Origin: a virus
Taxonomy: Duplodnaviria > Heunggongvirae > Uroviricota > Caudoviricetes
IMG/VR virus record: IMGVR_UViG_3300043119_000318
Direction: 5' to 3' (one strand)
Length of the DNA stretch: 55,844 bases
In this document: piece by piece, positions 1-55,844 of the stretch
Position numbering within the stretch: position 1 is the stretch's first letter
Layout: each line of letters begins with the position of its first letter
The notes under the pieces: model-generated
Seen by the model: the letters and a program-made list of their open reading frames with translations, nothing else
Told to the model about the DNA's origin: nothing
Databases searched by the model: none
Made by a program: the position numbers and the translations under genes

Positions 1-1
1 T

Positions 2-436
2 CATGTACTTGTTATCATAAACTCCAAGCACGCATGGGTTTAGGGCAGCAGTTACTGCTGTATGCCCATTGCTTCCAGTAATAGTTTCTCCAGGAAGAAA
101 AGTTCCTGTTACATTTCTAACAAGAATGGTAGTTCCAGAAGATACTCTATTGATTTCAGCGACAACTTCAGCAGTAGCTCCAGAGGTAGAACCTGTAACA
201 AACTCTGCTATACTCCATGTGTTCGCATTAGGTGTTGTGATGTTAATGACAGAAGCCGTGATCATGCTCTTCAAGTACACTTTCTCAACACCTTCTGGGT
301 GATACAGTTTCCAGTACTCTAGAGCTTCATCTACGCGATCTTCGATTTGATCTACATCAATATTGATTTCAAGAACAGGAGCACCTAGAGCTCTTAGACA
401 ATAATCTATAAGTTGTTGTTTAGTTGCTACTGCCAT
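2..436 (-). CDS. gp13: Neck protein gp13, 5' part; runs off the left edge; not in the ORF track
   Basis: Manual translation from ATG at 434-436: MAVATKQQLIDYCLRALGAPVLEINIDVDQIEDRVDEALEYWKLYHPEGVEKVYLK, the typical T4-like gp13 N-terminus. The frame stays open to the window edge. Confidence 0.9.
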   Translation of the reverse strand, partial: MAVATKQQLIDYCLRALGAPVLEINIDVDQIEDRVDEALEYWKLYHPEGVEKVYLKSMITASVINITTPNANTWSIAEFVTGSTSGATAEVVAEINRVSSGTTILVRNVTGTFLPGETITGSNGHTAVTAALNPCVLGVYDNKYM

Positions 437-454
437 TTTATTCCCTATTGATTC

Positions 455-1165
455 TTATTTGTATTGCACATCAAACCAGCAGTCAGCAGAACCAATAGTA
501 AGAGTTGGACCTGTGCTAGAGTTAGCAACTGTAATGCCAGTAGAAAAGAATCTACCGTATCGAGTTAAGTCTAAGATAAAGTTACTTGATGCTGGAACAG
601 TAAATATAATTACAGGAACCGCAGCGTTGGCAGGCAAAGAAGTAGTATTATGCACCTGAATAAATTGAGCAGATGCTTTGGAATTATATCCATTTATCTC
701 GTATAAAGTACCAGCAGATGCTTTAACTACCAAGCTAGTCGCATAAGCAGTAGTTGTTGCATTAGTTGGCGCAAAAGCTGCTGTTGATTGGGGTATTGCT
801 GCTGTCTGAACGATGTCATCAGTTGCGATAGTAACACGCTGAGTACCAGTTGCTCTTACACCAGTACCCATGTTAATTGCTACACCACCCAGCTGGACTA
901 GGTTAGTTAATGTCGCTAGAGATGCTAAAGAAACTGGAATTGTATCAACAGCGGCAGAGCCGCTTGAAAGTCGAACAAATACAGGAGTAGCAACTGGCGC
1001 GTCGACTGTCAATGAGCCAGCGTTATCCGAGATAGGAACTACTGTTTGGTCAGTTGCTAGAGTAACACGTTGTGTTCCGGCATCTTTATTACCAGCATTT
1101 ACAGAAACTGCTGTTCCAGCAATCTTCGTTAAATTATTTGTTGGGTTAGATGAACCTTGTGCCAT
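455..1165 (-). CDS. Putative virion structural/decoration protein, 236 aa
   Basis: Ala/Thr/Val-rich beta-type composition, internal repeat GTQRVT(L/I)ATD twice, tightly packed in the late operon. Confidence 0.6.
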
Positions 1166-1166
1166 G

Positions 1167-1496
1167 TTATGCTACCTCTACACCGAATATTGTGAATGAA
1201 AAGTTTGCTGTGCTTGCATAAACACGAACTTTATCTGTAGTTGCTAATGTCATACCAATAGTAGCAATGAACGTAGAGTTTGCATCAATAGCTTGATCAT
1301 AGAACATATATTGTGATGTTGCATCTGCTGCACCAGCTGCAGCTACGGAAATTCTGAAAGTTGCTGCTGTTGCTGCTCTATTACAAACAACAATGGAACT
1401 TACGGTAGAGCTTCTGCTTGCAGGAACAGTATAAAGATCAGTGACTGTGGTAGCTGCTGGGGAAAGTTGACCCAAGATTTTTAGTGTATCTGCCAT
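1167..1496 (-). CDS. Putative virion structural protein, 109 aa
   Basis: 1-nt spacing to neighbours; composition and context of small beta-sandwich virion proteins. Confidence 0.6.
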
Positions 1497-1497
1497 T

Positions 1498-1701
1498 TTA
1501 TGCTCCCATCAACATGAATTGTCTGGCGAATGCGGATGGAGCTTTATCGTCAGAAGTGAATACTTTAACTACGTTAGATGAATTCTTGAAGTATAATTTT
1601 TCATCTACATAGTTGATGGCTAGTTCGCCATATGATAAGTCAGTGGTCAACGGAACTTTGTCCGCAACGGAAGACTTTTTAAGTGTGATTATATTTGCCA
1701 T
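1498..1701 (-). CDS. Small fibre-associated protein, 67 aa
   Basis: Motif LKKSSVADKVP...GELAINY.DEKLYFKN resembles phage fibre N-terminal adaptor segments; RBS AAAGG upstream. Confidence 0.55.
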   Translation of the reverse strand: MANIITLKKSSVADKVPLTTDLSYGELAINYVDEKLYFKNSSNVVKVFTSDDKAPSAFARQFMLMGA

Positions 1702-1748
1702 TCGTTACCTTTAATAAAAGATGTTTAAGAGTAATAACTCTAATGTAT

Positions 1749-2795
1749 TTAGTATGTTCCGCCGTCAACGGTGACAGAATCTAAAGTGGTTGCTGAAAGA
1801 ACTGTATTACTGTTCATTTTTATTGATTTACCAGAAGCTAAGTTAATATGTTCACTAGAAGTCCATGCCGCAGTAGAATTCACCCAATTGAATGTCTTGT
1901 CAGTGGCTCCTTTTAACGTGATGCCGCCGCCGTCGGCTGTAGTATCTGTTGGGCTTGCGACTGAACCAAGTTCAATATTTTTATCATCAACGGTTAAAGT
2001 CGTCGAGTTAACAGTGACGGTTGTACCATTAACAGTTAGGTCACCAGCGATTGTTACATCCCCGTTGGCATCAACGCTAAACTTAGTTCCACCGACTACC
2101 GTATATGTAGCATTAGTGTTAGCGTTTGTGATCGCCGCTGTGGTCATCGATGTATCAGAAGCGATTGCAGAAATAGCAACCGTTTGACCACCGATAGTGA
2201 TTGTGTCGCCGACGTTAAACGATCTAGTGAAGAACGTTCCTACACCAGTAACAGTAGTTCCAAGAGCAGAATTAGATACAGTTCCAATTCCAGCAGTTGG
2301 TTGTATTAATGCTATTCTATTGGTTCTTATGTAAAGTGGTGGATCGTTAACGAAAGTCAATCCCAATGTTCCATTGGTGACACCACCACCAAGGTGGTTT
2401 GGAGCACTAGTGCTAGAGCTTCCGGCAGTCGTGACTTCATAAAATCTAATGAATGGCTTTACAGTTCCGGTACCTGTGCCGGCAGCAGTAGCAGTAAATA
2501 TCGTGCCGGCAGTGCTAGAAGTGGCTCCGATCAGAGTGAAGTCTGTATTTCCGCTAACAACGATAGTGTATGTTTTACCTACTTGTATCGTTGTCGCCGC
2601 TGCAGCTGAATCTGCAGTAGCAGAAGATTCTAGAACATATAATATTCTACCTGTCGTGTATGCGGTAGATGCTTTCCAAGGATCAGCATAACTCACATCA
2701 GCTAAAATATCCGCATTCAGAGAAGCAAAGTTATTATCTATCTGCGTGTTAGATAATCCACCAGTTGTATTTGATCTAAGGGTTAATGATGCCAT
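1749..2795 (-). CDS. Tail fibre-like protein, 348 aa
   Basis: N-terminus (LTLR...LSNTQIDNNFASL) parallels the 842-aa fibre. It also has fibre-shaft segments (GDLTVNGTTVTVNSTTLTVDDKNIELG) and shared small modules. Confidence 0.7.
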   Translation of the reverse strand: MASLTLRSNTTGGLSNTQIDNNFASLNADILADVSYADPWKASTAYTTGRILYVLESSATADSAAAATTIQVGKTYTIVVSGNTDFTLIGATSSTAGTIFTATAAGTGTGTVKPFIRFYEVTTAGSSSTSAPNHLGGGVTNGTLGLTFVNDPPLYIRTNRIALIQPTAGIGTVSNSALGTTVTGVGTFFTRSFNVGDTITIGGQTVAISAIASDTSMTTAAITNANTNATYTVVGGTKFSVDANGDVTIAGDLTVNGTTVTVNSTTLTVDDKNIELGSVASPTDTTADGGGITLKGATDKTFNWVNSTAAWTSSEHINLASGKSIKMNSNTVLSATTLDSVTVDGGTY

Positions 2796-2861
2796 TTTTC
2801 TTCTTTGGTTAGATATTTATTATTTAGGCGGATATTATATGTTGACTGATCATTCGTTGTG

Positions 2862-4466
2862 TCAAAAATCGCCACTGATACCACCTGTTGGTCCGTCAGT
2901 TGCTTCGTAAACGTTTTTCTCTTCATTAATTATCGGGTCGATTACTGGTCCAGGGGGGAAAATTATACTTGGATTTGAGACAGCACTTAAATTGCCAGTT
3001 TGATCTGTTATATCATAAACTGGGGCGCCATAAACTTTAATCCAAGAATTCGTTCCTCGCACAAAAATAGAGTTAGCTGGCGCGTAATAAATTTGTTTAT
3101 TCGTATCCATCTGCGCAACACTTATTTTTGCTGATTCGCGCCAACCTTGCTCAGTCTTAACTTTTATTTTACTTGAAAATGTTGAGTTAAACCAAGCATA
3201 ACCAGGTCCACCTGGAGTTGCCGGTGCGGTGCTGGTCTTCATGCCGGCGCCACCGACGCCATACTGATACACTGGGTCCCACGACGGTGGTGCCCAATCT
3301 GTTGTTACTCCATAACCAGAAATGATACCAGATGTACCTGGACTGCCGCTAGAGGCACCAACATCTCGAGTTCCGGCAGCTTCTTGCGATGTTCCGGCAG
3401 CAGAAACACCACCATCACCACCAATCAATCCTCCGCCTCCGCCACCAGCACCGCCACCATCATATTTGTTAAGTTGACCAGCGCCTCCTCTACCTGGAAA
3501 TACATTTGTCGTCGTTCTAAGATTATTGGGTGATCTTGATGTTAAGATAACAGAATTACCGTTACTGATTTTAAATGCTAGACCTTCAGGTAGAGCTTGA
3601 TTGCCTGAATAAATACGAACAATATACCATCCAGCAGTGGCTATTGTTAATGTTTTGGAAGTTGGGTTAGGATTACCACTGGCTACTCTGATAAAAGCAG
3701 TAGAACCAGACACAATTATACCGGTATTGGTTGGAGTAAACGCATTCAATCCATCTATGCTAAAATCCGCATAGGTAATGCCAGTGTGTACATATGTTTC
3801 TAAATCTACTGTATACGTTCCAGCATCCAAAAATACATCATACGTAAGCGTGATCGTATTTCCAACGTTTTCATTTCCAACAAAATTTTCACTATCCCAA
3901 ACACCATAAGTTCGCAGAAACGTAGAACCACCGAAACTTAAATTAGAGACTGGGTAATATTTGTTTATTATTTTAGATGAATCTATATTAGTATATGGTG
4001 AGATAGTATATCCTCCGCTAAGGGCACCAGCACCACCACCGCCGCCACCACCGCCAGCAACAGCTATAGCAATTTTTTGCGAATTCACGATTTTGTATAT
4101 CACTGTCGCGCCGCCACCACCACCTCCGGCGCCGCTGGTTCCGAACCAGCCTGCTTGACCACCCATACCACCAGAAAAACCATCAAGTGATCTACCTCCG
4201 TCGCCGCGACCAAACCATTTACGCCCCCACTGTCCTGCACCACCACCGCCGCCGACAGCCACGTATACTGATTCATTTTTAGGTAAGATCAAATAACCAC
4301 TTAATATAGAACCAGCTTGACCATCACCGCCAGCTCGTACCTGTTTATATACGTCGTAGCCGCCGCCACCTCCGCCGCCGCCTCTAATGATGTACTGAAA
4401 TTTGCAGTCTTCTTGTGCAGTTATGCAGTAATTCTTAAAATAATCGTAAGCTAGTGATGACGGCAT
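2862..4466 (-). CDS. Glycine-rich fibre/receptor-binding-like protein, about 534 aa
   Basis: Several poly-Gly tracts flank a central domain. Start moved from 4484 to the ATG at 4464-4466, which lies just downstream of the upstream stop. Confidence 0.6.
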   Translation of the reverse strand: MPSSLAYDYFKNYCITAQEDCKFQYIIRGGGGGGGGYDVYKQVRAGGDGQAGSILSGYLILPKNESVYVAVGGGGGAGQWGRKWFGRGDGGRSLDGFSGGMGGQAGWFGTSGAGGGGGGATVIYKIVNSQKIAIAVAGGGGGGGGAGALSGGYTISPYTNIDSSKIINKYYPVSNLSFGGSTFLRTYGVWDSENFVGNENVGNTITLTYDVFLDAGTYTVDLETYVHTGITYADFSIDGLNAFTPTNTGIIVSGSTAFIRVASGNPNPTSKTLTIATAGWYIVRIYSGNQALPEGLAFKISNGNSVILTSRSPNNLRTTTNVFPGRGGAGQLNKYDGGGAGGGGGGLIGGDGGVSAAGTSQEAAGTRDVGASSGSPGTSGIISGYGVTTDWAPPSWDPVYQYGVGGAGMKTSTAPATPGGPGYAWFNSTFSSKIKVKTEQGWRESAKISVAQMDTNKQIYYAPANSIFVRGTNSWIKVYGAPVYDITDQTGNLSAVSNPSIIFPPGPVIDPIINEEKNVYEATDGPTGGISGDF

Positions 4467-4468
4467 AA

Positions 4469-6997
4469 TTATATAACAATCCAAATGTCCCCAACGACAG
4501 CGTCTGTTGGTGCTGTCGATTGAACGTATTTCTTAGAACCACCCCACTTAGTTGCATTAGCTGCAGTTCCTGTTGTATCTTGATTGAACGTTGGTGCTGT
4601 GCCGGTCAATTCAGAATAAGCATAGCTAGGTTTAGTTCCAGTTAGCTCAGAATAAGCATAGCTAGGTTTAGTGCCACCTATTTCATCATAATTATAGCTA
4701 GGTTTAATTGATGCCTTAGCCCACGCATAAACATCAGAAGCCAGAGCAGAAGTTGGGATAGGAATATTAATATCTGCACCACCGTCAAAAGAAACCCCAT
4801 TGATTGTTCTAGCAGTGGCTAGTTTAGTTGCAGTAGCTGCGTTACCCGTTGTGTTTTGATTGAACGTTGGTGGCGAGCCGGTCAATTCAGAATAAGCATA
4901 GCTAGGTTTAGTTGATGCCTTTGCCCACTCGTAAACATCAGATGCTATTGCAGAAGTTGGAATAGAAATAGTAATATCTTGAGTACCATCAAACGCAACA
5001 TTATTGATTTTTCTAGCAGTAGCTAGTTTAGTTGCAGTAGCTGCGTTACCTGATGAAGAAGAAGCAGTAGCTGCATTACCAGTGATATTGATTGCCCAGT
5101 CACCAGAAGCACCAGTACCTGTCTTAGATGGAGCATAGTCGGTGTAGTTACCTGAGTGTAGAATTTTACTCCAACTCATCGCTCCATCACCATTAGTAGA
5201 TCTGTAATACAAACTCTGACTATAATAGTCAGCAGAAAACTGCATAGAGTAATAATTATCTGGATCACTATGTGTGGAAGAAAGTAAGTGGTAATAAGAG
5301 GTTCCTCCGCCACTATTAGGTCCACCAACTGGCCAACCATTTTCTACTGTTGGATTTGCAGTATGCCAGAAACCAGAATCTAATCTATCCTTAATGTTAG
5401 ATTTACTAGCTCCGGTGAACCCGCTTTGTGACTGTGCCACTCTTCCAGTTAAAACACCACCAGATAATGATAGTTTAGTATCATCTGCAATAGTGATATT
5501 TGCAGTACCATTAAAAGCAACACCATTGATTGTTCTTGAATTGGTTAATTGAGAAGCAGAACCTGCGGTGCCTGCAGAACCTGCAGAACCTGTGATACTG
5601 ATTGGCCAGCTACCAGTAGCACCAGTACCGTCTTTTTGCGGAGCATAGTCGTTGTAGTTAGTGCTGCTTAATAACTTAGCCCAAGTGCCCCAAGTATTTA
5701 CAGTTCCGCTGCGAATATGAAGATTGTTGTTATCAGTGAATCCTAGCTGATGCGCTTTACCACCAGTCCAGTCATCATCATTACCGTACTTACGAAAAGT
5801 CATTTCACCAAAAAAAGATCCCCCATCAGTTAGAGTCTCTTTTTCGTTGGCTTTAAAATCAAAAAATACACCGGTATTAATGAATGAATTTGGTGTAGTG
5901 GTTACGTTCCTAGTATCAGAAACTTTAGCTTTTGCTGAAGTAGCAGCCTCGCCGGATATTGCAATATCCCATGTACCTGAAGGTGCTGCACTGGTCCATA
6001 TAGTACCGTTACTAATTAAGATGTTTTTATTAGCTCCTGGTGCAGTAAGACCAGTTCCGCCTTGCGCCGTAGATAATGCAGTAGTCAGCCCAGTGAGAGA
6101 AGTGATATCAGAATTAACTCCACGTTTTGCTAAATCTAAAGCCTCGCGAGCATCTGCTATAGTAGTTCTTCCAGTGCCGCCGTTAGCAATAGCAACGACT
6201 CCGCTCACGTTGGATGCATTTCCACTAATATTAGAATCTATGTATGCTACTTGTCTAGTAGCGCTAGCTACTCTATTATATAATCCAGTAGAAGTACTCC
6301 ATAGATCTCCGTTGATTGGATTGGATGGAGCAACACCAGGCAGAATATTAAAAGATGCTAGATCTGTTGTGGATGCTTTGTTTGTTAACTTACCAGTGGA
6401 AACTACAGCAGCTTTACCTGTGCCGCTTCCAGGACCAGTAGCAATAAAAGTTGCACCAACTACAACCGAAGAAGCCCCAATAGAAGCCCAATTTGTAGTT
6501 CCAATTTCTAAAATTATATAAGTTAAATCAACAATAAAATTACCGGCAGTAACTATATTATTTATTGGTAACTTGGTTTTATCTACAATAGTTACATTAG
6601 AAGAACCATCAAAAGGAACTCCATTGATTGTTATCGCATTAGTTAATTTATTTGCTTGGTCTGCTGTTCCAGAAGTAGTAGACTTACCAGTTAAGCTAGC
6701 TGTAATGACATTTGCAGAAAAGTTTCCGTTACCATCTCTTAAAGCGATAGATGCCGTTCCTGCTGAATATGCTGTGCTTGGTGCTGCGCCTTGTAGATAG
6801 GCTACATCCAATCCGGATCCAGCACCTTTGCTGCCAGAAGGTGCCCCATTTAATCTGCTTAGAATCGTAACATATGTGTAATCAGTTACAGCTAATCGCA
6901 AATTAACCTGATCTTGCAAATACGTGAAGTTTGCATCTAACTCTATGTTAGATAATGGAGTTGTTCTACCTGGAGCAGTTCTTAGTGTTAATGCCAT
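4469..6997 (-). CDS. Long tail fibre protein, 842 aa
   Basis: Four A(N/S/T)KL.T.R.INGV.FDG..(D/N)ITI fibre repeats, TKPSYAYSELTG repeats and the C-terminal SAPT...GDIWI motif. Confidence 0.8.
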   Translation of the reverse strand: MALTLRTAPGRTTPLSNIELDANFTYLQDQVNLRLAVTDYTYVTILSRLNGAPSGSKGAGSGLDVAYLQGAAPSTAYSAGTASIALRDGNGNFSANVITASLTGKSTTSGTADQANKLTNAITINGVPFDGSSNVTIVDKTKLPINNIVTAGNFIVDLTYIILEIGTTNWASIGASSVVVGATFIATGPGSGTGKAAVVSTGKLTNKASTTDLASFNILPGVAPSNPINGDLWSTSTGLYNRVASATRQVAYIDSNISGNASNVSGVVAIANGGTGRTTIADAREALDLAKRGVNSDITSLTGLTTALSTAQGGTGLTAPGANKNILISNGTIWTSAAPSGTWDIAISGEAATSAKAKVSDTRNVTTTPNSFINTGVFFDFKANEKETLTDGGSFFGEMTFRKYGNDDDWTGGKAHQLGFTDNNNLHIRSGTVNTWGTWAKLLSSTNYNDYAPQKDGTGATGSWPISITGSAGSAGTAGSASQLTNSRTINGVAFNGTANITIADDTKLSLSGGVLTGRVAQSQSGFTGASKSNIKDRLDSGFWHTANPTVENGWPVGGPNSGGGTSYYHLLSSTHSDPDNYYSMQFSADYYSQSLYYRSTNGDGAMSWSKILHSGNYTDYAPSKTGTGASGDWAINITGNAATASSSSGNAATATKLATARKINNVAFDGTQDITISIPTSAIASDVYEWAKASTKPSYAYSELTGSPPTFNQNTTGNAATATKLATARTINGVSFDGGADINIPIPTSALASDVYAWAKASIKPSYNYDEIGGTKPSYAYSELTGTKPSYAYSELTGTAPTFNQDTTGTAANATKWGGSKKYVQSTAPTDAVVGDIWIVI
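4560..5060. repeat. Imperfect direct DNA repeats in the fibre gene C-terminal region
   Basis: cagaataagcatagctaggtttag occurs three times (about 4610, 4648, 4886); gctagtttagttgcagtagctgcgttacc occurs twice (about 4817, 5022). Confidence 0.85.
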
Positions 6998-7000
6998 TTC

Positions 7001-7222
7001 TTACCTTTTAATCAATGCTTCTAACATTTGTTTAATCTCGGCTATATCACTCTTCATATTTTGCATTTCATTTTGCATATTAATATGATCAGCCTCTTTT
7101 TGAAGAACAAGATTTTTTCTTTTAACATGTTCATTATAAGACTTGTTATCAGTATTTATAATTGCATTAGTCTCCATATCTCTAAGGAGACTAATGTGAT
7201 TTTCAACTTTAACGAATTTCAT
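7001..7222 (-). CDS. Small conserved hypothetical protein, 73 aa, coiled-coil C-terminus
   Basis: ATG at 7220-7222 lies 1 nt after the upstream stop. The pattern MKFVKVENH..L.RD..T.AIINTD is familiar downstream of this large virion gene in T4-like phages. Confidence 0.7.
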   Translation of the reverse strand: MKFVKVENHISLLRDMETNAIINTDNKSYNEHVKRKNLVLQKEADHINMQNEMQNMKSDIAEIKQMLEALIKR

Positions 7223-7223
7223 A

Positions 7224-10200
7224 TTAAGCAAGAGCAATAATTCTAAGATCTTTGAGTCTTGGAATTTTCGTAGAATCTGTAGATGTCATAGTTATTTTAA
7301 TTGTGATAGCATCAAATTCTGGCAGATCGGTAACTTCAATATCATTTTCTGCAAAAGCTCCAGTGTTAGATTTTAAACCAGCTGGAGTTTGCTCTTGCGC
7401 GGTTTGATATTCTGTGAAGTTAAAATCTGTTTCAGTTCCTGCTGGATTTAATTTATAATAAACTCCGACGTTTGCTTCTAGAGGAATATCCGCATCAAAA
7501 ATAACCTTAAACGAAGTACAAGGATTTGCAAATCTCATCTTTCTAGTTACATATTTATTGATAGTTGATGCGCCAACTGGAGTTTTCTCTGTAAAATATC
7601 TATCCAATACTTTAATAATAACAGCAACTGTTCCTGCTTTAGTAGTTAGAACAGAATCTACTGTGAAAGACTTACCCTCTACATCAACGTCGTCAACTAA
7701 GTACGTAGTATATGTGGTTCCGCCGTTAATACTAATTCTAATATATTGACCAGAAACGATATTCTTAATATTATCATACAAAGCAGAATCAGACACGACA
7801 GCAGTTTTGGTGCCGTCGAATACGATTCCTTGTTCGTCATCTACGACTGTAACATAATCAATAGGATCAATATTCATAGAAGAAGATGGATTATTGATTT
7901 TATTAGATACTGTTGTAACCGCAACGTTTTCCACGTTAATGATTGGAGATAAATCAGGATTTGTTGTCATTAGTTCTACATTAATGATAGCAGAGTTTCT
8001 TAGAGTAGAAATATTAGATAAATTCAAACCATAGTTAACAGCATTCTCATTAGAAGCCATACACATAGGAACTGGCATGTAATTATCTGATCCTGGTGTG
8101 ATTGCAAAGGTATTGATATATGGCAATCCTGCTTCAGTGAATGTTTGATATGGAGTTTGAGTTCCGTCTACAGTTCTTCCGGTCAACCCTTGATATGTAA
8201 TAATGCTACTAGTTCCAGTGTAATTCTCAATGTTGATGGCTGGGTTTATTAAATCATAAGGAACATCGCGGGATGCTCTAACGTTATTTCCACCAACATT
8301 TCCTGTATCAGTAGGAATATCACCCACAGAGAATACAACCGCACCAGCAGTAGTAGGAGTTGCGCTCAATACAATAGAACCAGCAGAACCAACCGAAGTT
8401 ATAGAAGCAACTGTTGTATTAGATGCAAATACTCCAGTTCCACTAGTCTTAATTACTGGTTGACCGACAAACATATATCTGGTATCAATATTAGATACTG
8501 TAGTTGATGACGCAGATAACGTGGCTGCTATAGAATCTGTACCCAATGTAATAACATATGAATCTAACTCAACAGAATCAATTATTAGTGGAATATAATT
8601 TCCACTAGAATCCATTTTAAAGATTTCGCTTGGAGACACTCCATTCATCGGATTAATGAATCCAAACTGTTGCGCACTGGTAGAGCTTCCGTAGTTGGAA
8701 GCTGCAACAGATTTAAGAGTTAATTGCGTGTCGCTCTGAATACTTAATACCTCACCAATAATTTTACCATCAGAGCGATAGATAATAGCTCCAGTTTGAA
8801 CCGGATTGCTGGTTGCAAATTTGGTAGATACTCCAGTGATAATAGCTGATGAAGTAGAACTGTAAATAGTACCAACACCGTTTTCAGGAATTCCCTTAAA
8901 TGCAACTACAGATGCAGTATTCATTCCGTGATTGCTGTGCGATACTCTGACTTTTCTAGAACCAGCAGTCATATAAAACGGATCAGTTGATAATTCTTGA
9001 TCTATAATTCTAGAATTTTCAAATGCCACGTTAGCAACTATGTTTGTTTCGAATTGCGCTTTATATAATACGAACTTCAAGTCTATAGATTGTTCTGCTG
9101 TCCAAGTAGAACCGTTTTGAGATTTGAAGAATGATCCCATATAAGGTTGCTTATCAATCTGGGCGCCGTTCTCTTTATCTAAATCTCCCATACGAGCTAC
9201 AAAAACTTCCGGAATATCAGAATCGCTCAATAAAATAATAGCATACTCAGTGTTTCCGTTTAAATACGTTGGCGATGTAAATCTAACATTAGTAGCAACG
9301 CTGGCATCAGTAGAAGTCAAAATCTTAGATGCTGGGATAGTTACTCTTGCTGTGTTGATTACATTCTTACCTGGATATCCATTTACAACTTCTCTAAGTT
9401 GTACAGTGACAGGAACTGTTTCATCTTTCTTAAAGAAGAACAGATCAATACTTGTTACAAAAACTCCATTAGTTTCTGTGATTAAGAATGTTTGCGCCAA
9501 TGGATCATACCAACCTGGATCGTTAGAATAACGAGTTGCAGAAGACATTTCTGAAGCCGATTCTGGCGCCACGTTTTTAGTTGCTAATTCTCCGCTGCGT
9601 ATACGCTGAATTTGATTTTGTCTTTCTTGGAATACACCACTAGCGCTAAATTCTTTGGTGGCAGATGATGTTGAACGTGCACGCTCAAATGTAGAAACAT
9701 CCAATAAAGTTAATTCATTCGTGCCAGTGTTGAATTTAATATAGTCTGTATTTGGAACTTTGAATGTGAAGAACGCAGAACCAGATCTGGATGTTTTGAT
9801 AGCATCTCCAGAGTTAAAGGTTTGGTGTGATACCACAGTTCCGTATGCTTCACTCAAGCTGCCTTTAATTACCTGATTTTCTAGGAATGTTGTTACTGTT
9901 GCAGCTGCTGGATACTTTCTGTTAACTACCCATACTGCAAGTTTTCCAGCATCTGGACCTTCTGTATACTTCTCCCAACCAACAACAATTCCTGTTACTC
10001 CAGTTGGAGTAGTGCCAGTAGAATCATATGCAGTCAATACGTCACCCATAGAAACCGCTAATTCTACAGACTCTCCTGGATATAAGCGAGCAGATTCTGT
10101 ATAATTAGATCCGGCTCTTGATTGCGTATCGAATTCTGATACCTGTCCAGTGACAGCAGTGAAGATGATTCTTTCTGCTGGAGTGCAATATTCTGAAACA

Positions 10201-13200
10201 GATTTACCTGCAAAATATGGATAGAAAACAGTATCTGATTTTAATCCCTTATTTTGCACTACTAATCTTCTAGAGCGCATGTATGGAAGAAGAGTTGTGC
10301 TAACGACTTTATCTTCTAGAACTTTATCTTCCCAAGTATCTTGCACATAAGTTTCAATACCAGTTCTAGATCTAGGAACGGATACTCTAACCGTATCGAT
10401 GCTGAATGATTGTGATGCAATATTCGCACCGCCTCTCCAAGAAACATTATTAATGTCACTGAATAGAGTTCCTGCAGAGTATGTTACACCCTTCTGAACT
10501 TCTGTCGTGGCACCTGCCCAATTATATGTCCAGGCATTCCATATTGTTCCAAGAACACCTGCTTGTTCAGCAAGAGATTTAATAGTATTATAATTACCTT
10601 CGTTAGTAGAAACAATTAGATCTGGTCTTCTATTAACTTCAAACCAAGTATCGCTGGCTGGAACAATAGTCATCGTTCCAAGGAAAGTGAAGAACGCGAA
10701 TGGATTGATTTTCTCAGTGGTAGAAGATCTAATCTGTTTTACATAACTAACTTCGCTGTATGGAAGAGTTATGTACTTACCATTACCCAAACCAGTTTTA
10801 TCTCCCAAGGTGTAATTTCTGGCAAGACGCTCATCTTGAGTAGAACAAACTTCCACAAAAGGTACTTGATCTTGTGTGAAGAATGGACGAAGAACTCTTG
10901 CCTTAAAATCCATGGAATTCAGGTAATCTGGATTTGAAGTATCTCCTACGCTATGTCCAGAGAAATTATCTACAACAAACCCGTTTTTAAACTTTTCAAG
11001 ACCATTAACGTCTTTTATGGTCAAGTTTTGGGTTTCACTTTCAAGCAATGATAATGATGTGTAATATTCTAGATTAGAAATTCTCTTTTCTAGCTTGCCG
11101 ATATCAGACATCGTGTATCTCTTGTTATCGATCTGTTGGATCATAACAGAAGCTGAGTCTGGTTTTAACGTGTATGGTGCAAGTTCAAATTTATATAGAG
11201 AAACTGTATCGCTGACATCAGGTGCTTCTGGTAAATTATTAAGAGCAGAACTACCTTCTGAGATAGTGATCTTTCCTACTCTATCCATAGATAACTTACA
11301 CTTCTTACCCAAGTAGTATTCAAAATCAAGGACCATGTCTGTGCCATATTTTGGCATTAGACTTTCGTCGTCAGCGAATACAATCGAATCATTAAAACTG
11401 TCTACAACTTTTGGTCTAAAATCAATACAGTCTCTTAAAGAAACTCCATTAAAAGTTGGAATAGAAGAATATGGAATACCATTATACGAAGTTACGTCGA
11501 AGAAATCGCTGGTACCAGTATGTTCAAGATATTCAAAATTAATAATGATTGGCGCTGCAGGTTTTGATTTCCCATCTTTTAATTGAATGTAAGAAATACC
11601 ATAGTAAGAATCCGTCTGATTATTCTTTAACTTATATCTATCTGTAATATCTTGGGTATAACTGCCAGTTGGAGAGCTCCAAGTGCCAGTATCCATCATA
11701 ACACTTCGAATTTTAAATACGTCTGGCTTGCCAGTATATATCGCTTTAGAGAATCCTATTGTTGAATCAGTTACAGTTCTAGAACTAGACTTCAGAGTTT
11801 TAATCTTCGGTGTTGGAGAAGATGCCTCTAGTGTAGTTTGAATAATAACATTGTTTGTGTTATATGCAGAAAGACCAGTGAATTCAATAGTTAGATTATT
11901 GTTACTTCTGGTATATCCGGCAGGAATAATAATATTCCCAGTAGTTTGATTAACAAGTGTATAAGATCCGGTTACTGTTGGATTGGCGAACTGGTATATA
12001 GAACTAACTGGCAAAGATAGCGCTACGCTTCCAGAAGAAATTTGGCCAGTGAATGTTCTAACTGCAGTATAACGCGAATCAGAAATAGACTTTACAAAAG
12101 GTTGAGGTAAACTATAAACAGCAGATGTGTTACCTTGATTGTATAATGGGTTAACTGCCTTTTGGATTTTAACTCCAGAAGTAGTATTCTTCGTGAATGT
12201 ATGTGCAGTACCATTTGTTGCAACTGCAGTTATATCTACTTTACCAGTAGATCCACCAGCTTCAGCGCCAGATTTTGTGGTATATAAAATAAAGGAATTT
12301 GGAGTTGGAGAACCATTAGTTCCGGCGTATACATAATAAGTATTACCTCTAACCAAACCACCAATGCTTGCTGCAGTGAAACTTAAGGAGCTAGTGCTAG
12401 TTGCGGCAGTTAACTGTTTAACATCGCCAGCGACACCAGAAGATATAGAATCTGAAATTGTGAATGTAGATCCACTTGCGACGTTTTTAATGTAATATTT
12501 AACATTAGCTTGGATACCACCAAAAGAGTTTCCAAAAATAATAACATCATTAGCAACCATTCCAGTAGTTGAAGGAACAGTTATAACATTAGTAGATGCG
12601 TTAGTGCTAATAGCGTTAGAAGAAGAAGTTACTACGTTACCTGAACTGTAACTAATCTCGTTTCCAGTAGAAAACCCATGCGCAGTATACGCTATAGAAT
12701 CGCCGCTAGTGCTTACGATAGATGCGTTAGTGCCGTCGATACTAATAGAAGTTGTTCCTGATACATTAGTATCTAGAACCATAGTAGTATCATTCGTTAT
12801 TTCAGAATCAATTTTTGCATAAATTCCATTAATATAAACATACTCACCTTTTTCAAATTCAGTAAAGAATCTAGTTCCGGTGCCAAAAATAGTGTTGCCA
12901 TTAACAATAACAGTACCAGAACCATCCGTTGTATCTAAAGAAACATCTGCAGTGAATGTAGTGGCTTTAGTAGATCCTAGAATTGATAGTTGTTTAACTC
13001 TATTGGTGAACTGGTATTTCTTATTTGTGCCTGGAATAGTGTCCATGACTACATTAAATAAGAATACCTTATAGATCGCATTAGCTGAACCAATAGTGCC
13101 TTCTTGATAATCAATGGCACGAATTCTTGCTGATCCTACTTTAATGCCAGAAGAAACTCCAGCAGTTACAGTTAAGTTTTCATAAAGTTTAACTTCTGGA

Positions 13201-14579
13201 TATGTAGAAACATCTGGGAAGTAATTCAAATTTTTAACTAACGTATATTGGCCAAGATCAAGAGCGAATAAAATATCTTGTTTAACTTCAGAATCTCTTG
13301 CTTTTGAAACTGCAGTATACTTAATTGATCTGTTTTCAACCTCATAACCAAAAATATACGCTTTTCCAGAACCAAGCCCCACTGCCAATTTAGCTTCGTC
13401 TTCAAGGTGCTGATTTACAGTGGTATAAGTGCTAGGAGCAGTATACACGCCATTATTATATTCTGGTTCAGTCACTTCTTGCCAAATAGTCACACCAGCT
13501 TGAGTAGTTGATGTTGTTCTTGGAGTAGAATTGCTATCAGATAATCCAGTGTTTAGCGCACGATAGAATGTTTTAACGCCAGCCGATGTATATGAGACTA
13601 TATCATTTGACAGATATGGCTTATTGACTGCATAAACACCGCGATTATTATCGCGCCACTCTTTAATTGTAATTGGAAAATTATTTACAACATAATTACC
13701 AGACTCTTCGTATGTTCTACGAGCAAGAGTATCTTCAATTATATTATATGCAGTTTTATTAACCACATACTCAATGTTACCATTTTTTAGACGAAGAATT
13801 TCAATAAATTCTTTATCTTCTCCGATAGTAAAATCGTAAGATCTTCGTACAAGATTCAACGCGATGGAGTAACGATGAGCACCTGGTGCCGAATAGTTAT
13901 ATGATCCTGCAGCATTATCTAGTAAAGTTTCATCTTCTTCTGGAGTTACAATATCTTCTACTATCTGTAGGCAAACTTTAGTAGTAGGAGTTCTAGTGAA
14001 CTTACTCAATACGATTGTTTGAGTTTCAACTAAAACAAAGTGTTTTTTAACATAAAACACACCTTGTTGAATAGTCGCACCAGATCCAATACCAGTAGCT
14101 TCCGATGCAGCAACAGTAACCGTTACACCAGAACTCTCTGATGTTAGTGTCTCGGATCCCTGAAATACTTTAGTTAATCCATCTGTACCTGAACTCAGAT
14201 ACTTCACATAAATCATTGAAGGATCTGTCGATGATTTTGTGGTATATGTTAATACTTTGGCACGGACACCGGAAGTGCTACCAACGATAATGTCTCCAAC
14301 CAATCCTGCTAAGAAACCATCAGTGCTAGATTGACCAACACTAGCAGTCAGCTTAACATAAGAAAGATAATTATCGAAACCAATTTCACCAGGAATAACC
14401 ATAGAGCCATCTTTAAATAGATGGTCGCCTACTCTAGAGATTTGATTTTGAAGAATTGACTGTAATTGATTTAATTCTCTAGCTTGTACGCCGTACCCTG
14501 GTCTAAAAAGAATTTTAAGAAACTTTTTATCCTCACTAAAATCGTCATAGTATGGTTCTGCGTTGAAATTGATTGCCAT
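7224..14579 (-). CDS. Large virion structural protein (DUF4815/VrlC-like), 2451 aa
   Basis: N-terminus MAINFNAEPYYDDFSEDKKFLKILFRPGYGVQARELNQLQSILQNQ, then APGAHRY, FKNGFVVDNF and DPLAQTF motifs, and a C-terminal P..KDLRIIALA. Confidence 0.85.
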   Translation of the reverse strand: MAINFNAEPYYDDFSEDKKFLKILFRPGYGVQARELNQLQSILQNQISRVGDHLFKDGSMVIPGEIGFDNYLSYVKLTASVGQSSTDGFLAGLVGDIIVGSTSGVRAKVLTYTTKSSTDPSMIYVKYLSSGTDGLTKVFQGSETLTSESSGVTVTVAASEATGIGSGATIQQGVFYVKKHFVLVETQTIVLSKFTRTPTTKVCLQIVEDIVTPEEDETLLDNAAGSYNYSAPGAHRYSIALNLVRRSYDFTIGEDKEFIEILRLKNGNIEYVVNKTAYNIIEDTLARRTYEESGNYVVNNFPITIKEWRDNNRGVYAVNKPYLSNDIVSYTSAGVKTFYRALNTGLSDSNSTPRTTSTTQAGVTIWQEVTEPEYNNGVYTAPSTYTTVNQHLEDEAKLAVGLGSGKAYIFGYEVENRSIKYTAVSKARDSEVKQDILFALDLGQYTLVKNLNYFPDVSTYPEVKLYENLTVTAGVSSGIKVGSARIRAIDYQEGTIGSANAIYKVFLFNVVMDTIPGTNKKYQFTNRVKQLSILGSTKATTFTADVSLDTTDGSGTVIVNGNTIFGTGTRFFTEFEKGEYVYINGIYAKIDSEITNDTTMVLDTNVSGTTSISIDGTNASIVSTSGDSIAYTAHGFSTGNEISYSSGNVVTSSSNAISTNASTNVITVPSTTGMVANDVIIFGNSFGGIQANVKYYIKNVASGSTFTISDSISSGVAGDVKQLTAATSTSSLSFTAASIGGLVRGNTYYVYAGTNGSPTPNSFILYTTKSGAEAGGSTGKVDITAVATNGTAHTFTKNTTSGVKIQKAVNPLYNQGNTSAVYSLPQPFVKSISDSRYTAVRTFTGQISSGSVALSLPVSSIYQFANPTVTGSYTLVNQTTGNIIIPAGYTRSNNNLTIEFTGLSAYNTNNVIIQTTLEASSPTPKIKTLKSSSRTVTDSTIGFSKAIYTGKPDVFKIRSVMMDTGTWSSPTGSYTQDITDRYKLKNNQTDSYYGISYIQLKDGKSKPAAPIIINFEYLEHTGTSDFFDVTSYNGIPYSSIPTFNGVSLRDCIDFRPKVVDSFNDSIVFADDESLMPKYGTDMVLDFEYYLGKKCKLSMDRVGKITISEGSSALNNLPEAPDVSDTVSLYKFELAPYTLKPDSASVMIQQIDNKRYTMSDIGKLEKRISNLEYYTSLSLLESETQNLTIKDVNGLEKFKNGFVVDNFSGHSVGDTSNPDYLNSMDFKARVLRPFFTQDQVPFVEVCSTQDERLARNYTLGDKTGLGNGKYITLPYSEVSYVKQIRSSTTEKINPFAFFTFLGTMTIVPASDTWFEVNRRPDLIVSTNEGNYNTIKSLAEQAGVLGTIWNAWTYNWAGATTEVQKGVTYSAGTLFSDINNVSWRGGANIASQSFSIDTVRVSVPRSRTGIETYVQDTWEDKVLEDKVVSTTLLPYMRSRRLVVQNKGLKSDTVFYPYFAGKSVSEYCTPAERIIFTAVTGQVSEFDTQSRAGSNYTESARLYPGESVELAVSMGDVLTAYDSTGTTPTGVTGIVVGWEKYTEGPDAGKLAVWVVNRKYPAAATVTTFLENQVIKGSLSEAYGTVVSHQTFNSGDAIKTSRSGSAFFTFKVPNTDYIKFNTGTNELTLLDVSTFERARSTSSATKEFSASGVFQERQNQIQRIRSGELATKNVAPESASEMSSATRYSNDPGWYDPLAQTFLITETNGVFVTSIDLFFFKKDETVPVTVQLREVVNGYPGKNVINTARVTIPASKILTSTDASVATNVRFTSPTYLNGNTEYAIILLSDSDIPEVFVARMGDLDKENGAQIDKQPYMGSFFKSQNGSTWTAEQSIDLKFVLYKAQFETNIVANVAFENSRIIDQELSTDPFYMTAGSRKVRVSHSNHGMNTASVVAFKGIPENGVGTIYSSTSSAIITGVSTKFATSNPVQTGAIIYRSDGKIIGEVLSIQSDTQLTLKSVAASNYGSSTSAQQFGFINPMNGVSPSEIFKMDSSGNYIPLIIDSVELDSYVITLGTDSIAATLSASSTTVSNIDTRYMFVGQPVIKTSGTGVFASNTTVASITSVGSAGSIVLSATPTTAGAVVFSVGDIPTDTGNVGGNNVRASRDVPYDLINPAINIENYTGTSSIITYQGLTGRTVDGTQTPYQTFTEAGLPYINTFAITPGSDNYMPVPMCMASNENAVNYGLNLSNISTLRNSAIINVELMTTNPDLSPIINVENVAVTTVSNKINNPSSSMNIDPIDYVTVVDDEQGIVFDGTKTAVVSDSALYDNIKNIVSGQYIRISINGGTTYTTYLVDDVDVEGKSFTVDSVLTTKAGTVAVIIKVLDRYFTEKTPVGASTINKYVTRKMRFANPCTSFKVIFDADIPLEANVGVYYKLNPAGTETDFNFTEYQTAQEQTPAGLKSNTGAFAENDIEVTDLPEFDAITIKITMTSTDSTKIPRLKDLRIIALA

Positions 14580-14608
14580 TTTCTTTTAGCCTTTGTTTAA
14601 TATCGCTA

Positions 14609-17600
14609 TTATAATTTAAATCTGGTAGTTAAAACTACTGGTTGTTCTACTGATGGAGTGAACGGTGGTTTATTATCAATAAAAATCAGATCTCCAGAGA
14701 ATTTATCTATATCTGGTTGTTCTACAAATGATATTTGATGATTCGCGCCGGATGCTGTTTTTAAATTTTTACCAGGCTTAATGATATCATCATTATTATC
14801 TATTGCTTGCAAGATTAGACTTTTATCGCTAATAGCAATAACTAAAAATCTAACAAAATCCTGTGATACTGAAGTGGTAGATATTCGAACAACAGAATTC
14901 AAACTTAATGTTGGAGTAGTACCTAAAGTGACTTTATAACAAGTAGATCCAGTGCTATTATTATATTTATATACACTATTGAATACATTTGGAGCTTTCA
15001 TTACACCAACTTGACGCAAACTAGAATTCAATTCAAGTAACTTAATATTAATTTTAGAGATTCTAGTATATAGAATTACAGTTCTGCCAAATAATTCATC
15101 AACTGCGCTGCGTCCATGACCACCCTTTGGTCCAATAATAGCAACTATATTAGCTCCGCTTCCAGCACCGGTGATTGTAATAGTGGCTTCAGTATAATTT
15201 TTACCTCTATTTACTATAGTTATCTTAGTGATCTCTCCGTTAACTACTGTTGCTGTTGCAGTGGCTCCACTACCAGTTCCTGTTATCGTAACTACAGTAG
15301 ATCCTTGCACATAACCTTGCCCACCACTAATGATTTTAGTGTTATCGATAGAACCATTAATTGCATTAAGCTCGACCGATGCTTGCTGCGAATTGGTTTC
15401 ACCCAAAGCAGTGTCAATACTTAATTGAGCATTTACGCCAGTTCCACTAACGGGTAATTTGTTTCTTTTGACTTCACATAAAGCTGCGGTATAACCAATT
15501 CCGCCATCTACAATAATTGCACCTTGAAATTCTCCAGTAGTTTCACTAACGATAGGTTCAATATATGCCTTAGACTTCTCGGCTATCGCTGCTAATACAG
15601 GCAGAGTCATAGTTGAAATATACAATAAATTCACATTACCATTAATTACCGTTCCGCTAGTATGTGTCGGAGCAGAACTACCAAGAGTATAAGGAGATAT
15701 AGAACTGGCAACGTAAGTTAATCCAGTTGGTGTTCCTGCAGTAGTTGTTAGAGCAGTTCCACCCGGAGTATCAGATAAAGTGAATGTAGTAGAACCGTTA
15801 GTGGTTTTAATGTAATATGTTTTTGGGTTTGTATAACCAGTAATAGAACCAGTGCCACCATAAGTTCCACTAATTACTACTTGCATACCAACAACTAGAG
15901 TCGTTGAAGAACATTGAAATTGTCCTCCAGTCCCCGTTATCGTAACTGAAGAAAGAGTTGAAGATATTGCGGTTGCTTTATATATTCTGGAATCATATAC
16001 TACTTCTTGATTTAATGCGACTGCAGAAGTTGCTGCCCACAAATTAGTAAATTCTAAGTATGGTGTTGGGAATAAAGTATACCCATATCCAGGATCAGTT
16101 AGATATGCGCTTTTAATAAATCCAGAAGTAATAACAACAGTTCCAGTTGCTTGATAGTTGGATGTTTTATTTTTAAGAGTATGTTTGACACCAACTCCGG
16201 CGCCGGTGATGTCAATTAATCCTGTTCCGTTATGTGTATTCGCGTTTCCTTGAGTATCATATAACTGTAAAGTTCCCGTAGTAGGAGCATATGCATAATA
16301 ATCAGTTCCGGAAGTTAATCCAGGAACAGTAGTTCCTCCGCCGTTACTATAAGTTACTTGAGCGCCGGTTTCAATACCATGATTGCTATATGTTAAAGTA
16401 TTGGTTGTGGCATTGAATGCTGTGGCGCCGTTAAATGTTATAGTTGGTGGTTCGATTAAAAGAGTTGGTGTACTGGTATAATTTTCTCCAATGGTGTTTA
16501 GTGTAACTGATTTAACGTATCCGTTAATAGGAGACAGGGTCGCGCTCGCGCTAGCTGTGTTAATAGTTAAATTTACATCAGTTGAGTATGGAGTTATAAC
16601 AATTTGAGGAGTTGAAGTATATCCAGATCCAACATTAGTTACAGTTATATTAGAAACTCCGGCAGCTAAAACTGCATATGCTCCTGCTGGAGTTGCAGAA
16701 TTTCCGCCTCCAATAAAAGAAACTAGAGGAACTGAATTGTATCCACTACCCGAAGTTAAAGTTACACTTGCTACTTGACTAGTATTGGAAGGATTCATAT
16801 TAGCAGTTGCAGTTGCAGGGGTGCCAACATAAGTTAATGTAGCAGTTCCGTTTGTAACGGCACCAGTAGTATGCGTTGGTGGAGTAGAAGCATGGGTCGT
16901 TCCACCGATTGTGACCGTATATAAATTGTTACCATAGAACACTTGCTCATTGGTAACAAGAGATGTATTAGACACCCATAATTTACCAATGCGAACCGTT
17001 GGTATTAAGTTAGCAACTCCAGTGCCAGATCCAACACCTGTTGCAACAAATTTAACACCTGCTGTATTTGATGCTGCTCCGATAGAAGTCCAACTTGTAT
17101 TACCAACAGTAGTTATGATGTATGTCTCACCTACAACAATATTTCCTGAAGAAATAGTGACTGATGTATATGGGTAAGAACCTGCTGAATCTACTTGAAC
17201 GCTGGAGACAATACCAGAAATGGTAGCAGTTGCTGCAGCACCTGTTCCGCCACCACCGCTAAAATTAACTGTTGGTGGAAACGTGTATCCAAGTCCAGCA
17301 AAATCAATTGTTATAGTGCTAGAAATAGGATATCCAACAACAGCTGTTGCTGTCGCGCCAGCACCGCTTCCTCCAGAGAATGAGACTTCTGGAATCTCTT
17401 TATAACCAGCACCATTTGAATCAACTGTTATTGATTGTAATGCCACGTTAACAATAACTTTACCAGAAGCTGCTCTGCCACCAGGCAGAGTTGTTAGCGG
17501 CGCTGGATATGAAACATTAATGTAATCTGCAGAACTGAACCCAGTTCCTGAGTCATTCACATTAATACCAGTCATAATGTATGGGTTTGCTTCTCTATAT

Positions 17601-18820
17601 CCATCACCCGTTATCAACAACTCTGTGTTTAGCTTTTTAGCTGGAGTTAATGCGTCAAACCGAATCAAAGGTTCTGTTGTATTTAAATTGATAACATTGT
17701 ACGTATATGCGCTTAATGGTGCTGTATATGTTAAAGTTGTTGGCTGACCAAGATATTGTAAAGTAGCAGTTCCATTAGTTGCCGTGCCACTAGTGTGAGT
17801 TGGAGCAGTACTATTAGTAGTACCAGCAACAGCAACTTTATAAAGTCTAGTCGAAAAGTAAACTGTAGAATTTAGCGTAACTGAAGTAGTCGCTGTCCAA
17901 ATCGCAGAATTTACTACGGCACCAGAAGAATGTGTTGGTGCTGCGGAGCCAGATACACCGGCAGAAGCAGTGTATACATTAACCCCTGAGTAAACTAATT
18001 GGTTTGCTGAATACGTTGCTGTTGCGCTCCATAAACTAGGATCGAAAATCTTCGTGGACAAAGATGCCACTGTTCTTACTTCGCCACCTATTTCGATTCT
18101 ATCACCTGCGACCAGCGTGGCGATACCAGAGCTCAAACCATACAATTTACGTAAGTTCAAAACACCGTCTTCGAACTTCGAAGACATAGAACCCAAACTA
18201 ACATTTTGGTTGTATAGGGTTCCCTTTTTCTCAAACACAATCTGAGAAAGTTTACCATTACTATAGAATCCAGTCTGAAGCGCGTTCACGACTGGCATCT
18301 GTGAAGAATTAAGAAATTTATTTCTTAAGTATAGTGGGATATTATACATGAATTTCCATGTATAATTATCTTGCGCGTTGGTGATGAAACCCACAGATTG
18401 TCCTGTAGGTTTCACTGTAGAGCCGCCGCCATTGTTATTTGAGATACATTTATAGACGTTAAATTCGTCTGTTAAAACATAAAAAACTGCAGTGTCTAGA
18501 GAAGTAGCTCCGCTAGTCGCTGTATATGTTGTTGTATAATTATCGTATTGATCGTACGGAGTTCCAAGAACCCAATTAATGCGATCAATAACTAGACAAA
18601 CATCCGTTGGTAAGATTTCTTGGCATTGAACTATACTACTTCTAGTGGTATACTCGTACGTTAAAGTGTCGAGCGCAGCCAATGGAGTGTCTTCATTGAC
18701 ACTCCATTGATCTGTTTTACCAAATGTATAGTAATACTTGTTCTTTTTGCTTAAAATCTCGTCTAAAAGCGTTTTCGCTAAAGAAGAATGTATAGTATAC
18801 TTTAGAAGTGAAGTTGCCAT
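14609..18820 (-). CDS. gp8: Baseplate wedge subunit gp8-like with large internal insertion, 1403 aa
   Basis: YVLTDEFNVYKCISNNNG...KPT...YTWKFMY motif near the N-terminus; GGHG..AVDEL and D.FSGDLIFIDN at the C-terminus. Confidence 0.85.
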   Translation of the reverse strand: MATSLLKYTIHSSLAKTLLDEILSKKNKYYYTFGKTDQWSVNEDTPLAALDTLTYEYTTRSSIVQCQEILPTDVCLVIDRINWVLGTPYDQYDNYTTTYTATSGATSLDTAVFYVLTDEFNVYKCISNNNGGGSTVKPTGQSVGFITNAQDNYTWKFMYNIPLYLRNKFLNSSQMPVVNALQTGFYSNGKLSQIVFEKKGTLYNQNVSLGSMSSKFEDGVLNLRKLYGLSSGIATLVAGDRIEIGGEVRTVASLSTKIFDPSLWSATATYSANQLVYSGVNVYTASAGVSGSAAPTHSSGAVVNSAIWTATTSVTLNSTVYFSTRLYKVAVAGTTNSTAPTHTSGTATNGTATLQYLGQPTTLTYTAPLSAYTYNVINLNTTEPLIRFDALTPAKKLNTELLITGDGYREANPYIMTGINVNDSGTGFSSADYINVSYPAPLTTLPGGRAASGKVIVNVALQSITVDSNGAGYKEIPEVSFSGGSGAGATATAVVGYPISSTITIDFAGLGYTFPPTVNFSGGGGTGAAATATISGIVSSVQVDSAGSYPYTSVTISSGNIVVGETYIITTVGNTSWTSIGAASNTAGVKFVATGVGSGTGVANLIPTVRIGKLWVSNTSLVTNEQVFYGNNLYTVTIGGTTHASTPPTHTTGAVTNGTATLTYVGTPATATANMNPSNTSQVASVTLTSGSGYNSVPLVSFIGGGNSATPAGAYAVLAAGVSNITVTNVGSGYTSTPQIVITPYSTDVNLTINTASASATLSPINGYVKSVTLNTIGENYTSTPTLLIEPPTITFNGATAFNATTNTLTYSNHGIETGAQVTYSNGGGTTVPGLTSGTDYYAYAPTTGTLQLYDTQGNANTHNGTGLIDITGAGVGVKHTLKNKTSNYQATGTVVITSGFIKSAYLTDPGYGYTLFPTPYLEFTNLWAATSAVALNQEVVYDSRIYKATAISSTLSSVTITGTGGQFQCSSTTLVVGMQVVISGTYGGTGSITGYTNPKTYYIKTTNGSTTFTLSDTPGGTALTTTAGTPTGLTYVASSISPYTLGSSAPTHTSGTVINGNVNLLYISTMTLPVLAAIAEKSKAYIEPIVSETTGEFQGAIIVDGGIGYTAALCEVKRNKLPVSGTGVNAQLSIDTALGETNSQQASVELNAINGSIDNTKIISGGQGYVQGSTVVTITGTGSGATATATVVNGEITKITIVNRGKNYTEATITITGAGSGANIVAIIGPKGGHGRSAVDELFGRTVILYTRISKINIKLLELNSSLRQVGVMKAPNVFNSVYKYNNSTGSTCYKVTLGTTPTLSLNSVVRISTTSVSQDFVRFLVIAISDKSLILQAIDNNDDIIKPGKNLKTASGANHQISFVEQPDIDKFSGDLIFIDNKPPFTPSVEQPVVLTTRFKL

Positions 18821-18828
18821 TTTTCAGA

Positions 18829-19302
18829 TTAGCTTACAGTGATTGTCCAAGTGATAGTGATAGTATCAGAAGTAGTTTTGTTAACTGCGCTGAATACAGT
18901 GCGGCAAAGCATAGTACCACCAGTCAATGCATTGAAAACACCAGCTTCAGTGATAGCACCGCTATATGCAGAAGTGAACGTAGCAACATAAGTAACTGTG
19001 TTGGTAGAAGTAGCTGCTGCGGTAGAGAATGTAACGCGAGCACCGTTAGCAGTACCCAATGCTGTATCACCAACCGCAACTGCAGTGGCGCCAGTACCGA
19101 TACCCATGTGAGTCATAGCAACTGGAGAATCAGTCGTGGTTTTGATCATAGAACCAGCGATGAAAGTCTTACCAGATGTAACGACAGTGTTCTTCACTTT
19201 ACGTACATCTTTTAGATTGCCCTGGTCATCATGCAATTCGATAGTTAAAGTTCCAACTGGATATGCGTCGTCTTGAACTTGATTTGTTTCTTGTGTATTC
19301 AT
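18829..19302 (-). CDS. Putative fibre-attachment/collar-type structural protein, 157 aa
   Basis: Motifs NTVVTSG, MGIGTG, ITEAGVFNA..GGTMLCRTVF..VNK are typical of phage fibre/baseplate attachment domains. Confidence 0.6.
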   Translation of the reverse strand: MNTQETNQVQDDAYPVGTLTIELHDDQGNLKDVRKVKNTVVTSGKTFIAGSMIKTTTDSPVAMTHMGIGTGATAVAVGDTALGTANGARVTFSTAAATSTNTVTYVATFTSAYSGAITEAGVFNALTGGTMLCRTVFSAVNKTTSDTITITWTITVS

Positions 19303-19311
19303 AAAATTTCC

Positions 19312-22300
19312 TTAGAAAGTTTGGGTTGCCTGTAGGTATGTTATATCTGCAAAGTAATCATACGATGCATTATAACGGTTGAAATAAAGATTTCCACTAT
19401 CAACATTATTTATAGTAGAAGAAATACCTTTGTTTGTGCTCAACAACTGAGCATCTGTTGGAGTCGTTAACGAACTAGCTACAGGTCTACTAGTAAGTAT
19501 ATTTAGGTTATCTGCTGGAAGAATCAGATCTTCTGTTAAATTTGCAGCAGTAATTTTTTGGTATGTACTTGCTTGGGATCCAACTTCTAGCTGAGCTCCC
19601 CAGATGTATACGCCACTGGTTCCGTCGCCAGCATAGTTAGCGGCATTCTTAAATAAAAGAATAAAATCGGCTTGCGATGCGTTAGGATCAGGAGGTCCAT
19701 AACCTATCACCACGCATCTATACCACCCATTTCCCACATCTTGCATGTAAGCGTAAAGTCCATATCCTGCATATATGACAGTGGCAACTTTAGATGTGAA
19801 ATTAAACGTAGCTCTGGCGGTCATAGAACTAGAGCCGATCTGCAGACCAACGGTTCCCCAACCATTATCTTTAGCATAAACGCTATACGAATAGATCGTA
19901 GAAGCTGTTGTTACATATCTCTGATAGAATAGATGTTGCGCAGTTCCAGTGGTTTCACTTAGTCTTTGCGCCGTCATAGATCCATCAGGTGCAGTATAAA
20001 CTACGGGAAGAGCAGTGCCATATGTTTTAACTGGTTCGCCGTGAGAATTTCCCAGTGTTAGTTGAGGCAGACCGATTCTTAGAGTTACATCAACCACTGC
20101 GCCAGAAGTATATGCAATAACAACTTGTTGCGTTGCATAAGCTATTGATGCATTGGTAAAGGTGCCTGTCGAAATTGCTCTTTGAGTTCCTAAAGCAGCA
20201 CTTGTTGGAGTTAGCGTTAATGTGCCGACAGACTCTAATAACACACCACCCGAATCGCGTCCATTTGTTCTATTTGTTATTACTACGTTAGCTAATGAAC
20301 CACCAACTAATTTTACGTATGCACTTCCCGTCCAAATTTGTCCAGCAAGGGCAGGCACCTGTGTACCTGATTCTGAAGTGAATGCATGGTTACCAGTAGC
20401 AGTTGCAGTTCCATAAACTCTAATATCAATATACTCTATACCATCTTCCACTCCGATTGAAGAAACATCTCTTGCAATACCATTAACAATATTAGATGCT
20501 GACCAATAGGTGGGCATCGTTCCTGGCGTACCTACTGATGCTCCAAACATCGTATTGTTTCTAACGAAGTTAGTCTGGATGTAATCACCATCGATGCCAG
20601 AGGGTGCGTTCGTTTTCCAAGCCGCATTATCAAACTGTTCGGTATATACAAGTTTATTTCTTACAGTTGCAGAATTTAGAGCAGTTCCTACATCTAAAGT
20701 AGGCTGATATACAGTAGGAGTTTCTAACAACTCTAATTGAGATCCCCAAATAAAGATAGTGCCAGTGGTATCTGGAATGCTAGCATACGCAGAAAGGTAT
20801 GTTTCACAACGTAAAGAACTATAAGAAGTGTTGGTCGCGAAAGTAATAGACACTCGATACCAACTATTTCCTACAGAATCGAATCTCGTGCGTAACGCTT
20901 CCCAAGAACCTGTTACAACACCAGTTGGAACTGCCAGAGTAAATAAATTAAATGCTGCTCTGACCGAATTCGTAGATGCGGTGTCTCTAATACGTATATT
21001 AATACCATTAGAGGTAATAGTTCCAACTTTCACATAAACGCTATAAGTGTAAGTTCCCTGTACTGTTGTATTAACCTGTTGTGTTATGTATCGTGGAATA
21101 GTTAAGCCATCGGCAGTTGCCGCTATAGTAGCACCTCTCAACGTACCTTCCGGAGAAGTAGTAGAGTTTGCTATGATATCAATACCAGCATCCGCCCAAG
21201 ATGTGGCAACATCAAACTGATCTGAATATGAAAGCAAGTTTCTAACAGTATTTGCGCTCACCACTGAATCATTTTCTATTGCTTGATATGCGCTTAGAGA
21301 ACCCTTTTCTAACTGTGCACCCCAAACGTAGATACCCGATGTTCCGTCACCAGTATATGAGTTTATTCCTCCAGAAAGTATAGTATGGTACATAATGAAT
21401 GTAGATCCAGAAACTGTAGGAACAAAGGTTCCTGAGCATCTATACCACCCACCACCAACAGCTGTTATCGTTGCTCCTGTGAATCCACCGCTATATGAAA
21501 GAACAGTTCCAGCGGTTAGGTCAAAATTGGCATTAGATGAGCCGGTGAAATAACCTGTTACTCCAGTCAGTCTAAATTGAGTTCTTTCTGCTGCCTTTAC
21601 ATAAATCGAAGCTGTATACGCAGTTCCAGCAACAACGGTTAATGCTCCTCTGAAGAATCCTTTAGATGCCGTTGCGCCAGAATCCTCAACTAATTTTTCT
21701 GTAGTAGTTGTTCCATTTGGAGCAGCAATAGTATTTGATGTTACTGTTACATTGTCTTTATTCCAGTAAGACTGATCGAACTGCTCAGTATACTTGAAGA
21801 CGTTTCTACGCACATCATTAGAATCGAAGTAACCAAGAGGTCTTAGCGTATCTATTGTATTGCTATCTGTTGGAGTGCTCAACGCAGAAGTTTGCACTTG
21901 ACCCAGTGTATATCTTGGAGCATCTGTTGGAGTAGCAGAAGAAGTCTGAACTTGACCCAGTGTATATCTGGTGGTATCGGTTGGAGTAGCACTAGACGAA
22001 TTAGCTTTACCTAGTAAATAAGAAGAAGCGTCTGTTGGAACTACCAATGAATCTGTTGCAGTAGAATTTTCGCCGATTCTTTGGTAAGTAGTGACAGATC
22101 CAACTTCTAACTGAGCTCCCCAGATGTAGATACCCGATGTTCCGTCGCCGTTGTATATATTGTTTCCACTGGCATTAAGTGTTTGGAAGTTAAAAGTGTT
22201 TCCTGCAGTAGAAGTTGTAGTTGCAGTTACGGTGATAGAACAGCGATACCATCCATTTCCAACAGAAACCATAGAAACAGTTGGTGAACCCAGATATATA

Positions 22301-25300
22301 CTCGCCACGCCAGTAGACAAATTATATTTTCCGTACTCATAGGTAGAATAACCAGTATTTATTCCAAATCCAATAAGACATTCTGTTCGTTCAGCTGCCT
22401 TCACATACATGGATCCAGTATACGTTACACCAGCAGTAGTTGGAATATTTGCATTTCCAGGACTGGCGAACGCGTGAAACTGTGCAATATCAGCATTCTC
22501 TACAAACTTATCTGCGGTTAATGAACCGTCTGGTGCTGTTGTGACGTCTGCAGTTATCGTCGATCTGTTTTTAAACCAGTATGCATTGTCTGCTTGTTCG
22601 GTATATCTTAACAAGTTTCTAACAGCTGCTGCTTCTACTAGGACACCTGGTGCAGCTACGCCTTGATATACAGTAGGTTGGCTTCCGACGTCTAGCTGGG
22701 CACCCCAGATATAGATACCTGATGTTCCATCACCAGTGTAACTTTGATTATTAATAATACCATCTGTGCTATGCGTCACACGTAATCCGCAAACTACAGC
22801 TGTTGGTAAAGTCTTTGTGATGCTTATTCTATACCAACCATTACCGATAAGATTAATAGAAGTTGCGGTAGGTGTTCCTTGAGTAGATACAACAGTTCCT
22901 GATGAAAGATTTACACCAACAAGACAATCCCCTGCGCCACCTCCAGAAAAACCAACAAGTGCAAATGTTCGTTCCGCTGCTTTAACAAACCAAGACAGTG
23001 TATATGTTTCTCCAGCAGTAGGAGTAAAGGTTTGTTGGCATACGTGTTGACCAGTTGCACTAGTTTCGACTAACTTATCTGCAGTAACGGCACCGTTTGG
23101 CGCACTATACTGCACAGTCTGCGCAGTTCCATAGGTTTTCACTACATCGCCAGCAGAAGTACCTTGAACTAGCTGAGGTAGACCGACACGTACAGTTAAG
23201 TTATAGCTCGCACCATTCACTAAAGCGACTCTAAGCTGTTGCCCAATATATGCTGTTGTAGCATCAGATATGTTATCCCAAGTGAATTGTTGTCTTTGTG
23301 CGCTTAGAGAACTGACAGTTGGTATGATGTTACTGCCACTGGCAGTAGTGATGCCAACTCCACTTGAGTTATAATTCCCAAGACGTAAATTTAACGTTAC
23401 ATTCGTAAGAGAACCAGAAACTAGCGAGATATACATGGAACTGGTCCATACTTGCCCTTGCACAGCATTGATTATTGATGAACCAGTCGTGAGCACCGCA
23501 CGTGCGGTGCCCGTGGTTCCAGTATAAGTTCCGGTTATATTCCAGTCAATGTACTCTATACCAGATTCAACACCAACACCCACAATAGAAGAAACAATAC
23601 CATTGCTAGTAGAGGTCCAGTTTGAATCCCATCCAGTAGGTCTAGTGCCAACCGCAGCACCTTGCATCGTGTTATTTGGGATTTGGTTAGTTTGAATGAA
23701 GCTATTGTTCTTATCCCAATTTGCAGTAAAATTTTCGGTATAAGTTAATAGATTTCTAATAGTAGAAGTCAATCCAACCAACTTCGTCACTGTTAGCGGA
23801 ATAGAATCTGTAGGAGTACTCAATGCAGAAGCCTGAACTTGACCTAGTGTATATCTGGTAGTAACAGTAGGAGTACTTAGAGCAGAAGCCTGAACTTGAC
23901 CTAGTGTATATCTGGTAGTAACAGTAGGAGTGCTCAGAGTAGAGCTCTGCACTTGACCTAGTGTATATCTTGTGGTATCGCTTGGAGTACTTAGAGTAGA
24001 AGCCTGAACATTACCAATTAAATAAGAAGAAGCGTCTGTTGGAACTACCAATGAATCTGTTGCAGTAGAATTTTCGCCGATTCTTTGGTAAGTAGTGACA
24101 GATCCAACTTCTAGTTGGGCGCCCCAAAGATAGATACCAGATGTTCCGTCTCCAGCATAACTAGATGAAGACTCATAAATGTACATGCTGATATTACCAT
24201 TGGAAACAGCAGACATTATACATCTAAACCAACCATTACCAACATCAACAATAGATGCAGATAGCGCGCCACTGACAGAAGCAGTTCCTGCAGTTAAATT
24301 AAATACTCCTCTTGGTCCAGCAGTGCCCATTTGTAACTGAACGGTAGTCCACCCAGCAGCTTTAGCATATACGCTATAAGAATAAGTTGCTCCGGATGTT
24401 ACAGCATAGGTTTGGGTTATTAAGTGTTGCTCAGTAGTGGCAGATTCAATTAGTAAATCAGCAGTCGAACTTCCATCTGGTGCAGCAGTAGCATTTGCAG
24501 TAATAGTACTGTTGTTCTTACCCCAAGTTGCATTATCAAATTGTTCTGTATATCTTAATAAGTTTCTAACAGCTGCTGCTTCTACTAGTACACCAGAAGC
24601 TGCTACGCCTTGATATGGAGTAGCATAAAAACCAACTTCCGCTTGTACACCCCAAACATATAGAGTACCAGAAGGGTTTGGTTCTACGCGAGCGATTTGA
24701 GGGTACGTGATTGTAGTAGTTGTAGCAGTAACGGTCACTGTACATCTAAACCAACCATTACCGACAGCATTGATGGTACTTCCAACCGCGTTGTTTTGAT
24801 ATGTTGTAGTTCCTGCAGATAGATTAAATGAACCACTTGGGTTAGCAGCAGAACCGTTATTGAATGTTGTTCCATAAGTAAGTATCGCGCAAGTACTTAA
24901 CGTTCCTGCTTTAGCGTACATTGATATAGTGTAAGTTTGCCCGGATACAACTGATATTGGACCTGAAAGATATGCGCCTAAGCTGGAAACTGAAGTCAAT
25001 AAGTCTGCTGTTTTATTACCATCTGGAGCAACAATATCGTTTGCTGTTGTTACAGTTAAGTTGGTTTTACCCCAATAAGAATTATCTAATTGTTCTGTAT
25101 AGTCGTACAAGTTTCTAATAGTAGAAGTCAATCCTAGGGACTTACCAATAGAAAGTAGATTAGAATCTGTTGGAGTGCTGATCGAAGATGACTTAGGTGT
25201 TGCGAATAATAAAGTATCGCTATCTGTTACAGTTGCAGAAGAAGATTTTAGTAATCCCAATGAAACAAGAACTAAATCTGTTGGAGTACTAATCGCAGAT

Positions 25301-28300
25301 GCTTCTGGCATAGCGAACAAGAAACTCGATGCGTCTGTTGCAGTAACAGAAGATGACTTCACTTGCCCCAGTGTATATCTTGTGGTATCGGTTGGAGTGC
25401 TTAGAGTAGACGAATTAGCTTTACCTAGTAAATAAGAAGAAGCATCAATTGGGATTGCCAGCGAATCTACTGATCCTGCAGTTTCTCCGACTCTTTGATA
25501 CGTAGTAGCATAAGAACCAACTTCTAACTGAGCTCCCCAAATATAAATACCGCTAGTTCCATCACCAGTGTAAATCGAAGATGCTTTTGTATGTATGCGC
25601 AGTTTATGTGAGTTTGTAGTTCCGTCTAGAGTATAAGTTACAAAACATCTGTACCAACCATTTCCAACAGAAAGAGCATAAACTGAAGATATAAGACCAT
25701 TGTAGCTTCCAGCAGAAATCACTCCAGAAGATATAGAAAAATTAACCTCTGATGTTGGTGTTGATGCCCCAACGTGCACTGGTCTAATTACAAAAGTTGA
25801 TGTGTCTGCTGCTTTAACATAAACAGACTGCGTGTAAGTTTGATTCGTGTATAGTGGTATATTGGCAGATTCGATATAGTGCTCTATACCAGTGCCGGTG
25901 TCATCGGTTATCTTATCTGCAGTTAGTGATCCGTCCGGTGCCAAATATCCAGGAATGTCACCATAAGTTTCTTGATACTCTGCAGCAGCTGTGCCTTGAA
26001 CCAGCTGAGCTCCCCAAATAGCTATCTCTGCAGTATTGTTTTGGTCAGCAATGAAATATGTAGGACGTGTACCAGCAACAACGTTAGTGAATGTGACTTG
26101 AAAACGTTGCCAAGATGTGGTTAAATTACTAAATGCTACAGTGGCTCTAACGGAGCTAGATCCATTGTTATATTCTTGCGAGATAATACCAGCATTGCCA
26201 GTATTCGTTGGAGCTGTTCCTGATATTAGCTTAGCCCAAATACTAGTAGTGTATGTTGTATTTGCAGCCAGTGCAGTAGATTTAGTGACATATTCATTAC
26301 TGCTAGAACCATTACCTGTAAAAGAAATCGCATTATATTCACCGATTGGAGAGATATTAGTGGAGCTTACCAGAGTAGTATTTGGTCCATTACCCCATCC
26401 AGTGAATGTCTCAGAATATGGAAATAAGTTGGTTTGTACATAAACTCCAATTTTATTCCAGTATGCATTTTCTAATTGTTCGGTATATCTTAATACGTTT
26501 CTAACAACAGCAGGTTCTACTAGGACACCTGCCGCTGCTACGCCTTGATATGGAGTAGCATAAGATCCAGCTTCTAACTGAGCGCCCCATACGTAGATAC
26601 CTGATGTTCCGTCACCAGTGTACCCAGAAGTTCCGCCGACCACTAATGTAATTCTACCCAGTGTAGCAGAAGCTGATGTAGAGTTTATAGTTGTTACTGA
26701 ACATCTATACCATCCATCTCCAACAGACTCGATAGTAGCAGTGGCTCCACCGAATGTGGCTACTATGGTTCCGGTTGATACATCAAAGTGCGCATATTGG
26801 TTTTCTGTGCCAAATCCGGTGGAGTCGATATTCAATCGAACACGAACGCGCTCTTTTGCCTTCACATATGCAGAAAATGTGTACTTTGTATCTAAAACTG
26901 GAGTAAAAACTCGATTTAGTTCTTTGGAATTTGCACTTGTGGATTCAATTATCAAATCAGCAGTCACAGAACCATTAGGAGCAGTGATTACATTTGCGCT
27001 AACAGTAGTACCGTTAGGTTTATTCCAAGCTGAATTATCAAACTGTTCTGTATAAGTGAACAAGTTTCTAATCACAGAAGTTATTCCAAGAGACTTTCCG
27101 ATCGTTAATGGAATCGAATCAGTAGGAGTGCTTAGAGTAGAAGTCTGAGCTTTACCCAGTAAATAAGAAGAAGAATCTGTCGGAGTAACAGAAGATGCTT
27201 TGGGTGCATCGAATAATAAAGTGTCGTTATCTGTTACAGTAGCAGAAGATGCTTTGGGTGCATCGAATAATAAAGTGTCGTTATCTGTTACAGTAGCAGA
27301 AGACGATTTTAGTAATCCCACTGTAAGAAGAACTAAATCTGTTGGACCCGCAGAAGATGCCTTAGATGTTGAGAACAACAAACTCGATGCAGATGTTGGA
27401 GTAGCAGAAGATGCCTTAGCAGCATTGAATAAGAATCGCGAAACATCAGTTGGAGTAGCAGAAGATGCCTTAGCAGCATTGAATAAGAATCGCGAAACAT
27501 CAGTTGGAGTACTGATTGACGATGCCTTAGGAGTGGCAAATAAGAATCTTGCCGTAGATGTTGGAGTAGCAGAAGAATTCTGTACTTGACCTAATGAGTA
27601 TACAAGAGCATCAGTTGGGGTAGCAGAAGATGCCTTAGCAGCATCGAATAAGAATCGCGAAACATCAGTTGGAGTAGCAGAAGATGCCTTAGGTGCTGCG
27701 AATAACCAACTGTAGTCTAGATCGTCTATTGTTATCTCGCTACCAATCGGTCTAGACAAACTGAATGCAGTTTCGTCTAGAATTATTTGCTCTGACTTTT
27801 GAATTTGTTGTAAAGCATAAGAAAGGCGATCCAACATGGTAACCAAAGAGGGAACACCAGAATAAAGAGGCAACAAAATCTTGAATACAGGTTCGATAAT
27901 TGAGTATTCTAGTTCATAGAAGTTATCAATGATGTATTCAGCAAACATCTGGCGACCAGTTGGATGCAATAGCGACAATACTGTATCTCTATATGTGCTA
28001 AGAGCCTCGTCTATGCGCAACACATAAGAGTAATCTTGATAATAATAACTGTCTTGAATGATACTATCTGGAGAAGAAACTAATCCAGTAGAGTTAGAAT
28101 AATAACCTTGATATTTGGCAACTGCGCCTAAAGTTACTTGTAACTTAGCGGTATTGGCAGAAATAGCTTCTGGGACGCTGATTGATGAGAAATCTGCTAC
28201 AACAGCACCAACATAGTCATTTGAATATGATGAATTATAATAATCTTGTTTGGTGATTATACCAGAATCAGAAAGTCTTTGCTGATTAGACTTTGCAGAA

Positions 28301-29166
28301 ATAGTGAAGCCATCAATTTCTACTGTGTTACCGAAAATAACATTGCTTGGTAGATCAAATGTAAATTTTGTAGTATAACCAATACCATAAGTAATAATCT
28401 GACAAGATTTAATACCACCAATGAGAGTTACGTCAGTGATCTTAAATGATAGTCCAACACCAGTTCCAGCTTCTACTGAAAAGATTTGACCTTTAGAAAA
28501 TCCGTATCCAGGATTAACGATTTTTATAGTAAAAGTGGTTGGAACAACAGTTGCAACCAATCCCTTATACGAAATTGTATCTCCAACTAAGATAGATCCG
28601 TAGTAATCTTTAGAGATAAAAACTTCGTAAATATCGTTGGACGATGCAAATTCTACAACTTCTACGCGTTTAACGTTTACTTTATTTTTTGTTTTTATTC
28701 CATTAACTAAAGTGTCAATGTAAATAATATTGTTCTCTAGTAGAGTGACATCACCAGCTGAGACTTTAATGAAAAACGAAAAATCTTGAACCCAAAGAGA
28801 ATTAGAAATAGAAAGGATTTGATCTTTTGGATATCTAATATCAACTTCTTTCTTAAACATCTGACGGAATAAGAACTTATAAGATTGTTCGCTTCCGTGG
28901 GCTACGCTAACGTGCCCAGTGTTCTTTAAGAAAAACCGATCTTTTGCAAATTCTGGATATTCTACTGCAAATTCACGTTTAAGTAAATCGACGAAAGAAT
29001 CTAGAGTTGTTTCAACATCTCTAATTGTTTCTATATTACGATATACTTGCTGAGTTTCTAGGTACTTGTAGTACGCTTGTAGAAACTCAACAAATGTTGG
29101 ATATTCCTCGGTTATGTGCTCTGGTAGCTGATTAGCTACAATATCCGATAATTTGTTTTTGATCAT
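19312..29166 (-). CDS. gp7: Baseplate wedge initiator gp7-like protein with a C-terminal array of jelly-roll modules, 3284 aa
   Basis: N-terminal QLPEHITEEYPTFVEFLQAYY...GSEQSYKFLFR and IQDSYYYQDYSYVLRI...LLHPTG..MFAE motifs; lies between gp6 and gp8. Confidence 0.85.
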   Translation of the reverse strand: MIKNKLSDIVANQLPEHITEEYPTFVEFLQAYYKYLETQQVYRNIETIRDVETTLDSFVDLLKREFAVEYPEFAKDRFFLKNTGHVSVAHGSEQSYKFLFRQMFKKEVDIRYPKDQILSISNSLWVQDFSFFIKVSAGDVTLLENNIIYIDTLVNGIKTKNKVNVKRVEVVEFASSNDIYEVFISKDYYGSILVGDTISYKGLVATVVPTTFTIKIVNPGYGFSKGQIFSVEAGTGVGLSFKITDVTLIGGIKSCQIITYGIGYTTKFTFDLPSNVIFGNTVEIDGFTISAKSNQQRLSDSGIITKQDYYNSSYSNDYVGAVVADFSSISVPEAISANTAKLQVTLGAVAKYQGYYSNSTGLVSSPDSIIQDSYYYQDYSYVLRIDEALSTYRDTVLSLLHPTGRQMFAEYIIDNFYELEYSIIEPVFKILLPLYSGVPSLVTMLDRLSYALQQIQKSEQIILDETAFSLSRPIGSEITIDDLDYSWLFAAPKASSATPTDVSRFLFDAAKASSATPTDALVYSLGQVQNSSATPTSTARFLFATPKASSISTPTDVSRFLFNAAKASSATPTDVSRFLFNAAKASSATPTSASSLLFSTSKASSAGPTDLVLLTVGLLKSSSATVTDNDTLLFDAPKASSATVTDNDTLLFDAPKASSVTPTDSSSYLLGKAQTSTLSTPTDSIPLTIGKSLGITSVIRNLFTYTEQFDNSAWNKPNGTTVSANVITAPNGSVTADLIIESTSANSKELNRVFTPVLDTKYTFSAYVKAKERVRVRLNIDSTGFGTENQYAHFDVSTGTIVATFGGATATIESVGDGWYRCSVTTINSTSASATLGRITLVVGGTSGYTGDGTSGIYVWGAQLEAGSYATPYQGVAAAGVLVEPAVVRNVLRYTEQLENAYWNKIGVYVQTNLFPYSETFTGWGNGPNTTLVSSTNISPIGEYNAISFTGNGSSSNEYVTKSTALAANTTYTTSIWAKLISGTAPTNTGNAGIISQEYNNGSSSVRATVAFSNLTTSWQRFQVTFTNVVAGTRPTYFIADQNNTAEIAIWGAQLVQGTAAAEYQETYGDIPGYLAPDGSLTADKITDDTGTGIEHYIESANIPLYTNQTYTQSVYVKAADTSTFVIRPVHVGASTPTSEVNFSISSGVISAGSYNGLISSVYALSVGNGWYRCFVTYTLDGTTNSHKLRIHTKASSIYTGDGTSGIYIWGAQLEVGSYATTYQRVGETAGSVDSLAIPIDASSYLLGKANSSTLSTPTDTTRYTLGQVKSSSVTATDASSFLFAMPEASAISTPTDLVLVSLGLLKSSSATVTDSDTLLFATPKSSSISTPTDSNLLSIGKSLGLTSTIRNLYDYTEQLDNSYWGKTNLTVTTANDIVAPDGNKTADLLTSVSSLGAYLSGPISVVSGQTYTISMYAKAGTLSTCAILTYGTTFNNGSAANPSGSFNLSAGTTTYQNNAVGSTINAVGNGWFRCTVTVTATTTTITYPQIARVEPNPSGTLYVWGVQAEVGFYATPYQGVAASGVLVEAAAVRNLLRYTEQFDNATWGKNNSTITANATAAPDGSSTADLLIESATTEQHLITQTYAVTSGATYSYSVYAKAAGWTTVQLQMGTAGPRGVFNLTAGTASVSGALSASIVDVGNGWFRCIMSAVSNGNISMYIYESSSSYAGDGTSGIYLWGAQLEVGSVTTYQRIGENSTATDSLVVPTDASSYLIGNVQASTLSTPSDTTRYTLGQVQSSTLSTPTVTTRYTLGQVQASALSTPTVTTRYTLGQVQASALSTPTDSIPLTVTKLVGLTSTIRNLLTYTENFTANWDKNNSFIQTNQIPNNTMQGAAVGTRPTGWDSNWTSTSNGIVSSIVGVGVESGIEYIDWNITGTYTGTTGTARAVLTTGSSIINAVQGQVWTSSMYISLVSGSLTNVTLNLRLGNYNSSGVGITTASGSNIIPTVSSLSAQRQQFTWDNISDATTAYIGQQLRVALVNGASYNLTVRVGLPQLVQGTSAGDVVKTYGTAQTVQYSAPNGAVTADKLVETSATGQHVCQQTFTPTAGETYTLSWFVKAAERTFALVGFSGGGAGDCLVGVNLSSGTVVSTQGTPTATSINLIGNGWYRISITKTLPTAVVCGLRVTHSTDGIINNQSYTGDGTSGIYIWGAQLDVGSQPTVYQGVAAPGVLVEAAAVRNLLRYTEQADNAYWFKNRSTITADVTTAPDGSLTADKFVENADIAQFHAFASPGNANIPTTAGVTYTGSMYVKAAERTECLIGFGINTGYSTYEYGKYNLSTGVASIYLGSPTVSMVSVGNGWYRCSITVTATTTSTAGNTFNFQTLNASGNNIYNGDGTSGIYIWGAQLEVGSVTTYQRIGENSTATDSLVVPTDASSYLLGKANSSSATPTDTTRYTLGQVQTSSATPTDAPRYTLGQVQTSALSTPTDSNTIDTLRPLGYFDSNDVRRNVFKYTEQFDQSYWNKDNVTVTSNTIAAPNGTTTTEKLVEDSGATASKGFFRGALTVVAGTAYTASIYVKAAERTQFRLTGVTGYFTGSSNANFDLTAGTVLSYSGGFTGATITAVGGGWYRCSGTFVPTVSGSTFIMYHTILSGGINSYTGDGTSGIYVWGAQLEKGSLSAYQAIENDSVVSANTVRNLLSYSDQFDVATSWADAGIDIIANSTTSPEGTLRGATIAATADGLTIPRYITQQVNTTVQGTYTYSVYVKVGTITSNGINIRIRDTASTNSVRAAFNLFTLAVPTGVVTGSWEALRTRFDSVGNSWYRVSITFATNTSYSSLRCETYLSAYASIPDTTGTIFIWGSQLELLETPTVYQPTLDVGTALNSATVRNKLVYTEQFDNAAWKTNAPSGIDGDYIQTNFVRNNTMFGASVGTPGTMPTYWSASNIVNGIARDVSSIGVEDGIEYIDIRVYGTATATGNHAFTSESGTQVPALAGQIWTGSAYVKLVGGSLANVVITNRTNGRDSGGVLLESVGTLTLTPTSAALGTQRAISTGTFTNASIAYATQQVVIAYTSGAVVDVTLRIGLPQLTLGNSHGEPVKTYGTALPVVYTAPDGSMTAQRLSETTGTAQHLFYQRYVTTASTIYSYSVYAKDNGWGTVGLQIGSSSMTARATFNFTSKVATVIYAGYGLYAYMQDVGNGWYRCVVIGYGPPDPNASQADFILLFKNAANYAGDGTSGVYIWGAQLEVGSQASTYQKITAANLTEDLILPADNLNILTSRPVASSLTTPTDAQLLSTNKGISSTINNVDSGNLYFNRYNASYDYFADITYLQATQTF
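22015..22109. repeat. 95-bp exact direct repeat, copy 1; copy 2 at 24019-24113
   Basis: The sequence taaataagaagaagcgtctg...cagatccaacttcta is identical at both positions, 2004 bp apart. Confidence 0.9.
23825..23931. repeat. 57-bp tandem repeat (19-aa QVQASALSTPTVTTRYTLG spacer units)
   Basis: Unit gcagaagcctgaacttgacctagtgtatatctggtagtaacagtaggagt at 23825 and 23882. Confidence 0.9.
27189..27700. repeat. 54-bp tandem repeats encoding 18-aa KASSATPTD-type units
   Basis: Perfect 54-bp pairs at 27189-27296 and 27395-27502, plus degenerate copies. Confidence 0.9.
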
Positions 29167-31001
29167 TATTTTCTAGTTGGTGTGAAGATGTATGTATTTC
29201 CGGCGCGAGCACTTCCAGAAGCTACTGGGTCAATTGTAGCTATAATCTTTAGATCATTTTGATTTATTCTAATCACTTGATCTCTGAGTGCAACTACATC
29301 ATATGAAGAAGGCTTCATATAAAACATAAAGTTATCTGATGCTAATGCTATAATATTAAGACCTGATATATTTATGATTCCATTAGAGTAGTCTAATGAT
29401 CCAATTTTTGGGTTTACGACGATCACGGCACCCTGAGAAAGATAGTAAAGCTGAATATTACCAACTCCATCATCCCTCAAATAGTAAATAATACTGCTTC
29501 CATCATTAATATAAAATCCAGTGCTGGTGAATGCATTTTCTTCGGCGCCAGTATAATAAATTGGATTTCCAATGTCTACATAATACTGAGCTTGAATATT
29601 AAATTTAACTGTCACTTCTCTCGATAAAGTTATATTCGTGACGTTATTTTGTATAGATTTTTCTGTAGAATCTATTAAACTTGTAACTCTAGAGTGTCTA
29701 AAAACACTATCAAACTGCATCAATTCAGTTTCATTGTAGTTTAATATGGTTTCTGCCACCATACCGCTAAGAACATTAGATGATTTAGTTGTTGCTTTAG
29801 AGTTATAGTATATAGTGCAATCAATTATAATATTCAAATAGATTGGGTCAACCAATTCTACCGATGTTGTGATTACAGATTTAGGTTTAATAATGTCATT
29901 CTTAATATAATCTTTTTCTGTATCACTCAAATAATCTGTAGTTTTAGGTTGGATGGATACGAATACCTTGCCATATTGTGGTGGTTTATTATTCTCTCCA
30001 CCCCAAACCTGAATAGATCTTACATTGGAGAATGATTTGAAGATGATATTTTTAAAGTCATTTTCTGTGACTGCTCTATTTTGAGTAGAAAAATGTCTTG
30101 GTGCATTAAACTTAATACTTTGTAAATCTTCTGCGTCTTGTCCACCACTCGCAATAGAATTAGTTGTGATAGTTATGCTGCCGCCAGAAAACAAAGAACC
30201 ATCTAATTTAAAATTCTTGCTTCCATTAGAAACAAATCCATTACTAGTTCTATATACGATTTTAACATAACTACCAACGTTAAGTGCTTTACCAATAATA
30301 CCATCACCAAATTCTAACTGATATTTGCTATTCTCTATTTCTCTAACAAAATACACAGCAGAATTAGAATCTAAATCTATTATATCCTCAGCTTTACTGT
30401 AAATAGTAAATTCTGCCGATGATATACTCGGAAAAACATAAACTTCTAAAGAAGAAAGATCAGCAGGAATATTATTCAAATAATACTGAGTTGTCGGCTG
30501 ATGTATATATTTTTCTGTAAAATAAGTTCCTTCGAAAATATCTAAATTCGCGAATGTATAGACTCCATTAAATAATGGCGTCATAATTGAATCTTTATTA
30601 GAAAAGTAAAAGCTATCACCATCAACAGTAGTTGCCGTGAATACACTTTTCTCTGGTAATGTTGCAATATTATTCGTGGTATTATAACCAGAAACCGTAA
30701 TAGTTACATTAGCCTTTGAACTAGCGGCAGATCTTGGAGTATAACCGAGAGTTTTGCAAATAGATAATACACTTTCTCTTTTGCTCGCGGAATCAATAAA
30801 CATTTCATTTAATGCCATATTTGTGTACATGGCATTATAGTGAGTATTGTATGCGAGTAAATCTAAGATAACAGAAAGTGCCGAACCTTCAAAATTATAA
30901 TCTTTGAAAGTATCTTGCCCCGCTAAAAAATTTCTTAGATTAGATCTAATTCCATCAAAGTTTAATTCATCTATTTTTATTTGTCTATTTTTATCTGACA
31001 T
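29166..31001 (-). CDS. gp6: Baseplate wedge subunit gp6, 611 aa
   Basis: ELNFDGIRSNLRNFL...FKDYNFEGSALSVILDLLAYNTHYNAMY and QNRAVTENDF...WGGE.N.PPQYGKVFVSI motifs. Confidence 0.95.
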   Translation of the reverse strand: MSDKNRQIKIDELNFDGIRSNLRNFLAGQDTFKDYNFEGSALSVILDLLAYNTHYNAMYTNMALNEMFIDSASKRESVLSICKTLGYTPRSAASSKANVTITVSGYNTTNNIATLPEKSVFTATTVDGDSFYFSNKDSIMTPLFNGVYTFANLDIFEGTYFTEKYIHQPTTQYYLNNIPADLSSLEVYVFPSISSAEFTIYSKAEDIIDLDSNSAVYFVREIENSKYQLEFGDGIIGKALNVGSYVKIVYRTSNGFVSNGSKNFKLDGSLFSGGSITITTNSIASGGQDAEDLQSIKFNAPRHFSTQNRAVTENDFKNIIFKSFSNVRSIQVWGGENNKPPQYGKVFVSIQPKTTDYLSDTEKDYIKNDIIKPKSVITTSVELVDPIYLNIIIDCTIYYNSKATTKSSNVLSGMVAETILNYNETELMQFDSVFRHSRVTSLIDSTEKSIQNNVTNITLSREVTVKFNIQAQYYVDIGNPIYYTGAEENAFTSTGFYINDGSSIIYYLRDDGVGNIQLYYLSQGAVIVVNPKIGSLDYSNGIINISGLNIIALASDNFMFYMKPSSYDVVALRDQVIRINQNDLKIIATIDPVASGSARAGNTYIFTPTRK

Positions 31002-31390
31002 TATCGTGTTCTCTTTAAGATTAGATCGAATTGTTGCAGGGTAGATGTGTTTAAAATTTTATAGTAAATACTTATTTCGACATTATTACTATCTTCATCT
31101 AAAATAATTCTAACATCTTCTAACTGAATTCTTGGTTCGTAATTCTCAACAAGCTGTTCGATGCTTTTAACTAACATAACCCTAAGCATTGGAGAGAATG
31201 GTTCAAATAACAAAGAATTTACCGGAGATCCAAGATTACCGTTAAATGGTCGCTCATAGTTTTTAGTTAATATTAGATTTCGTAGTGACTGTTTAATTGC
31301 AGCTACGTTAGTTTTGAGCGCAACGTCTTCTGTGACTGGATGCTGAGTAAAATTGAAATCTAAATCTGAGAATATTGCTTGTGATGCCAT
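31001..31390 (-). CDS. gp25: Baseplate wedge subunit gp25, 129 aa
   Basis: AIKQSLRNLILTKNYERPF...G..V..LLFEP and YEPRI motifs. Confidence 0.95.
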   Translation of the reverse strand: MASQAIFSDLDFNFTQHPVTEDVALKTNVAAIKQSLRNLILTKNYERPFNGNLGSPVNSLLFEPFSPMLRVMLVKSIEQLVENYEPRIQLEDVRIILDEDSNNVEISIYYKILNTSTLQQFDLILKRTR

Positions 31391-31705
31391 TTATGCCGCC
31401 AATACCTTTGAACTACCAGAAATTATAGTATTATCTCCATATCTATCACCAATTCTTCCAACGCCCTTGCCTCCAGCAAAAACTTTAGTAGAGTAAGTAG
31501 ACAAAGTGGAAACATCTGGAACACAACCACTTCTTGGGTGGGGAGCTACTAGATCTCCAGAAACTACTATGTACTCTCCTTGAGCACGAACTTTCATTTG
31601 TCCTGGGATATATGTGCTAGTATTCATGGGTACTCGACACTTATAACCTCTACCATCTGGAGATAAAACTTTGTCTGTTCCATTTGATCTTGCAATTGCT
31701 GGCAT
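31391..31705 (-). CDS. PAAR-like spike tip protein, 104 aa
   Basis: Start reassigned to ATG 31703-31705 (TAATG overlap). MPAIAR..G.D...H...C...GVGRIGD...GS.KV.A pattern, between gp5 and gp25. Confidence 0.8.
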   Translation of the reverse strand: MPAIARSNGTDKVLSPDGRGYKCRVPMNTSTYIPGQMKVRAQGEYIVVSGDLVAPHPRSGCVPDVSTLSTYSTKVFAGGKGVGRIGDRYGDNTIISGSSKVLAA

Positions 31706-32301
31706 TAGTTCGTTCCCTTTGATACTGCTAGTGTAAATGCTGCTATAGAAACAGTATAATTCCAATAAAAATACTGTTCTAAATTCACAGATTCTACGAT
31801 AGATGTTTCCGTAGGTCCAGGATATGTAACTGTTACCGAATATGTTTTAGAAGTTTCCATTGTATCTGGAGGACTGTAGCGCACAACAGATAGATACTCA
31901 CTATTATTTATTACCGGTAAAACAGCTACTTGCAAGTTTTTAAGTAAGAACTCATAATATTCATTTTCAAAAACGTTCGTTGCCGTTCCACTTAGAACTA
32001 AAGAATTTGCAGATGTTTTCACGATAGAAAGTCCATACGCCGAAACATCTGTCGAACAAGAAACATTAGTTGCATTCACATAAGTAGGAGTTTCAGTTCC
32101 TGGTGGATCCAACGGGTTTGGACCCTCAAACGAAATTTTTACAGAATAGGTGTTTCCCTGATACACGGATGGTATTAGCGTTTGTGGCGGACCACCTGTA
32201 CCACCAGATTCTGCTGCGGTGATAGAGAAGCTAGTGTAGTAATCTCCAGGGATATCCACAGGAAACCCTGTCATATCAGAGTATGTTATACGCAGGGTCA
32301 T
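31705..32301 (-). CDS. Hypothetical virion protein, 198 aa
   Basis: Overlaps both neighbours in the operon; beta-rich; no family recognised. Confidence 0.6.
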   Translation of the reverse strand: MTLRITYSDMTGFPVDIPGDYYTSFSITAAESGGTGGPPQTLIPSVYQGNTYSVKISFEGPNPLDPPGTETPTYVNATNVSCSTDVSAYGLSIVKTSANSLVLSGTATNVFENEYYEFLLKNLQVAVLPVINNSEYLSVVRYSPPDTMETSKTYSVTVTYPGPTETSIVESVNLEQYFYWNYTVSIAAFTLAVSKGTN

Positions 32302-35291
32302 TTAGGTCCAAACAAAAAGAAACCGCGAGTTCCTGGTTTGACGTTACCGTTGGCGTCCACAGTCTTATCGTTGAGCATAGTGAATCCTTGTTTCAAGTTT
32401 CCACCAGATTTGTGGGATACGTGAATCCAGTTTTGCCAGGCACCCTTGCTGGCAGAAGGATCTCTGTACTCTAAAATCAATTGATGATAAGGTAAGATCT
32501 TTTCAATCTTAGAAGCAAACTCCAATGTTTCTAGATAACGACCACCTGGCCAAAGTTGGAAGTCCATAGCTCTGCCTTTATTGTGGTCAGAAGTATCTCT
32601 AGATCCGGCGACAGCACCAGCATTTCTCAAGCCAGAAGTGATCATCCATCTACCGTTTTTATCGCTAACTTTGTACTTACCTGCAGGTGGTCCAAGAAGA
32701 TCCCACAGTGGTTCACCAATATTTGCAGCAAGATCTGCCAAGTTAGCAACCAAGTCTGCTTTAGTGAATAGTTTAAGACCAGAGAAAGTATCACCCTGTC
32801 CTGGAGGCAACTGAGTGTCTTGTAACGTAGTTTCAAAACTCATCAAGTGTCCAATAGTGAAGTTCTTTGAAATCTTATAATCACGCGTGAATGCTTTAGG
32901 ATCTGCGTTTTTATATGTTTCTTTATCGACAGGATTTCCTTGAACAGTATTTCCAGCTGCCGGTGCAGCGAATTCTGGAGTCGCTGAATTTGCAGCAGAG
33001 TTGGCTGGGTTTGCTGCTTGAGGATTGCTGTTGATTGTTGTAGATTGGGTTTGACCTGCTGGACTATCCCAATCTTCTGGAGTTTCGAATTTTGTTGATG
33101 GCAGACCAGTTCTTTCTGGTGGCTCTAAGTTATCTATTGGTGCACTACCAACATCTGCAATTTCTGGAGGAGTTAACTCTAGCTTTTTAATAGCGGGTGG
33201 CGATGCAACAGTACCAACAGATGCTCCATTTCCAAGATCAACCAATGCACCATCGATATTAACAACACCACCTGCGTTGATGTCAAAAGCTCCACCAGAA
33301 CTAATTCCGCTAGTGCCGCCAGCAGTTTGAGTCATATTACCACCAGCAGCAATCCCAACATTACCTGCAATTTTACTAGTTAGATTACCAGCAGCAACCA
33401 TATTGATGTTTGTTTCTCCTTGCAGACTCATAATACCCTTAGAACTATGAGAAGTAGTTCCAACAACATCAACCGCTAGATTACCGTTTACCTTTATGTT
33501 GAAATCCTTTCCAACAACTAAGTCGACATTATTTGCAGCACCAATAGAAACATCATTCTGGAAGATAGCATTTGTTTTACCTTCGACCTGAATTTCAGCA
33601 TCGCCGCGCACGAGAATCTTAGCACCAGTTCCAGCAGTTATATTCACATTTCCCGCGAAATAAATATTACCATTTCGGTCGCAAATGTGATAGTCATCTC
33701 CTATAATATGAGTGACTCTTGTTCCATTCTGGTCTATTTCAAAGAAAGTTCCTTTACGATGATATAAGTGAATACGCTCAGCGGCAGGCGTATCATCGAA
33801 TTCTAAAATATGACCAGACTCAGTTTCCATAACCTTGTTATACGGGTATACGGATGAGTATGCTGACTGTGGTTGTGACCACGCGCCACCATTTGCTAGA
33901 GGAACATCCTTGGCTAATGTTTGGTCTTTAAATTCAAAGCAGGTTCCTTCTATGATGCCACGCGCAAGTCTATTAGTATCTGGTTCATTCGCATACTCTC
34001 TCAGAGGATATTTTCCATCCGGATCGACGAACCCCTTAACTGAATTGCCAGATCTATCTTCACGCAGAGCTTCACGTTTCTCTGCTGGTGCAGCAGCGAT
34101 TTGAGCTTCTGTTGGTTTAGCATCTCCGGCAGATGCTTCTTTATTTGTGGTGTCTGCGCTGGGCAACCCATTCATGAAATAATCGTAGTATGTTTTCTTT
34201 TTGGTTGCTATGTCTGGAGAGTTAAATCCAACAGAGCTTTTAGCTGCCCCAAAGAAAGCATCTTCATACATTAACTTTTGCCAATTATTAACTCTTCTAG
34301 TTAAATATGTTGCGGCAACTAATGCACTTCCTGCTAAATCTGTATCCAGTAAATCTGGATTCCCCACGATGTCAAGACCTGTTAATTTTTTATACTGCTC
34401 ATAGTTAGATCTACCAGTCAGCTGAATGAATCCGCGCCCATAATATTTGCCACCATCTTCATCCGTCAGATTACCCAAGAAATTCTTGCCACGGAATGTT
34501 GGACCATAAAAGAATGAGAAGAATTCAGTTCTGCTCATACCCTTCTTTTGAGCGTAGCTATACTTAGCCACATCAGCATCAGTTACACTTTTAAATATCT
34601 GACGCATTCTTTCTGGAGAATAATTATATGCTTCATTCTGTGGAATCCAAGTAGACTCTCCACCAGCAATTCCCAACAACGCTGCTTTAGCATATCGAGT
34701 GGTTAATCCAACTTTATCACAAGCAGCGATTAGTGCTTTGATTCCAGTCTCTGCTTTAGCCTCGCTACCTTTAGGTACAGAATTTGCTGGAGGTTTTGTT
34801 GGAATAGAATCATTAGATGTTAAGTTTTGCGCAGTTGGAGTGTTGGAAGCTGGTTGACCTTCTGGTGCAGGAGGAGTTGGATTCGGTGTAGTTAATACTG
34901 GTTGACCAGAACCATCAGTTACCACATTACCTGAAGAATCTTTTAGAGCGTTGCTTGGAACTTCATCGACAGCAATGTCTCCACTATCTCCTGTGATAGA
35001 TGCATTTTTAGTTAAGTAAATACCACCAAGAGATCCAAGAATAATAGGTTGTTGTTGATCGTGGTCATCGCTGAACATAACAACAACCCAAGTACCTGGC
35101 ACAACACCAGTAGGTGATTGTCCAATACCATTCATGGCAGCAGAAGTTATTGGCTGTAACGGATGTGCCCATGGTAAATCTTCAGTTGGAAGAATCGTCT
35201 TATCATCAGTATGTAATCCAACTACTCTAACTTGGCATCTTCCAAGTTTAAGAGGATCATTTCTATTTTCAACAACACCAGTATATAACAT
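32298..35291 (-). CDS. gp5: Baseplate central spike gp5 with GH19-type muramidase and C-terminal peptidase M15-like domain, 997 aa
   Basis: OB-fold N-terminus GVVENRNDPLKLGRCQVRVVGLH...LPWA; GH19 motif YYGRGFIQLTGRSNY; YPYNKVMETESGHILEFDDTP..ERI beta-helix entry; C-terminal SDHNKGRAMD...WIHVS. Confidence 0.9.
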   Translation of the reverse strand: MLYTGVVENRNDPLKLGRCQVRVVGLHTDDKTILPTEDLPWAHPLQPITSAAMNGIGQSPTGVVPGTWVVVMFSDDHDQQQPIILGSLGGIYLTKNASITGDSGDIAVDEVPSNALKDSSGNVVTDGSGQPVLTTPNPTPPAPEGQPASNTPTAQNLTSNDSIPTKPPANSVPKGSEAKAETGIKALIAACDKVGLTTRYAKAALLGIAGGESTWIPQNEAYNYSPERMRQIFKSVTDADVAKYSYAQKKGMSRTEFFSFFYGPTFRGKNFLGNLTDEDGGKYYGRGFIQLTGRSNYEQYKKLTGLDIVGNPDLLDTDLAGSALVAATYLTRRVNNWQKLMYEDAFFGAAKSSVGFNSPDIATKKKTYYDYFMNGLPSADTTNKEASAGDAKPTEAQIAAAPAEKREALREDRSGNSVKGFVDPDGKYPLREYANEPDTNRLARGIIEGTCFEFKDQTLAKDVPLANGGAWSQPQSAYSSVYPYNKVMETESGHILEFDDTPAAERIHLYHRKGTFFEIDQNGTRVTHIIGDDYHICDRNGNIYFAGNVNITAGTGAKILVRGDAEIQVEGKTNAIFQNDVSIGAANNVDLVVGKDFNIKVNGNLAVDVVGTTSHSSKGIMSLQGETNINMVAAGNLTSKIAGNVGIAAGGNMTQTAGGTSGISSGGAFDINAGGVVNIDGALVDLGNGASVGTVASPPAIKKLELTPPEIADVGSAPIDNLEPPERTGLPSTKFETPEDWDSPAGQTQSTTINSNPQAANPANSAANSATPEFAAPAAGNTVQGNPVDKETYKNADPKAFTRDYKISKNFTIGHLMSFETTLQDTQLPPGQGDTFSGLKLFTKADLVANLADLAANIGEPLWDLLGPPAGKYKVSDKNGRWMITSGLRNAGAVAGSRDTSDHNKGRAMDFQLWPGGRYLETLEFASKIEKILPYHQLILEYRDPSASKGAWQNWIHVSHKSGGNLKQGFTMLNDKTVDANGNVKPGTRGFFLFGPK

Positions 35292-36581
35292 TTATTTACC
35301 CTTAAACAGATCAGAAATATAAGAATCTTTTATAAGTTCTATATTACACTCATGGCTCTTCATAGTTAATGAGTGATTTATTGCAGCAATGATATATTTA
35401 CCAGAGAAAATTTTGTCTAATAAATCTTTATTTGTTTCGGCTTTACTTATTGGTTCTACTTGGAAAGTCTTGACGCGAATAACTTGACCAACAGTATAAT
35501 CGAATCTTCCTGGAACTGTGATATTGATTTTAAAGTCTCTAGCCTGAGACAATTCAGAAATTCTTCTCTGAATATAACTAACATTGGATATATCACCGAA
35601 GCCTGTAAATTGCATAGTGCTTTTAGGTACTATTATTTTCTTAGAAGTATAGTATGATGGTAAATTTTTAGATACTGTTTGATATGGATTTAAATGTCTT
35701 TTCTGTTTAAAGTTCGTGTAAATTTCAAAGTTCTTAACATGTATTTGTTTACTAGTTAAATCATGAGAGTATAATCTCGACGCAATCATACCATTTTGCA
35801 TACGCTCAATAGTATTAAAACCATCAGTTACATGAAAGTCTGTTATTCTTTGATAATCTAGATTCACATTTCTTGCAGAAGTACCTGTTGGATTAACGAT
35901 TTGTGTAAAATCTGAATAGTTAAATTCTTGCTTAACTTTGTTTTCTTCAGACATTAATAAATCGATAGATCCAAAATTAAAACCATCTCTATTTTCAAAG
36001 AAAATATAAGAAGGAGATCCTCGTGTGTTAACTGCATGGTCAGTTAAATAATTTACATTTTTTAAAGGAGACCAATAATTTGAAACATACTTAATACTGT
36101 TCTTAGTTTCTTCGATGTTAACTTTCTTTGCAGCATTGAAGCCAACAGATTTATCGTGTAACAATTCTTTAACGATATCGGAAACTTTACCTTGATATGC
36201 TCTGCTCAATTTAACATTAACGTCACTTAAAAATTCTCTAGAAATAAAAGACAATTCATATAATACACTTCTATTAGCATCAAATTCGCGATTTTTTAAT
36301 TTATGTATATAAAATTGACCGCTTATCTTTCCACCAAGTTTTTCTAGTGTTGGAGTATAGATCGTTAGGTCTAAAGATTCCTGACCAACAAAAGGTAGCG
36401 CGTTCATAAAATCAAGAGAATCTTTAAAAATTAAAGTTCCTGATATGAAGGGTGAATACATATCTTCATATATTTGTATACCCAAGATTTGATTTTTTAC
36501 ATCAAATTGCACGCCTGTAGATGATACTATAGAACACTTCTCTAACGCAAAATCTCCGGCAAAACTTAAAATATCTGTCAT
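35292..36581 (-). CDS. Baseplate hub protein (gp27-like position), 429 aa
   Basis: IYEDMYSPFISGTL...FVGQE, YIFFENRDGFNFGSI and IFSGKYIIAAINH motifs; lies between gp53 and gp5. Confidence 0.7.
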   Translation of the reverse strand: MTDILSFAGDFALEKCSIVSSTGVQFDVKNQILGIQIYEDMYSPFISGTLIFKDSLDFMNALPFVGQESLDLTIYTPTLEKLGGKISGQFYIHKLKNREFDANRSVLYELSFISREFLSDVNVKLSRAYQGKVSDIVKELLHDKSVGFNAAKKVNIEETKNSIKYVSNYWSPLKNVNYLTDHAVNTRGSPSYIFFENRDGFNFGSIDLLMSEENKVKQEFNYSDFTQIVNPTGTSARNVNLDYQRITDFHVTDGFNTIERMQNGMIASRLYSHDLTSKQIHVKNFEIYTNFKQKRHLNPYQTVSKNLPSYYTSKKIIVPKSTMQFTGFGDISNVSYIQRRISELSQARDFKINITVPGRFDYTVGQVIRVKTFQVEPISKAETNKDLLDKIFSGKYIIAAINHSLTMKSHECNIELIKDSYISDLFKGK

Positions 36582-36582
36582 A

Positions 36583-37395
36583 TTATTTGGTCATCACATT
36601 AGAAAATTCTGTCATTATTTGATCCAGATATGCTTTAGGTATCACTCTTAAATTTCTCTTGGCTTCATTAATTGAAAATTCGTATTCATTATTTGTGACT
36701 GGCAGCACATTATATGGATAATCAATTTCAGATAAGGTGAAACTTGCAACTATCTCTTCCACTAAGTCACCAGAAGAATTCTGAACATATTGCACAATAT
36801 TGATTACATCACTAGCAGAAAATGAACCTGCCATTAATAAAACATTAACTCTTTTAGATGCACTGTCAATACTTTCAATGATTCCAGTATAACTATCTGA
36901 TACTCCATTTATTACTATTTGTGTTTTAAGAAACATGCCAGCAGTCATTCTGTCATAAATATAAACAATTTGTTCTTCATCATCTACAATTTCGGTAAAT
37001 GTGAAATTCGGGATTGACATAATCTGATAACCAGGAACTGTTTTACCATTCAAATTAACAAAGTGATGAACGTCAAAATCTCTATCTCCATACTTAGATT
37101 TAATCATGGCACTAAGTTTGTTTCCATCTAACGGAAAGTCGTTTATATAATCATATCGATCATTAACTAACATTATAACCCAATGATACAATGGAGAGCC
37201 ATATAATTTTTCAGATATAATCTCTGGAGTTTCTCCGTCTATTACAGTGTATGCATTATATAACAATAGTGAATTTAAAAATTCTTTTCTAAATCTTATA
37301 TTTTGTGTTATATCTTTAACTACAACTAACTCTCTAGAATTATTTAAACCAGTTTTGAAGTCGTATGCTAACTTGTTGAAATCGTCGAAGTACAT
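36583..37395 (-). CDS. gp53: Baseplate wedge gp53 (LysM-like) with insertion, 270 aa
   Basis: YTVIDGETPEIISEKLYGSPLYHWVIMLVN and N.EYE..INE.KR motifs. Confidence 0.9.
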   Translation of the reverse strand: MYFDDFNKLAYDFKTGLNNSRELVVVKDITQNIRFRKEFLNSLLLYNAYTVIDGETPEIISEKLYGSPLYHWVIMLVNDRYDYINDFPLDGNKLSAMIKSKYGDRDFDVHHFVNLNGKTVPGYQIMSIPNFTFTEIVDDEEQIVYIYDRMTAGMFLKTQIVINGVSDSYTGIIESIDSASKRVNVLLMAGSFSASDVINIVQYVQNSSGDLVEEIVASFTLSEIDYPYNVLPVTNNEYEFSINEAKRNLRVIPKAYLDQIMTEFSNVMTK

Positions 37396-38594
37396 TAGAA
37401 TCCTTTCTTGATCTCTTCTTTGGTAAGAATAGCAAGTTCTTTAAATGTCATTTGAACATTAATTTGCGGCGGCGCGCCATTACCGAATGCGTTGAAATTT
37501 CCGTTTGGAGTATAGTTAACCGACATATTCGTCAACACACAAGATGTATGTTTAAATAGTGCTTCGTTTTCTTCATTCAAATGATAGTAATGAATATCGA
37601 ATTCTGACGGAAATAAGAAAATAAAACTAGCAGCATCTTTATATTCTGGATGCATATGTAACTTAAACATTTTAATTATGTTTTGTACATTTCTATACTC
37701 TGTGGAGTCTCTTGGTGCGAATTGATATTCAAAAGTGAACGTTCTAAAATCAACACCTTTGAATAATTGTTCTTTCTTTGGGTTCGCAGCTAACCCGGAA
37801 ATGGCAGACAATCCAGATGGTCCACCTGCAAGTGCCGCTGCTGTGATCGCGCTTCCAGCTGTCTTTAAAGCCTGCCCAGCCTTATCTGCATTCCAATCTT
37901 TCGCTGCGCCAATTGCTTGCTGACTCATTTTAGCCGCTGCTTGGAATAATCCAGTATCTTCAGCATCCCACTGCATACCATATGTTGCAGTTAATTGATT
38001 TGGTGTATGTAGAGCGATAGCAGTCTGTAACCGTTTTTGCTGTCTAGTTATTTTACCATCACTAGTGGCAGCGACTGCCACTCCAGATCCAAATCCTAGT
38101 GCTGCTCCTGGCGCAGCACCGCCACCGCCACCCAAAGAACCAAATATGGTACCACCCAAAAGTCCAGTTAGCGTTGCAGCTGCAACGACATCAACTTGAC
38201 TATATCCTTGTTTAGCGATGGAAGCTCTAAATCTTTCGCTATCATTAATTTCTACAGTTTGCAGATTATCTTCAGTTATCAACTTAGAATCAATAGGAAC
38301 GTTAATATAAAATACAACATAGTTACCACCATATTTTCTAGTAGAGTCAAACAAATCATTTGGATATGATAAAGATCCTACTGAATATTTTCCCAGGTTT
38401 TGTCCAAATCCATTATCATCTCCAACAACACTGTTAAAATTATCATTGTATGTATTCTGAGAATTTATGCTGTTATATGGATTTCCCTGTCTAGAATTAA
38501 ATGCCCTATTAGACAGATCTGAATCTAGAGGATTTCCAGAAATCGTAGTAGAAATAAACTCTCCTACATAATTTCCTAAGTCGTCATATGGCAT
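37395..38594 (-). CDS. gp48: Baseplate tail-tube cap gp48, 399 aa
   Basis: NPKKEQLFKGVDFRTFTFEYQFAPRD..E...V..II..FK.HMHP and FLFPSEFDI motifs. Confidence 0.9.
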   Translation of the reverse strand: MPYDDLGNYVGEFISTTISGNPLDSDLSNRAFNSRQGNPYNSINSQNTYNDNFNSVVGDDNGFGQNLGKYSVGSLSYPNDLFDSTRKYGGNYVVFYINVPIDSKLITEDNLQTVEINDSERFRASIAKQGYSQVDVVAAATLTGLLGGTIFGSLGGGGGAAPGAALGFGSGVAVAATSDGKITRQQKRLQTAIALHTPNQLTATYGMQWDAEDTGLFQAAAKMSQQAIGAAKDWNADKAGQALKTAGSAITAAALAGGPSGLSAISGLAANPKKEQLFKGVDFRTFTFEYQFAPRDSTEYRNVQNIIKMFKLHMHPEYKDAASFIFLFPSEFDIHYYHLNEENEALFKHTSCVLTNMSVNYTPNGNFNAFGNGAPPQINVQMTFKELAILTKEEIKKGF

Positions 38595-38603
38595 TTGTGT
38601 TAT

Positions 38604-38611
38604 CCTAAATA
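38604..38611 (+). promoter_or_regulatory. Possible variant late promoter (CCTAAATA) for the rightward gp4 block
   Basis: 6/8 match. The same CTAAATA variant occurs on the minus strand in intergenic positions near 1746-1752 and 2821-2827. Confidence 0.45.
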
Positions 38612-38637
38612 GTTATTGGTAAAATTTAACTCTCTAT

Positions 38638-38645
38638 TATTTATA
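38638..38645 (-). promoter_or_regulatory. T4-type late promoter TATAAATA driving the leftward baseplate operon
   Basis: Exact consensus on the minus strand about 45 nt upstream of the gp48 ATG, in the divergent intergenic region. Confidence 0.8.
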
Positions 38646-39082
38646 TGTTTCATAAAAGAAAATATGCTCCAGTCAATCCGGAAAAATATTCCGGAGACCA
38701 GACAAATATAATAATGAGATCTTCTTGGGAAACGAGGTTCGCTTCTTGGTGCGACCACAACCCGAGCGTGATTAAGTGGAAATCTGAAGAAACCATAGTT
38801 CCTTATAGATGTCCCTTGGATAACAAAATACACCGATATTTCGTGGACTTTCAGATACAAGTAAAACAAAAAGACGGAAAATTAAAAACGTATATCGTAG
38901 AGATTAAGCCTGACTATCAAACTAAACCTCCAGTGCATCCTGGAAAAACAACTAAGCGTTATTTAAATGAAGCTGCTACCTTTATGAAAAATCAAGCTAA
39001 ATGGGAAGCTGCTAAAAACTGGTCTAAGGACAGAGGTTATGAGTTTATTATATTCACAGAATATCATCTTGGTATAAAATAA
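38645..39082 (+). CDS. gp4: Head completion protein gp4, 145 aa
   Basis: NPEKYSGD..NIIMRSSWE..F..WCD.NP.V.KW.SEE..VPY...D..IHRYFVDF motif. Confidence 0.95.
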   Translation: MFHKRKYAPVNPEKYSGDQTNIIMRSSWETRFASWCDHNPSVIKWKSEETIVPYRCPLDNKIHRYFVDFQIQVKQKDGKLKTYIVEIKPDYQTKPPVHPGKTTKRYLNEAATFMKNQAKWEAAKNWSKDRGYEFIIFTEYHLGIK

Positions 39083-39083
39083 A

Positions 39084-39674
39084 ATGGCTAGCAAAACACC
39101 ACTAAACGATATATTCGTAAAGCAACATTACGATTTACACAATATTAGACTAAGATCTAAATCTTGGTATGAGCAGCAAATACTTCTCTTAAGTAAAAAG
39201 AGAATAACACCAAATAAAATACTCACGAACAATAACGAGGCACTGCAGAGTAGAATTCTTCCTGGTAATTTATATTTATATAAATATGACCCAAAATATA
39301 AAGAAGAGTTGCCTTATTATGATATGTTTCCTATGGTTTTCCCGTGGAAAGCATATAAAGAAGGCTTCATCGGATTAAATATGCATTACTTGCCTATTCC
39401 ACTTCGTGTGAGGTTAATGGATAGCCTTCTTATGTTTAAGAACAATGATAAGATGGATCAAACTACTAGATTAAAGTTTTCCTGGCAAATGATCGATGGC
39501 ATGAGTAAATTTAAGCTGGCAGAACCCTGCGTTAAACAATATCTGTACGATCATGTTAAATCTCCATTCGTAAAAGTTAATTCAAACGATTGGGCGACCG
39601 CAATGATGTTACCGCTAGAAAGATTCGCCAAAGCATCACCAACAAAAGTATGGAAAGATTCAACTAGAAAATGA
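39084..39674 (+). CDS. gp2: DNA end protector protein gp2, 196 aa
   Basis: YKYDPKYKEELPYYDMFPMVFP...GFIGLNMHYLP motif. Confidence 0.95.
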   Translation: MASKTPLNDIFVKQHYDLHNIRLRSKSWYEQQILLLSKKRITPNKILTNNNEALQSRILPGNLYLYKYDPKYKEELPYYDMFPMVFPWKAYKEGFIGLNMHYLPIPLRVRLMDSLLMFKNNDKMDQTTRLKFSWQMIDGMSKFKLAEPCVKQYLYDHVKSPFVKVNSNDWATAMMLPLERFAKASPTKVWKDSTRK

Positions 39675-40390
39675 CAACATTATCACAATTCATAACAGAA
39701 GTAAAAACTGGTGGTATAGCTAAAACTAACAGATACTTGATAACATTTGAACAACCAAACATATTCACAGCGAATAATGAACTTAAGCGTAAGTTAGCTA
39801 TGTTTTGCAGCCAAACTCAGCTGCCTGGAGTTAATATTTCTACATTTCAATCTAGAACGTTTGGTGAAACTAGAGAAATTCCGTACGAGCGACTGTTTGA
39901 TAATGTTAATTTTACATTTTACGTAGATAAAGATATGCTCATAAAGACTTTCTTTGATAGTTGGATAAATGGAATACAAGACACTAGAACACGAACATTT
40001 AATTATTACAAAGACTACATAACAGATATAGAAATAAGAGTTTATGATAAACAAGATGCCTCGATATATTCAGTTAAATTATTTGAGGCATACCCAAAAA
40101 CAATAACACCTATTTCTCTTGGATATGATCAGAAAGATATTATGCAGATTCAGGTGTCAATGAATTACAAATATTGGGAACCTTCAGTTTATACTAATAA
40201 TAAAGAAGAGATCTTAGATGCTAACGGAATTTCTACTGGTTTGTTTTTTAATAACATACAAGAATTCTCAGCAATAGATTTTAGTTTTCCGCAAGTGCAG
40301 ATCCCTCAAGAATTATCTGGTATATTTGGAGGTTTCTCGTCTGGTGGTGGAGGAGATTTTGGCGGTGGCGGCGCAACAGATACGTGGTAA
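39671..40390 (+). CDS. gp54: Tail tube initiator gp54-like (gp19 family), 239 aa
   Basis: GIAKTNRY, C....LPG, FDNVNFTFYVD and V.LFEAYPKTI..I.L motifs. Confidence 0.75.
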   Translation: MTTLSQFITEVKTGGIAKTNRYLITFEQPNIFTANNELKRKLAMFCSQTQLPGVNISTFQSRTFGETREIPYERLFDNVNFTFYVDKDMLIKTFFDSWINGIQDTRTRTFNYYKDYITDIEIRVYDKQDASIYSVKLFEAYPKTITPISLGYDQKDIMQIQVSMNYKYWEPSVYTNNKEEILDANGISTGLFFNNIQEFSAIDFSFPQVQIPQELSGIFGGFSSGGGGDFGGGGATDTW

Positions 40391-40402
40391 TCGGGGGATT
40401 AA

Positions 40403-40801
40403 ATGGCAGAAGAATTAAAAGAAGATAATACTGAAAGCGATCATTGGATGCAAACTAAATGGCGTCCAGCTATGGGCTGGATGTATATGGTTGTTTGTTC
40501 GTTTGATTTTGTTGTAGCTCCAATCATGTGGAGTGTTCTACAAGCAATTAGTAAAGGAATAGTTAGCGAGCAGTGGGTGCCACTAACTTTACAAGGAGCA
40601 GGGTTGTTTCATCTCGCTATGGGTGCTGTTCTTGGTATTGCTGCATTTGGGCGAACTCAAGAAAAGATTGCAGGAACTACAAATAATTCTACAATTGAAA
40701 ATCCAACTTCTTCCATACTAAATACACTAAAGACTAAACCAGTTCCTAAGGCTGTGTTAGATTCAAACGACCCTCCAGCGAGAAATACAAGGAACGATTA
40801 A
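40403..40801 (+). CDS. Putative holin (3TM/GTA-type), 132 aa
   Basis: KWRPAMGWMY...DF...P and LGIAAFGRTQEK motifs with hydrophobic segments. Confidence 0.65.
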   Translation: MAEELKEDNTESDHWMQTKWRPAMGWMYMVVCSFDFVVAPIMWSVLQAISKGIVSEQWVPLTLQGAGLFHLAMGAVLGIAAFGRTQEKIAGTTNNSTIENPTSSILNTLKTKPVPKAVLDSNDPPARNTRND

Positions 40802-40803
40802 TA

Positions 40804-41223
40804 ATGAAAATTGATGATAGATTATCTGAGATCTTTGATACTGAACCTATGTCTTCTAAGACAGAAATTATAACAGCAGATGGTGAGATTATTTCTCCTG
40901 CTGATGATAAGGTTGAATCTGACTATAATAAATCTCGTGATAATCTACATGATTTATTACTTAAAGGTCAAGATGCATTAAACCATGCATTAGAAGTAGC
41001 AAAACAATCTGAACACCCACGTGCTTTTGAAGTCGTGGGTAACTTAATTAAACAACTTGCTGATGTTAACCAACAATTGATGGATATACACCAACAGAAA
41101 CAGAAACTTGATGCTCCTGGCAAAGCTGAAGCTAGCAAACAAGTGACAAATAATAATGCTATATTCGTGGGTAGTACCTCGGAGTTAGCGAAGATGATAA
41201 AGAATATGAACAAAGGAGATTAA
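40804..41223 (+). CDS. gp16: Terminase small subunit gp16, 139 aa
   Basis: DY..SR.NL..L...G..AL...LEVAK.SEHPRAFEVVGNLIK and NNNAIFVGSTSEL motifs. Confidence 0.9.
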   Translation: MKIDDRLSEIFDTEPMSSKTEIITADGEIISPADDKVESDYNKSRDNLHDLLLKGQDALNHALEVAKQSEHPRAFEVVGNLIKQLADVNQQLMDIHQQKQKLDAPGKAEASKQVTNNNAIFVGSTSELAKMIKNMNKGD

Positions 41224-41224
41224 T

Positions 41225-41953
41225 ATGGCATTACCATTAAATAATACACCAATTTATAACTTAACGTTACCATCTACGGGTGCTACCTTAAGATATAGAC
41301 CATTCTTAGTTAAAGAAGAAAAGTCTCTTCTCATCGCGCAACAAAGCGAAGATGCTACAATTATGGTCGATACCTTAAAGGGAGTCGTCAAATCATGTGT
41401 TAAAGAAAACTTGGATGTAGATTCCCTAGCTACATTTGATTTAGAATACATTTTTACCCAGCTGCGCGCACGTTCTATTGGTGAAATGGTTGAGTTGATT
41501 ATGTCTTGTGATGAAGATCATGGAGATAAAAACAAATTAGCTAAAGTTAAAGTTAGTATTGATCTAACAAAACTACAAGTATCTAAACCAGATAATCACG
41601 ATAAAAAGATTTCTCTATTTGGTGATGTTGGTATAGTTATGAAGTATCCAACAATCGACGTGATTAAAAAGCTGGAATCAGCGAAAATTGACAGCAGTGA
41701 AGTAGATTCTGTTTTCAGTATTATGGTGCAATGTATAGATTTTATCTATGACGCGACAGAAGTTTATCACGCTAAAGAGCAAACTCAAAAAGAATTGATG
41801 GAATTCATTGACAATTTAACCTCCGAGCAGTTCGCAAAACTTCAGAATTTCTTTGAAAATATGCCAAAGTTAAAACATGATGTTAATTATAAGTGTCCTG
41901 TATGTGGAAAAGCTCATACTGTCACATTAGAAGGAATGGAAAGTTTTTTTTAA
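41225..41953 (+). CDS. gp26: Baseplate hub/tail assembly protein gp26-like, 242 aa
   Basis: MALP...P.Y.LTLPSTG..L.YRPFLVKEEK.LLIA and FF..MPKL.H...C..CG motifs. Confidence 0.9.
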   Translation: MALPLNNTPIYNLTLPSTGATLRYRPFLVKEEKSLLIAQQSEDATIMVDTLKGVVKSCVKENLDVDSLATFDLEYIFTQLRARSIGEMVELIMSCDEDHGDKNKLAKVKVSIDLTKLQVSKPDNHDKKISLFGDVGIVMKYPTIDVIKKLESAKIDSSEVDSVFSIMVQCIDFIYDATEVYHAKEQTQKELMEFIDNLTSEQFAKLQNFFENMPKLKHDVNYKCPVCGKAHTVTLEGMESFF

Positions 41954-42129
41954 TAGCTCTTGGTCATGAAAACTTAAATAATTACTATAAGTTAAATTTT
42001 GCTCTGATGCAATACCACAAGTATTCGTTAGAGGATATTGAAAATATGCTTCCATTTGAGAGGGAAATATATGTTGCGCTATTGATCAATTATCTAGAAG
42101 AAGAAAAACAAAGGTTAGAGAAAAAATGA
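41950..42129 (+). CDS. gp51: gp51-like baseplate hub assembly segment with no canonical start; candidate -1 frameshift extension of gp26
   Basis: ENLNNYYKLNFALMQYHKYSLEDIENMLPFEREIYVALL motif. Its frame is -1 relative to gp26, entered at the T8 run 41944-41951. Confidence 0.75.
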   Translation, partial: LIALGHENLNNYYKLNFALMQYHKYSLEDIENMLPFEREIYVALLINYLEEEKQRLEKK

Positions 42130-44732
42130 AATCTGTACTAGACAAACAAAAATCAGCTCAAGTTATTGAATTCCCTAAAAATAACATTTTATATAATGCT
42201 GGGGAAACTATTGCTAAAGAATCTATTAAGATTCAACAGTCCACCCTCGAGAGTAATGAACGGATAATTAAAACTGACGATAAGCTCATTAAGAGTAATG
42301 AGCAGTTGGCTGATAATGTTAAGAAACTAGCAGAAACTATTAAGAAACAACAAGAGCAATTTAAGGAAAAGGCTAGAGCAGTAACTGAGACTGTTCAAGG
42401 TCGTCGCCAATATAAAACTATCGGTGACCGTGTGGGTGATGTTAAAGATAAAGTAAAGGATTTCTTCACGATTCGCGGATTCTTAGACAAAACTGGAATT
42501 TCAAAACGTGGTTCTGGTGGTGTTATGTCAGAATATCTGGATCGTCGTGAAGATAGACAGAAATATATCAAAGCTAGCTCCGAAATAGATCCAACAGTAT
42601 CTAAAGAAGATTATGCTAAAAGATTTGATAAACAACAAATAATTCAACGCGAAATCAATAAAACCGAATCTATAATAAAAGGTTATAAAGATCAAGGGTT
42701 TACTGATAGACAAATAGAACAAACCAAAGCTGGTAAAAAACGCGAGACATTAGCTGCATCGATAATTAAGGTAGATACTAGATTACAAGATTCAAATAAT
42801 CTAGTAGAAAAATCTAATAATCAAAACAATAATACTAATAACAATAATCTAGTAGAAAAATTTAACAATAATCAAAACAATAATACTAATAACAATAATC
42901 TAGTAGAGAAGGTTCAACCAGAAGGAAAGAAATCTAACATTATAGCATTTCCTCTACAAGCATCTAACAGAATGTATGCTAAAGAGAAAACAGAAGATGA
43001 AAAAATTGAAAAGAGCACTTCACAGAAACTGTTAGATAATTCAAATACTAGCGAAGGTGAGAATGAAGCTATATCTAGAGTAGAAAGACAAATAGAACTA
43101 CTAACTCAAATTGAAGAAAATACTCGCCCAGTTGGCGATAAGAAAAAGAAAGAACCTGAAGGAAAGAGTTTATTAGGAACTTTATTAGACTTCTTTACTA
43201 ATAAATTTGGTGTTATTTTAGCGAGTGCACTAAGTATGGGCAAAACTCTAGCGAAGGGTGCTCTTGGAGTAGGTAAATCAGTTCTAGGTAAACTTGGCGG
43301 AGAAGGAATGTTAGGTAAAGTTCTAGGAAGAACTGCTGCCGTTGCAGGTGGATTATATGAGGGGTATACTTCTTTTAATGAAGCTGATGAGAAAGTTAAA
43401 TCTGGTGAAATAACGCAACGCCAAGGCACAGTAGAAAAAGGTGGTGCCGTTGGTAAAGGTCTTGGCACTACTGGTGGTGCCCTGGCTGGAGGTAAATTAG
43501 GCGCCATTATTGGTACTGCCATATTGCCAGGTGTTGGTACTGCAGTCGGTGGTATTATCGGAGGTATCGTAGGTGGTCTTGCTGGTGGTAAATTCGGGCA
43601 AGAAATTGGTAAGATAGCTACTGATGGTGCGCTAAAGTTAAAAGAAGGCTTCGATGAGTTCATTAAGAAACCATTTATGGAATTCTTCGATAAAATCACT
43701 AATGTGTTTAATGAATATATCATCACACCACTAAAAGAATATTTCGCGCCGGTCACTGACTTCTTCAAGAAAATTAAAGATCAAGTATTCGGATTCCTAG
43801 AAGATTTTGGTATTCCAGAAATTGGATTCACTATTCCTATTATCAATAAGAAAGTGTCTATTGGTCCATTCTATCCATTTAGACCAAAAGAGGGAGAAAA
43901 TCGTGTTGCGTCAAATGCATCTCTAGACCAATCAAGTTCTTCTGGTGGTGAATCATCCAAATCTAACCAAAATATTGTAACAAGCGGAAAAACTGAATAC
44001 TCAAAAGAGTACTTGGCTAAAGAGACACCAGAACAAAAAGTAAAAAGAGAAAGATTAAGCAAAGATACAACATCAGTTGTATCTATGGGTGAAAAAGTTG
44101 TAGATGGTAAAGCTACCTATACGCAAAACCTAGCGTCGTTTGATCCTGCAACTGGAAAATCAACTATTAGTGGTGATGTTGGTGAGCGAGAAATTTCTAA
44201 GCGTGCGTTTAATAAAATCAAATCTAACGCAAAAGAAGGTGGCTCTGCTGATAAGGTTGCTGAGATCGTTAAAGAAGATGATGCTTATCAGCAGTTAGGT
44301 TTCTTGGATAAGCGTAAAGTTGACGTTGGATACGCTAAGGCAACTGAGCTACTTGCTGCGCAAAAACCAGCTGTAGAAAAGACACAAACATTCTTAGGAA
44401 AACCAGTTGTTGCAGCACCATCAACGCCAGCTGGCGCCACGATGCAAAATGCAGATGGTACTAAACGATTGATGACAACACAAGAAGTCGCTAGTGCGAA
44501 AGCAGACATGTTGAACAAAACTTCTATGTCTCCACCAACAGCAGCAAGTGCGGTTTACAACAAGTCTGCAGATAATGCTGGAGCAGCTATCACCCCTGCG
44601 CCTTCTTCATCTAGTACTGTTATTGCTCCAACAACAAACGTCAATAATAACACAACGCAGATAGTTAGACTTCCACCACGCAATCAAGACGTAAGTCTGC
44701 AGACTTACATGAATTCAAGATACGCTTACTAA
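42126..44732 (+). CDS. Probable tape measure protein (gp29-like role), 868 aa
   Basis: Helical/coiled-coil N-terminal part and Gly/Ala-rich hydrophobic segment (GGALAGGKLGAIIGTAILPGVGTAVGGIIGG); directly follows gp26/gp51 with an ATGA overlap. Confidence 0.65.
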   Translation: MKSVLDKQKSAQVIEFPKNNILYNAGETIAKESIKIQQSTLESNERIIKTDDKLIKSNEQLADNVKKLAETIKKQQEQFKEKARAVTETVQGRRQYKTIGDRVGDVKDKVKDFFTIRGFLDKTGISKRGSGGVMSEYLDRREDRQKYIKASSEIDPTVSKEDYAKRFDKQQIIQREINKTESIIKGYKDQGFTDRQIEQTKAGKKRETLAASIIKVDTRLQDSNNLVEKSNNQNNNTNNNNLVEKFNNNQNNNTNNNNLVEKVQPEGKKSNIIAFPLQASNRMYAKEKTEDEKIEKSTSQKLLDNSNTSEGENEAISRVERQIELLTQIEENTRPVGDKKKKEPEGKSLLGTLLDFFTNKFGVILASALSMGKTLAKGALGVGKSVLGKLGGEGMLGKVLGRTAAVAGGLYEGYTSFNEADEKVKSGEITQRQGTVEKGGAVGKGLGTTGGALAGGKLGAIIGTAILPGVGTAVGGIIGGIVGGLAGGKFGQEIGKIATDGALKLKEGFDEFIKKPFMEFFDKITNVFNEYIITPLKEYFAPVTDFFKKIKDQVFGFLEDFGIPEIGFTIPIINKKVSIGPFYPFRPKEGENRVASNASLDQSSSSGGESSKSNQNIVTSGKTEYSKEYLAKETPEQKVKRERLSKDTTSVVSMGEKVVDGKATYTQNLASFDPATGKSTISGDVGEREISKRAFNKIKSNAKEGGSADKVAEIVKEDDAYQQLGFLDKRKVDVGYAKATELLAAQKPAVEKTQTFLGKPVVAAPSTPAGATMQNADGTKRLMTTQEVASAKADMLNKTSMSPPTAASAVYNKSADNAGAAITPAPSSSSTVIAPTTNVNNNTTQIVRLPPRNQDVSLQTYMNSRYAY
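42795..42907 (+). repeat. 48/51-bp tandem repeat encoding Asn-rich NNLVEK.NNQNNNTNN units
   Basis: Units at 42795-42842 and 42843-42893, partial third unit to 42907. Confidence 0.9.
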
Positions 44733-44736
44733 ATGC

Positions 44737-44764
44737 AAAAAAGGCTACCGATGGTAGCCTTTTT
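44737..44764. terminator. Bidirectional rho-independent terminator
   Basis: AAAAAA-GGCTACC-GAT-GGTAGCC-TTTTT between convergent genes. Confidence 0.9.
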
Positions 44765-44782
44765 CAATGCCACTAGGTGGCT

Positions 44783-45694
44783 TTAGTTTTCTTCAGCGAT
44801 TCTCTGGAAGTATGACATAACATCGTCATCATCTGGAGCACTAGACTTAGCAGGAGTAGCTGCTGGCTTAGAAGGAATCTTAGGTGCTTGCGCGACCGGG
44901 CGATCTTCTTCTTCTGCCATTTCTGCTGCAGACTTACCAGTGAAAGAATCACCAGACAGAACCTCAGACAGTTTCTTCTTCAACTCATCGTAGCTCTTGA
45001 AGTTCTTACGATCCAAGAACTCAGACAACTTGTGTTGAGAATTAACGATGGCAACCAAAGCGTCATCCTTAGATGCAGCTGGTGCAGGTTCCATGAATGC
45101 AGATTCATCATAGTTAGCGTATCCATCCTTCTTGCGCATACGCAGCTTGAAGTTGGCACCTTCCCACAAGTCAAATACGTTCACAGGCTTCTCGTCTTCA
45201 AAAGTAGGACGAGCCTTGTCCATGATCTTGTCGAAGATTTTCTTACCGAAGCGGAACAAGAATACCTTACCTTCGTTCTCTGGATGCTTGGGATCAGAAA
45301 CAACAAGAATATTTGCAGTGAAGCTCAGCTTGCGCTTTTGCTTACGGGCGATTTCCTTGTTTGCTTCGGAACCAGAATTCCACAGTTGGGTGTTCATTTC
45401 ACCAACTGGATCATTCTCGCCAAGAGTCGTCAGGGAGTTTTCGATATACCACTTTCCAGTAGGACCCTGGAATCCGTGAGAAAAGACGCGCACCCATGGG
45501 AGCTCGTCACCTTCTACGCGTGGTAGGAATCGAATAGTAGCAGTACCATTACCAGCTTTATCGGCTTCCAGTTTCCAGAAGCGATCGTCGTTGTACGACT
45601 TGGTATTGGCAGTTGGATTTGCGATCTTTTCAAATTCTCCAGTGATTTTGCTGAAGTCTTGATTACGCATTTTACGCAGTGTTTGAATATCCAT
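44783..45694 (-). CDS. gp32: Single-stranded DNA-binding protein gp32, 303 aa
   Basis: DDRFWKL..DKAGNGTATIRFLP...LPWV..FSHGFQGPTGKWYIENSLTT motif and acidic tail. Start moved to ATG 45692-45694 with RBS AAGGA. Confidence 0.95.
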   Translation of the reverse strand: MDIQTLRKMRNQDFSKITGEFEKIANPTANTKSYNDDRFWKLEADKAGNGTATIRFLPRVEGDELPWVRVFSHGFQGPTGKWYIENSLTTLGENDPVGEMNTQLWNSGSEANKEIARKQKRKLSFTANILVVSDPKHPENEGKVFLFRFGKKIFDKIMDKARPTFEDEKPVNVFDLWEGANFKLRMRKKDGYANYDESAFMEPAPAASKDDALVAIVNSQHKLSEFLDRKNFKSYDELKKKLSEVLSGDSFTGKSAAEMAEEEDRPVAQAPKIPSKPAATPAKSSAPDDDDVMSYFQRIAEEN

Positions 45695-45719
45695 TTTATT
45701 TCCTTTTATTAACTTAGTA

Positions 45720-45938
45720 TTACTTAATGTGTTTTGTATGTCGAATCTGAATATCATCTGAGATTTCAATCTCGTCGTCAAACGGATCGTCATCATCAAA
45801 GTCATATTCTTCTTCGATATAGTTATTTAGCGTTCTCATACCTCCGGTTTTTTTACCATTAGCATGATTTCTGTTTTTGCCAACGTTGCCGTTGCCATAT
45901 TCGTCAGGGGACGAATTCCTACGATAGGTCTTACCCAT
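45720..45938 (-). CDS. Hypothetical protein, 72 aa, acidic C-terminal half
   Basis: Fills the gap between gp59 and gp32 on the same strand. Confidence 0.6.
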   Translation of the reverse strand: MGKTYRRNSSPDEYGNGNVGKNRNHANGKKTGGMRTLNNYIEEEYDFDDDDPFDDEIEISDDIQIRHTKHIK

Positions 45939-45940
45939 AA

Positions 45941-46555
45941 TTACAACTCTTTTAGTTCCTCTTTGAAAGATTGATATACTGTAGACACTTTATTTGTGTC
46001 ATACTTAACAAAGCCTTTTGATTTGGCTAGTCTGCGAATTTCACTATCCCATAACAAAGTTAGTGATGAATTACTCTTCCATTTACTTAGTAGTTCATCA
46101 AAGTCATCTAAAATTCTAATAGTCTCTAGCGATATCTGCTTTCCGAGATACAGAGTAAGTATACTCGGATACTTATTTAAAGTAAAGTTTATAACAGAGT
46201 CTTCCGTCAACTTTTTCTTATATGCATCATTGATTATTGTGGAGCAATCATCAGAGAAAATTTTAGTGATTGATTCTTTTCTTCGTGTCCATTCAATGAT
46301 ATTAGACTGGGATTCTTCTTGTGAATAAATGACAGACTCGTTGCCATACGCAAAATTTGCAACATAAAACTGGATAAGATCTCTGTCGCTGGAATACTTC
46401 CTGGCTAGCTTGTCAAAAAAGAATCGATCGTTCCTAGAGTTAAATGTGTCACGAGTACCCTTGACTGAGCCACGATTCTTGAACACATCGAAGTTATCTT
46501 GTGAGAAGTGGAGCTTAATTGCCATGTAGTACTGGTATGCCTTAAATCCGTCCAC
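45941..46555 (-). CDS. gp59: Helicase loader gp59, 204 aa (GTG start)
   Basis: AYQYYMAIKLHF...FDVFK..G...F..RNDRFFF.KLA motif; lies between gp33 and gp32 as in T4. Confidence 0.9.
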   Translation of the reverse strand: MDGFKAYQYYMAIKLHFSQDNFDVFKNRGSVKGTRDTFNSRNDRFFFDKLARKYSSDRDLIQFYVANFAYGNESVIYSQEESQSNIIEWTRRKESITKIFSDDCSTIINDAYKKKLTEDSVINFTLNKYPSILTLYLGKQISLETIRILDDFDELLSKWKSNSSLTLLWDSEIRRLAKSKGFVKYDTNKVSTVYQSFKEELKEL

Positions 46556-46573
46556 GTAATCTTCCTACAATAA

Positions 46574-46789
46574 TCAGACGTCCAGTTGAGCTTGTTTCGG
46601 AAGGTAGTTGAGTTCGATGAAATCCATTTCAATCTTGTCCTTCAGAGACTTATTGATATAACGGGCGACATCTTGTGGTTCCAATGCGTTCTCCTCACAA
46701 TATACAAGAACCGCATCCATGTAAGACATCTTGCGCGCAGATACCATCTTCTCAATATTCAAAGAGAATTCGTTTGAGTTTTTAAACAT
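46574..46789 (-). CDS. gp33: Late transcription co-activator gp33, 71 aa
   Basis: FSLNIEKMV...MSYMDAVL.YCEEN.LE...VA..INKSLKDKI motif. Confidence 0.9.
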   Translation of the reverse strand: MFKNSNEFSLNIEKMVSARKMSYMDAVLVYCEENALEPQDVARYINKSLKDKIEMDFIELNYLPKQAQLDV

Positions 46790-47048
46790 AGTGCTTCTTC
46801 ATGTAGTATTCTGCAATGGTGATTGTACGTTGCAGTTCAGAGTATTCTTTACTCTTGGTTTTGAACAACTTGCGAATTGGAGAATCGCTTTCCTCAGAAT
46901 CCATCTTGCGATGGAATTTGTCCAAAAACATATCAAAGAACTTATCGAGCTTCATACGTTCGACCAACAGTTGAGTGTAGGTAGATTGCAAACCTTGAAT
47001 GTTTCGATCAGTAGACAGGGAAACGATTTTGCTATAAGAGGGGTGCAT
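46782..47048 (-). CDS. Hypothetical protein, 88 aa
   Basis: Co-oriented and overlapping gp33; the start codon is uncertain. Confidence 0.55.
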   Translation of the reverse strand: MHPSYSKIVSLSTDRNIQGLQSTYTQLLVERMKLDKFFDMFLDKFHRKMDSEESDSPIRKLFKTKSKEYSELQRTITIAEYYMKKHYV

Positions 47049-47060
47049 GATTTTTACTGT

Positions 47061-47573
47061 TCAGCCGTGATCAAATTCTTCAACTTCGAAACCATCGCGA
47101 GTTGCAATAACCTTCGCGTGGTCGCCGAACATTGCTTTCATAATGTCTTCCATTTCACCGGAGCACACAGCTTTGTTAAACAAATCGCAAGACTCAACAT
47201 CAACTCCACCAGATGCTTGAATCAGAGCAGCATCTTCTTTATACCACTCACGACCGGAAGTGAGAACATAGCTGACGTTCTCTGCCACCCAAACTCCTTC
47301 AGTATCGCCCTCGTATTCTCCATAGGAGATACTCGACAGTTCATCGATAGGAGCATTAGTAAACGTCGGATCTCCAACACGGAATTCACAAGTGTCGCCA
47401 TCATTAAAGTATGGAGTATACTGGGTCCAAACAACGCCAGTGATTCCAGGATTCTTATCAAAGAATTCCTTGGTGATTTCCTTGAACAGAGTCTGAGCCT
47501 GTTCTTGAAATTTGCGGTGCAGTTCGGCTTGGTCAGAAATAAGTTGTTCGAAAGTAGATTGCAGTTTGCTCAT
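47061..47573 (-). CDS. Conserved hypothetical phage protein, 170 aa
   Basis: WTQYTPYFNDGDTCEF motif; packed against its neighbours. Confidence 0.7.
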   Translation of the reverse strand: MSKLQSTFEQLISDQAELHRKFQEQAQTLFKEITKEFFDKNPGITGVVWTQYTPYFNDGDTCEFRVGDPTFTNAPIDELSSISYGEYEGDTEGVWVAENVSYVLTSGREWYKEDAALIQASGGVDVESCDLFNKAVCSGEMEDIMKAMFGDHAKVIATRDGFEVEEFDHG

Positions 47574-47575
47574 GA

Positions 47576-47938
47576 TTAATCCTCAAGTTTAATGAATTTA
47601 CGGGATGCCTGGTTTTTCTTTTCATTACCACTCATCCAGGGCTGAATGGTCATGTTGTTTAGATACTGTTCCATGGTTGGGATGAATCCCAAATCTTGTT
47701 GAATGTGATCTTCGGCGATGTCTCGTGGGGAATATTCCTTTCCTTCAGAATTAATACGCGTACGTCCGAAAAGTCTTTCGACGAGGAAGCATCCGAATGC
47801 ACTGTGAAGAATAGCTCGGTGACGTACGTCGGGTAATGCTTGTTTCGTGGAGTCGATAAAATCATCGATATCGGCGTAGTCTGCGCTAGTTCCACCATAC
47901 TTTTTAGCGTGGATTTTTCCATGTAGATATGCCTTCAT
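47576..47938 (-). CDS. DUF6915-like hypothetical protein, 120 aa
   Basis: Start moved to ATG 47936-47938. The pattern H....AKKYGG...DY..I.D..D..K....D.RHRA..H...G.F..E..FG...I.E.HI..DLG.IP matches that family as I recall it. Confidence 0.6.
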   Translation of the reverse strand: MKAYLHGKIHAKKYGGTSADYADIDDFIDSTKQALPDVRHRAILHSAFGCFLVERLFGRTRINSEGKEYSPRDIAEDHIQQDLGFIPTMEQYLNNMTIQPWMSGNEKKNQASRKFIKLED

Positions 47939-47939
47939 A

Positions 47940-48269
47940 TCAGCCTCGGCGCATAGTTGCGATCTCGATGGCTTCTTCGCGTTTGAAGACTGGCACTGCA
48001 TTAGACTTGTGCATCTGTGCAATACCCAGCATATTACCTCCAGTGTAGACCGGAGATTCTTTCTTAGCGCAAACACCAGCACTAAATGGCAAACTAGGAA
48101 TACGGACAGTTTCTCGCTCGTATTGCTTCGGTGCCACTAGGGGTTTGGCTTTAGCCGAGATAGGCTTAGTTTCATACTTTTGCATCAGCTTCTGCCAAGA
48201 AGCATCCAACTCACGTTGTTGCGCGTTGGGCTTACGCTTCTTAGACTTCGGAGGAGTAGTAAAGATCAT
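47940..48269 (-). CDS. Conserved hypothetical phage protein, 109 aa
   Basis: GIAQMHKSNAVPVF..EEAIEIA.MRR motif; sigma70 promoter directly upstream. Confidence 0.7.
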   Translation of the reverse strand: MIFTTPPKSKKRKPNAQQRELDASWQKLMQKYETKPISAKAKPLVAPKQYERETVRIPSLPFSAGVCAKKESPVYTGGNMLGIAQMHKSNAVPVFKREEAIEIATMRRG

Positions 48270-48274
48270 AATCT

Positions 48275-48303
48275 ATTATACCTTATCACTGAATAAAAGT
48301 CAA
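48275..48303 (-). promoter_or_regulatory. Sigma70-type early promoter
   Basis: TTGACT-17 nt-TATAAT on the minus strand. Confidence 0.85.
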
Positions 48304-48304
48304 G

Positions 48305-48778
48305 TTATTCCTTACCGAAGCGAGCATTCCTCCAAGAATCTGGAGAGTGCTGCTCGTCCGAGTCGTAGGTAAGCCCCAGAACTTTCATCATCTTGTGCTT
48401 GACACGAAGATTAGGTTGACGATAACGATCAGTTGCAGTAAACCCCATCATGGTAGCAACTTCGACCACAGCACCAGAACGACAGATGCCTGCGAAACAG
48501 TGAACGACCACGTTCATGTGCTTCTCTTGAGCATACTTCAGCAGGCGAACAATCTCGGCAGCTTGATAGTCCTGAAACTTACAATCTTCCGGATAGTCAT
48601 CCTTATCTTCAACGTCAAGAAACTCGAACTGATGAATTTCTTTGAACTTATGAACAGGGTTAGGCTTCCAGCCGGCAGGATCAGTGATGCTGATGAGCAT
48701 GGAGTTAGGACCTGGATCGTAGTGAAACCCAGTGTTAACGTCAGATGCTGCGACGTTTTCGATAAATCGTTGAGTCAT
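48305..48778 (-). CDS. Protein-tyrosine/dual-specificity phosphatase-like protein, 157 aa
   Basis: VVVHCFAGICRSGAV contains the CX5R P-loop; upstream F.FLD.ED acid loop. Confidence 0.75.
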   Translation of the reverse strand: MTQRFIENVAASDVNTGFHYDPGPNSMLISITDPAGWKPNPVHKFKEIHQFEFLDVEDKDDYPEDCKFQDYQAAEIVRLLKYAQEKHMNVVVHCFAGICRSGAVVEVATMMGFTATDRYRQPNLRVKHKMMKVLGLTYDSDEQHSPDSWRNARFGKE

Positions 48779-48780
48779 GA

Positions 48781-49050
48781 TTAAATCATATCCAGTTGAA
48801 CTTCGAACCCATTGCAGGTGCGAACAAAACCAGTAGGAACCAAGCCGCCGCAGCTCTTCTCAAGAGCACGGAGCTGCGCCAAGTAGTAGACAGCTTCAGT
48901 CGCGGCACCACCGGCACCAGTCGTAGCGAAAGTGCCCATAAAAATTTGCTTGAGATCCAGATAGAGACCGACCTCAACATCATTCTTGCGAAGCATGATG
49001 CGGAACTTTTGGGTATTTTTGAAGCCAGCGATGATAGACTTGGTACGCAT
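48781..49050 (-). CDS. Hypothetical protein, 89 aa
   Basis: RBS AAGGA and sigma70 promoter upstream. Confidence 0.65.
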   Translation of the reverse strand: MRTKSIIAGFKNTQKFRIMLRKNDVEVGLYLDLKQIFMGTFATTGAGGAATEAVYYLAQLRALEKSCGGLVPTGFVRTCNGFEVQLDMI

Positions 49051-49078
49051 TTCAGGTCCTTTTCAATTCAGTAAAGCT

Positions 49079-49107
49079 ATTATACGTGAAACCTGATTTA
49101 AAGTAAA
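49079..49107 (-). promoter_or_regulatory. Sigma70-type early promoter
   Basis: TTTACT-17 nt-TATAAT on the minus strand. Confidence 0.75.
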
Positions 49108-49131
49108 GACCCTGCAGGTCGTAGGGTCTTT
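49105..49131 (-). terminator. Probable terminator hairpin after the 70-aa gene
   Basis: AAAGACCCT/AGGGTCTTT inverted repeat followed by ACTTT; overlaps the -35 box. Confidence 0.55.
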
Positions 49132-49134
49132 CGG

Positions 49135-49347
49135 TCACTTCTTAGTGGTAGCGTAGACCGTGCAAATAGTGTCCTGTACACCAACATAAGCGCAGCGCAC
49201 CGCTATTGGGTCAATACCCTTTGCGATGGCAGATTCAATATTAGATTTCATAGCCTGATCTCTTGCGTAATTATAATACGTAAGACAACCAATTAAAGTT
49301 ACAGCCATTAATACTAACCCAACACACCAAAATTTGGATTCATCCAT
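49135..49347 (-). CDS. Small membrane protein, 70 aa
   Basis: One N-terminal hydrophobic segment; RBS AGGAG. Confidence 0.65.
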   Translation of the reverse strand: MDESKFWCVGLVLMAVTLIGCLTYYNYARDQAMKSNIESAIAKGIDPIAVRCAYVGVQDTICTVYATTKK

Positions 49348-49357
49348 AATAATCTCC

Positions 49358-49924
49358 TTATTTCAATTCTTTAACTTCGTCACACAATCCCCATTTCTTA
49401 GCTTCCTGAGCAGATAACCATACATCTTGAGCAGGAAGTAATACTTCTCTAATTTCAGAATCTGTTAATCCTGTACATTTCTTATAATGAGCAACCATTC
49501 GTTTTGTGGTCAAGTCGAATTCTTTAACTACCGCGAATAATTCATGTTCTTTACCAAAAGAACCAGAAGAATACTGATGCGAAAGAATAGAAGTATTCGG
49601 AGTTAGAATACGTTGACCTTTAGTTCCACTAATAAAAATTAGTAATCCGGAAGAAGAAATCTGCCCCAATCCAATAGTTCTAATTGGAATAGAAGATCCG
49701 CGCATGACATCAACCAGAGCGAATGCAGCGTTCAAATCTCCGCCAGGTGAACACACGATTAGATTTAATACACTAGGTCTTTCCTCAGAGAAATTCGAAG
49801 TGAAGATCCATTCAATGGTTTGTTTACATGTTTCTAAATTTATTTCTTCCATCAATAGAAAGAATGCGTGTCTTGATTCTACAGAATCATCAATTTTCAA
49901 CAGTCGATTCAGTGCAGTTAACAT
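49358..49924 (-). CDS. clpP: ClpP-like protease subunit, 188 aa
   Basis: SPGG, GQISSSG (nucleophile position), HQ and D.WLSAQEAKKWGLCDEV motifs match the ClpP layout. Confidence 0.85.
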   Translation of the reverse strand: MLTALNRLLKIDDSVESRHAFFLLMEEINLETCKQTIEWIFTSNFSEERPSVLNLIVCSPGGDLNAAFALVDVMRGSSIPIRTIGLGQISSSGLLIFISGTKGQRILTPNTSILSHQYSSGSFGKEHELFAVVKEFDLTTKRMVAHYKKCTGLTDSEIREVLLPAQDVWLSAQEAKKWGLCDEVKELK

Positions 49925-50445
49925 TAAATGCTCTCTTTATAAAAAATATGCCTACCAATTACAACAGTCTTTTGTAATTTCCATTTTGGATTAACATAAT
50001 TCGCGTGATAAAACAACGAACCCTGCGTAATGTCTATTAGATTTTCATAGTTAGAATATACATGAAGTGCTACTTTACGCGCACTTTCATAAACATCATT
50101 ATTCCTAAGTTTACCAAGTTTCAAACATACCCAAGAAAATTGACAAGTAGTGTTAACTTTTTGTTTAACTACATCACATACCTTTTTAGGATATCTTGGA
50201 TCGTTAAGACGATTTAGTGTAACCAGAGCAACAGCAACTTGCCCAGTTTCACTTTCATAACCTGCCTCATAGTATATATTATCAGCTAAACAGTCGATTT
50301 CTTTTTGAGCCACTGGAGTTAAGTCCGAGTAATCAATATTCAAAAGTTTTCGGTCTATATTTGACGAGACGATAGTCGTCATGATCATAACAAAGCAAAG
50401 AACAGCGACTAGTGCCTGGATATGTAGTTTTTTCACATTTTGCAT
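49924..50445 (-). CDS. SleB-like cell wall hydrolase with N-terminal signal anchor, about 173 aa
   Basis: CLA.NIYYEA..E...GQ.AVA.VTLNR...YP..VC.VV.Q...CQFSW and FYHA.YV.P.W...IG.HIFY motifs. Start set at ATG 50443-50445 with RBS AAAGGAG. Confidence 0.85.
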   Translation of the reverse strand: MQNVKKLHIQALVAVLCFVMIMTTIVSSNIDRKLLNIDYSDLTPVAQKEIDCLADNIYYEAGYESETGQVAVALVTLNRLNDPRYPKKVCDVVKQKVNTTCQFSWVCLKLGKLRNNDVYESARKVALHVYSNYENLIDITQGSLFYHANYVNPKWKLQKTVVIGRHIFYKESI

Positions 50446-50462
50446 AGTTTCTCCTTTATGAA

Positions 50463-50492
50463 TACAAATGGCGCCCGAAAGCGCCATTTGTA
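50463..50492 (-). terminator. Strong hairpin with UUCG loop (terminator or RNA stabiliser)
   Basis: 12-bp stem TACAAATGGCGC/GCGCCATTTGTA, loop reads (T)TTCG(G) on the minus strand; the U-tract is weak. Confidence 0.65.
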
Positions 50493-50522
50493 AGGTAGAC
50501 TTTGCTAGAAGTCTCTATATTT

Positions 50523-50717
50523 TTACTTCTTTGCAGCAGATGCAGCTACTTCTGGTGCGCTAGCAGCTTTCTTCTTTGGAACAGGCTTGTTCTGAGAAGG
50601 TTCTTTCTTCGCGACAGATGCTGCCTTAGCGGGAGCAGATGCAGCTGCTGCAGGAGCAGTGGTAGCGAAAGAACTGGCAGAGAAAGCGAGAGCAATAACA
50701 GCTAAGAGAGTTTTCAT
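50523..50717 (-). CDS. Small exported Ala/Lys/Pro-rich protein, 64 aa
   Basis: Signal peptide MKTLLAVIALAFSASSFA followed by a low-complexity tail. Confidence 0.65.
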   Translation of the reverse strand: MKTLLAVIALAFSASSFATTAPAAAASAPAKAASVAKKEPSQNKPVPKKKAASAPEVAASAAKK

Positions 50718-51220
50718 TTAATTTCCTTTATTTTCATAACTTGGAACTCGATATCTGGGTAGTATAAAAACAAAGCGTTCCATACTGCCCTCCATTTTTT
50801 GATAAATCTTATTCCAACAGTATCAGTTTTTGGTACGAATGCATCAGTAGAAGATGCGATAGTTTCACTAAACATAGAATCGCATCCCCATATGTCTATC
50901 TTATCGCAACCTATTGTACTTAGGTATTGTACAGCATAGTGAGCAGCATTATGCCAGTCGCGCACTTTGAATACACACAAGATAACATATTTATCTACGA
51001 TTCTAAGTTCTTTGAGTTTTTCAAATACCTTCTCACTTATGATGATCGGGCATGTGATTAACTCTGGTGTGTTTTTGAGTATGTAAACTATTTCTTCATC
51101 ACAAATAACAGTGGCATCAACGCTATATTCTTCACCTGGAAAATTACAGCCAATAATTATATCACCACTGCGATCATAGAGATGTTTACTAGGTCCATTC
51201 CCTAGAATCACACCCTTCAT
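50714..51220 (-). CDS. Hypothetical Rossmann-type protein, DUF115/sialyltransferase-like motifs, 168 aa
   Basis: ILGNGPS...IGCN at the N-terminus and A..A..YL...G...I.IWG.D later; the function is uncertain. Confidence 0.5.
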   Translation of the reverse strand: MKGVILGNGPSKHLYDRSGDIIIGCNFPGEEYSVDATVICDEEIVYILKNTPELITCPIIISEKVFEKLKELRIVDKYVILCVFKVRDWHNAAHYAVQYLSTIGCDKIDIWGCDSMFSETIASSTDAFVPKTDTVGIRFIKKWRAVWNALFLYYPDIEFQVMKIKEIK

Positions 51221-51221
51221 A

Positions 51222-51647
51222 TTAGAACTTTACATTAAGCCCAACAGTTGTCAACATTCCATTATAATCATTGACGCGAGATTGCCCGATAAATCGTTCA
51301 ACACTAGCAACTGCGCTAACGTTCTTAGTGATGGTATAGGTTGCCTTGGCTCCGGCAGTCAAACCATATCCGTTAACACCACCAAGAGTATCCTGGAATA
51401 CTGCAGCGCCACCGGCAGACAGATTAACTGGTCCGACCTTGGTTAGTGCAAAATCCTTACCAACAGCATATCGATTATAGCGACCATCAACATGCGTTGC
51501 AGATGCAGTAAATCCCTTAAAATCAGTAGCTACACGATAGCCAACGCCATCGATTCCAGCATGATCATTAACCGCGGAAACAGTAACTTCCGCAGCAGTT
51601 GCGGCACCAGCCATAACGATCAATGCGATCATTGCAATTTTTTTCAT
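51222..51647 (-). CDS. Putative small outer-membrane beta-barrel protein, 141 aa
   Basis: Signal peptide ending AATA, alternating hydrophobic strands, C-terminal VGLNVKF with terminal Phe; RBS GGAG. Confidence 0.7.
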   Translation of the reverse strand: MKKIAMIALIVMAGAATAAEVTVSAVNDHAGIDGVGYRVATDFKGFTASATHVDGRYNRYAVGKDFALTKVGPVNLSAGGAAVFQDTLGGVNGYGLTAGAKATYTITKNVSAVASVERFIGQSRVNDYNGMLTTVGLNVKF

Positions 51648-51671
51648 AAAATCTCCAAAGTTAATAAAAGT

Positions 51672-51990
51672 GGTAGCTTATTCTGTTACGAGGAAAGCTA
51701 CCGAAACCCTAAGCAGTGTTTAGGCTGCTAATGCGACGTCAAAGACGCTGTCGTTTGCATTTACGTTGTTTTGCTTGATTTACGGTCATCGCCTACCGAG
51801 CAGCCTCGAAAGATACTTTACAGTCAATCGATTCCAGTTCACCCCCATCAAAAACACAGAAGTCCGTAAAGGGGACCTGTCTCTTGTATGTTCGCTAGTT
51901 GCGATCTGAAGCCAACATACCGTCTATCTGTGCTTTTGGTGGAGGTGGGGGCTTCGAAGCCCCGTCTTGTCCGGATTTTTCAATCTCGGT
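51672..51990 (-). ncRNA. ssrA: Circularly permuted (two-piece) tmRNA gene
   Basis: Acceptor piece ends CACCTCC-A-CCA (51947-51937). Coding piece starts GGGGGTG (51846-51840), giving a 7-bp acceptor stem with G3.U70. Tag frame 51758-51720 reads ANDSVFDVALAA*. Inter-piece pairings: TTG/CAA, ATCTTTCGA/TTGAAAAAT, CTCGGT/ACCGAG. Confidence 0.9.
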
Positions 51991-52609
51991 TTACTGCCAT
52001 TAAACGACCCCTGACTAATTTCTCAATCATAGGATCGGATTCTTTTAAATAAAAGTTTACACTTCCATCATTATACCAATGTCTGCCATATGCGTTATTG
52101 GATTTATTTTTATTCCTGTCTTTCCATTCTGTAGTAGTTATCCAACCTGTTGGAATATCCTTCAGTCGTTTTCTGTTAGTTAAATCTATAGCTGTTTCTT
52201 CAACACACCACTTAGAACCATATTGGGAATTTTTTATTCCTTGCTGATGGTTTCTTTCAGACATCGTTCTTTTTTTCTTAGCAATAGCTTCTGGCGTATT
52301 CGCTAATATAGCAACCTGCTTACGAAATTCTTCATTAACTGAAAAGTTATTTGCAGTTTTAATACCAGAAAATGGATTGCCATATTTATCAAGTCTAGCT
52401 TTCGCAGCTTCTGATTGCAGGCGTTTAACTAATTGTTCCTTAGATATTAAGCCAGAGAGACCCTGCCATGCAACGTAGTCTTGCCAGTGCCCATGTTCTT
52501 CAAAAAGTTTTCTATGTGCTTCGGCATGATCTTCAACAGTTAATTCTATTAAATTATCAGAATCATCGGTGCCGCCCATGTGTTTTGGAATTATATGATG
52601 TTTGTGCAT
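51980..52609 (-). CDS. HNH homing endonuclease, 209 aa
   Basis: HKHHIIPKHMGG.D..DNLI.LT.EDHAEAH motif and N..YG..W(Y) repeats in the C-terminal DNA-binding part; own late promoter and RBS AAGGAG. Confidence 0.9.
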   Translation of the reverse strand: MHKHHIIPKHMGGTDDSDNLIELTVEDHAEAHRKLFEEHGHWQDYVAWQGLSGLISKEQLVKRLQSEAAKARLDKYGNPFSGIKTANNFSVNEEFRKQVAILANTPEAIAKKKRTMSERNHQQGIKNSQYGSKWCVEETAIDLTNRKRLKDIPTGWITTTEWKDRNKNKSNNAYGRHWYNDGSVNFYLKESDPMIEKLVRGRLMAVNRD

Positions 52610-52628
52610 GAAATCTCCTTATTATAGT

Positions 52629-52636
52629 TATTTATA
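52629..52636 (-). promoter_or_regulatory. T4-type late promoter TATAAATA of the HNH gene
   Basis: Exact consensus about 20 nt upstream of the HNH ATG. Confidence 0.8.
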
Positions 52637-52649
52637 ATAATTCGATTTT

Positions 52650-52700
52650 CGGAATCGAACCGCCGTCCAGAACACTTTTTGATTCACTTCATACAACCAT
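52650..52700 (-). pseudogene. 5' remnant of a second tmRNA acceptor piece, truncated in the T-stem
   Basis: Minus strand reads GTTGTATGAAGTGAATCAAAAAGTGTTCTG-GAC-GGCGG-TTCGATT-CCG, then breaks off into the HNH leader. Confidence 0.7.
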
Positions 52701-52707
52701 AGTCACT

Positions 52708-52736
52708 ATTATACATCATAAAACCTTAAAAGTCAA
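52708..52736 (-). promoter_or_regulatory. Sigma70-type promoter upstream of the tmRNA remnant/HNH/tmRNA locus
   Basis: TTGACT-17 nt-TATAAT on the minus strand. Confidence 0.85.
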
Positions 52737-53392
52737 ATTTTGTATTGCTTCTTGTACTGAGCGCGAAGTTTACAAAATTCACTAATCCAAGTGTCTCTCT
52801 TCTCCATGAAAAGAAGAGGATTGTCATTATCAACTGCCATCATTACTGCAAGATGACCAACAGGAATTCCTGTTCTTTCTTCAAACGCAACTGCATACGC
52901 TGCAGTTTGCATAAAGTACCCATGAATGTCATCACGGTATTTAACCTTGCTTGAAGTCTTAAAGTCAATGACGCACAACTTACCACGAAACTCTGCAATG
53001 CAATCTACTGTCCCTGCAACTTCCAAGTGATCAGAATAAAGAGGAGTCTCAAGTGCATGTATGTTATCTATCTCAGAAATAAGAGGGATTATGCTGTTAA
53101 ACATATCCTGATCAAACATGTCTGGCTTGACTGGCTTTCCGAGTAGATAATCTTCGCAGAACGAGTGTATACGAGTTCCTCTCCTGGACGCTCGAGAAGA
53201 GATTTTATTCGCTTCTTCATTTCCAACTCGCTTTCGCCACTCCATAATGGCTTGTATACCAAGCAATCCGGTAACGGTAGTAACGGATGGATAGGCTCTA
53301 CCCGTTGGAGTGTTGTAAACACGCGACCCGTTATCGGCAGTTGCACGTGAGATTTGGGGAATATCATGATGTATAAATGTTTTCATTTCCAA
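52733..53392 (-). CDS. PD-(D/E)XK exonuclease (Cas4-like superfamily), 219 aa
   Basis: YPSVTTV, RGT..H..CE.YL, E..LYS....AG.VDCIAE..G.L.VIDFKTS and Q..AYA motifs. Confidence 0.85.
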   Translation of the reverse strand: MEMKTFIHHDIPQISRATADNGSRVYNTPTGRAYPSVTTVTGLLGIQAIMEWRKRVGNEEANKISSRASRRGTRIHSFCEDYLLGKPVKPDMFDQDMFNSIIPLISEIDNIHALETPLYSDHLEVAGTVDCIAEFRGKLCVIDFKTSSKVKYRDDIHGYFMQTAAYAVAFEERTGIPVGHLAVMMAVDNDNPLLFMEKRDTWISEFCKLRAQYKKQYKI

Positions 53393-54096
53393 TATTTCGT
53401 GTAGTCAATCTTGTTCCAATATTCAACGTTATTTCTATTCCAAAAATTTTTGATAAGATAGACTGCCATACCAAAGTATCCCATCTGCTGGAATCTTCTA
53501 CTATCTTGACCAAAGTAATGATTTACTAATTTGAACTTTTTGACGTCATATTTTTTAGATAAAAAGAAATCTTCACTGGTTTCAAATTTGGCTGGAAAGC
53601 CACCAAACTCTTCAAACTTGTCTCTTCTAGTCAACATAAAAGCACCAACAGCAAAAGGAACCCAATGTCTCATAACTCCATTAATAACATTGAACAACAT
53701 AAATCCAATCTGGGCTCTGATGGAATTATCATAACACTTTGCATATAATCCAATCAGATCTAAATTATTGGATTCTAGTTCGATCACAGAGTCTAATATA
53801 ACTGAGTCAGAGAAAAATCTAACATCACTATCAATGAATAAAATATATGGAGTAGTGGCAAGTTTAGCGCCAGCGTTCTTGGCAATTGAAACTGGACCAC
53901 CATCAATAATTTCTACATTTAGATTACCCATATATTCTTTAATAACATTTCTGGTGTTATCAGTAGAACAATCTGCAATGATAATTCTAGTTTGACCTAT
54001 GTTCTGGTGCTTTAGATGCTCCAATAAATGTGAAATATAAGTCTCTTCATTTTTACAAGGAACAACTATGGTAATTTTATTTTGCAACATTTTCAA
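53383..54096 (-). CDS. Glycosyltransferase family 2, 237 aa
   Basis: IVVPCKNEE.YI..LL..L, IADCSTDNT, A.N.GA..A..PYILFIDSD (DxD) and EDF motifs. Confidence 0.9.
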   Translation of the reverse strand: MKMLQNKITIVVPCKNEETYISHLLEHLKHQNIGQTRIIIADCSTDNTRNVIKEYMGNLNVEIIDGGPVSIAKNAGAKLATTPYILFIDSDVRFFSDSVILDSVIELESNNLDLIGLYAKCYDNSIRAQIGFMLFNVINGVMRHWVPFAVGAFMLTRRDKFEEFGGFPAKFETSEDFFLSKKYDVKKFKLVNHYFGQDSRRFQQMGYFGMAVYLIKNFWNRNNVEYWNKIDYTKYWK

Positions 54097-54835
54097 TTTC
54101 CTTATCCCATGTCACTATTTCCCAACGACCATCTTGGTGTTCGACTAGAGCAGTGCAAGATTCAACCCAATCACCATCATTCATGTAGACAATACCATCA
54201 ATGTCTTTTATTTCAGCATGATGTATATGTCCACATATAACACCATCGAATCCACGTTTCTTACAATAAGAAGAAAGATTCTTCTCGAAGTGGAATATAA
54301 AGTCTACTGCTTTCTTTACTTTAGTTTTTAGATATCTACTAAGGCTAAAGTACCCAAACCCAAAACGATGGCGTATCCAATTAAATTTACTATTAAGAGA
54401 TAAAATAAAATCATATGCTTTATCTCCTAAAAAAGATAACCATGGAGCGAGCCTGGTGATTCCATCAAACAAATCACCATGAACAACTAGATAATGTTTA
54501 CCGTCAGCGCCGATGTGCTCTGCTTGATTGTGAATTTCTACAAGACCAAAACTAAACCCATATGGAATCATTGGACGTAGAAATTCGTCATGATTACCTG
54601 CGACGTATATTACTTTAGTTCCACGTTTGGCATGACCGAGAACCCTACGAACAACATTAGTATGCGATTGTTTCCAACGCCACTTGTTCTGTTGTATACG
54701 CCACGCATCAATAATGTCACCAACAAGATATAAAGTTTCACAAGTGTTATGTTTGAGAAAATCGTTTAATTGCTCTGCCTTACAAGCTCCAGTTCCCAAA
54801 TGCACATCACTTATGAAAATAGTTCTGTAGTGCAT
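54077..54835 (-). CDS. LpxH/PlcP-family metallophosphoesterase, 252 aa
   Basis: SDVHLG, LVGDIID.W, GNHD, HGD.FD, GHIHH and NDGDWVESCTALVEH motifs. Confidence 0.9.
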   Translation of the reverse strand: MHYRTIFISDVHLGTGACKAEQLNDFLKHNTCETLYLVGDIIDAWRIQQNKWRWKQSHTNVVRRVLGHAKRGTKVIYVAGNHDEFLRPMIPYGFSFGLVEIHNQAEHIGADGKHYLVVHGDLFDGITRLAPWLSFLGDKAYDFILSLNSKFNWIRHRFGFGYFSLSRYLKTKVKKAVDFIFHFEKNLSSYCKKRGFDGVICGHIHHAEIKDIDGIVYMNDGDWVESCTALVEHQDGRWEIVTWDKEIENVAK

Positions 54836-54840
54836 TTTAA

Positions 54841-55461
54841 TTAAGCCAGTAAAGTTATCGCTTCGTTATAGTGAGCGATACGGTCTTCAAGTCCAATGTA
54901 GCCACCATTGATTTTGCGAGTCATGGTTTTGATATCACCAGCGTCAGCTTCTTTGTTAAGATTATTCTTGTTCCAAAACCAGATGGCAGACATAAGAGCA
55001 AAGTCTTTATCATAAGTAACCCAATCAGGATTATTTACAACTTCTTCCCAATTATCAAACATATCTTTGGCAAACAGCGTATAGTTAGATCGACCAGTTA
55101 ACTGAATCGGTCCGCGTCCACGAAATTTGTATCCATCGCCAGACTGTTCACTACCATTACCCATTCTATTTGAATAGATTTTATTGGCAATCAATTGCGG
55201 TTTACGAGCATATGGTGTAGCAAGTTCAATGGTAGGGAAATACTTCTTAAAAGTCGCAACCAGTCCAGGTGCAGAGTAATTCAAATTTTCTTCGAATACT
55301 GTCCATCCAGCAGACTCATGACCGCACTGAGCAAGAAATGCTGCAATGCGTTCTGGAGTATCAATATTGTATGTAGGAAATACTTCTGCCATCGAATTTG
55401 CCCACGCTTCAGGTTCCTTATTTCTAGGGAAAAGCTGAGCGAATTGATCTGCAGTAATCAT
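54841..55461 (-). CDS. GH19 endolysin, 206 aa
   Basis: AAFLAQCGHES...ENLNYS, FRGRGPIQLTGR.NY, A.WFW and T.KINGG..GL.DR motifs. Confidence 0.9.
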   Translation of the reverse strand: MITADQFAQLFPRNKEPEAWANSMAEVFPTYNIDTPERIAAFLAQCGHESAGWTVFEENLNYSAPGLVATFKKYFPTIELATPYARKPQLIANKIYSNRMGNGSEQSGDGYKFRGRGPIQLTGRSNYTLFAKDMFDNWEEVVNNPDWVTYDKDFALMSAIWFWNKNNLNKEADAGDIKTMTRKINGGYIGLEDRIAHYNEAITLLA

Positions 55462-55464
55462 TTG

Positions 55465-55842
55465 TTATCCTTCGTGATCCTCGTATTTAAGTTTCGCTAA
55501 GATATATTCTTTGACCAAAGATGATCTAACGATATCGTCAGGCGTAAACTCAATGCGAGTAAAAGCACCCATGTGGTGAGCGATATCAAAGAATTTTAAA
55601 ATTCCAGTAACGTCGTTCTTCTTTTTATTCAAGTCTGTCTGGCGATAATCACCACACCAAATAATTTTAGATCGATACCCCACACGAGTCATAACGGTAT
55701 CGATTTCTTCGAATGTCAAATTTTGCATCTCATCAACAATGATGATTGCATCATCAAAAGACATACCACGAATAAATGATGTAGAAATGAATTCAATATG
55801 ATGTTGTTCTTCTAATCTATCCCAAGCGTCTTTGCGGTCAAA
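55465..55842 (-). CDS. phoH: PhoH-like protein, 3' part; runs off the right edge
   Basis: The frame extends past the ORF-track start: IEFISTSFIRGMSFDDAIIIVDEMQNL...TRVG..SKIIWCGD.RQTDL. Confidence 0.9.
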   Translation of the reverse strand, partial: FDRKDAWDRLEEQHHIEFISTSFIRGMSFDDAIIIVDEMQNLTFEEIDTVMTRVGYRSKIIWCGDYRQTDLNKKKNDVTGILKFFDIAHHMGAFTRIEFTPDDIVRSSLVKEYILAKLKYEDHEG

Positions 55843-55844
55843 TA

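What the first reader, a model, noticed from the sequence alone, without database searches (positions are those of the whole stretch)
51672..51990. Phage-encoded circularly permuted two-piece tmRNA
The tRNA-like 3' end (…CACCTCCACCA) precedes the 5' end (GGGGGTG…) in transcription order. The acceptor stem has the alanine G3.U70 pair, and the tag frame reads ANDSVFDVALAA*. Three inter-piece helices are visible. Permuted tmRNAs are established for alphaproteobacteria, some cyanobacteria and some betaproteobacteria. Protein-only annotation would miss this gene, and its type is a clue to the host.
Basis: partly seen in the sequence, partly recalled or inferred. Interest (0 to 1): 0.85.

Follow-up and report, generated by a model that had tools for sequence, protein, structure and literature searches.

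The report
Phage two-piece tmRNA, endonuclease-linked allele
A large T4-like phage carries a real split (circularly permuted) ribosome-rescue RNA gene, a kind already known in phages; this copy is a divergent version that sits beside a selfish endonuclease gene and is missed by the standard tRNA/tmRNA finder.

Summary
On the minus strand, 51998-51663 is a circularly permuted tmRNA gene. It scores 127 bits on Rfam tmRNA_permuted and 94 bits on beta_tmRNA. It has a G3.U70 acceptor stem, A73-CCA, a 90-nt spacer and the tag ANDSVFDVALAA*. The window is a T4-like myophage.

Sixty-one of 80 uncultured relatives carry a homologous tmRNA at the same place. Their helices covary and the tag frame AND..(F/Y)ALAA is preserved.

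The kind is known. Melnitz and the pelagimyophages carry alpha-type genes. Cultured Stenotrophomonas phage Marzo has an annotated gene that scores as beta-type. This scan has also reported the same kind on other DNA many times. So this is a new member of a known kind, and its type is only a weak clue to the host.

The twist is that this allele is a mosaic. Its tRNA-like domain is divergent and has a 6-nt T loop, while its tag module is canonical. Upstream lie an HNH homing-endonuclease gene and a truncated remnant of the clade's canonical tmRNA, cut in the T arm. Homologous endonucleases elsewhere are always followed by similarly aberrant tmRNA alleles, all of which ARAGORN misses. This suggests the endonuclease drives replacement by a cleavage-immune allele. 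Function, processing and host remain untested.

The parts
51937..51998 (-). Acceptor piece of the intact tmRNA. It holds the 5' strands of the inter-piece helices; the T arm GGGGC (51963-51959), UUCGAA (51958-51953), GCCCC (51952-51948); the acceptor 3' strand CACCUCC (51947-51941); and the encoded A73-CCA (51940-51937).
   Evidence: Rfam alignments and sequence. The same T arm occurs in two independent IMG/VR contigs, L205 and L206.
51847..51936 (-). Intervening spacer, presumably excised. Its two ends pair (AAAGCACAGA with UCUGUGUUUUU) and extend the acceptor stem in the precursor.
   Evidence: Across 48 distinct homologues the spacer varies from 26 to 177 nt and is not conserved in sequence, but its ends are complementary (mean run 9.8 vs 5.1 for shuffles). 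The MFE fold agrees.
51663..51846 (-). Coding piece. It holds the 5' acceptor strand GGGGGUG (51846-51840), the D-loop analogue GGAAUCGA, the P2 strands, the PK1 hairpin CGGU/ACCG (51798-51783), the tag frame, the 3' hairpin GGUAGCU/AGCUACC (51702-51672) and a U-rich tail.
   Evidence: The 3' hairpin covaries among relatives.
51720..51758 (-). Tag reading frame ANDSVFDVALAA plus the UAA stop. The resume codon GCA is at 51758-51756.
   Evidence: Direct translation. Relatives encode AND..(F/Y)ALAA. The window has an in-frame 6-nt insertion.
51980..52609 (-). HNH homing-endonuclease gene (209 aa). Its last 19 nt overlap the start of the acceptor piece.
   Evidence: Pfam HNH 22.5 bits against a cut-off of 21.4. 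PHROG 655 homing endonuclease, E 9e-16. Homologues at 39-83% identity are all followed by a tmRNA.
52650..52698 (-). Remnant of the clade's canonical acceptor piece (GGUUGUAUGAAG...GGACGGCGG-UUCGAUU-CCG), truncated in the 3' strand of the T stem.
   Evidence: Rfam RF00023 partial match, 24.5 bits, E 2e-8 in a 201-nt search. Alignment to canonical relatives.
52708..52736 (-). Sigma-70-type promoter (TTGACT-17-TATAAT, 11 of 12 matches) that drives the canonical tmRNA in relatives. Here it drives only the remnant.
   Evidence: Promoter scan. The position is conserved directly after the exonuclease gene in relatives.
52629..52659 (-). Terminator-like hairpin formed by the remnant's T loop and its complement (UUCGAUU-ccgaa-AAUCGAA, then UUAUUAU). 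It overlaps a T4-type late-promoter motif, TATAAATA (52636-52629), upstream of the endonuclease RBS (52620-52615).
   Evidence: Sequence. The same arrangement, with covarying arms (UGCGAUU/AAUCGCA plus UUUUU), is seen in L208-L212.
52733..53392 (-). PD-(D/E)XK exonuclease gene. It is the conserved upstream neighbour used as a synteny anchor.
   Evidence: PHROG 298, E 1e-68. Pfam PDDEXK_1. About 600 relatives in IMG/VR.
49358..49924 (-). ClpP-family peptidase gene on the same strand, 1.7 kb downstream of the tmRNA.
   Evidence: Pfam CLP_protease, 100 bits. A homologue lies 1.1-3.4 kb downstream of the tmRNA in 55 of 80 related loci.

Best explanation
Window 51998-51663 (minus strand) is a genuine, probably functional, circularly permuted tmRNA (ssrA) gene of an uncultured T4-like myophage.

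Inferred mechanism, by analogy with bacterial two-piece tmRNAs (Caulobacter; Keiler et al. 2000, cited in PMC9004378):
1. A single precursor folds so that the 3' trailer after CCA pairs with the leader before G1.
2. Host tRNA-processing enzymes excise the 90-nt spacer.
3. The 62-nt acceptor piece and the roughly 180-nt coding piece stay together through the acceptor stem and the P2 helices.
4. Host AlaRS charges the RNA through G3.U70 and A73.
5. Host SmpB delivers it to stalled ribosomes. Five complete relatives encode no SmpB.
6. Translation resumes at GCA and appends ANDSVFDVALAA. The ALAA end of this tag is a ClpXP-type degron, and a phage ClpP gene lies 1.7 kb downstream.

The likely benefit is to keep ribosomes free while host and phage mRNAs are being cut during infection.

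This particular allele is a mosaic. A divergent tRNA-like module, made of the acceptor piece, the spacer and the first ~50 nt of the coding piece, is joined to a canonical tag module. The mosaic sits directly downstream of an HNH homing-endonuclease gene and a truncated remnant of the canonical gene. I infer that the endonuclease cuts canonical alleles in the T arm. Repair would then copy in the endonuclease gene together with this cleavage-resistant tRNA-like module.
For: Shown:
- Rfam scores are 127.4 and 93.7 bits, both above the gathering scores.
- G3.U70, A73-CCA, the T arm and the tag frame can be read directly from the sequence.
- 61 of 80 relatives found through the neighbouring exonuclease carry a homologue at the same position.
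- In 51 distinct sequences the acceptor and T stems are 100% paired. They include double compensatory changes, and G.U is invariant.
- RNAalifold finds 18 of 29 predicted pairs with compensatory changes.
- The spacer is variable but its ends pair.
- The MFE z-score is -4.49.
- The tag frame is kept in all relatives and ends in ALAA. The window's 6-nt insertion is in frame.
- No SmpB (PF01668) was found in 5 complete relatives.
- ClpP synteny holds in 55 of 80 loci.

Mosaic and endonuclease link:
- The 3' module is 82-88% identical to canonical alleles. The tRNA-like module is only 44-62% identical to them, but 80-86% identical to L044.
- The 6-nt T loop is identical in two independent contigs.
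- Relative to L044, the T stem differs by three double compensatory changes.
- Endonuclease homologues at 39-83% identity are each followed by a tmRNA. Most are preceded by an acceptor remnant cut in the T loop.
- L044, L205 and L206 keep only the last 27-29 codons of the endonuclease gene.
- The endonuclease's C-terminal half recurs in GIY-YIG enzymes (L238, L242). Those that could be checked (L238, L240) also sit beside tmRNAs.
Against: - No expression, processing, charging or tagging data exist.
- The T loop has 6 nt (UUCGAA) instead of the 7 nt seen in all ~48 canonical relatives. The MFE fold closes it into a 6-bp stem with a tetraloop, which could impair T-loop function.
- ARAGORN rejects this allele and every other endonuclease-linked allele.
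- The beta_tmRNA score is only 10 bits above its gathering score.
- A convincing promoter for the intact gene is lacking. The TTGAGA-16-TTTAAT motif ends immediately before the first base of the mature 5' helix, so the gene may depend on read-through and processing.
- Endonuclease cleavage of the canonical T arm is inferred from gene arrangement alone.
Confidence: 0.85

Rival explanations
1. The gene is a decaying or altered tmRNA. Invasion by the endonuclease left a tRNA-like domain with a defective 6-nt T loop. The RNA no longer supports trans-translation. It is either a pseudogene or acts as a decoy that competes with host tmRNA for SmpB or AlaRS.
For: - The T loop has 6 nt, and the MFE fold gives a 6-bp stem with a tetraloop.
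- ARAGORN misses all endonuclease-linked alleles.
- No clear promoter of its own was found.
- A CDS-less phage tmRNA (DS6A) is reported to inhibit the endogenous tmRNA in E. coli (PMC11915505).
Against: - The tag frame, resume codon, stop, G3.U70 and CCA are all intact.
- The T stem has been kept at 5 bp through three double compensatory changes relative to L044.
- The identical tRNA-like module persists in independent contigs joined to a different tag module, ANDEMFALAA in L205. That indicates survival through recombination.
- 6-nt T loops recur in three distinct endonuclease-linked alleles. This looks like a selected trait, not random decay.
Confidence: 0.1
2. The RNA is made and tags proteins, but its main role is not ribosome rescue. 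[quoted passage not shown]
For: - tmRNA-ClpP synteny is conserved in 55 of 80 loci.
- The tag ends in the ALAA degron.
- This idea is discussed for Melnitz in PMC9004378.
Against: Nothing in the sequence separates this from ordinary rescue. No ClpX or SmpB is encoded in the relatives searched (SmpB). The mechanism is the same trans-translation.
Confidence: 0.04
3. The stretch is host-derived debris, for example an attachment-site copy of a bacterial tmRNA gene picked up by a temperate element, and not a phage gene.
For: tmRNA genes are common integration sites, and fragments of them occur in prophages (PMC9004378, PMC4383910).
Against: - The gene is complete, not a fragment.
- No integrase was found among the annotated neighbours, and the context is a lytic T4-type genome.
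- The gene is syntenic in 61 relatives, including complete terminal-repeat genomes.
- The nearest bacterial tmRNAs found are distant: at most 78 bits by nhmmer, against 100-190 bits or more among the phages.
Confidence: 0.01

Closest known systems
Betaproteobacterial two-piece tmRNA (Rfam RF01850; third permuted lineage, Sharkady & Williams 2004 as cited in PMC9004378)
   Same: - The gene order is the same: acceptor piece, spacer, coding piece.
- It scores above the family's gathering score.
- It has the same PK1 hairpin and leader (CGGUAGGCGA.GACCGUAAAUC.AGCAAA) as an unnamed 2.0-Mb Burkholderiales genome, G071.
- The tag is of the ANDE.FALAA type.
- It has a long-looped 3' hairpin.
   Different: - It is encoded by a phage.
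- The score is only 94 bits, against 169-296 bits for the bacterial members sampled.
- The tRNA-like domain is divergent and has a 6-nt T loop.
- The model's last hairpin is poorly matched.
Two-piece tmRNAs of Methylophilales phage Melnitz and Pelagibacter phages HTVC008M and Mosig (PMC9004378)
   Same: - These are T4-like aquatic myophages, the closest cultured relatives by gp6 at ~37% aa identity.
- Each carries a complete permuted ssrA.
- None has an integrase.
- The roles proposed for the gene are the same.
   Different: - Those genes are alpha-type (RF01849) and lie elsewhere in the genome.
- Melnitz has a glutamine riboswitch after ssrA. None is present here.
- ARAGORN finds Melnitz's gene but not this one.
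Annotated tmRNA of Stenotrophomonas phage Marzo and other Menderavirus phages
   Same: It is a cultured T4-like phage with a permuted tmRNA that scores as beta-type (RF01850 94.6 bits, RF04321 119 bits). An HNH endonuclease gene lies nearby in the tRNA cluster.
   Different: DNA similarity is limited to the ~50-nt T-arm/acceptor region. The genomic context differs (a tRNA cluster). There is no remnant-endonuclease-gene arrangement.
Canonical tmRNA of the window's own uncultured phage clade (e.g. L065, L037, G001, G002)
   Same: - The locus is the same, directly after the exonuclease gene.
- The tag module and 3' hairpin are the same, at 82-88% identity.
- ClpP lies downstream in both.
   Different: - The canonical alleles have a 7-nt T loop.
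- They score 108-163 bits on RF01850.
- ARAGORN detects them.
- They are driven directly by the consensus promoter.
- The window's tRNA-like module is only 44-62% identical to theirs.
Free-standing homing endonucleases of T4-like phages with intron-less homing (T4 SegB in the tRNA gene region; cited from memory and from scan notes)
   Same: - The endonuclease gene is free-standing and sits beside a structured-RNA gene.
- It has a late-promoter motif.
- It is present or absent among close relatives.
- Flanking sequence appears to have been co-converted (a mosaic allele).
- Nuclease domains have been swapped (HNH vs GIY-YIG) on a shared C-terminal module.
   Different: Here the cassette appears to carry a replacement tRNA-like domain for the target gene and leaves a truncated 5' remnant. 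Cleavage has not been shown.

Membership tests
Circularly permuted (two-piece) tmRNA | The 3' tRNA-like half ending in CCA is encoded upstream of the 5' half on the same strand, with a spacer between them. | tested here: met
   Acceptor piece 51998-51937, spacer 51936-51847, coding piece from 51846.
Circularly permuted (two-piece) tmRNA | Score above the curated threshold of the covariance model (RF04321). | tested here: met
   127.4 bits against a gathering score of 47, E 1.3e-24, full-length model match 1-213.
Circularly permuted (two-piece) tmRNA | Alanine identity: a 7-bp acceptor stem with G3.U70 and discriminator A73, then CCA. | tested here: met
   GGGGGUG pairs with CACCUCC, followed by A-CCA. 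G.U is invariant in 51 of 51 distinct homologues, and pair 5 covaries between GC and AU.
Circularly permuted (two-piece) tmRNA | T arm with a 5-bp stem and the usual 7-nt T loop. | tested here: inconclusive
   The stem GGGGC/GCCCC is intact, but the loop is UUCGAA (6 nt). All canonical relatives have 7 nt. The same 6-nt loop occurs in L205 and L206, so it is not an assembly error.
Circularly permuted (two-piece) tmRNA | Short tag reading frame that starts at an alanine resume codon, ends in a hydrophobic ALAA-type degron and is followed by a stop. | tested here: met
   ANDSVFDVALAA-UAA at 51758-51720. Relatives encode AND..(F/Y)ALAA.
Circularly permuted (two-piece) tmRNA | Helices that hold the two pieces together, supported by covariation. 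| tested here: met
   The terminal helix (columns 1-6 with 241-246) and the acceptor stem show compensatory changes. Eighteen of 29 predicted pairs covary.
Circularly permuted (two-piece) tmRNA | The precursor is processed into two RNAs, is charged with alanine, binds SmpB and tags proteins. | not testable with these tools
   No RNA data are available. The only support is indirect: the spacer ends pair as in tRNA-like precursors.
Beta-type permuted tmRNA (RF01850) | Best-scoring clan member is RF01850, above its gathering score. | tested here: met
   93.7 bits against 84. Clade relatives score 108-163 bits. Melnitz, HTVC008M and Mosig score best as alpha-type.
Beta-type permuted tmRNA (RF01850) | Descent from, or close similarity to, a betaproteobacterial host tmRNA. 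| tested here: inconclusive
   Only 4 of 151 sampled genomes of the order carry the type. The best bacterial match, G071, gives 34 bits to the window's gene and 78 bits to the canonical allele. No organism names are available.
HNH homing endonuclease (free-standing) | HNH catalytic motif. | tested here: met
   Pfam PF01844, 22.5 bits against a cut-off of 21.4, residues 2-33. PHROG 655, E 9e-16.
HNH homing endonuclease (free-standing) | Sporadic presence or absence at one locus among related genomes, with traces of gain and loss. | tested here: met
   The gene is absent from the other 79 of the 80 loci and reduced to a 27-codon stub in the 80th, L044. It is present in L208-L215, always beside a tmRNA. 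Stubs of 27-29 codons are left in L044, L205 and L206.
HNH homing endonuclease (free-standing) | Site-specific cleavage of the endonuclease-free allele and resistance of its own allele. | not testable with these tools
   Inferred only, from the remnant break points in the T loop/T stem and from the altered T arms of the linked alleles.

The most novel reading that the evidence does not exclude
The window's tmRNA would be the 'immunity allele' of a homing cassette for an RNA gene. A family of endonucleases, with HNH or GIY-YIG heads on a shared C-terminal DNA-binding module, recognises the conserved T arm of phage tmRNA genes. It spreads together with a replacement tRNA-like domain whose T arm is altered, repeatedly by shortening the T loop to 6 nt. 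The target gene therefore stays functional but can no longer be cut. The truncated 5' remnant, with its promoter, would serve as the left homology arm, and the conserved tag module as the right arm. If true, this would also show that trans-translation tolerates a 6-nt T loop.
Probability: 0.45. Interest if true: 0.6.

Novelty: new member of a known kind. Interest (0 to 1): 0.35.

Why it matters
On its own the gene adds little. It is one more phage-encoded two-piece tmRNA, in a large uncultured clade of 160-170 kb T4-like phages where the gene is syntenic with an exonuclease and a ClpP gene.

Three points have some practical or conceptual value:

1. ARAGORN-based annotation, including the phage survey in PMC9004378, will systematically miss endonuclease-linked alleles such as this one. 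Phage tmRNA counts are therefore underestimates, and Infernal with RF04321 should be used.
2. The type of a phage tmRNA (alpha or beta) is not a dependable host marker.
3. The locus offers a compact natural experiment. It can show which tRNA-like-domain changes a tmRNA tolerates, such as the 6-nt T loop. It can also show how selfish endonucleases invade an RNA gene without destroying it.

Tried and rejected
- ARAGORN on the window found no gene. This is a detector failure, not evidence against the gene, because ARAGORN also misses every endonuclease-linked allele while finding the canonical ones.
- blastn of the locus against 50,697 phage records gave no match. A canonical relative matched only ~50 nt of the T arm/acceptor region in Stenotrophomonas, Pseudomonas and other phages.
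- Group I intron reading: remnant exon, then an intron carrying the endonuclease gene, then a 3' exon CC-CACCUCCACCA. I rejected it for four reasons. No Intron_gpI or other ribozyme match appears at E<=1. Outside the ORF, only ~40 nt lie between the remnant and the start codon, and the ORF's end abuts a complete second acceptor piece. The second acceptor piece, not the remnant, is complementary to the coding piece. L044, L205 and L206 carry the second piece without the endonuclease.
- A glutamine riboswitch as in Melnitz is absent here and present in Melnitz.
- Phage SmpB was not found in 5 complete relatives. The window itself was not searched with a profile.
- Host inference gave no clear answer:
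  - An exact-pattern scan of bacterial genomes returned mostly Rhodocyclaceae and unrelated one-piece tmRNAs, all distant.
  - A sample of 151 genomes of the order plus 41 of one family gave one unnamed low-GC 2-Mb genome as the best match.
  - That genome lacks hexulose-phosphate synthase. The AMO search found nothing either, but nothing rang in its control genomes, so it shows nothing. The genome could not be named.
  - Literature searches on Polynucleobacter and tmRNA gave nothing useful.
- The paper by Sharkady & Williams (PMC516066) is not held.
- The candidate promoter P2 (TTGAGA-16-TTTAAT, 52026-51999) is not accepted as shown. It ends directly at the first base of the mature 5' helix and was not called by the promoter scan.

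Full report
**1. Observation**

Reading the minus strand gives the following layout.

- The acceptor piece GGCAG...GACGGGGCUUCGAAGCCCC-CACCUCC-A-CCA lies at 51998-51937.
- A 90-nt spacer follows at 51936-51847.
- The coding piece starts with GGGGGUG at 51846.
- The two strands form a 7-bp acceptor stem with G3.U70 and discriminator A73.
- From the GCA at 51758 the frame reads ANDSVFDVALAA and stops at UAA, 51722-51720.
- A 7-bp hairpin with a long loop ends at 51672 and is followed by ACUUUUAUU.

Rfam supports the call. RF04321 (tmRNA_permuted) scores 127.4 bits against a gathering score of 47, and RF01850 (beta_tmRNA) scores 93.7 bits against 84. Both are full-length matches with E-values of 1e-24 to 1e-27. 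The MFE of the 339-nt precursor has a z-score of -4.49 and recovers the T hairpin, the acceptor stem and the 3' hairpin. ARAGORN reports nothing.

**2. Context**

The window is part of a T4-like myophage. It carries gp6-, gp7-, gp5-, gp19-, gp48- and gp25-type baseplate and tail genes, endolysins and a ClpP-type peptidase. The closest cultured phages by gp6 are Pelagibacter phages HTVC008M and Mosig and Methylophilales phage Melnitz, at only ~37% identity. No host genome is held.

I used the PD-(D/E)XK exonuclease gene directly upstream (52733-53392) as an anchor. IMG/VR holds about 600 relatives, including complete 160-170 kb genomes with terminal repeats.

**3. A conserved gene in the clade**

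Sixty-one of the 80 best loci carry a homologous tmRNA just after the exonuclease gene. It usually starts about 7 nt after a consensus sigma-70 promoter that overlaps the exonuclease stop codon.

Evidence for a conserved structure:

- Across 51 distinct sequences, every acceptor-stem and T-stem pair is a standard pair.
- G3.U70 never varies.
- Pair 5:68 switches between G-C and A-U.
- Four T-stem positions show several double changes.
- RNAalifold on 11 diverse members finds compensatory changes in 18 of 29 predicted pairs. These include the terminal helix that joins the two pieces.
- Spacers vary from 26 to 177 nt and are not conserved, yet their ends are complementary (mean run 9.8 against 5.1 for shuffles). 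That is what is expected of a segment that is looped out and excised.

Evidence for a translated tag: all tags read AND..(F/Y)ALAA, with synonymous and conservative variation. The window's extra Asp-Val is an in-frame 6-nt insertion.

These patterns indicate selection on both the RNA structure and the tag.

**4. Type and prior knowledge**

The clade's genes, including the window's, score best as beta-type (RF01850, up to 163 bits). Melnitz, HTVC008M and Mosig score best as alpha-type, and only Melnitz has the glutamine riboswitch.

Phage two-piece tmRNAs are established. PMC9004378 reports one in Melnitz and counts 53 ARAGORN-predicted two-piece genes among 18,146 phage genomes, mostly aquatic. 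PMC11915505 lists 79 phage tmRNAs and introduces RF04321. The cultured Stenotrophomonas phage Marzo has an annotated tmRNA that scores as beta-type here. This scan has already reported the same kind in many other genomes, including follow-ups with the same verdict. The finding is therefore a new member of a known kind.

The tmRNA type does not track the host. Melnitz carries an alpha type in a betaproteobacterial host, and Marzo carries a beta type in Stenotrophomonas.

My own host search was inconclusive. Only 4 of 151 sampled genomes of the order that contains Thauera carry the beta type. The nearest is an unnamed 2.0-Mb genome with a 40% GC locus. It gives 78 bits to a canonical phage allele and 34 bits to the window's allele.

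**5. What is special about this allele**

The window's gene is not the canonical one.

*Mosaic structure.* From the PK1 hairpin to the 3' hairpin, the window's gene is 82-88% identical to canonical alleles. Its acceptor piece and the first ~50 nt of its coding piece are only 44-62% identical to them, but 80-86% identical to one other contig, L044.

*T arm.* The T arm is GGGGC-UUCGAA-GCCCC, with a 6-nt loop. The same sequence occurs in two independent contigs, L205 and L206, so it is not an assembly error. Relative to L044 (UCGGG-UUCGAAC-CCCGA), three stem pairs changed on both sides. A 5-bp T stem has therefore been maintained.

*Upstream arrangement*, in order:

1. The consensus promoter (52736-52708).
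2. The first 49 nt of a canonical acceptor piece, cut after UUCGAUU-CCG (52698-52650).
3. A hairpin made of that T loop and its complement, followed by UUAUUAU.
4. A TATAAATA late-promoter motif.
5. An RBS.
6. A 209-aa HNH endonuclease gene (52609-51980), whose last 19 nt overlap the intact acceptor piece.

*Endonuclease homologues.* Homologues at 83%, 58%, 41% and 39% identity (L208-L215) are all followed at once by a tmRNA.

- In L208-L212 the endonuclease is preceded by an acceptor remnant broken in the T loop, followed by a covarying terminator-like hairpin and a late-promoter motif.
- In L213-L215 the endonuclease sits inside the spacer.

*Traces of loss.* L044, L205 and L206 keep only the last 27-29 codons of the endonuclease gene. 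In L044 the junction lies at a short repeat (GAAGYGAA / GAAGUGUAA). This fits loss of the gene by deletion.

*Domain swap.* The C-terminal half of the protein recurs in SegE-type GIY-YIG enzymes (L238, L242). L238, and L240 with the same C-terminal module, sit just upstream of tmRNAs.

*T loops and detection.* Three of the five distinct endonuclease-linked alleles have 6-nt T loops. None of the ~48 canonical sequences does. ARAGORN misses all the linked alleles and finds the canonical ones.

I read this as intron-less homing. The enzyme targets the conserved T arm, and repair copies in the endonuclease gene plus a resistant tRNA-like module. The remnant would act as the left homology arm and the tag module as the right arm. 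Cleavage itself is inferred, not shown.

**6. Mechanism and confidence**

*Shown:* gene anatomy, conservation, covariation, mosaicism, and the absence of SmpB in five complete relatives. ClpP lies 1.1-3.4 kb downstream in 55 of 80 loci.

*Inferred from the established biology of two-piece tmRNAs and trans-translation:* excision of the spacer by host tRNA-processing enzymes, alanylation through G3.U70, delivery by host SmpB, tagging with ANDSVFDVALAA, and ClpXP-type degradation, possibly using the phage ClpP.

*Open points:*

- whether a 6-nt T loop is compatible with function;
- which promoter serves the intact gene, since the TTGAGA-16-TTTAAT motif abuts the mature 5' end, so read-through and processing may be needed;
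- the host.

I put 0.85 on a genuine and functional two-piece tmRNA, about 0.1 on a crippled or decoy RNA, and about 0.45 on the full immunity-allele homing model.

**7. Verdict**

The kind is known, so interest is modest. The endonuclease-linked, ARAGORN-invisible mosaic allele with a shortened T loop is the part worth a bench test.

Noticed in passing
window 51980-52736 (minus strand): The order is: promoter, truncated canonical acceptor piece, terminator-like hairpin built from the T loop and its complement, TATAAATA late-promoter motif, HNH endonuclease gene, then the intact divergent tmRNA. The same architecture recurs with covarying hairpin arms in L208-L212.
   Followed up: yes
L213-L215 (about 2400-3250): A 39%-identical HNH homologue lies inside the spacer between the acceptor and coding pieces of a very divergent permuted tmRNA. 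That tmRNA has the acceptor stem GGGGCAG/CUGCUCC and the 6-nt T loop UUCAUC, and it scores below the Rfam gathering thresholds.
   Followed up: partly
L238:1982-2794, L242:1964-2869, L240: SegE-type GIY-YIG endonucleases share the C-terminal ~100 residues of the window's HNH enzyme. L238 and L240 also sit directly upstream of tmRNA genes. This looks like a nuclease-domain swap on a common, presumably DNA-binding, module.
   Followed up: partly
window 49358-49924 and 55 of 80 related loci: A ClpP-family peptidase gene (Pfam, 100 bits) lies on the same strand 1.1-3.4 kb downstream of the tmRNA throughout the clade. No SmpB was found in five complete relatives.
   Followed up: partly
L205:943-2400 (minus strand): A different phage carries the identical divergent tRNA-like module joined to another tag module (ANDEMFALAA). 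It is preceded by a 29-codon stub of the endonuclease gene, a 210-aa ORF and a 117-aa ORF that I did not search against any family. This is evidence for module shuffling and endonuclease loss.
   Followed up: partly
L029 (acceptor end), L017 (tag): One relative encodes CCU instead of CCA at the acceptor end. Another has a longer tag, ANDAFFGEVRLAA.
   Followed up: no
L252 / L279 (handle G071, C1:1217528-1217857): An unnamed 2.0-Mb Burkholderiales genome with a ~40% GC locus has the bacterial beta-type tmRNA closest to the phage clade. Its tag is ANDENFALAA and its PK1 region is near-identical. It lacks hexulose-phosphate synthase; a search for ammonia monooxygenase also found nothing, but its controls were silent, so that result shows nothing. 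Two small-genome relatives (G181, G182) also match.
   Followed up: partly
L212:485-4642: The contig with the 41%-identical endonuclease has its tmRNA embedded in a cluster of at least 12 tRNA genes.
   Followed up: no
window 51222-51647 (minus strand): A 141-aa secreted protein gene starts 16 nt after the tmRNA's U-rich tail. It has a weak YfaZ-like match, below the Pfam cut-off. The first gene downstream of the tmRNA differs among relatives.
   Followed up: no

Follow-up and report, generated by a model that had tools for sequence, protein, structure and literature searches.

An HNH endonuclease gene joined to a complete tmRNA gene in a T4-like phage: probably a homing cassette at the two-piece tmRNA locus

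The window (the whole stretch of 55,844 nt that was analysed) comes from a T4-like phage and carries on its minus strand a sigma70 promoter, a tmRNA remnant, a late-promoter motif, an HNH gene and a complete permuted tmRNA gene, in that order. The best explanation, and in our judgement quite a probable one, is a free-standing homing endonuclease that spreads with a linked, probably cleavage-resistant tmRNA allele. We found evidence for this in the architecture of the locus, its recurrence, the presence/absence polymorphism of the HNH gene, the identity of the cassette compared with that of its flanks, the stages of decay and the purifying selection on the HNH gene. The cassette, lodged in a two-piece tmRNA locus, would consist of the HNH gene with its late promoter and of a tmRNA gene that is complete and self-consistent. 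A preliminary description of this DNA had proposed the order of the elements, and all of them are present at the minus-strand coordinates given below; other loci and contigs carry numbers with the prefix L.

52733..53392, minus strand: PD-(D/E)XK nuclease gene (Pfam PDDEXK_1), a neighbour conserved across this phage group, to the left of the tmRNA locus
52708..52736, minus strand: sigma70-type promoter TTGACT-17-TATAAT (11/12 consensus matches), once that of the resident tmRNA gene
52650..52701, minus strand: remnant, consisting of the initial ~52 nt of an acceptor piece of the resident type, which breaks off within the 3' strand of the T-stem
52641..52659, minus strand: junction palindrome, seen in the sequence as the T-loop TTCGATT, a 5-nt spacer and the inverted copy AATCGAA
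52629..52636, minus strand: T4-type late-promoter motif TATAAATA heading the cassette (motif match and conservation)
52620-52615, minus strand: ribosome-binding site AAGGAG of the HNH gene
51980..52609, minus strand: HNH homing endonuclease gene, 209 aa (Pfam HNH, PHROG 655)
51999..52073, minus strand: dual-use tail of the HNH ORF, the last ~25-29 codons, retained alone in decayed relatives
52026-52021 and 52004-51999, minus strand: putative promoter TTGAGA N16 TTTAAT, just before the tmRNA
51937..51998, minus strand: acceptor piece of the incoming tmRNA, with a palindromic T-arm GGGGCTTCGAAGCCCC (6-nt loop) and encoded CCA (RF04321 alignment)
51847..51936, minus strand: intervening segment, removed in tmRNA maturation (RF04321 alignment)
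51646..51846, minus strand: coding piece with the GGGGGUG acceptor strand and G3.U70, P2 strands, tag ORF and 3' structures (RF04321 and RF01850 alignments)
51758-51720, minus strand: tag ORF ANDSVFDVALAA plus stop codon, with a degron-like LAA end

The complete permuted tmRNA (51998-51720) scores 127.4 bits with RF04321 (gathering threshold 47) and 93.7 bits with RF01850 (gathering threshold 84), and the covariance model confirms the permuted order, with the acceptor piece ahead of the coding piece. The hallmarks of a tmRNA are present: G3.U70 (GGGGGUG/CACCUCC-A-CCA), encoded CCA and the tag ending in LAA. ARAGORN called no tRNA or tmRNA in the window and ten related loci; since Rfam detects tmRNAs which ARAGORN misses, this is a limitation of the finder. 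The arrangement would also explain why standard finders miss or mis-annotate such loci, with none found by ARAGORN and orphan 'half tRNAs' appearing in annotations. Concerning the pairing of the two pieces, the coding piece had been said to fit the downstream acceptor and not the remnant, and this is borne out: in the Rfam register the duplex with the downstream acceptor reaches -12.7 kcal/mol, whereas that of the remnant with the local coding piece reaches -6.4 kcal/mol, worse than 96% of random acceptor/coding pairs, by a crude measure (RNA duplex energy) which separates the remnant from the cognate acceptor in the window and not in L172 or L198. The ACCGAG/CUCGGU helix proposed earlier is not upheld, as an uncompensated C-to-G change is found in L168 and L044 and the Rfam model assigns the CGGU...ACCG pairing to a hairpin within the coding piece. 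The canonical T-arm (5-bp stem, 7-nt TPsiC loop, G53-C61) is absent; in its place is GGGGC-UUCGAA-GCCCC, with a 6-nt loop and C53-G61. This variant is common to L290/291, L210, L211/213 and L215, and is probably tolerated, since it has been kept in L290/291, L211/213 and L215.

The reading frame of the HNH gene runs into the tmRNA gene: its stop codon (51982-51980) falls 19 nt inside the acceptor piece, and the end of the ORF overlaps the first 19 nt of the tmRNA. The last HNH codons thus double as tmRNA sequence, as the preliminary description had it. They would encode the promoter region of the tmRNA as well as its first 19 nt, so the two genes are not easily separated. The promoter itself is a candidate: TTGAGA-N16-TTTAAT failed a promoter consensus scan, and indirect support comes from the HNH tail being kept by deletions and from its low synonymous change (synonymous divergence from L168 of 0.29 in the tail and 0.69 over the whole ORF).

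The remnant matches positions 3-54 of the 67-position acceptor-piece HMM (nhmmer, 48.5 bits, E 8.5e-13) and terminates at its 3' end in ...GGCGGTTCGATTCCG|. Intact alleles align to it as far as GGTTCGATTCC and diverge beyond. In HNH-less relatives the remnant-type gene is uninterrupted and found at the same position after the same nuclease gene; the window matches these relatives base for base until the T-loop (an example of the resident-type T-arm is GGCGGTTCGATTCCGCC), and the promoter columns TTTGAC and GTATAAT are kept in six of them. Relatives of the neighbouring nuclease are encoded at 80 IMG/VR loci. A complete acceptor piece follows downstream on the same strand in 62 of these, within 120 nt in 25 cases; in those 62 loci no related endonuclease lies in between and no remnant is detectable, L044 being the one decay derivative. 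The HNH gene is therefore polymorphic for presence and absence at one site: it is absent from the 80 nuclease-relative loci (save the decayed L044) and present in L168 and others. Both the idea of an insertion into a resident tmRNA gene and that of an HNH gene replacing this gene with its own allele had been put forward. The remnant is indeed cut in the T-arm, but there is no resident 3' half downstream and both downstream tmRNA pieces are of the incoming type, so the event is a replacement and not a simple insertion; the replacement agrees with the HNH-less relatives, which continue the remnant-type gene at the same place. At the junction, the palindrome is a possible but unproven terminator. 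Its fold in the window (-6.8 kcal/mol, z = -0.04) is no more stable than shuffled sequence, which leaves this function a speculation; the equivalent hairpins of L169 (z = -3.97) and L172 (z = -2.2) are the only two that are significant.

The HNH ORF matches Pfam HNH with 22.5 bits (cut-off 21.4) and PHROG 655, 'homing endonuclease', with E 9e-16. H4/H5, N19, H28 and H32, the catalytic residues of the beta-beta-alpha-metal motif, are invariant across five homologues. A dN/dS of 0.06 (vs L168) demonstrates strong purifying selection at the sequence level, and based on this value and the conserved catalytic residues the enzyme is predicted to be active. The AlphaFold model has a mean pLDDT of 75.7 and a pTM of 0.38; when it was compared with the PDB by Foldseek, no hit reached E <= 0.001, leaving just short local similarities to HNH DNases. 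The GTDB representatives (bacteria and archaea) contain relatives of the N-terminal domain only, and the full-length cassette was not found among them. None of 50,697 GenBank phage records was matched by 51600-53000 in a blastn search. The HNH gene is the sole ORF within the cassette, which contains no integrase. The late-promoter motif TATAAATA is kept upstream of the endonuclease start in L168, L169-171, L198, L209, L212 and L219; it is not enriched across the whole window (8 found vs 6.6 expected), so its weight comes only from this conservation ahead of endonuclease genes.

The layout of a scar, an endonuclease and a complete tmRNA is found in at least 20 IMG/VR and metagenome loci, many of them from uncultured aquatic phages. 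The endonucleases are of the HNH or GIY-YIG type and have one common C-terminal domain. All full-length HNH homologues found adjoin a permuted tmRNA: L168 (83% identity), L169-171/L214, L172, L209-216, L219 and L173-175/L251, the last group having the homologue inside the intervening segment. Enzymes of the GIY-YIG type that share this C-terminal domain are located at the same place in L197, L198, L200 and L202, and those of L198 and L200 are Seg-like (Pfam SegE_GIY-YIG). The 19 unique remnants stop in the T-arm or where it begins (model positions 39-41 or 45-54). Their junctions show at least six different sequences, and 15 of the remnants have an endonuclease domain within 900 nt downstream. 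Not every remnant leads to an endonuclease: in L168, remnant 1 stands ahead of four small ORFs, and L209 and L210 have remnants ahead of other genes. Two remnants are stacked at several loci, and the junction GGACG|CAAGGGT is seen repeatedly in different contexts. These last features would also be expected from shuffling by recombination only, in which the strong tmRNA promoter and the 5' part of the acceptor serve as a repeated substrate for homologous or Campbell-type swaps and the HNH gene is a passenger, as in T4-type promoter-stem-loop cassettes. We consider this unlikely, because the window's remnant and full copy differ strongly as alleles and are not recent duplicates, the break points cluster in the T-arm and not across the homologous 5' region, most remnants have an endonuclease domain downstream, and purifying selection on the HNH gene is strong.

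Looking at the cassette in different backgrounds, the leader, HNH gene, acceptor and intervening segment of L169 and L171 are 94-100% identical (cassette core 99-100%), whereas the remnant is 84% identical, the rest of the coding piece 80%, and the flanks 69% or unalignable. Between the window and L290/L291, the HNH tail, acceptor and intervening segment are 98-99% identical (intervening segment 98.9% with L290), whereas the nuclease proteins are 53% identical, the adjacent genes differ and the flanks of L290 cannot be aligned. Compared with L168, the remnant of the window is 74% identical vs 78-86% for the rest of the cassette. The alignment block of these two begins at the remnant, which thus partly moves with the cassette; a remnant therefore need not be the trace of a recent event at the site. 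Decay is seen in four contigs (L044/L292, L289, L290 and L291), in which only the last 25-29 HNH codons are left; to judge from this scar, they are decay products. In L044, 16 nt of the remnant are fused to the HNH tail at a GAAG microhomology. HNH-less alleles of the downstream type had been named in advance as evidence against homing; such contigs exist, but four carry the scar expected of decay, and in L293 a downstream-type tmRNA directly follows the nuclease gene without any HNH scar, so this allele is able to occur on its own. As a whole, the recurring layout, the several endonuclease lineages and junctions, and a cassette far more conserved than its flanks fit the earlier proposal of intronless homing aimed at ssrA.

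The same comparisons bear on the origin of the two tmRNA copies. Alternatively, the endonuclease might have driven a segmental duplication in which the phage copied its own tmRNA locus, one copy then being truncated and diverging, with no import. This has a model in SegB and tRNA-Tyr of T6: SegB-dependent tandem amplification of tRNA and segB segments is documented (PMC13096335), and stacked remnants do exist. This is given only a slim chance here. The remnant is similar to what HNH-less relatives carry, whereas the complete tmRNA is of a distinct type (…CAAGAC; coding piece ATCGATTGACTG) which is always joined to HNH sequence or an HNH scar, except in L293; the remnant and the complete acceptor also fall in separate clades, and near-identical cassettes are found in diverged backgrounds. 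Another proposal, compatible with the homing cassette and equally improbable, is that the remnant RNA acts as a decoy, an early-promoter transcript pairing with the resident-type coding pieces of rival phages or of a host with a two-piece tmRNA. The promoter is intact and the remnant retains the P2 strands of the common allele type, but remnants evolve faster than the rest of the cassette in both comparisons above (L169/L171 and window/L168) and are lost in the decay derivatives. An HNH gene within a T-loop intron (group I or other), with the remnant spliced to the downstream 3' exon (…CCACCUCCACCA), is barely conceivable: the break does fall in the T-arm, and the T-loop of standard tmRNA genes does harbour group I introns, a part of which carry homing endonuclease genes (PMC11915505), but no Rfam intron family matches 51500-52900 even at E <= 10, in line with the intronless state described earlier, the ribozyme core P3-P9 was not found, just 40 nt separate the remnant from an ORF which runs into the next acceptor piece, splicing would yield an acceptor that does not pair with the coding piece at this locus, where a complete alternative acceptor is present, and the decay derivatives drop the remnant and retain the downstream gene.

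A homing cassette with a linked tmRNA would work as follows. In a mixed infection, the HNH enzyme would cut the T-arm DNA of the HNH-less tmRNA gene of a rival phage; we infer this cut site from the sequences. Recombinational repair would then copy the donor cassette together with its linked tmRNA, with conversion tracts ending on the left in the 5' part of the old acceptor piece and on the right in or beyond the coding piece, so that the promoter and the first ~50 nt of the old gene would be left over as the remnant. The remodelled T-arm would spare the cassette's own tmRNA from cutting, and after fixation the HNH gene would decay, with its tail kept for serving the tmRNA. The linked allele is probably resistant to cleavage through its altered T-arm: a palindromic T-arm is found in 5 of 11 endonuclease-linked unique alleles vs 0 of 100 unlinked ones (Fisher p = 4e-6). 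These counts are inflated, as HNH similarity was used to retrieve many of the loci and some of the unlinked ones were collected with a canonical T-loop pattern. In L168 and L172 the HNH gene lies beside canonical T-loops, so any immunity there must lie elsewhere. Tentatively, and with rather more doubt than belief, one DNA-binding module joined to an HNH or GIY-YIG nuclease may be specialised on the T-arm of two-piece tmRNA genes and drive whole-allele replacement of ssrA between co-infecting phages, with linked alleles escaping via remodelled T-arms (a 6-nt palindromic loop, or loops without TTCGA) that tmRNA function tolerates. If so, nature would have carried out a mutational scan of the tmRNA T-loop at these loci, and the system would act as a gene drive by which tag-peptide variants, too, pass between phages.

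Phage-encoded tmRNA genes would thus be a recurrent battlefield for homing endonucleases, in which the invader's answer to entering an essential structured RNA is not an intron but an entire second copy of the gene, fused to its ORF. This predicts HNH and GIY-YIG enzymes with a common T-arm-binding module, naturally selected non-canonical T-arms, and a promoter embedded in coding sequence. A limited literature search found no published description of an HNH gene with a linked tmRNA and a remnant, and the mobile DNA at the tmRNA gene in the published surveys consulted consists of group I introns and integrase islands only (PMC11915505).

Among known systems, SegB of T4/T6 also belongs to T4-type phages and is a free-standing endonuclease gene by small RNA genes (PMC2330249; PMC13096335). 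As a precedent for the cutting proposed in the window, it cleaves within tRNA genes at a preferred motif, RAWTSGAAC, which is complementary to the T-loop sequence GTTCSAWTY (PMC13096335, PMC2330249), and the flanking RNA genes are co-converted. SegB, however, is a GIY-YIG enzyme in a tRNA gene cluster, whereas the enzyme of the window is an HNH with a two-piece tmRNA gene as its putative target; the window also differs in the truncated target copy left behind and in the endonuclease ORF overlapping the replacement gene. The two-piece tmRNA of the OM43 phage Melnitz, an aquatic T4-like myophage, agrees with that of the window in both gene type and phage type (PMC9004378), and no endonuclease association or gene remnants were reported for it (PMC9004378). 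The group I introns (some LAGLIDADG) in the T-loop of standard tmRNA genes indicate that the same small target is used by mobile DNA with homing endonucleases (PMC11915505); unlike these, the cassette has no ribozyme core and no need of splicing, and the gene is a permuted phage gene restored by a second copy. Islander-class islands and prophages in tRNA/tmRNA genes (PMC4383910) likewise split the gene, restore it with their own copy and leave a displaced fragment, but the cassette has no integrase or att sites, the displaced part is 5' and not 3', the element is ~0.7-1 kb, and the phage is lytic. Finally, the fungal mitochondrial mORFs bring in a foreign gene end, as in atp6 of Allomyces macrogynus and atp6, atp9, cox2 and nad3 of Glomus (PMC3630166). 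They too combine an endonuclease gene with a foreign copy of part of the target, without an intron, the native part being displaced and kept as a diverged unused fragment; correspondingly, the window retains a resident-type remnant beside a foreign-type complete copy. The gene end affected is not the same: mORFs replace the 3' end of a protein gene, with the native 3' end found further downstream, whereas the window has an RNA gene whose 5' fragment has been displaced upstream, all of the gene downstream being of the incoming type. As we read it, the parallel is an analogy of mechanism with mirrored polarity, not homology.

The locus lies on the minus strand of the window, which encodes T4-type baseplate genes, and comprises the following features:

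53392-52733, minus strand: PD-(D/E)XK nuclease gene, the left neighbour, followed by six elements
52736-52708, minus strand: near-consensus sigma70 promoter (TTGACT-17-TATAAT)
52701-52650, minus strand: remnant, ~52 nt from the front of a two-piece tmRNA acceptor piece, located with an acceptor-piece HMM
between remnant and HNH ORF, minus strand: inverted copy of the T-loop, then a T-rich run, TATAAATA (52636-52629) and AAGGAG
52609-51980, minus strand: intact HNH ORF of 209 aa
51998-51720, minus strand: complete circularly permuted tmRNA (Rfam tmRNA_permuted, 127.4 bits; gathering score 47)

The remnant matches positions 3-54 of the 67 positions of the HMM, which derives from 92 phage sequences (48.5 bits, E 8.5e-13), and ends within the 3' strand of the T-stem (…GGCGGTTCGATTCCG|). 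The complete tmRNA, which scores 93.7 bits with the beta_tmRNA model, overlaps the last 19 nt of the HNH ORF; it shows G3.U70 and an encoded CCA, its intervening segment measures 90 nt and its tag is ANDSVFDVALAA. In the Rfam register the coding piece finds its pairing partner in the downstream acceptor (GGCAG/CUGCU and CGG-A-CAA/UUG-A-CUG; duplex -12.7 kcal/mol). The remnant forms no such pairing: at -6.4 kcal/mol it does worse than 96% of acceptor/coding pairs drawn at random. The preliminary description of the locus, an HNH gene with its own tmRNA allele in place of the resident gene, therefore holds, except for its ACCGAG/CUCGGU helix, which shows an uncompensated change in two related loci (L168 and L044) and clashes with a hairpin that is conserved within the coding piece. 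In the window the hairpin at the junction is weak (-6.8 kcal/mol, z = -0.04), in L169 it is strong (z = -3.97). A terminator-like hairpin with a T-run (AGGTCC…GGACTT CTGTGTTTTT) is located in the intervening segment, just 5' of the coding piece (51860-51878, minus strand). ARAGORN reports no permuted phage tmRNAs in the window and ten related loci; Rfam gives them 108-129 bits.

Concerning the state without endonuclease, we used 80 IMG/VR loci, many of them contigs of 160-170 kb, each with a gene for a relative of the neighbouring nuclease (61-74% identity at the amino-acid level). A full acceptor piece is found downstream on the same strand in 62 of the 80, and at most 120 nt away in 25. Neither a related endonuclease between nuclease gene and acceptor piece nor a detectable remnant is found among these loci, L044 being a decay derivative. 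The match between the window and six of them begins at the end of the nuclease gene, continues across the promoter into the acceptor piece and stops precisely with GGTTCGATTCC; from there the relatives go on with …CCCCACCTCCACCA. The T-arm sequence of the remnant is also present within intact genes of a further 87 viral contigs. The arrangement in the window is the derived state.

All full-length homologues of the HNH found in IMG/VR and JGI metagenomes are located at permuted tmRNA. One of them (L168, 83% identity) has the layout of the window with a second remnant further upstream. In L169-171/L214 (58%), L172 (41%), and L209-216 and L219 (50-61%) the HNH terminates at a complete acceptor piece or within it, and one or two remnants lie upstream. 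In L197, L198, L200 and L202 a Seg-like GIY-YIG enzyme (Pfam SegE_GIY-YIG) occupies the place of the HNH and shares its C-terminal domain (…IPxGWIxxTEWKDRxKNKxxNAYGRHWYNDGxKNxYLK…). An opposite-strand HNH adjoins a remnant in L239, L250, L267, L275, L279, L283, L284 and L287. L173-175 and L251 contain an HNH of the window's family within the intervening segment, between the acceptor CCA and the coding-piece GGGG (L173:2874-3700), with its 3' end overlapping the coding piece; the T-loop is TTCATC, and Rfam misses this gene because the intervening segment exceeds 600 nt.

Looking at all loci together, the break points of the 19 unique remnants cluster at the start or in the interior of the T-arm (model positions 39-41 or 45-54); their junctions comprise at least six unrelated sequences. 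An endonuclease domain lies within 900 nt downstream in 15 of the 19, a count biased by the many loci fetched via the HNH. One junction at the T-stem start, GGACG|CAAGGGT(AGGAC/GTCTA)ACCG, recurs in L198, L200, L209, L210 (twice), L212 and L219 with differing downstream contexts. L168 carries two stacked remnants (L168:1754-2958): the second precedes the HNH, and the first, followed by four small ORFs, has the junction TTCGACT|AAGCCTGTTTTACC typical of the opposite-strand HNH type (L267, L275, L279, L283, L284).

Abnormal T-arms are frequent in endonuclease-linked tmRNAs. A perfect palindrome with a 6-nt loop, GGGGCTTCGA(A/T)GCCCC, is found in the window, L290/291, L210, L211/213 and L215. Among unique full acceptor pieces it occurs in 5 of the 11 linked alleles and in none of the 100 unlinked ones (Fisher p = 4e-6, ignoring kinship). 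Other odd T-loops are TTTCGATA (L169-171), TAGCAT(T)AT (L197/198), TATCGTAT (L202) and that of L173. Non-canonical T-arms of any kind total 7/11 linked vs 4/100 unlinked, about half of the unlinked set having come from a canonical T-loop pattern search. L168 and L172 are linked, yet their T-arms are canonical. We infer that the T-arm would be the endonuclease target and the altered linked T-arms would confer immunity. SegB of T4/T6 cuts inside tRNA genes at the motif RAWTSGAAC (PMC2330249; PMC13096335), which is the complement of the T-loop GTTCSAWTY; because of this precedent the T-loop is a plausible target. In the endonuclease-free L038:1477 and L039:2056 the first T of the T-loop is G (GTGCAAAT, GTGCGAAT), as in the L169-171 remnants; these may be resistance alleles.

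Between L169 and L171 the leader is 94%, the HNH 99.2%, and the acceptor piece and intervening segment 100% identical; the remnant falls to 84%, the rest of the coding piece to 80%, and upstream genes to 69% or are unalignable. The near-identical cassettes of L169 and L170 differ in the orientation of the 5-nt spacer within the junction palindrome (TAGGG at L169:2945-2965, CCCTA at L170:530-550), a difference that inversion at a DNA palindrome would produce; the same T-to-G T-loop change is present in both arms (TGCGATT/AATCGCA).

The window and L290/L291 are 98.7% identical in the HNH tail, 98.4% in the acceptor and 98.9% in the intervening segment; their nuclease proteins share just 53% identity, and the neighbouring genes are different. 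The only difference in the remaining tmRNA is a patch in the tag ORF (51758-51720; ANDSVFDVALAA vs ANDEMFALAA in tmRNAs otherwise ~99% identical), which points to a tag peptide that changes fast or has been replaced locally. In L290/L291, L044 (= L292) and L289 only the last 25-29 codons of the HNH are left, and in L044 16 nt of resident-type acceptor are fused to the tail with GAAG microhomology at the joint. L293 has the window-type tmRNA straight after the nuclease gene, without an HNH scar. The tmRNAs at L289:7051-7140 and L293:195-280 lack an encoded CCA and have an intervening segment of only ~6 nt (…CATCTCCAAGACGAGGGGGATG…).

Comparison of the window with L168 gives the HNH a dN/dS of 0.06. 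Over the whole ORF synonymous differences (0.69) approach saturation, but they drop to 0.29 in the final 29 codons, which fits a tail doubling as promoter region and 5' end of the tmRNA and explains the retention of this tail in the deletions. The tail holds TTGAGA-N16-TTTAAT, which, as it fails a strict promoter scan, is called a putative promoter.

Ordinary recombination at repeated promoter and 5' tmRNA sequences probably feeds the stacking of remnants (L168, L210, L219), but neither the T-arm clustering nor the selection acting on the nuclease is explained by it. Remnant and complete copy are of different allele types, which makes a recent self-duplication unlikely. No integrase is present. 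An intron is rejected: group I and all other intron families gave no match in the region, even at E <= 10; a ribozyme core would not fit into flanks this short, and splicing would yield a remnant that misfits the coding piece.

A structure model of the HNH (pLDDT 75.7) gave no Foldseek match in PDB at E <= 0.001, the C-terminal domain included. A limited literature search found no published description of an endonuclease with a replacement two-piece tmRNA: the mobile DNA at tmRNA genes in the 2025 tmRNA database paper consists of group I introns and integrase islands (PMC11915505), and the Melnitz paper presents phage two-piece tmRNA without endonucleases (PMC9004378). The closest systems in mechanism to the proposed homing by an HNH with its own tmRNA allele are the free-standing homing endonucleases of T4-type phages, above all SegB at tRNA genes. 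Mobile endonuclease ORFs of fungal mitochondria likewise bring a foreign gene end, the native end persisting as a fragment (PMC3630166). The window differs from both in that a two-piece tmRNA gene serves as target, the 5' part is displaced as a fragment, the entire downstream gene is replaced, and the replacement RNA gene and its promoter region are overlapped by the endonuclease ORF.
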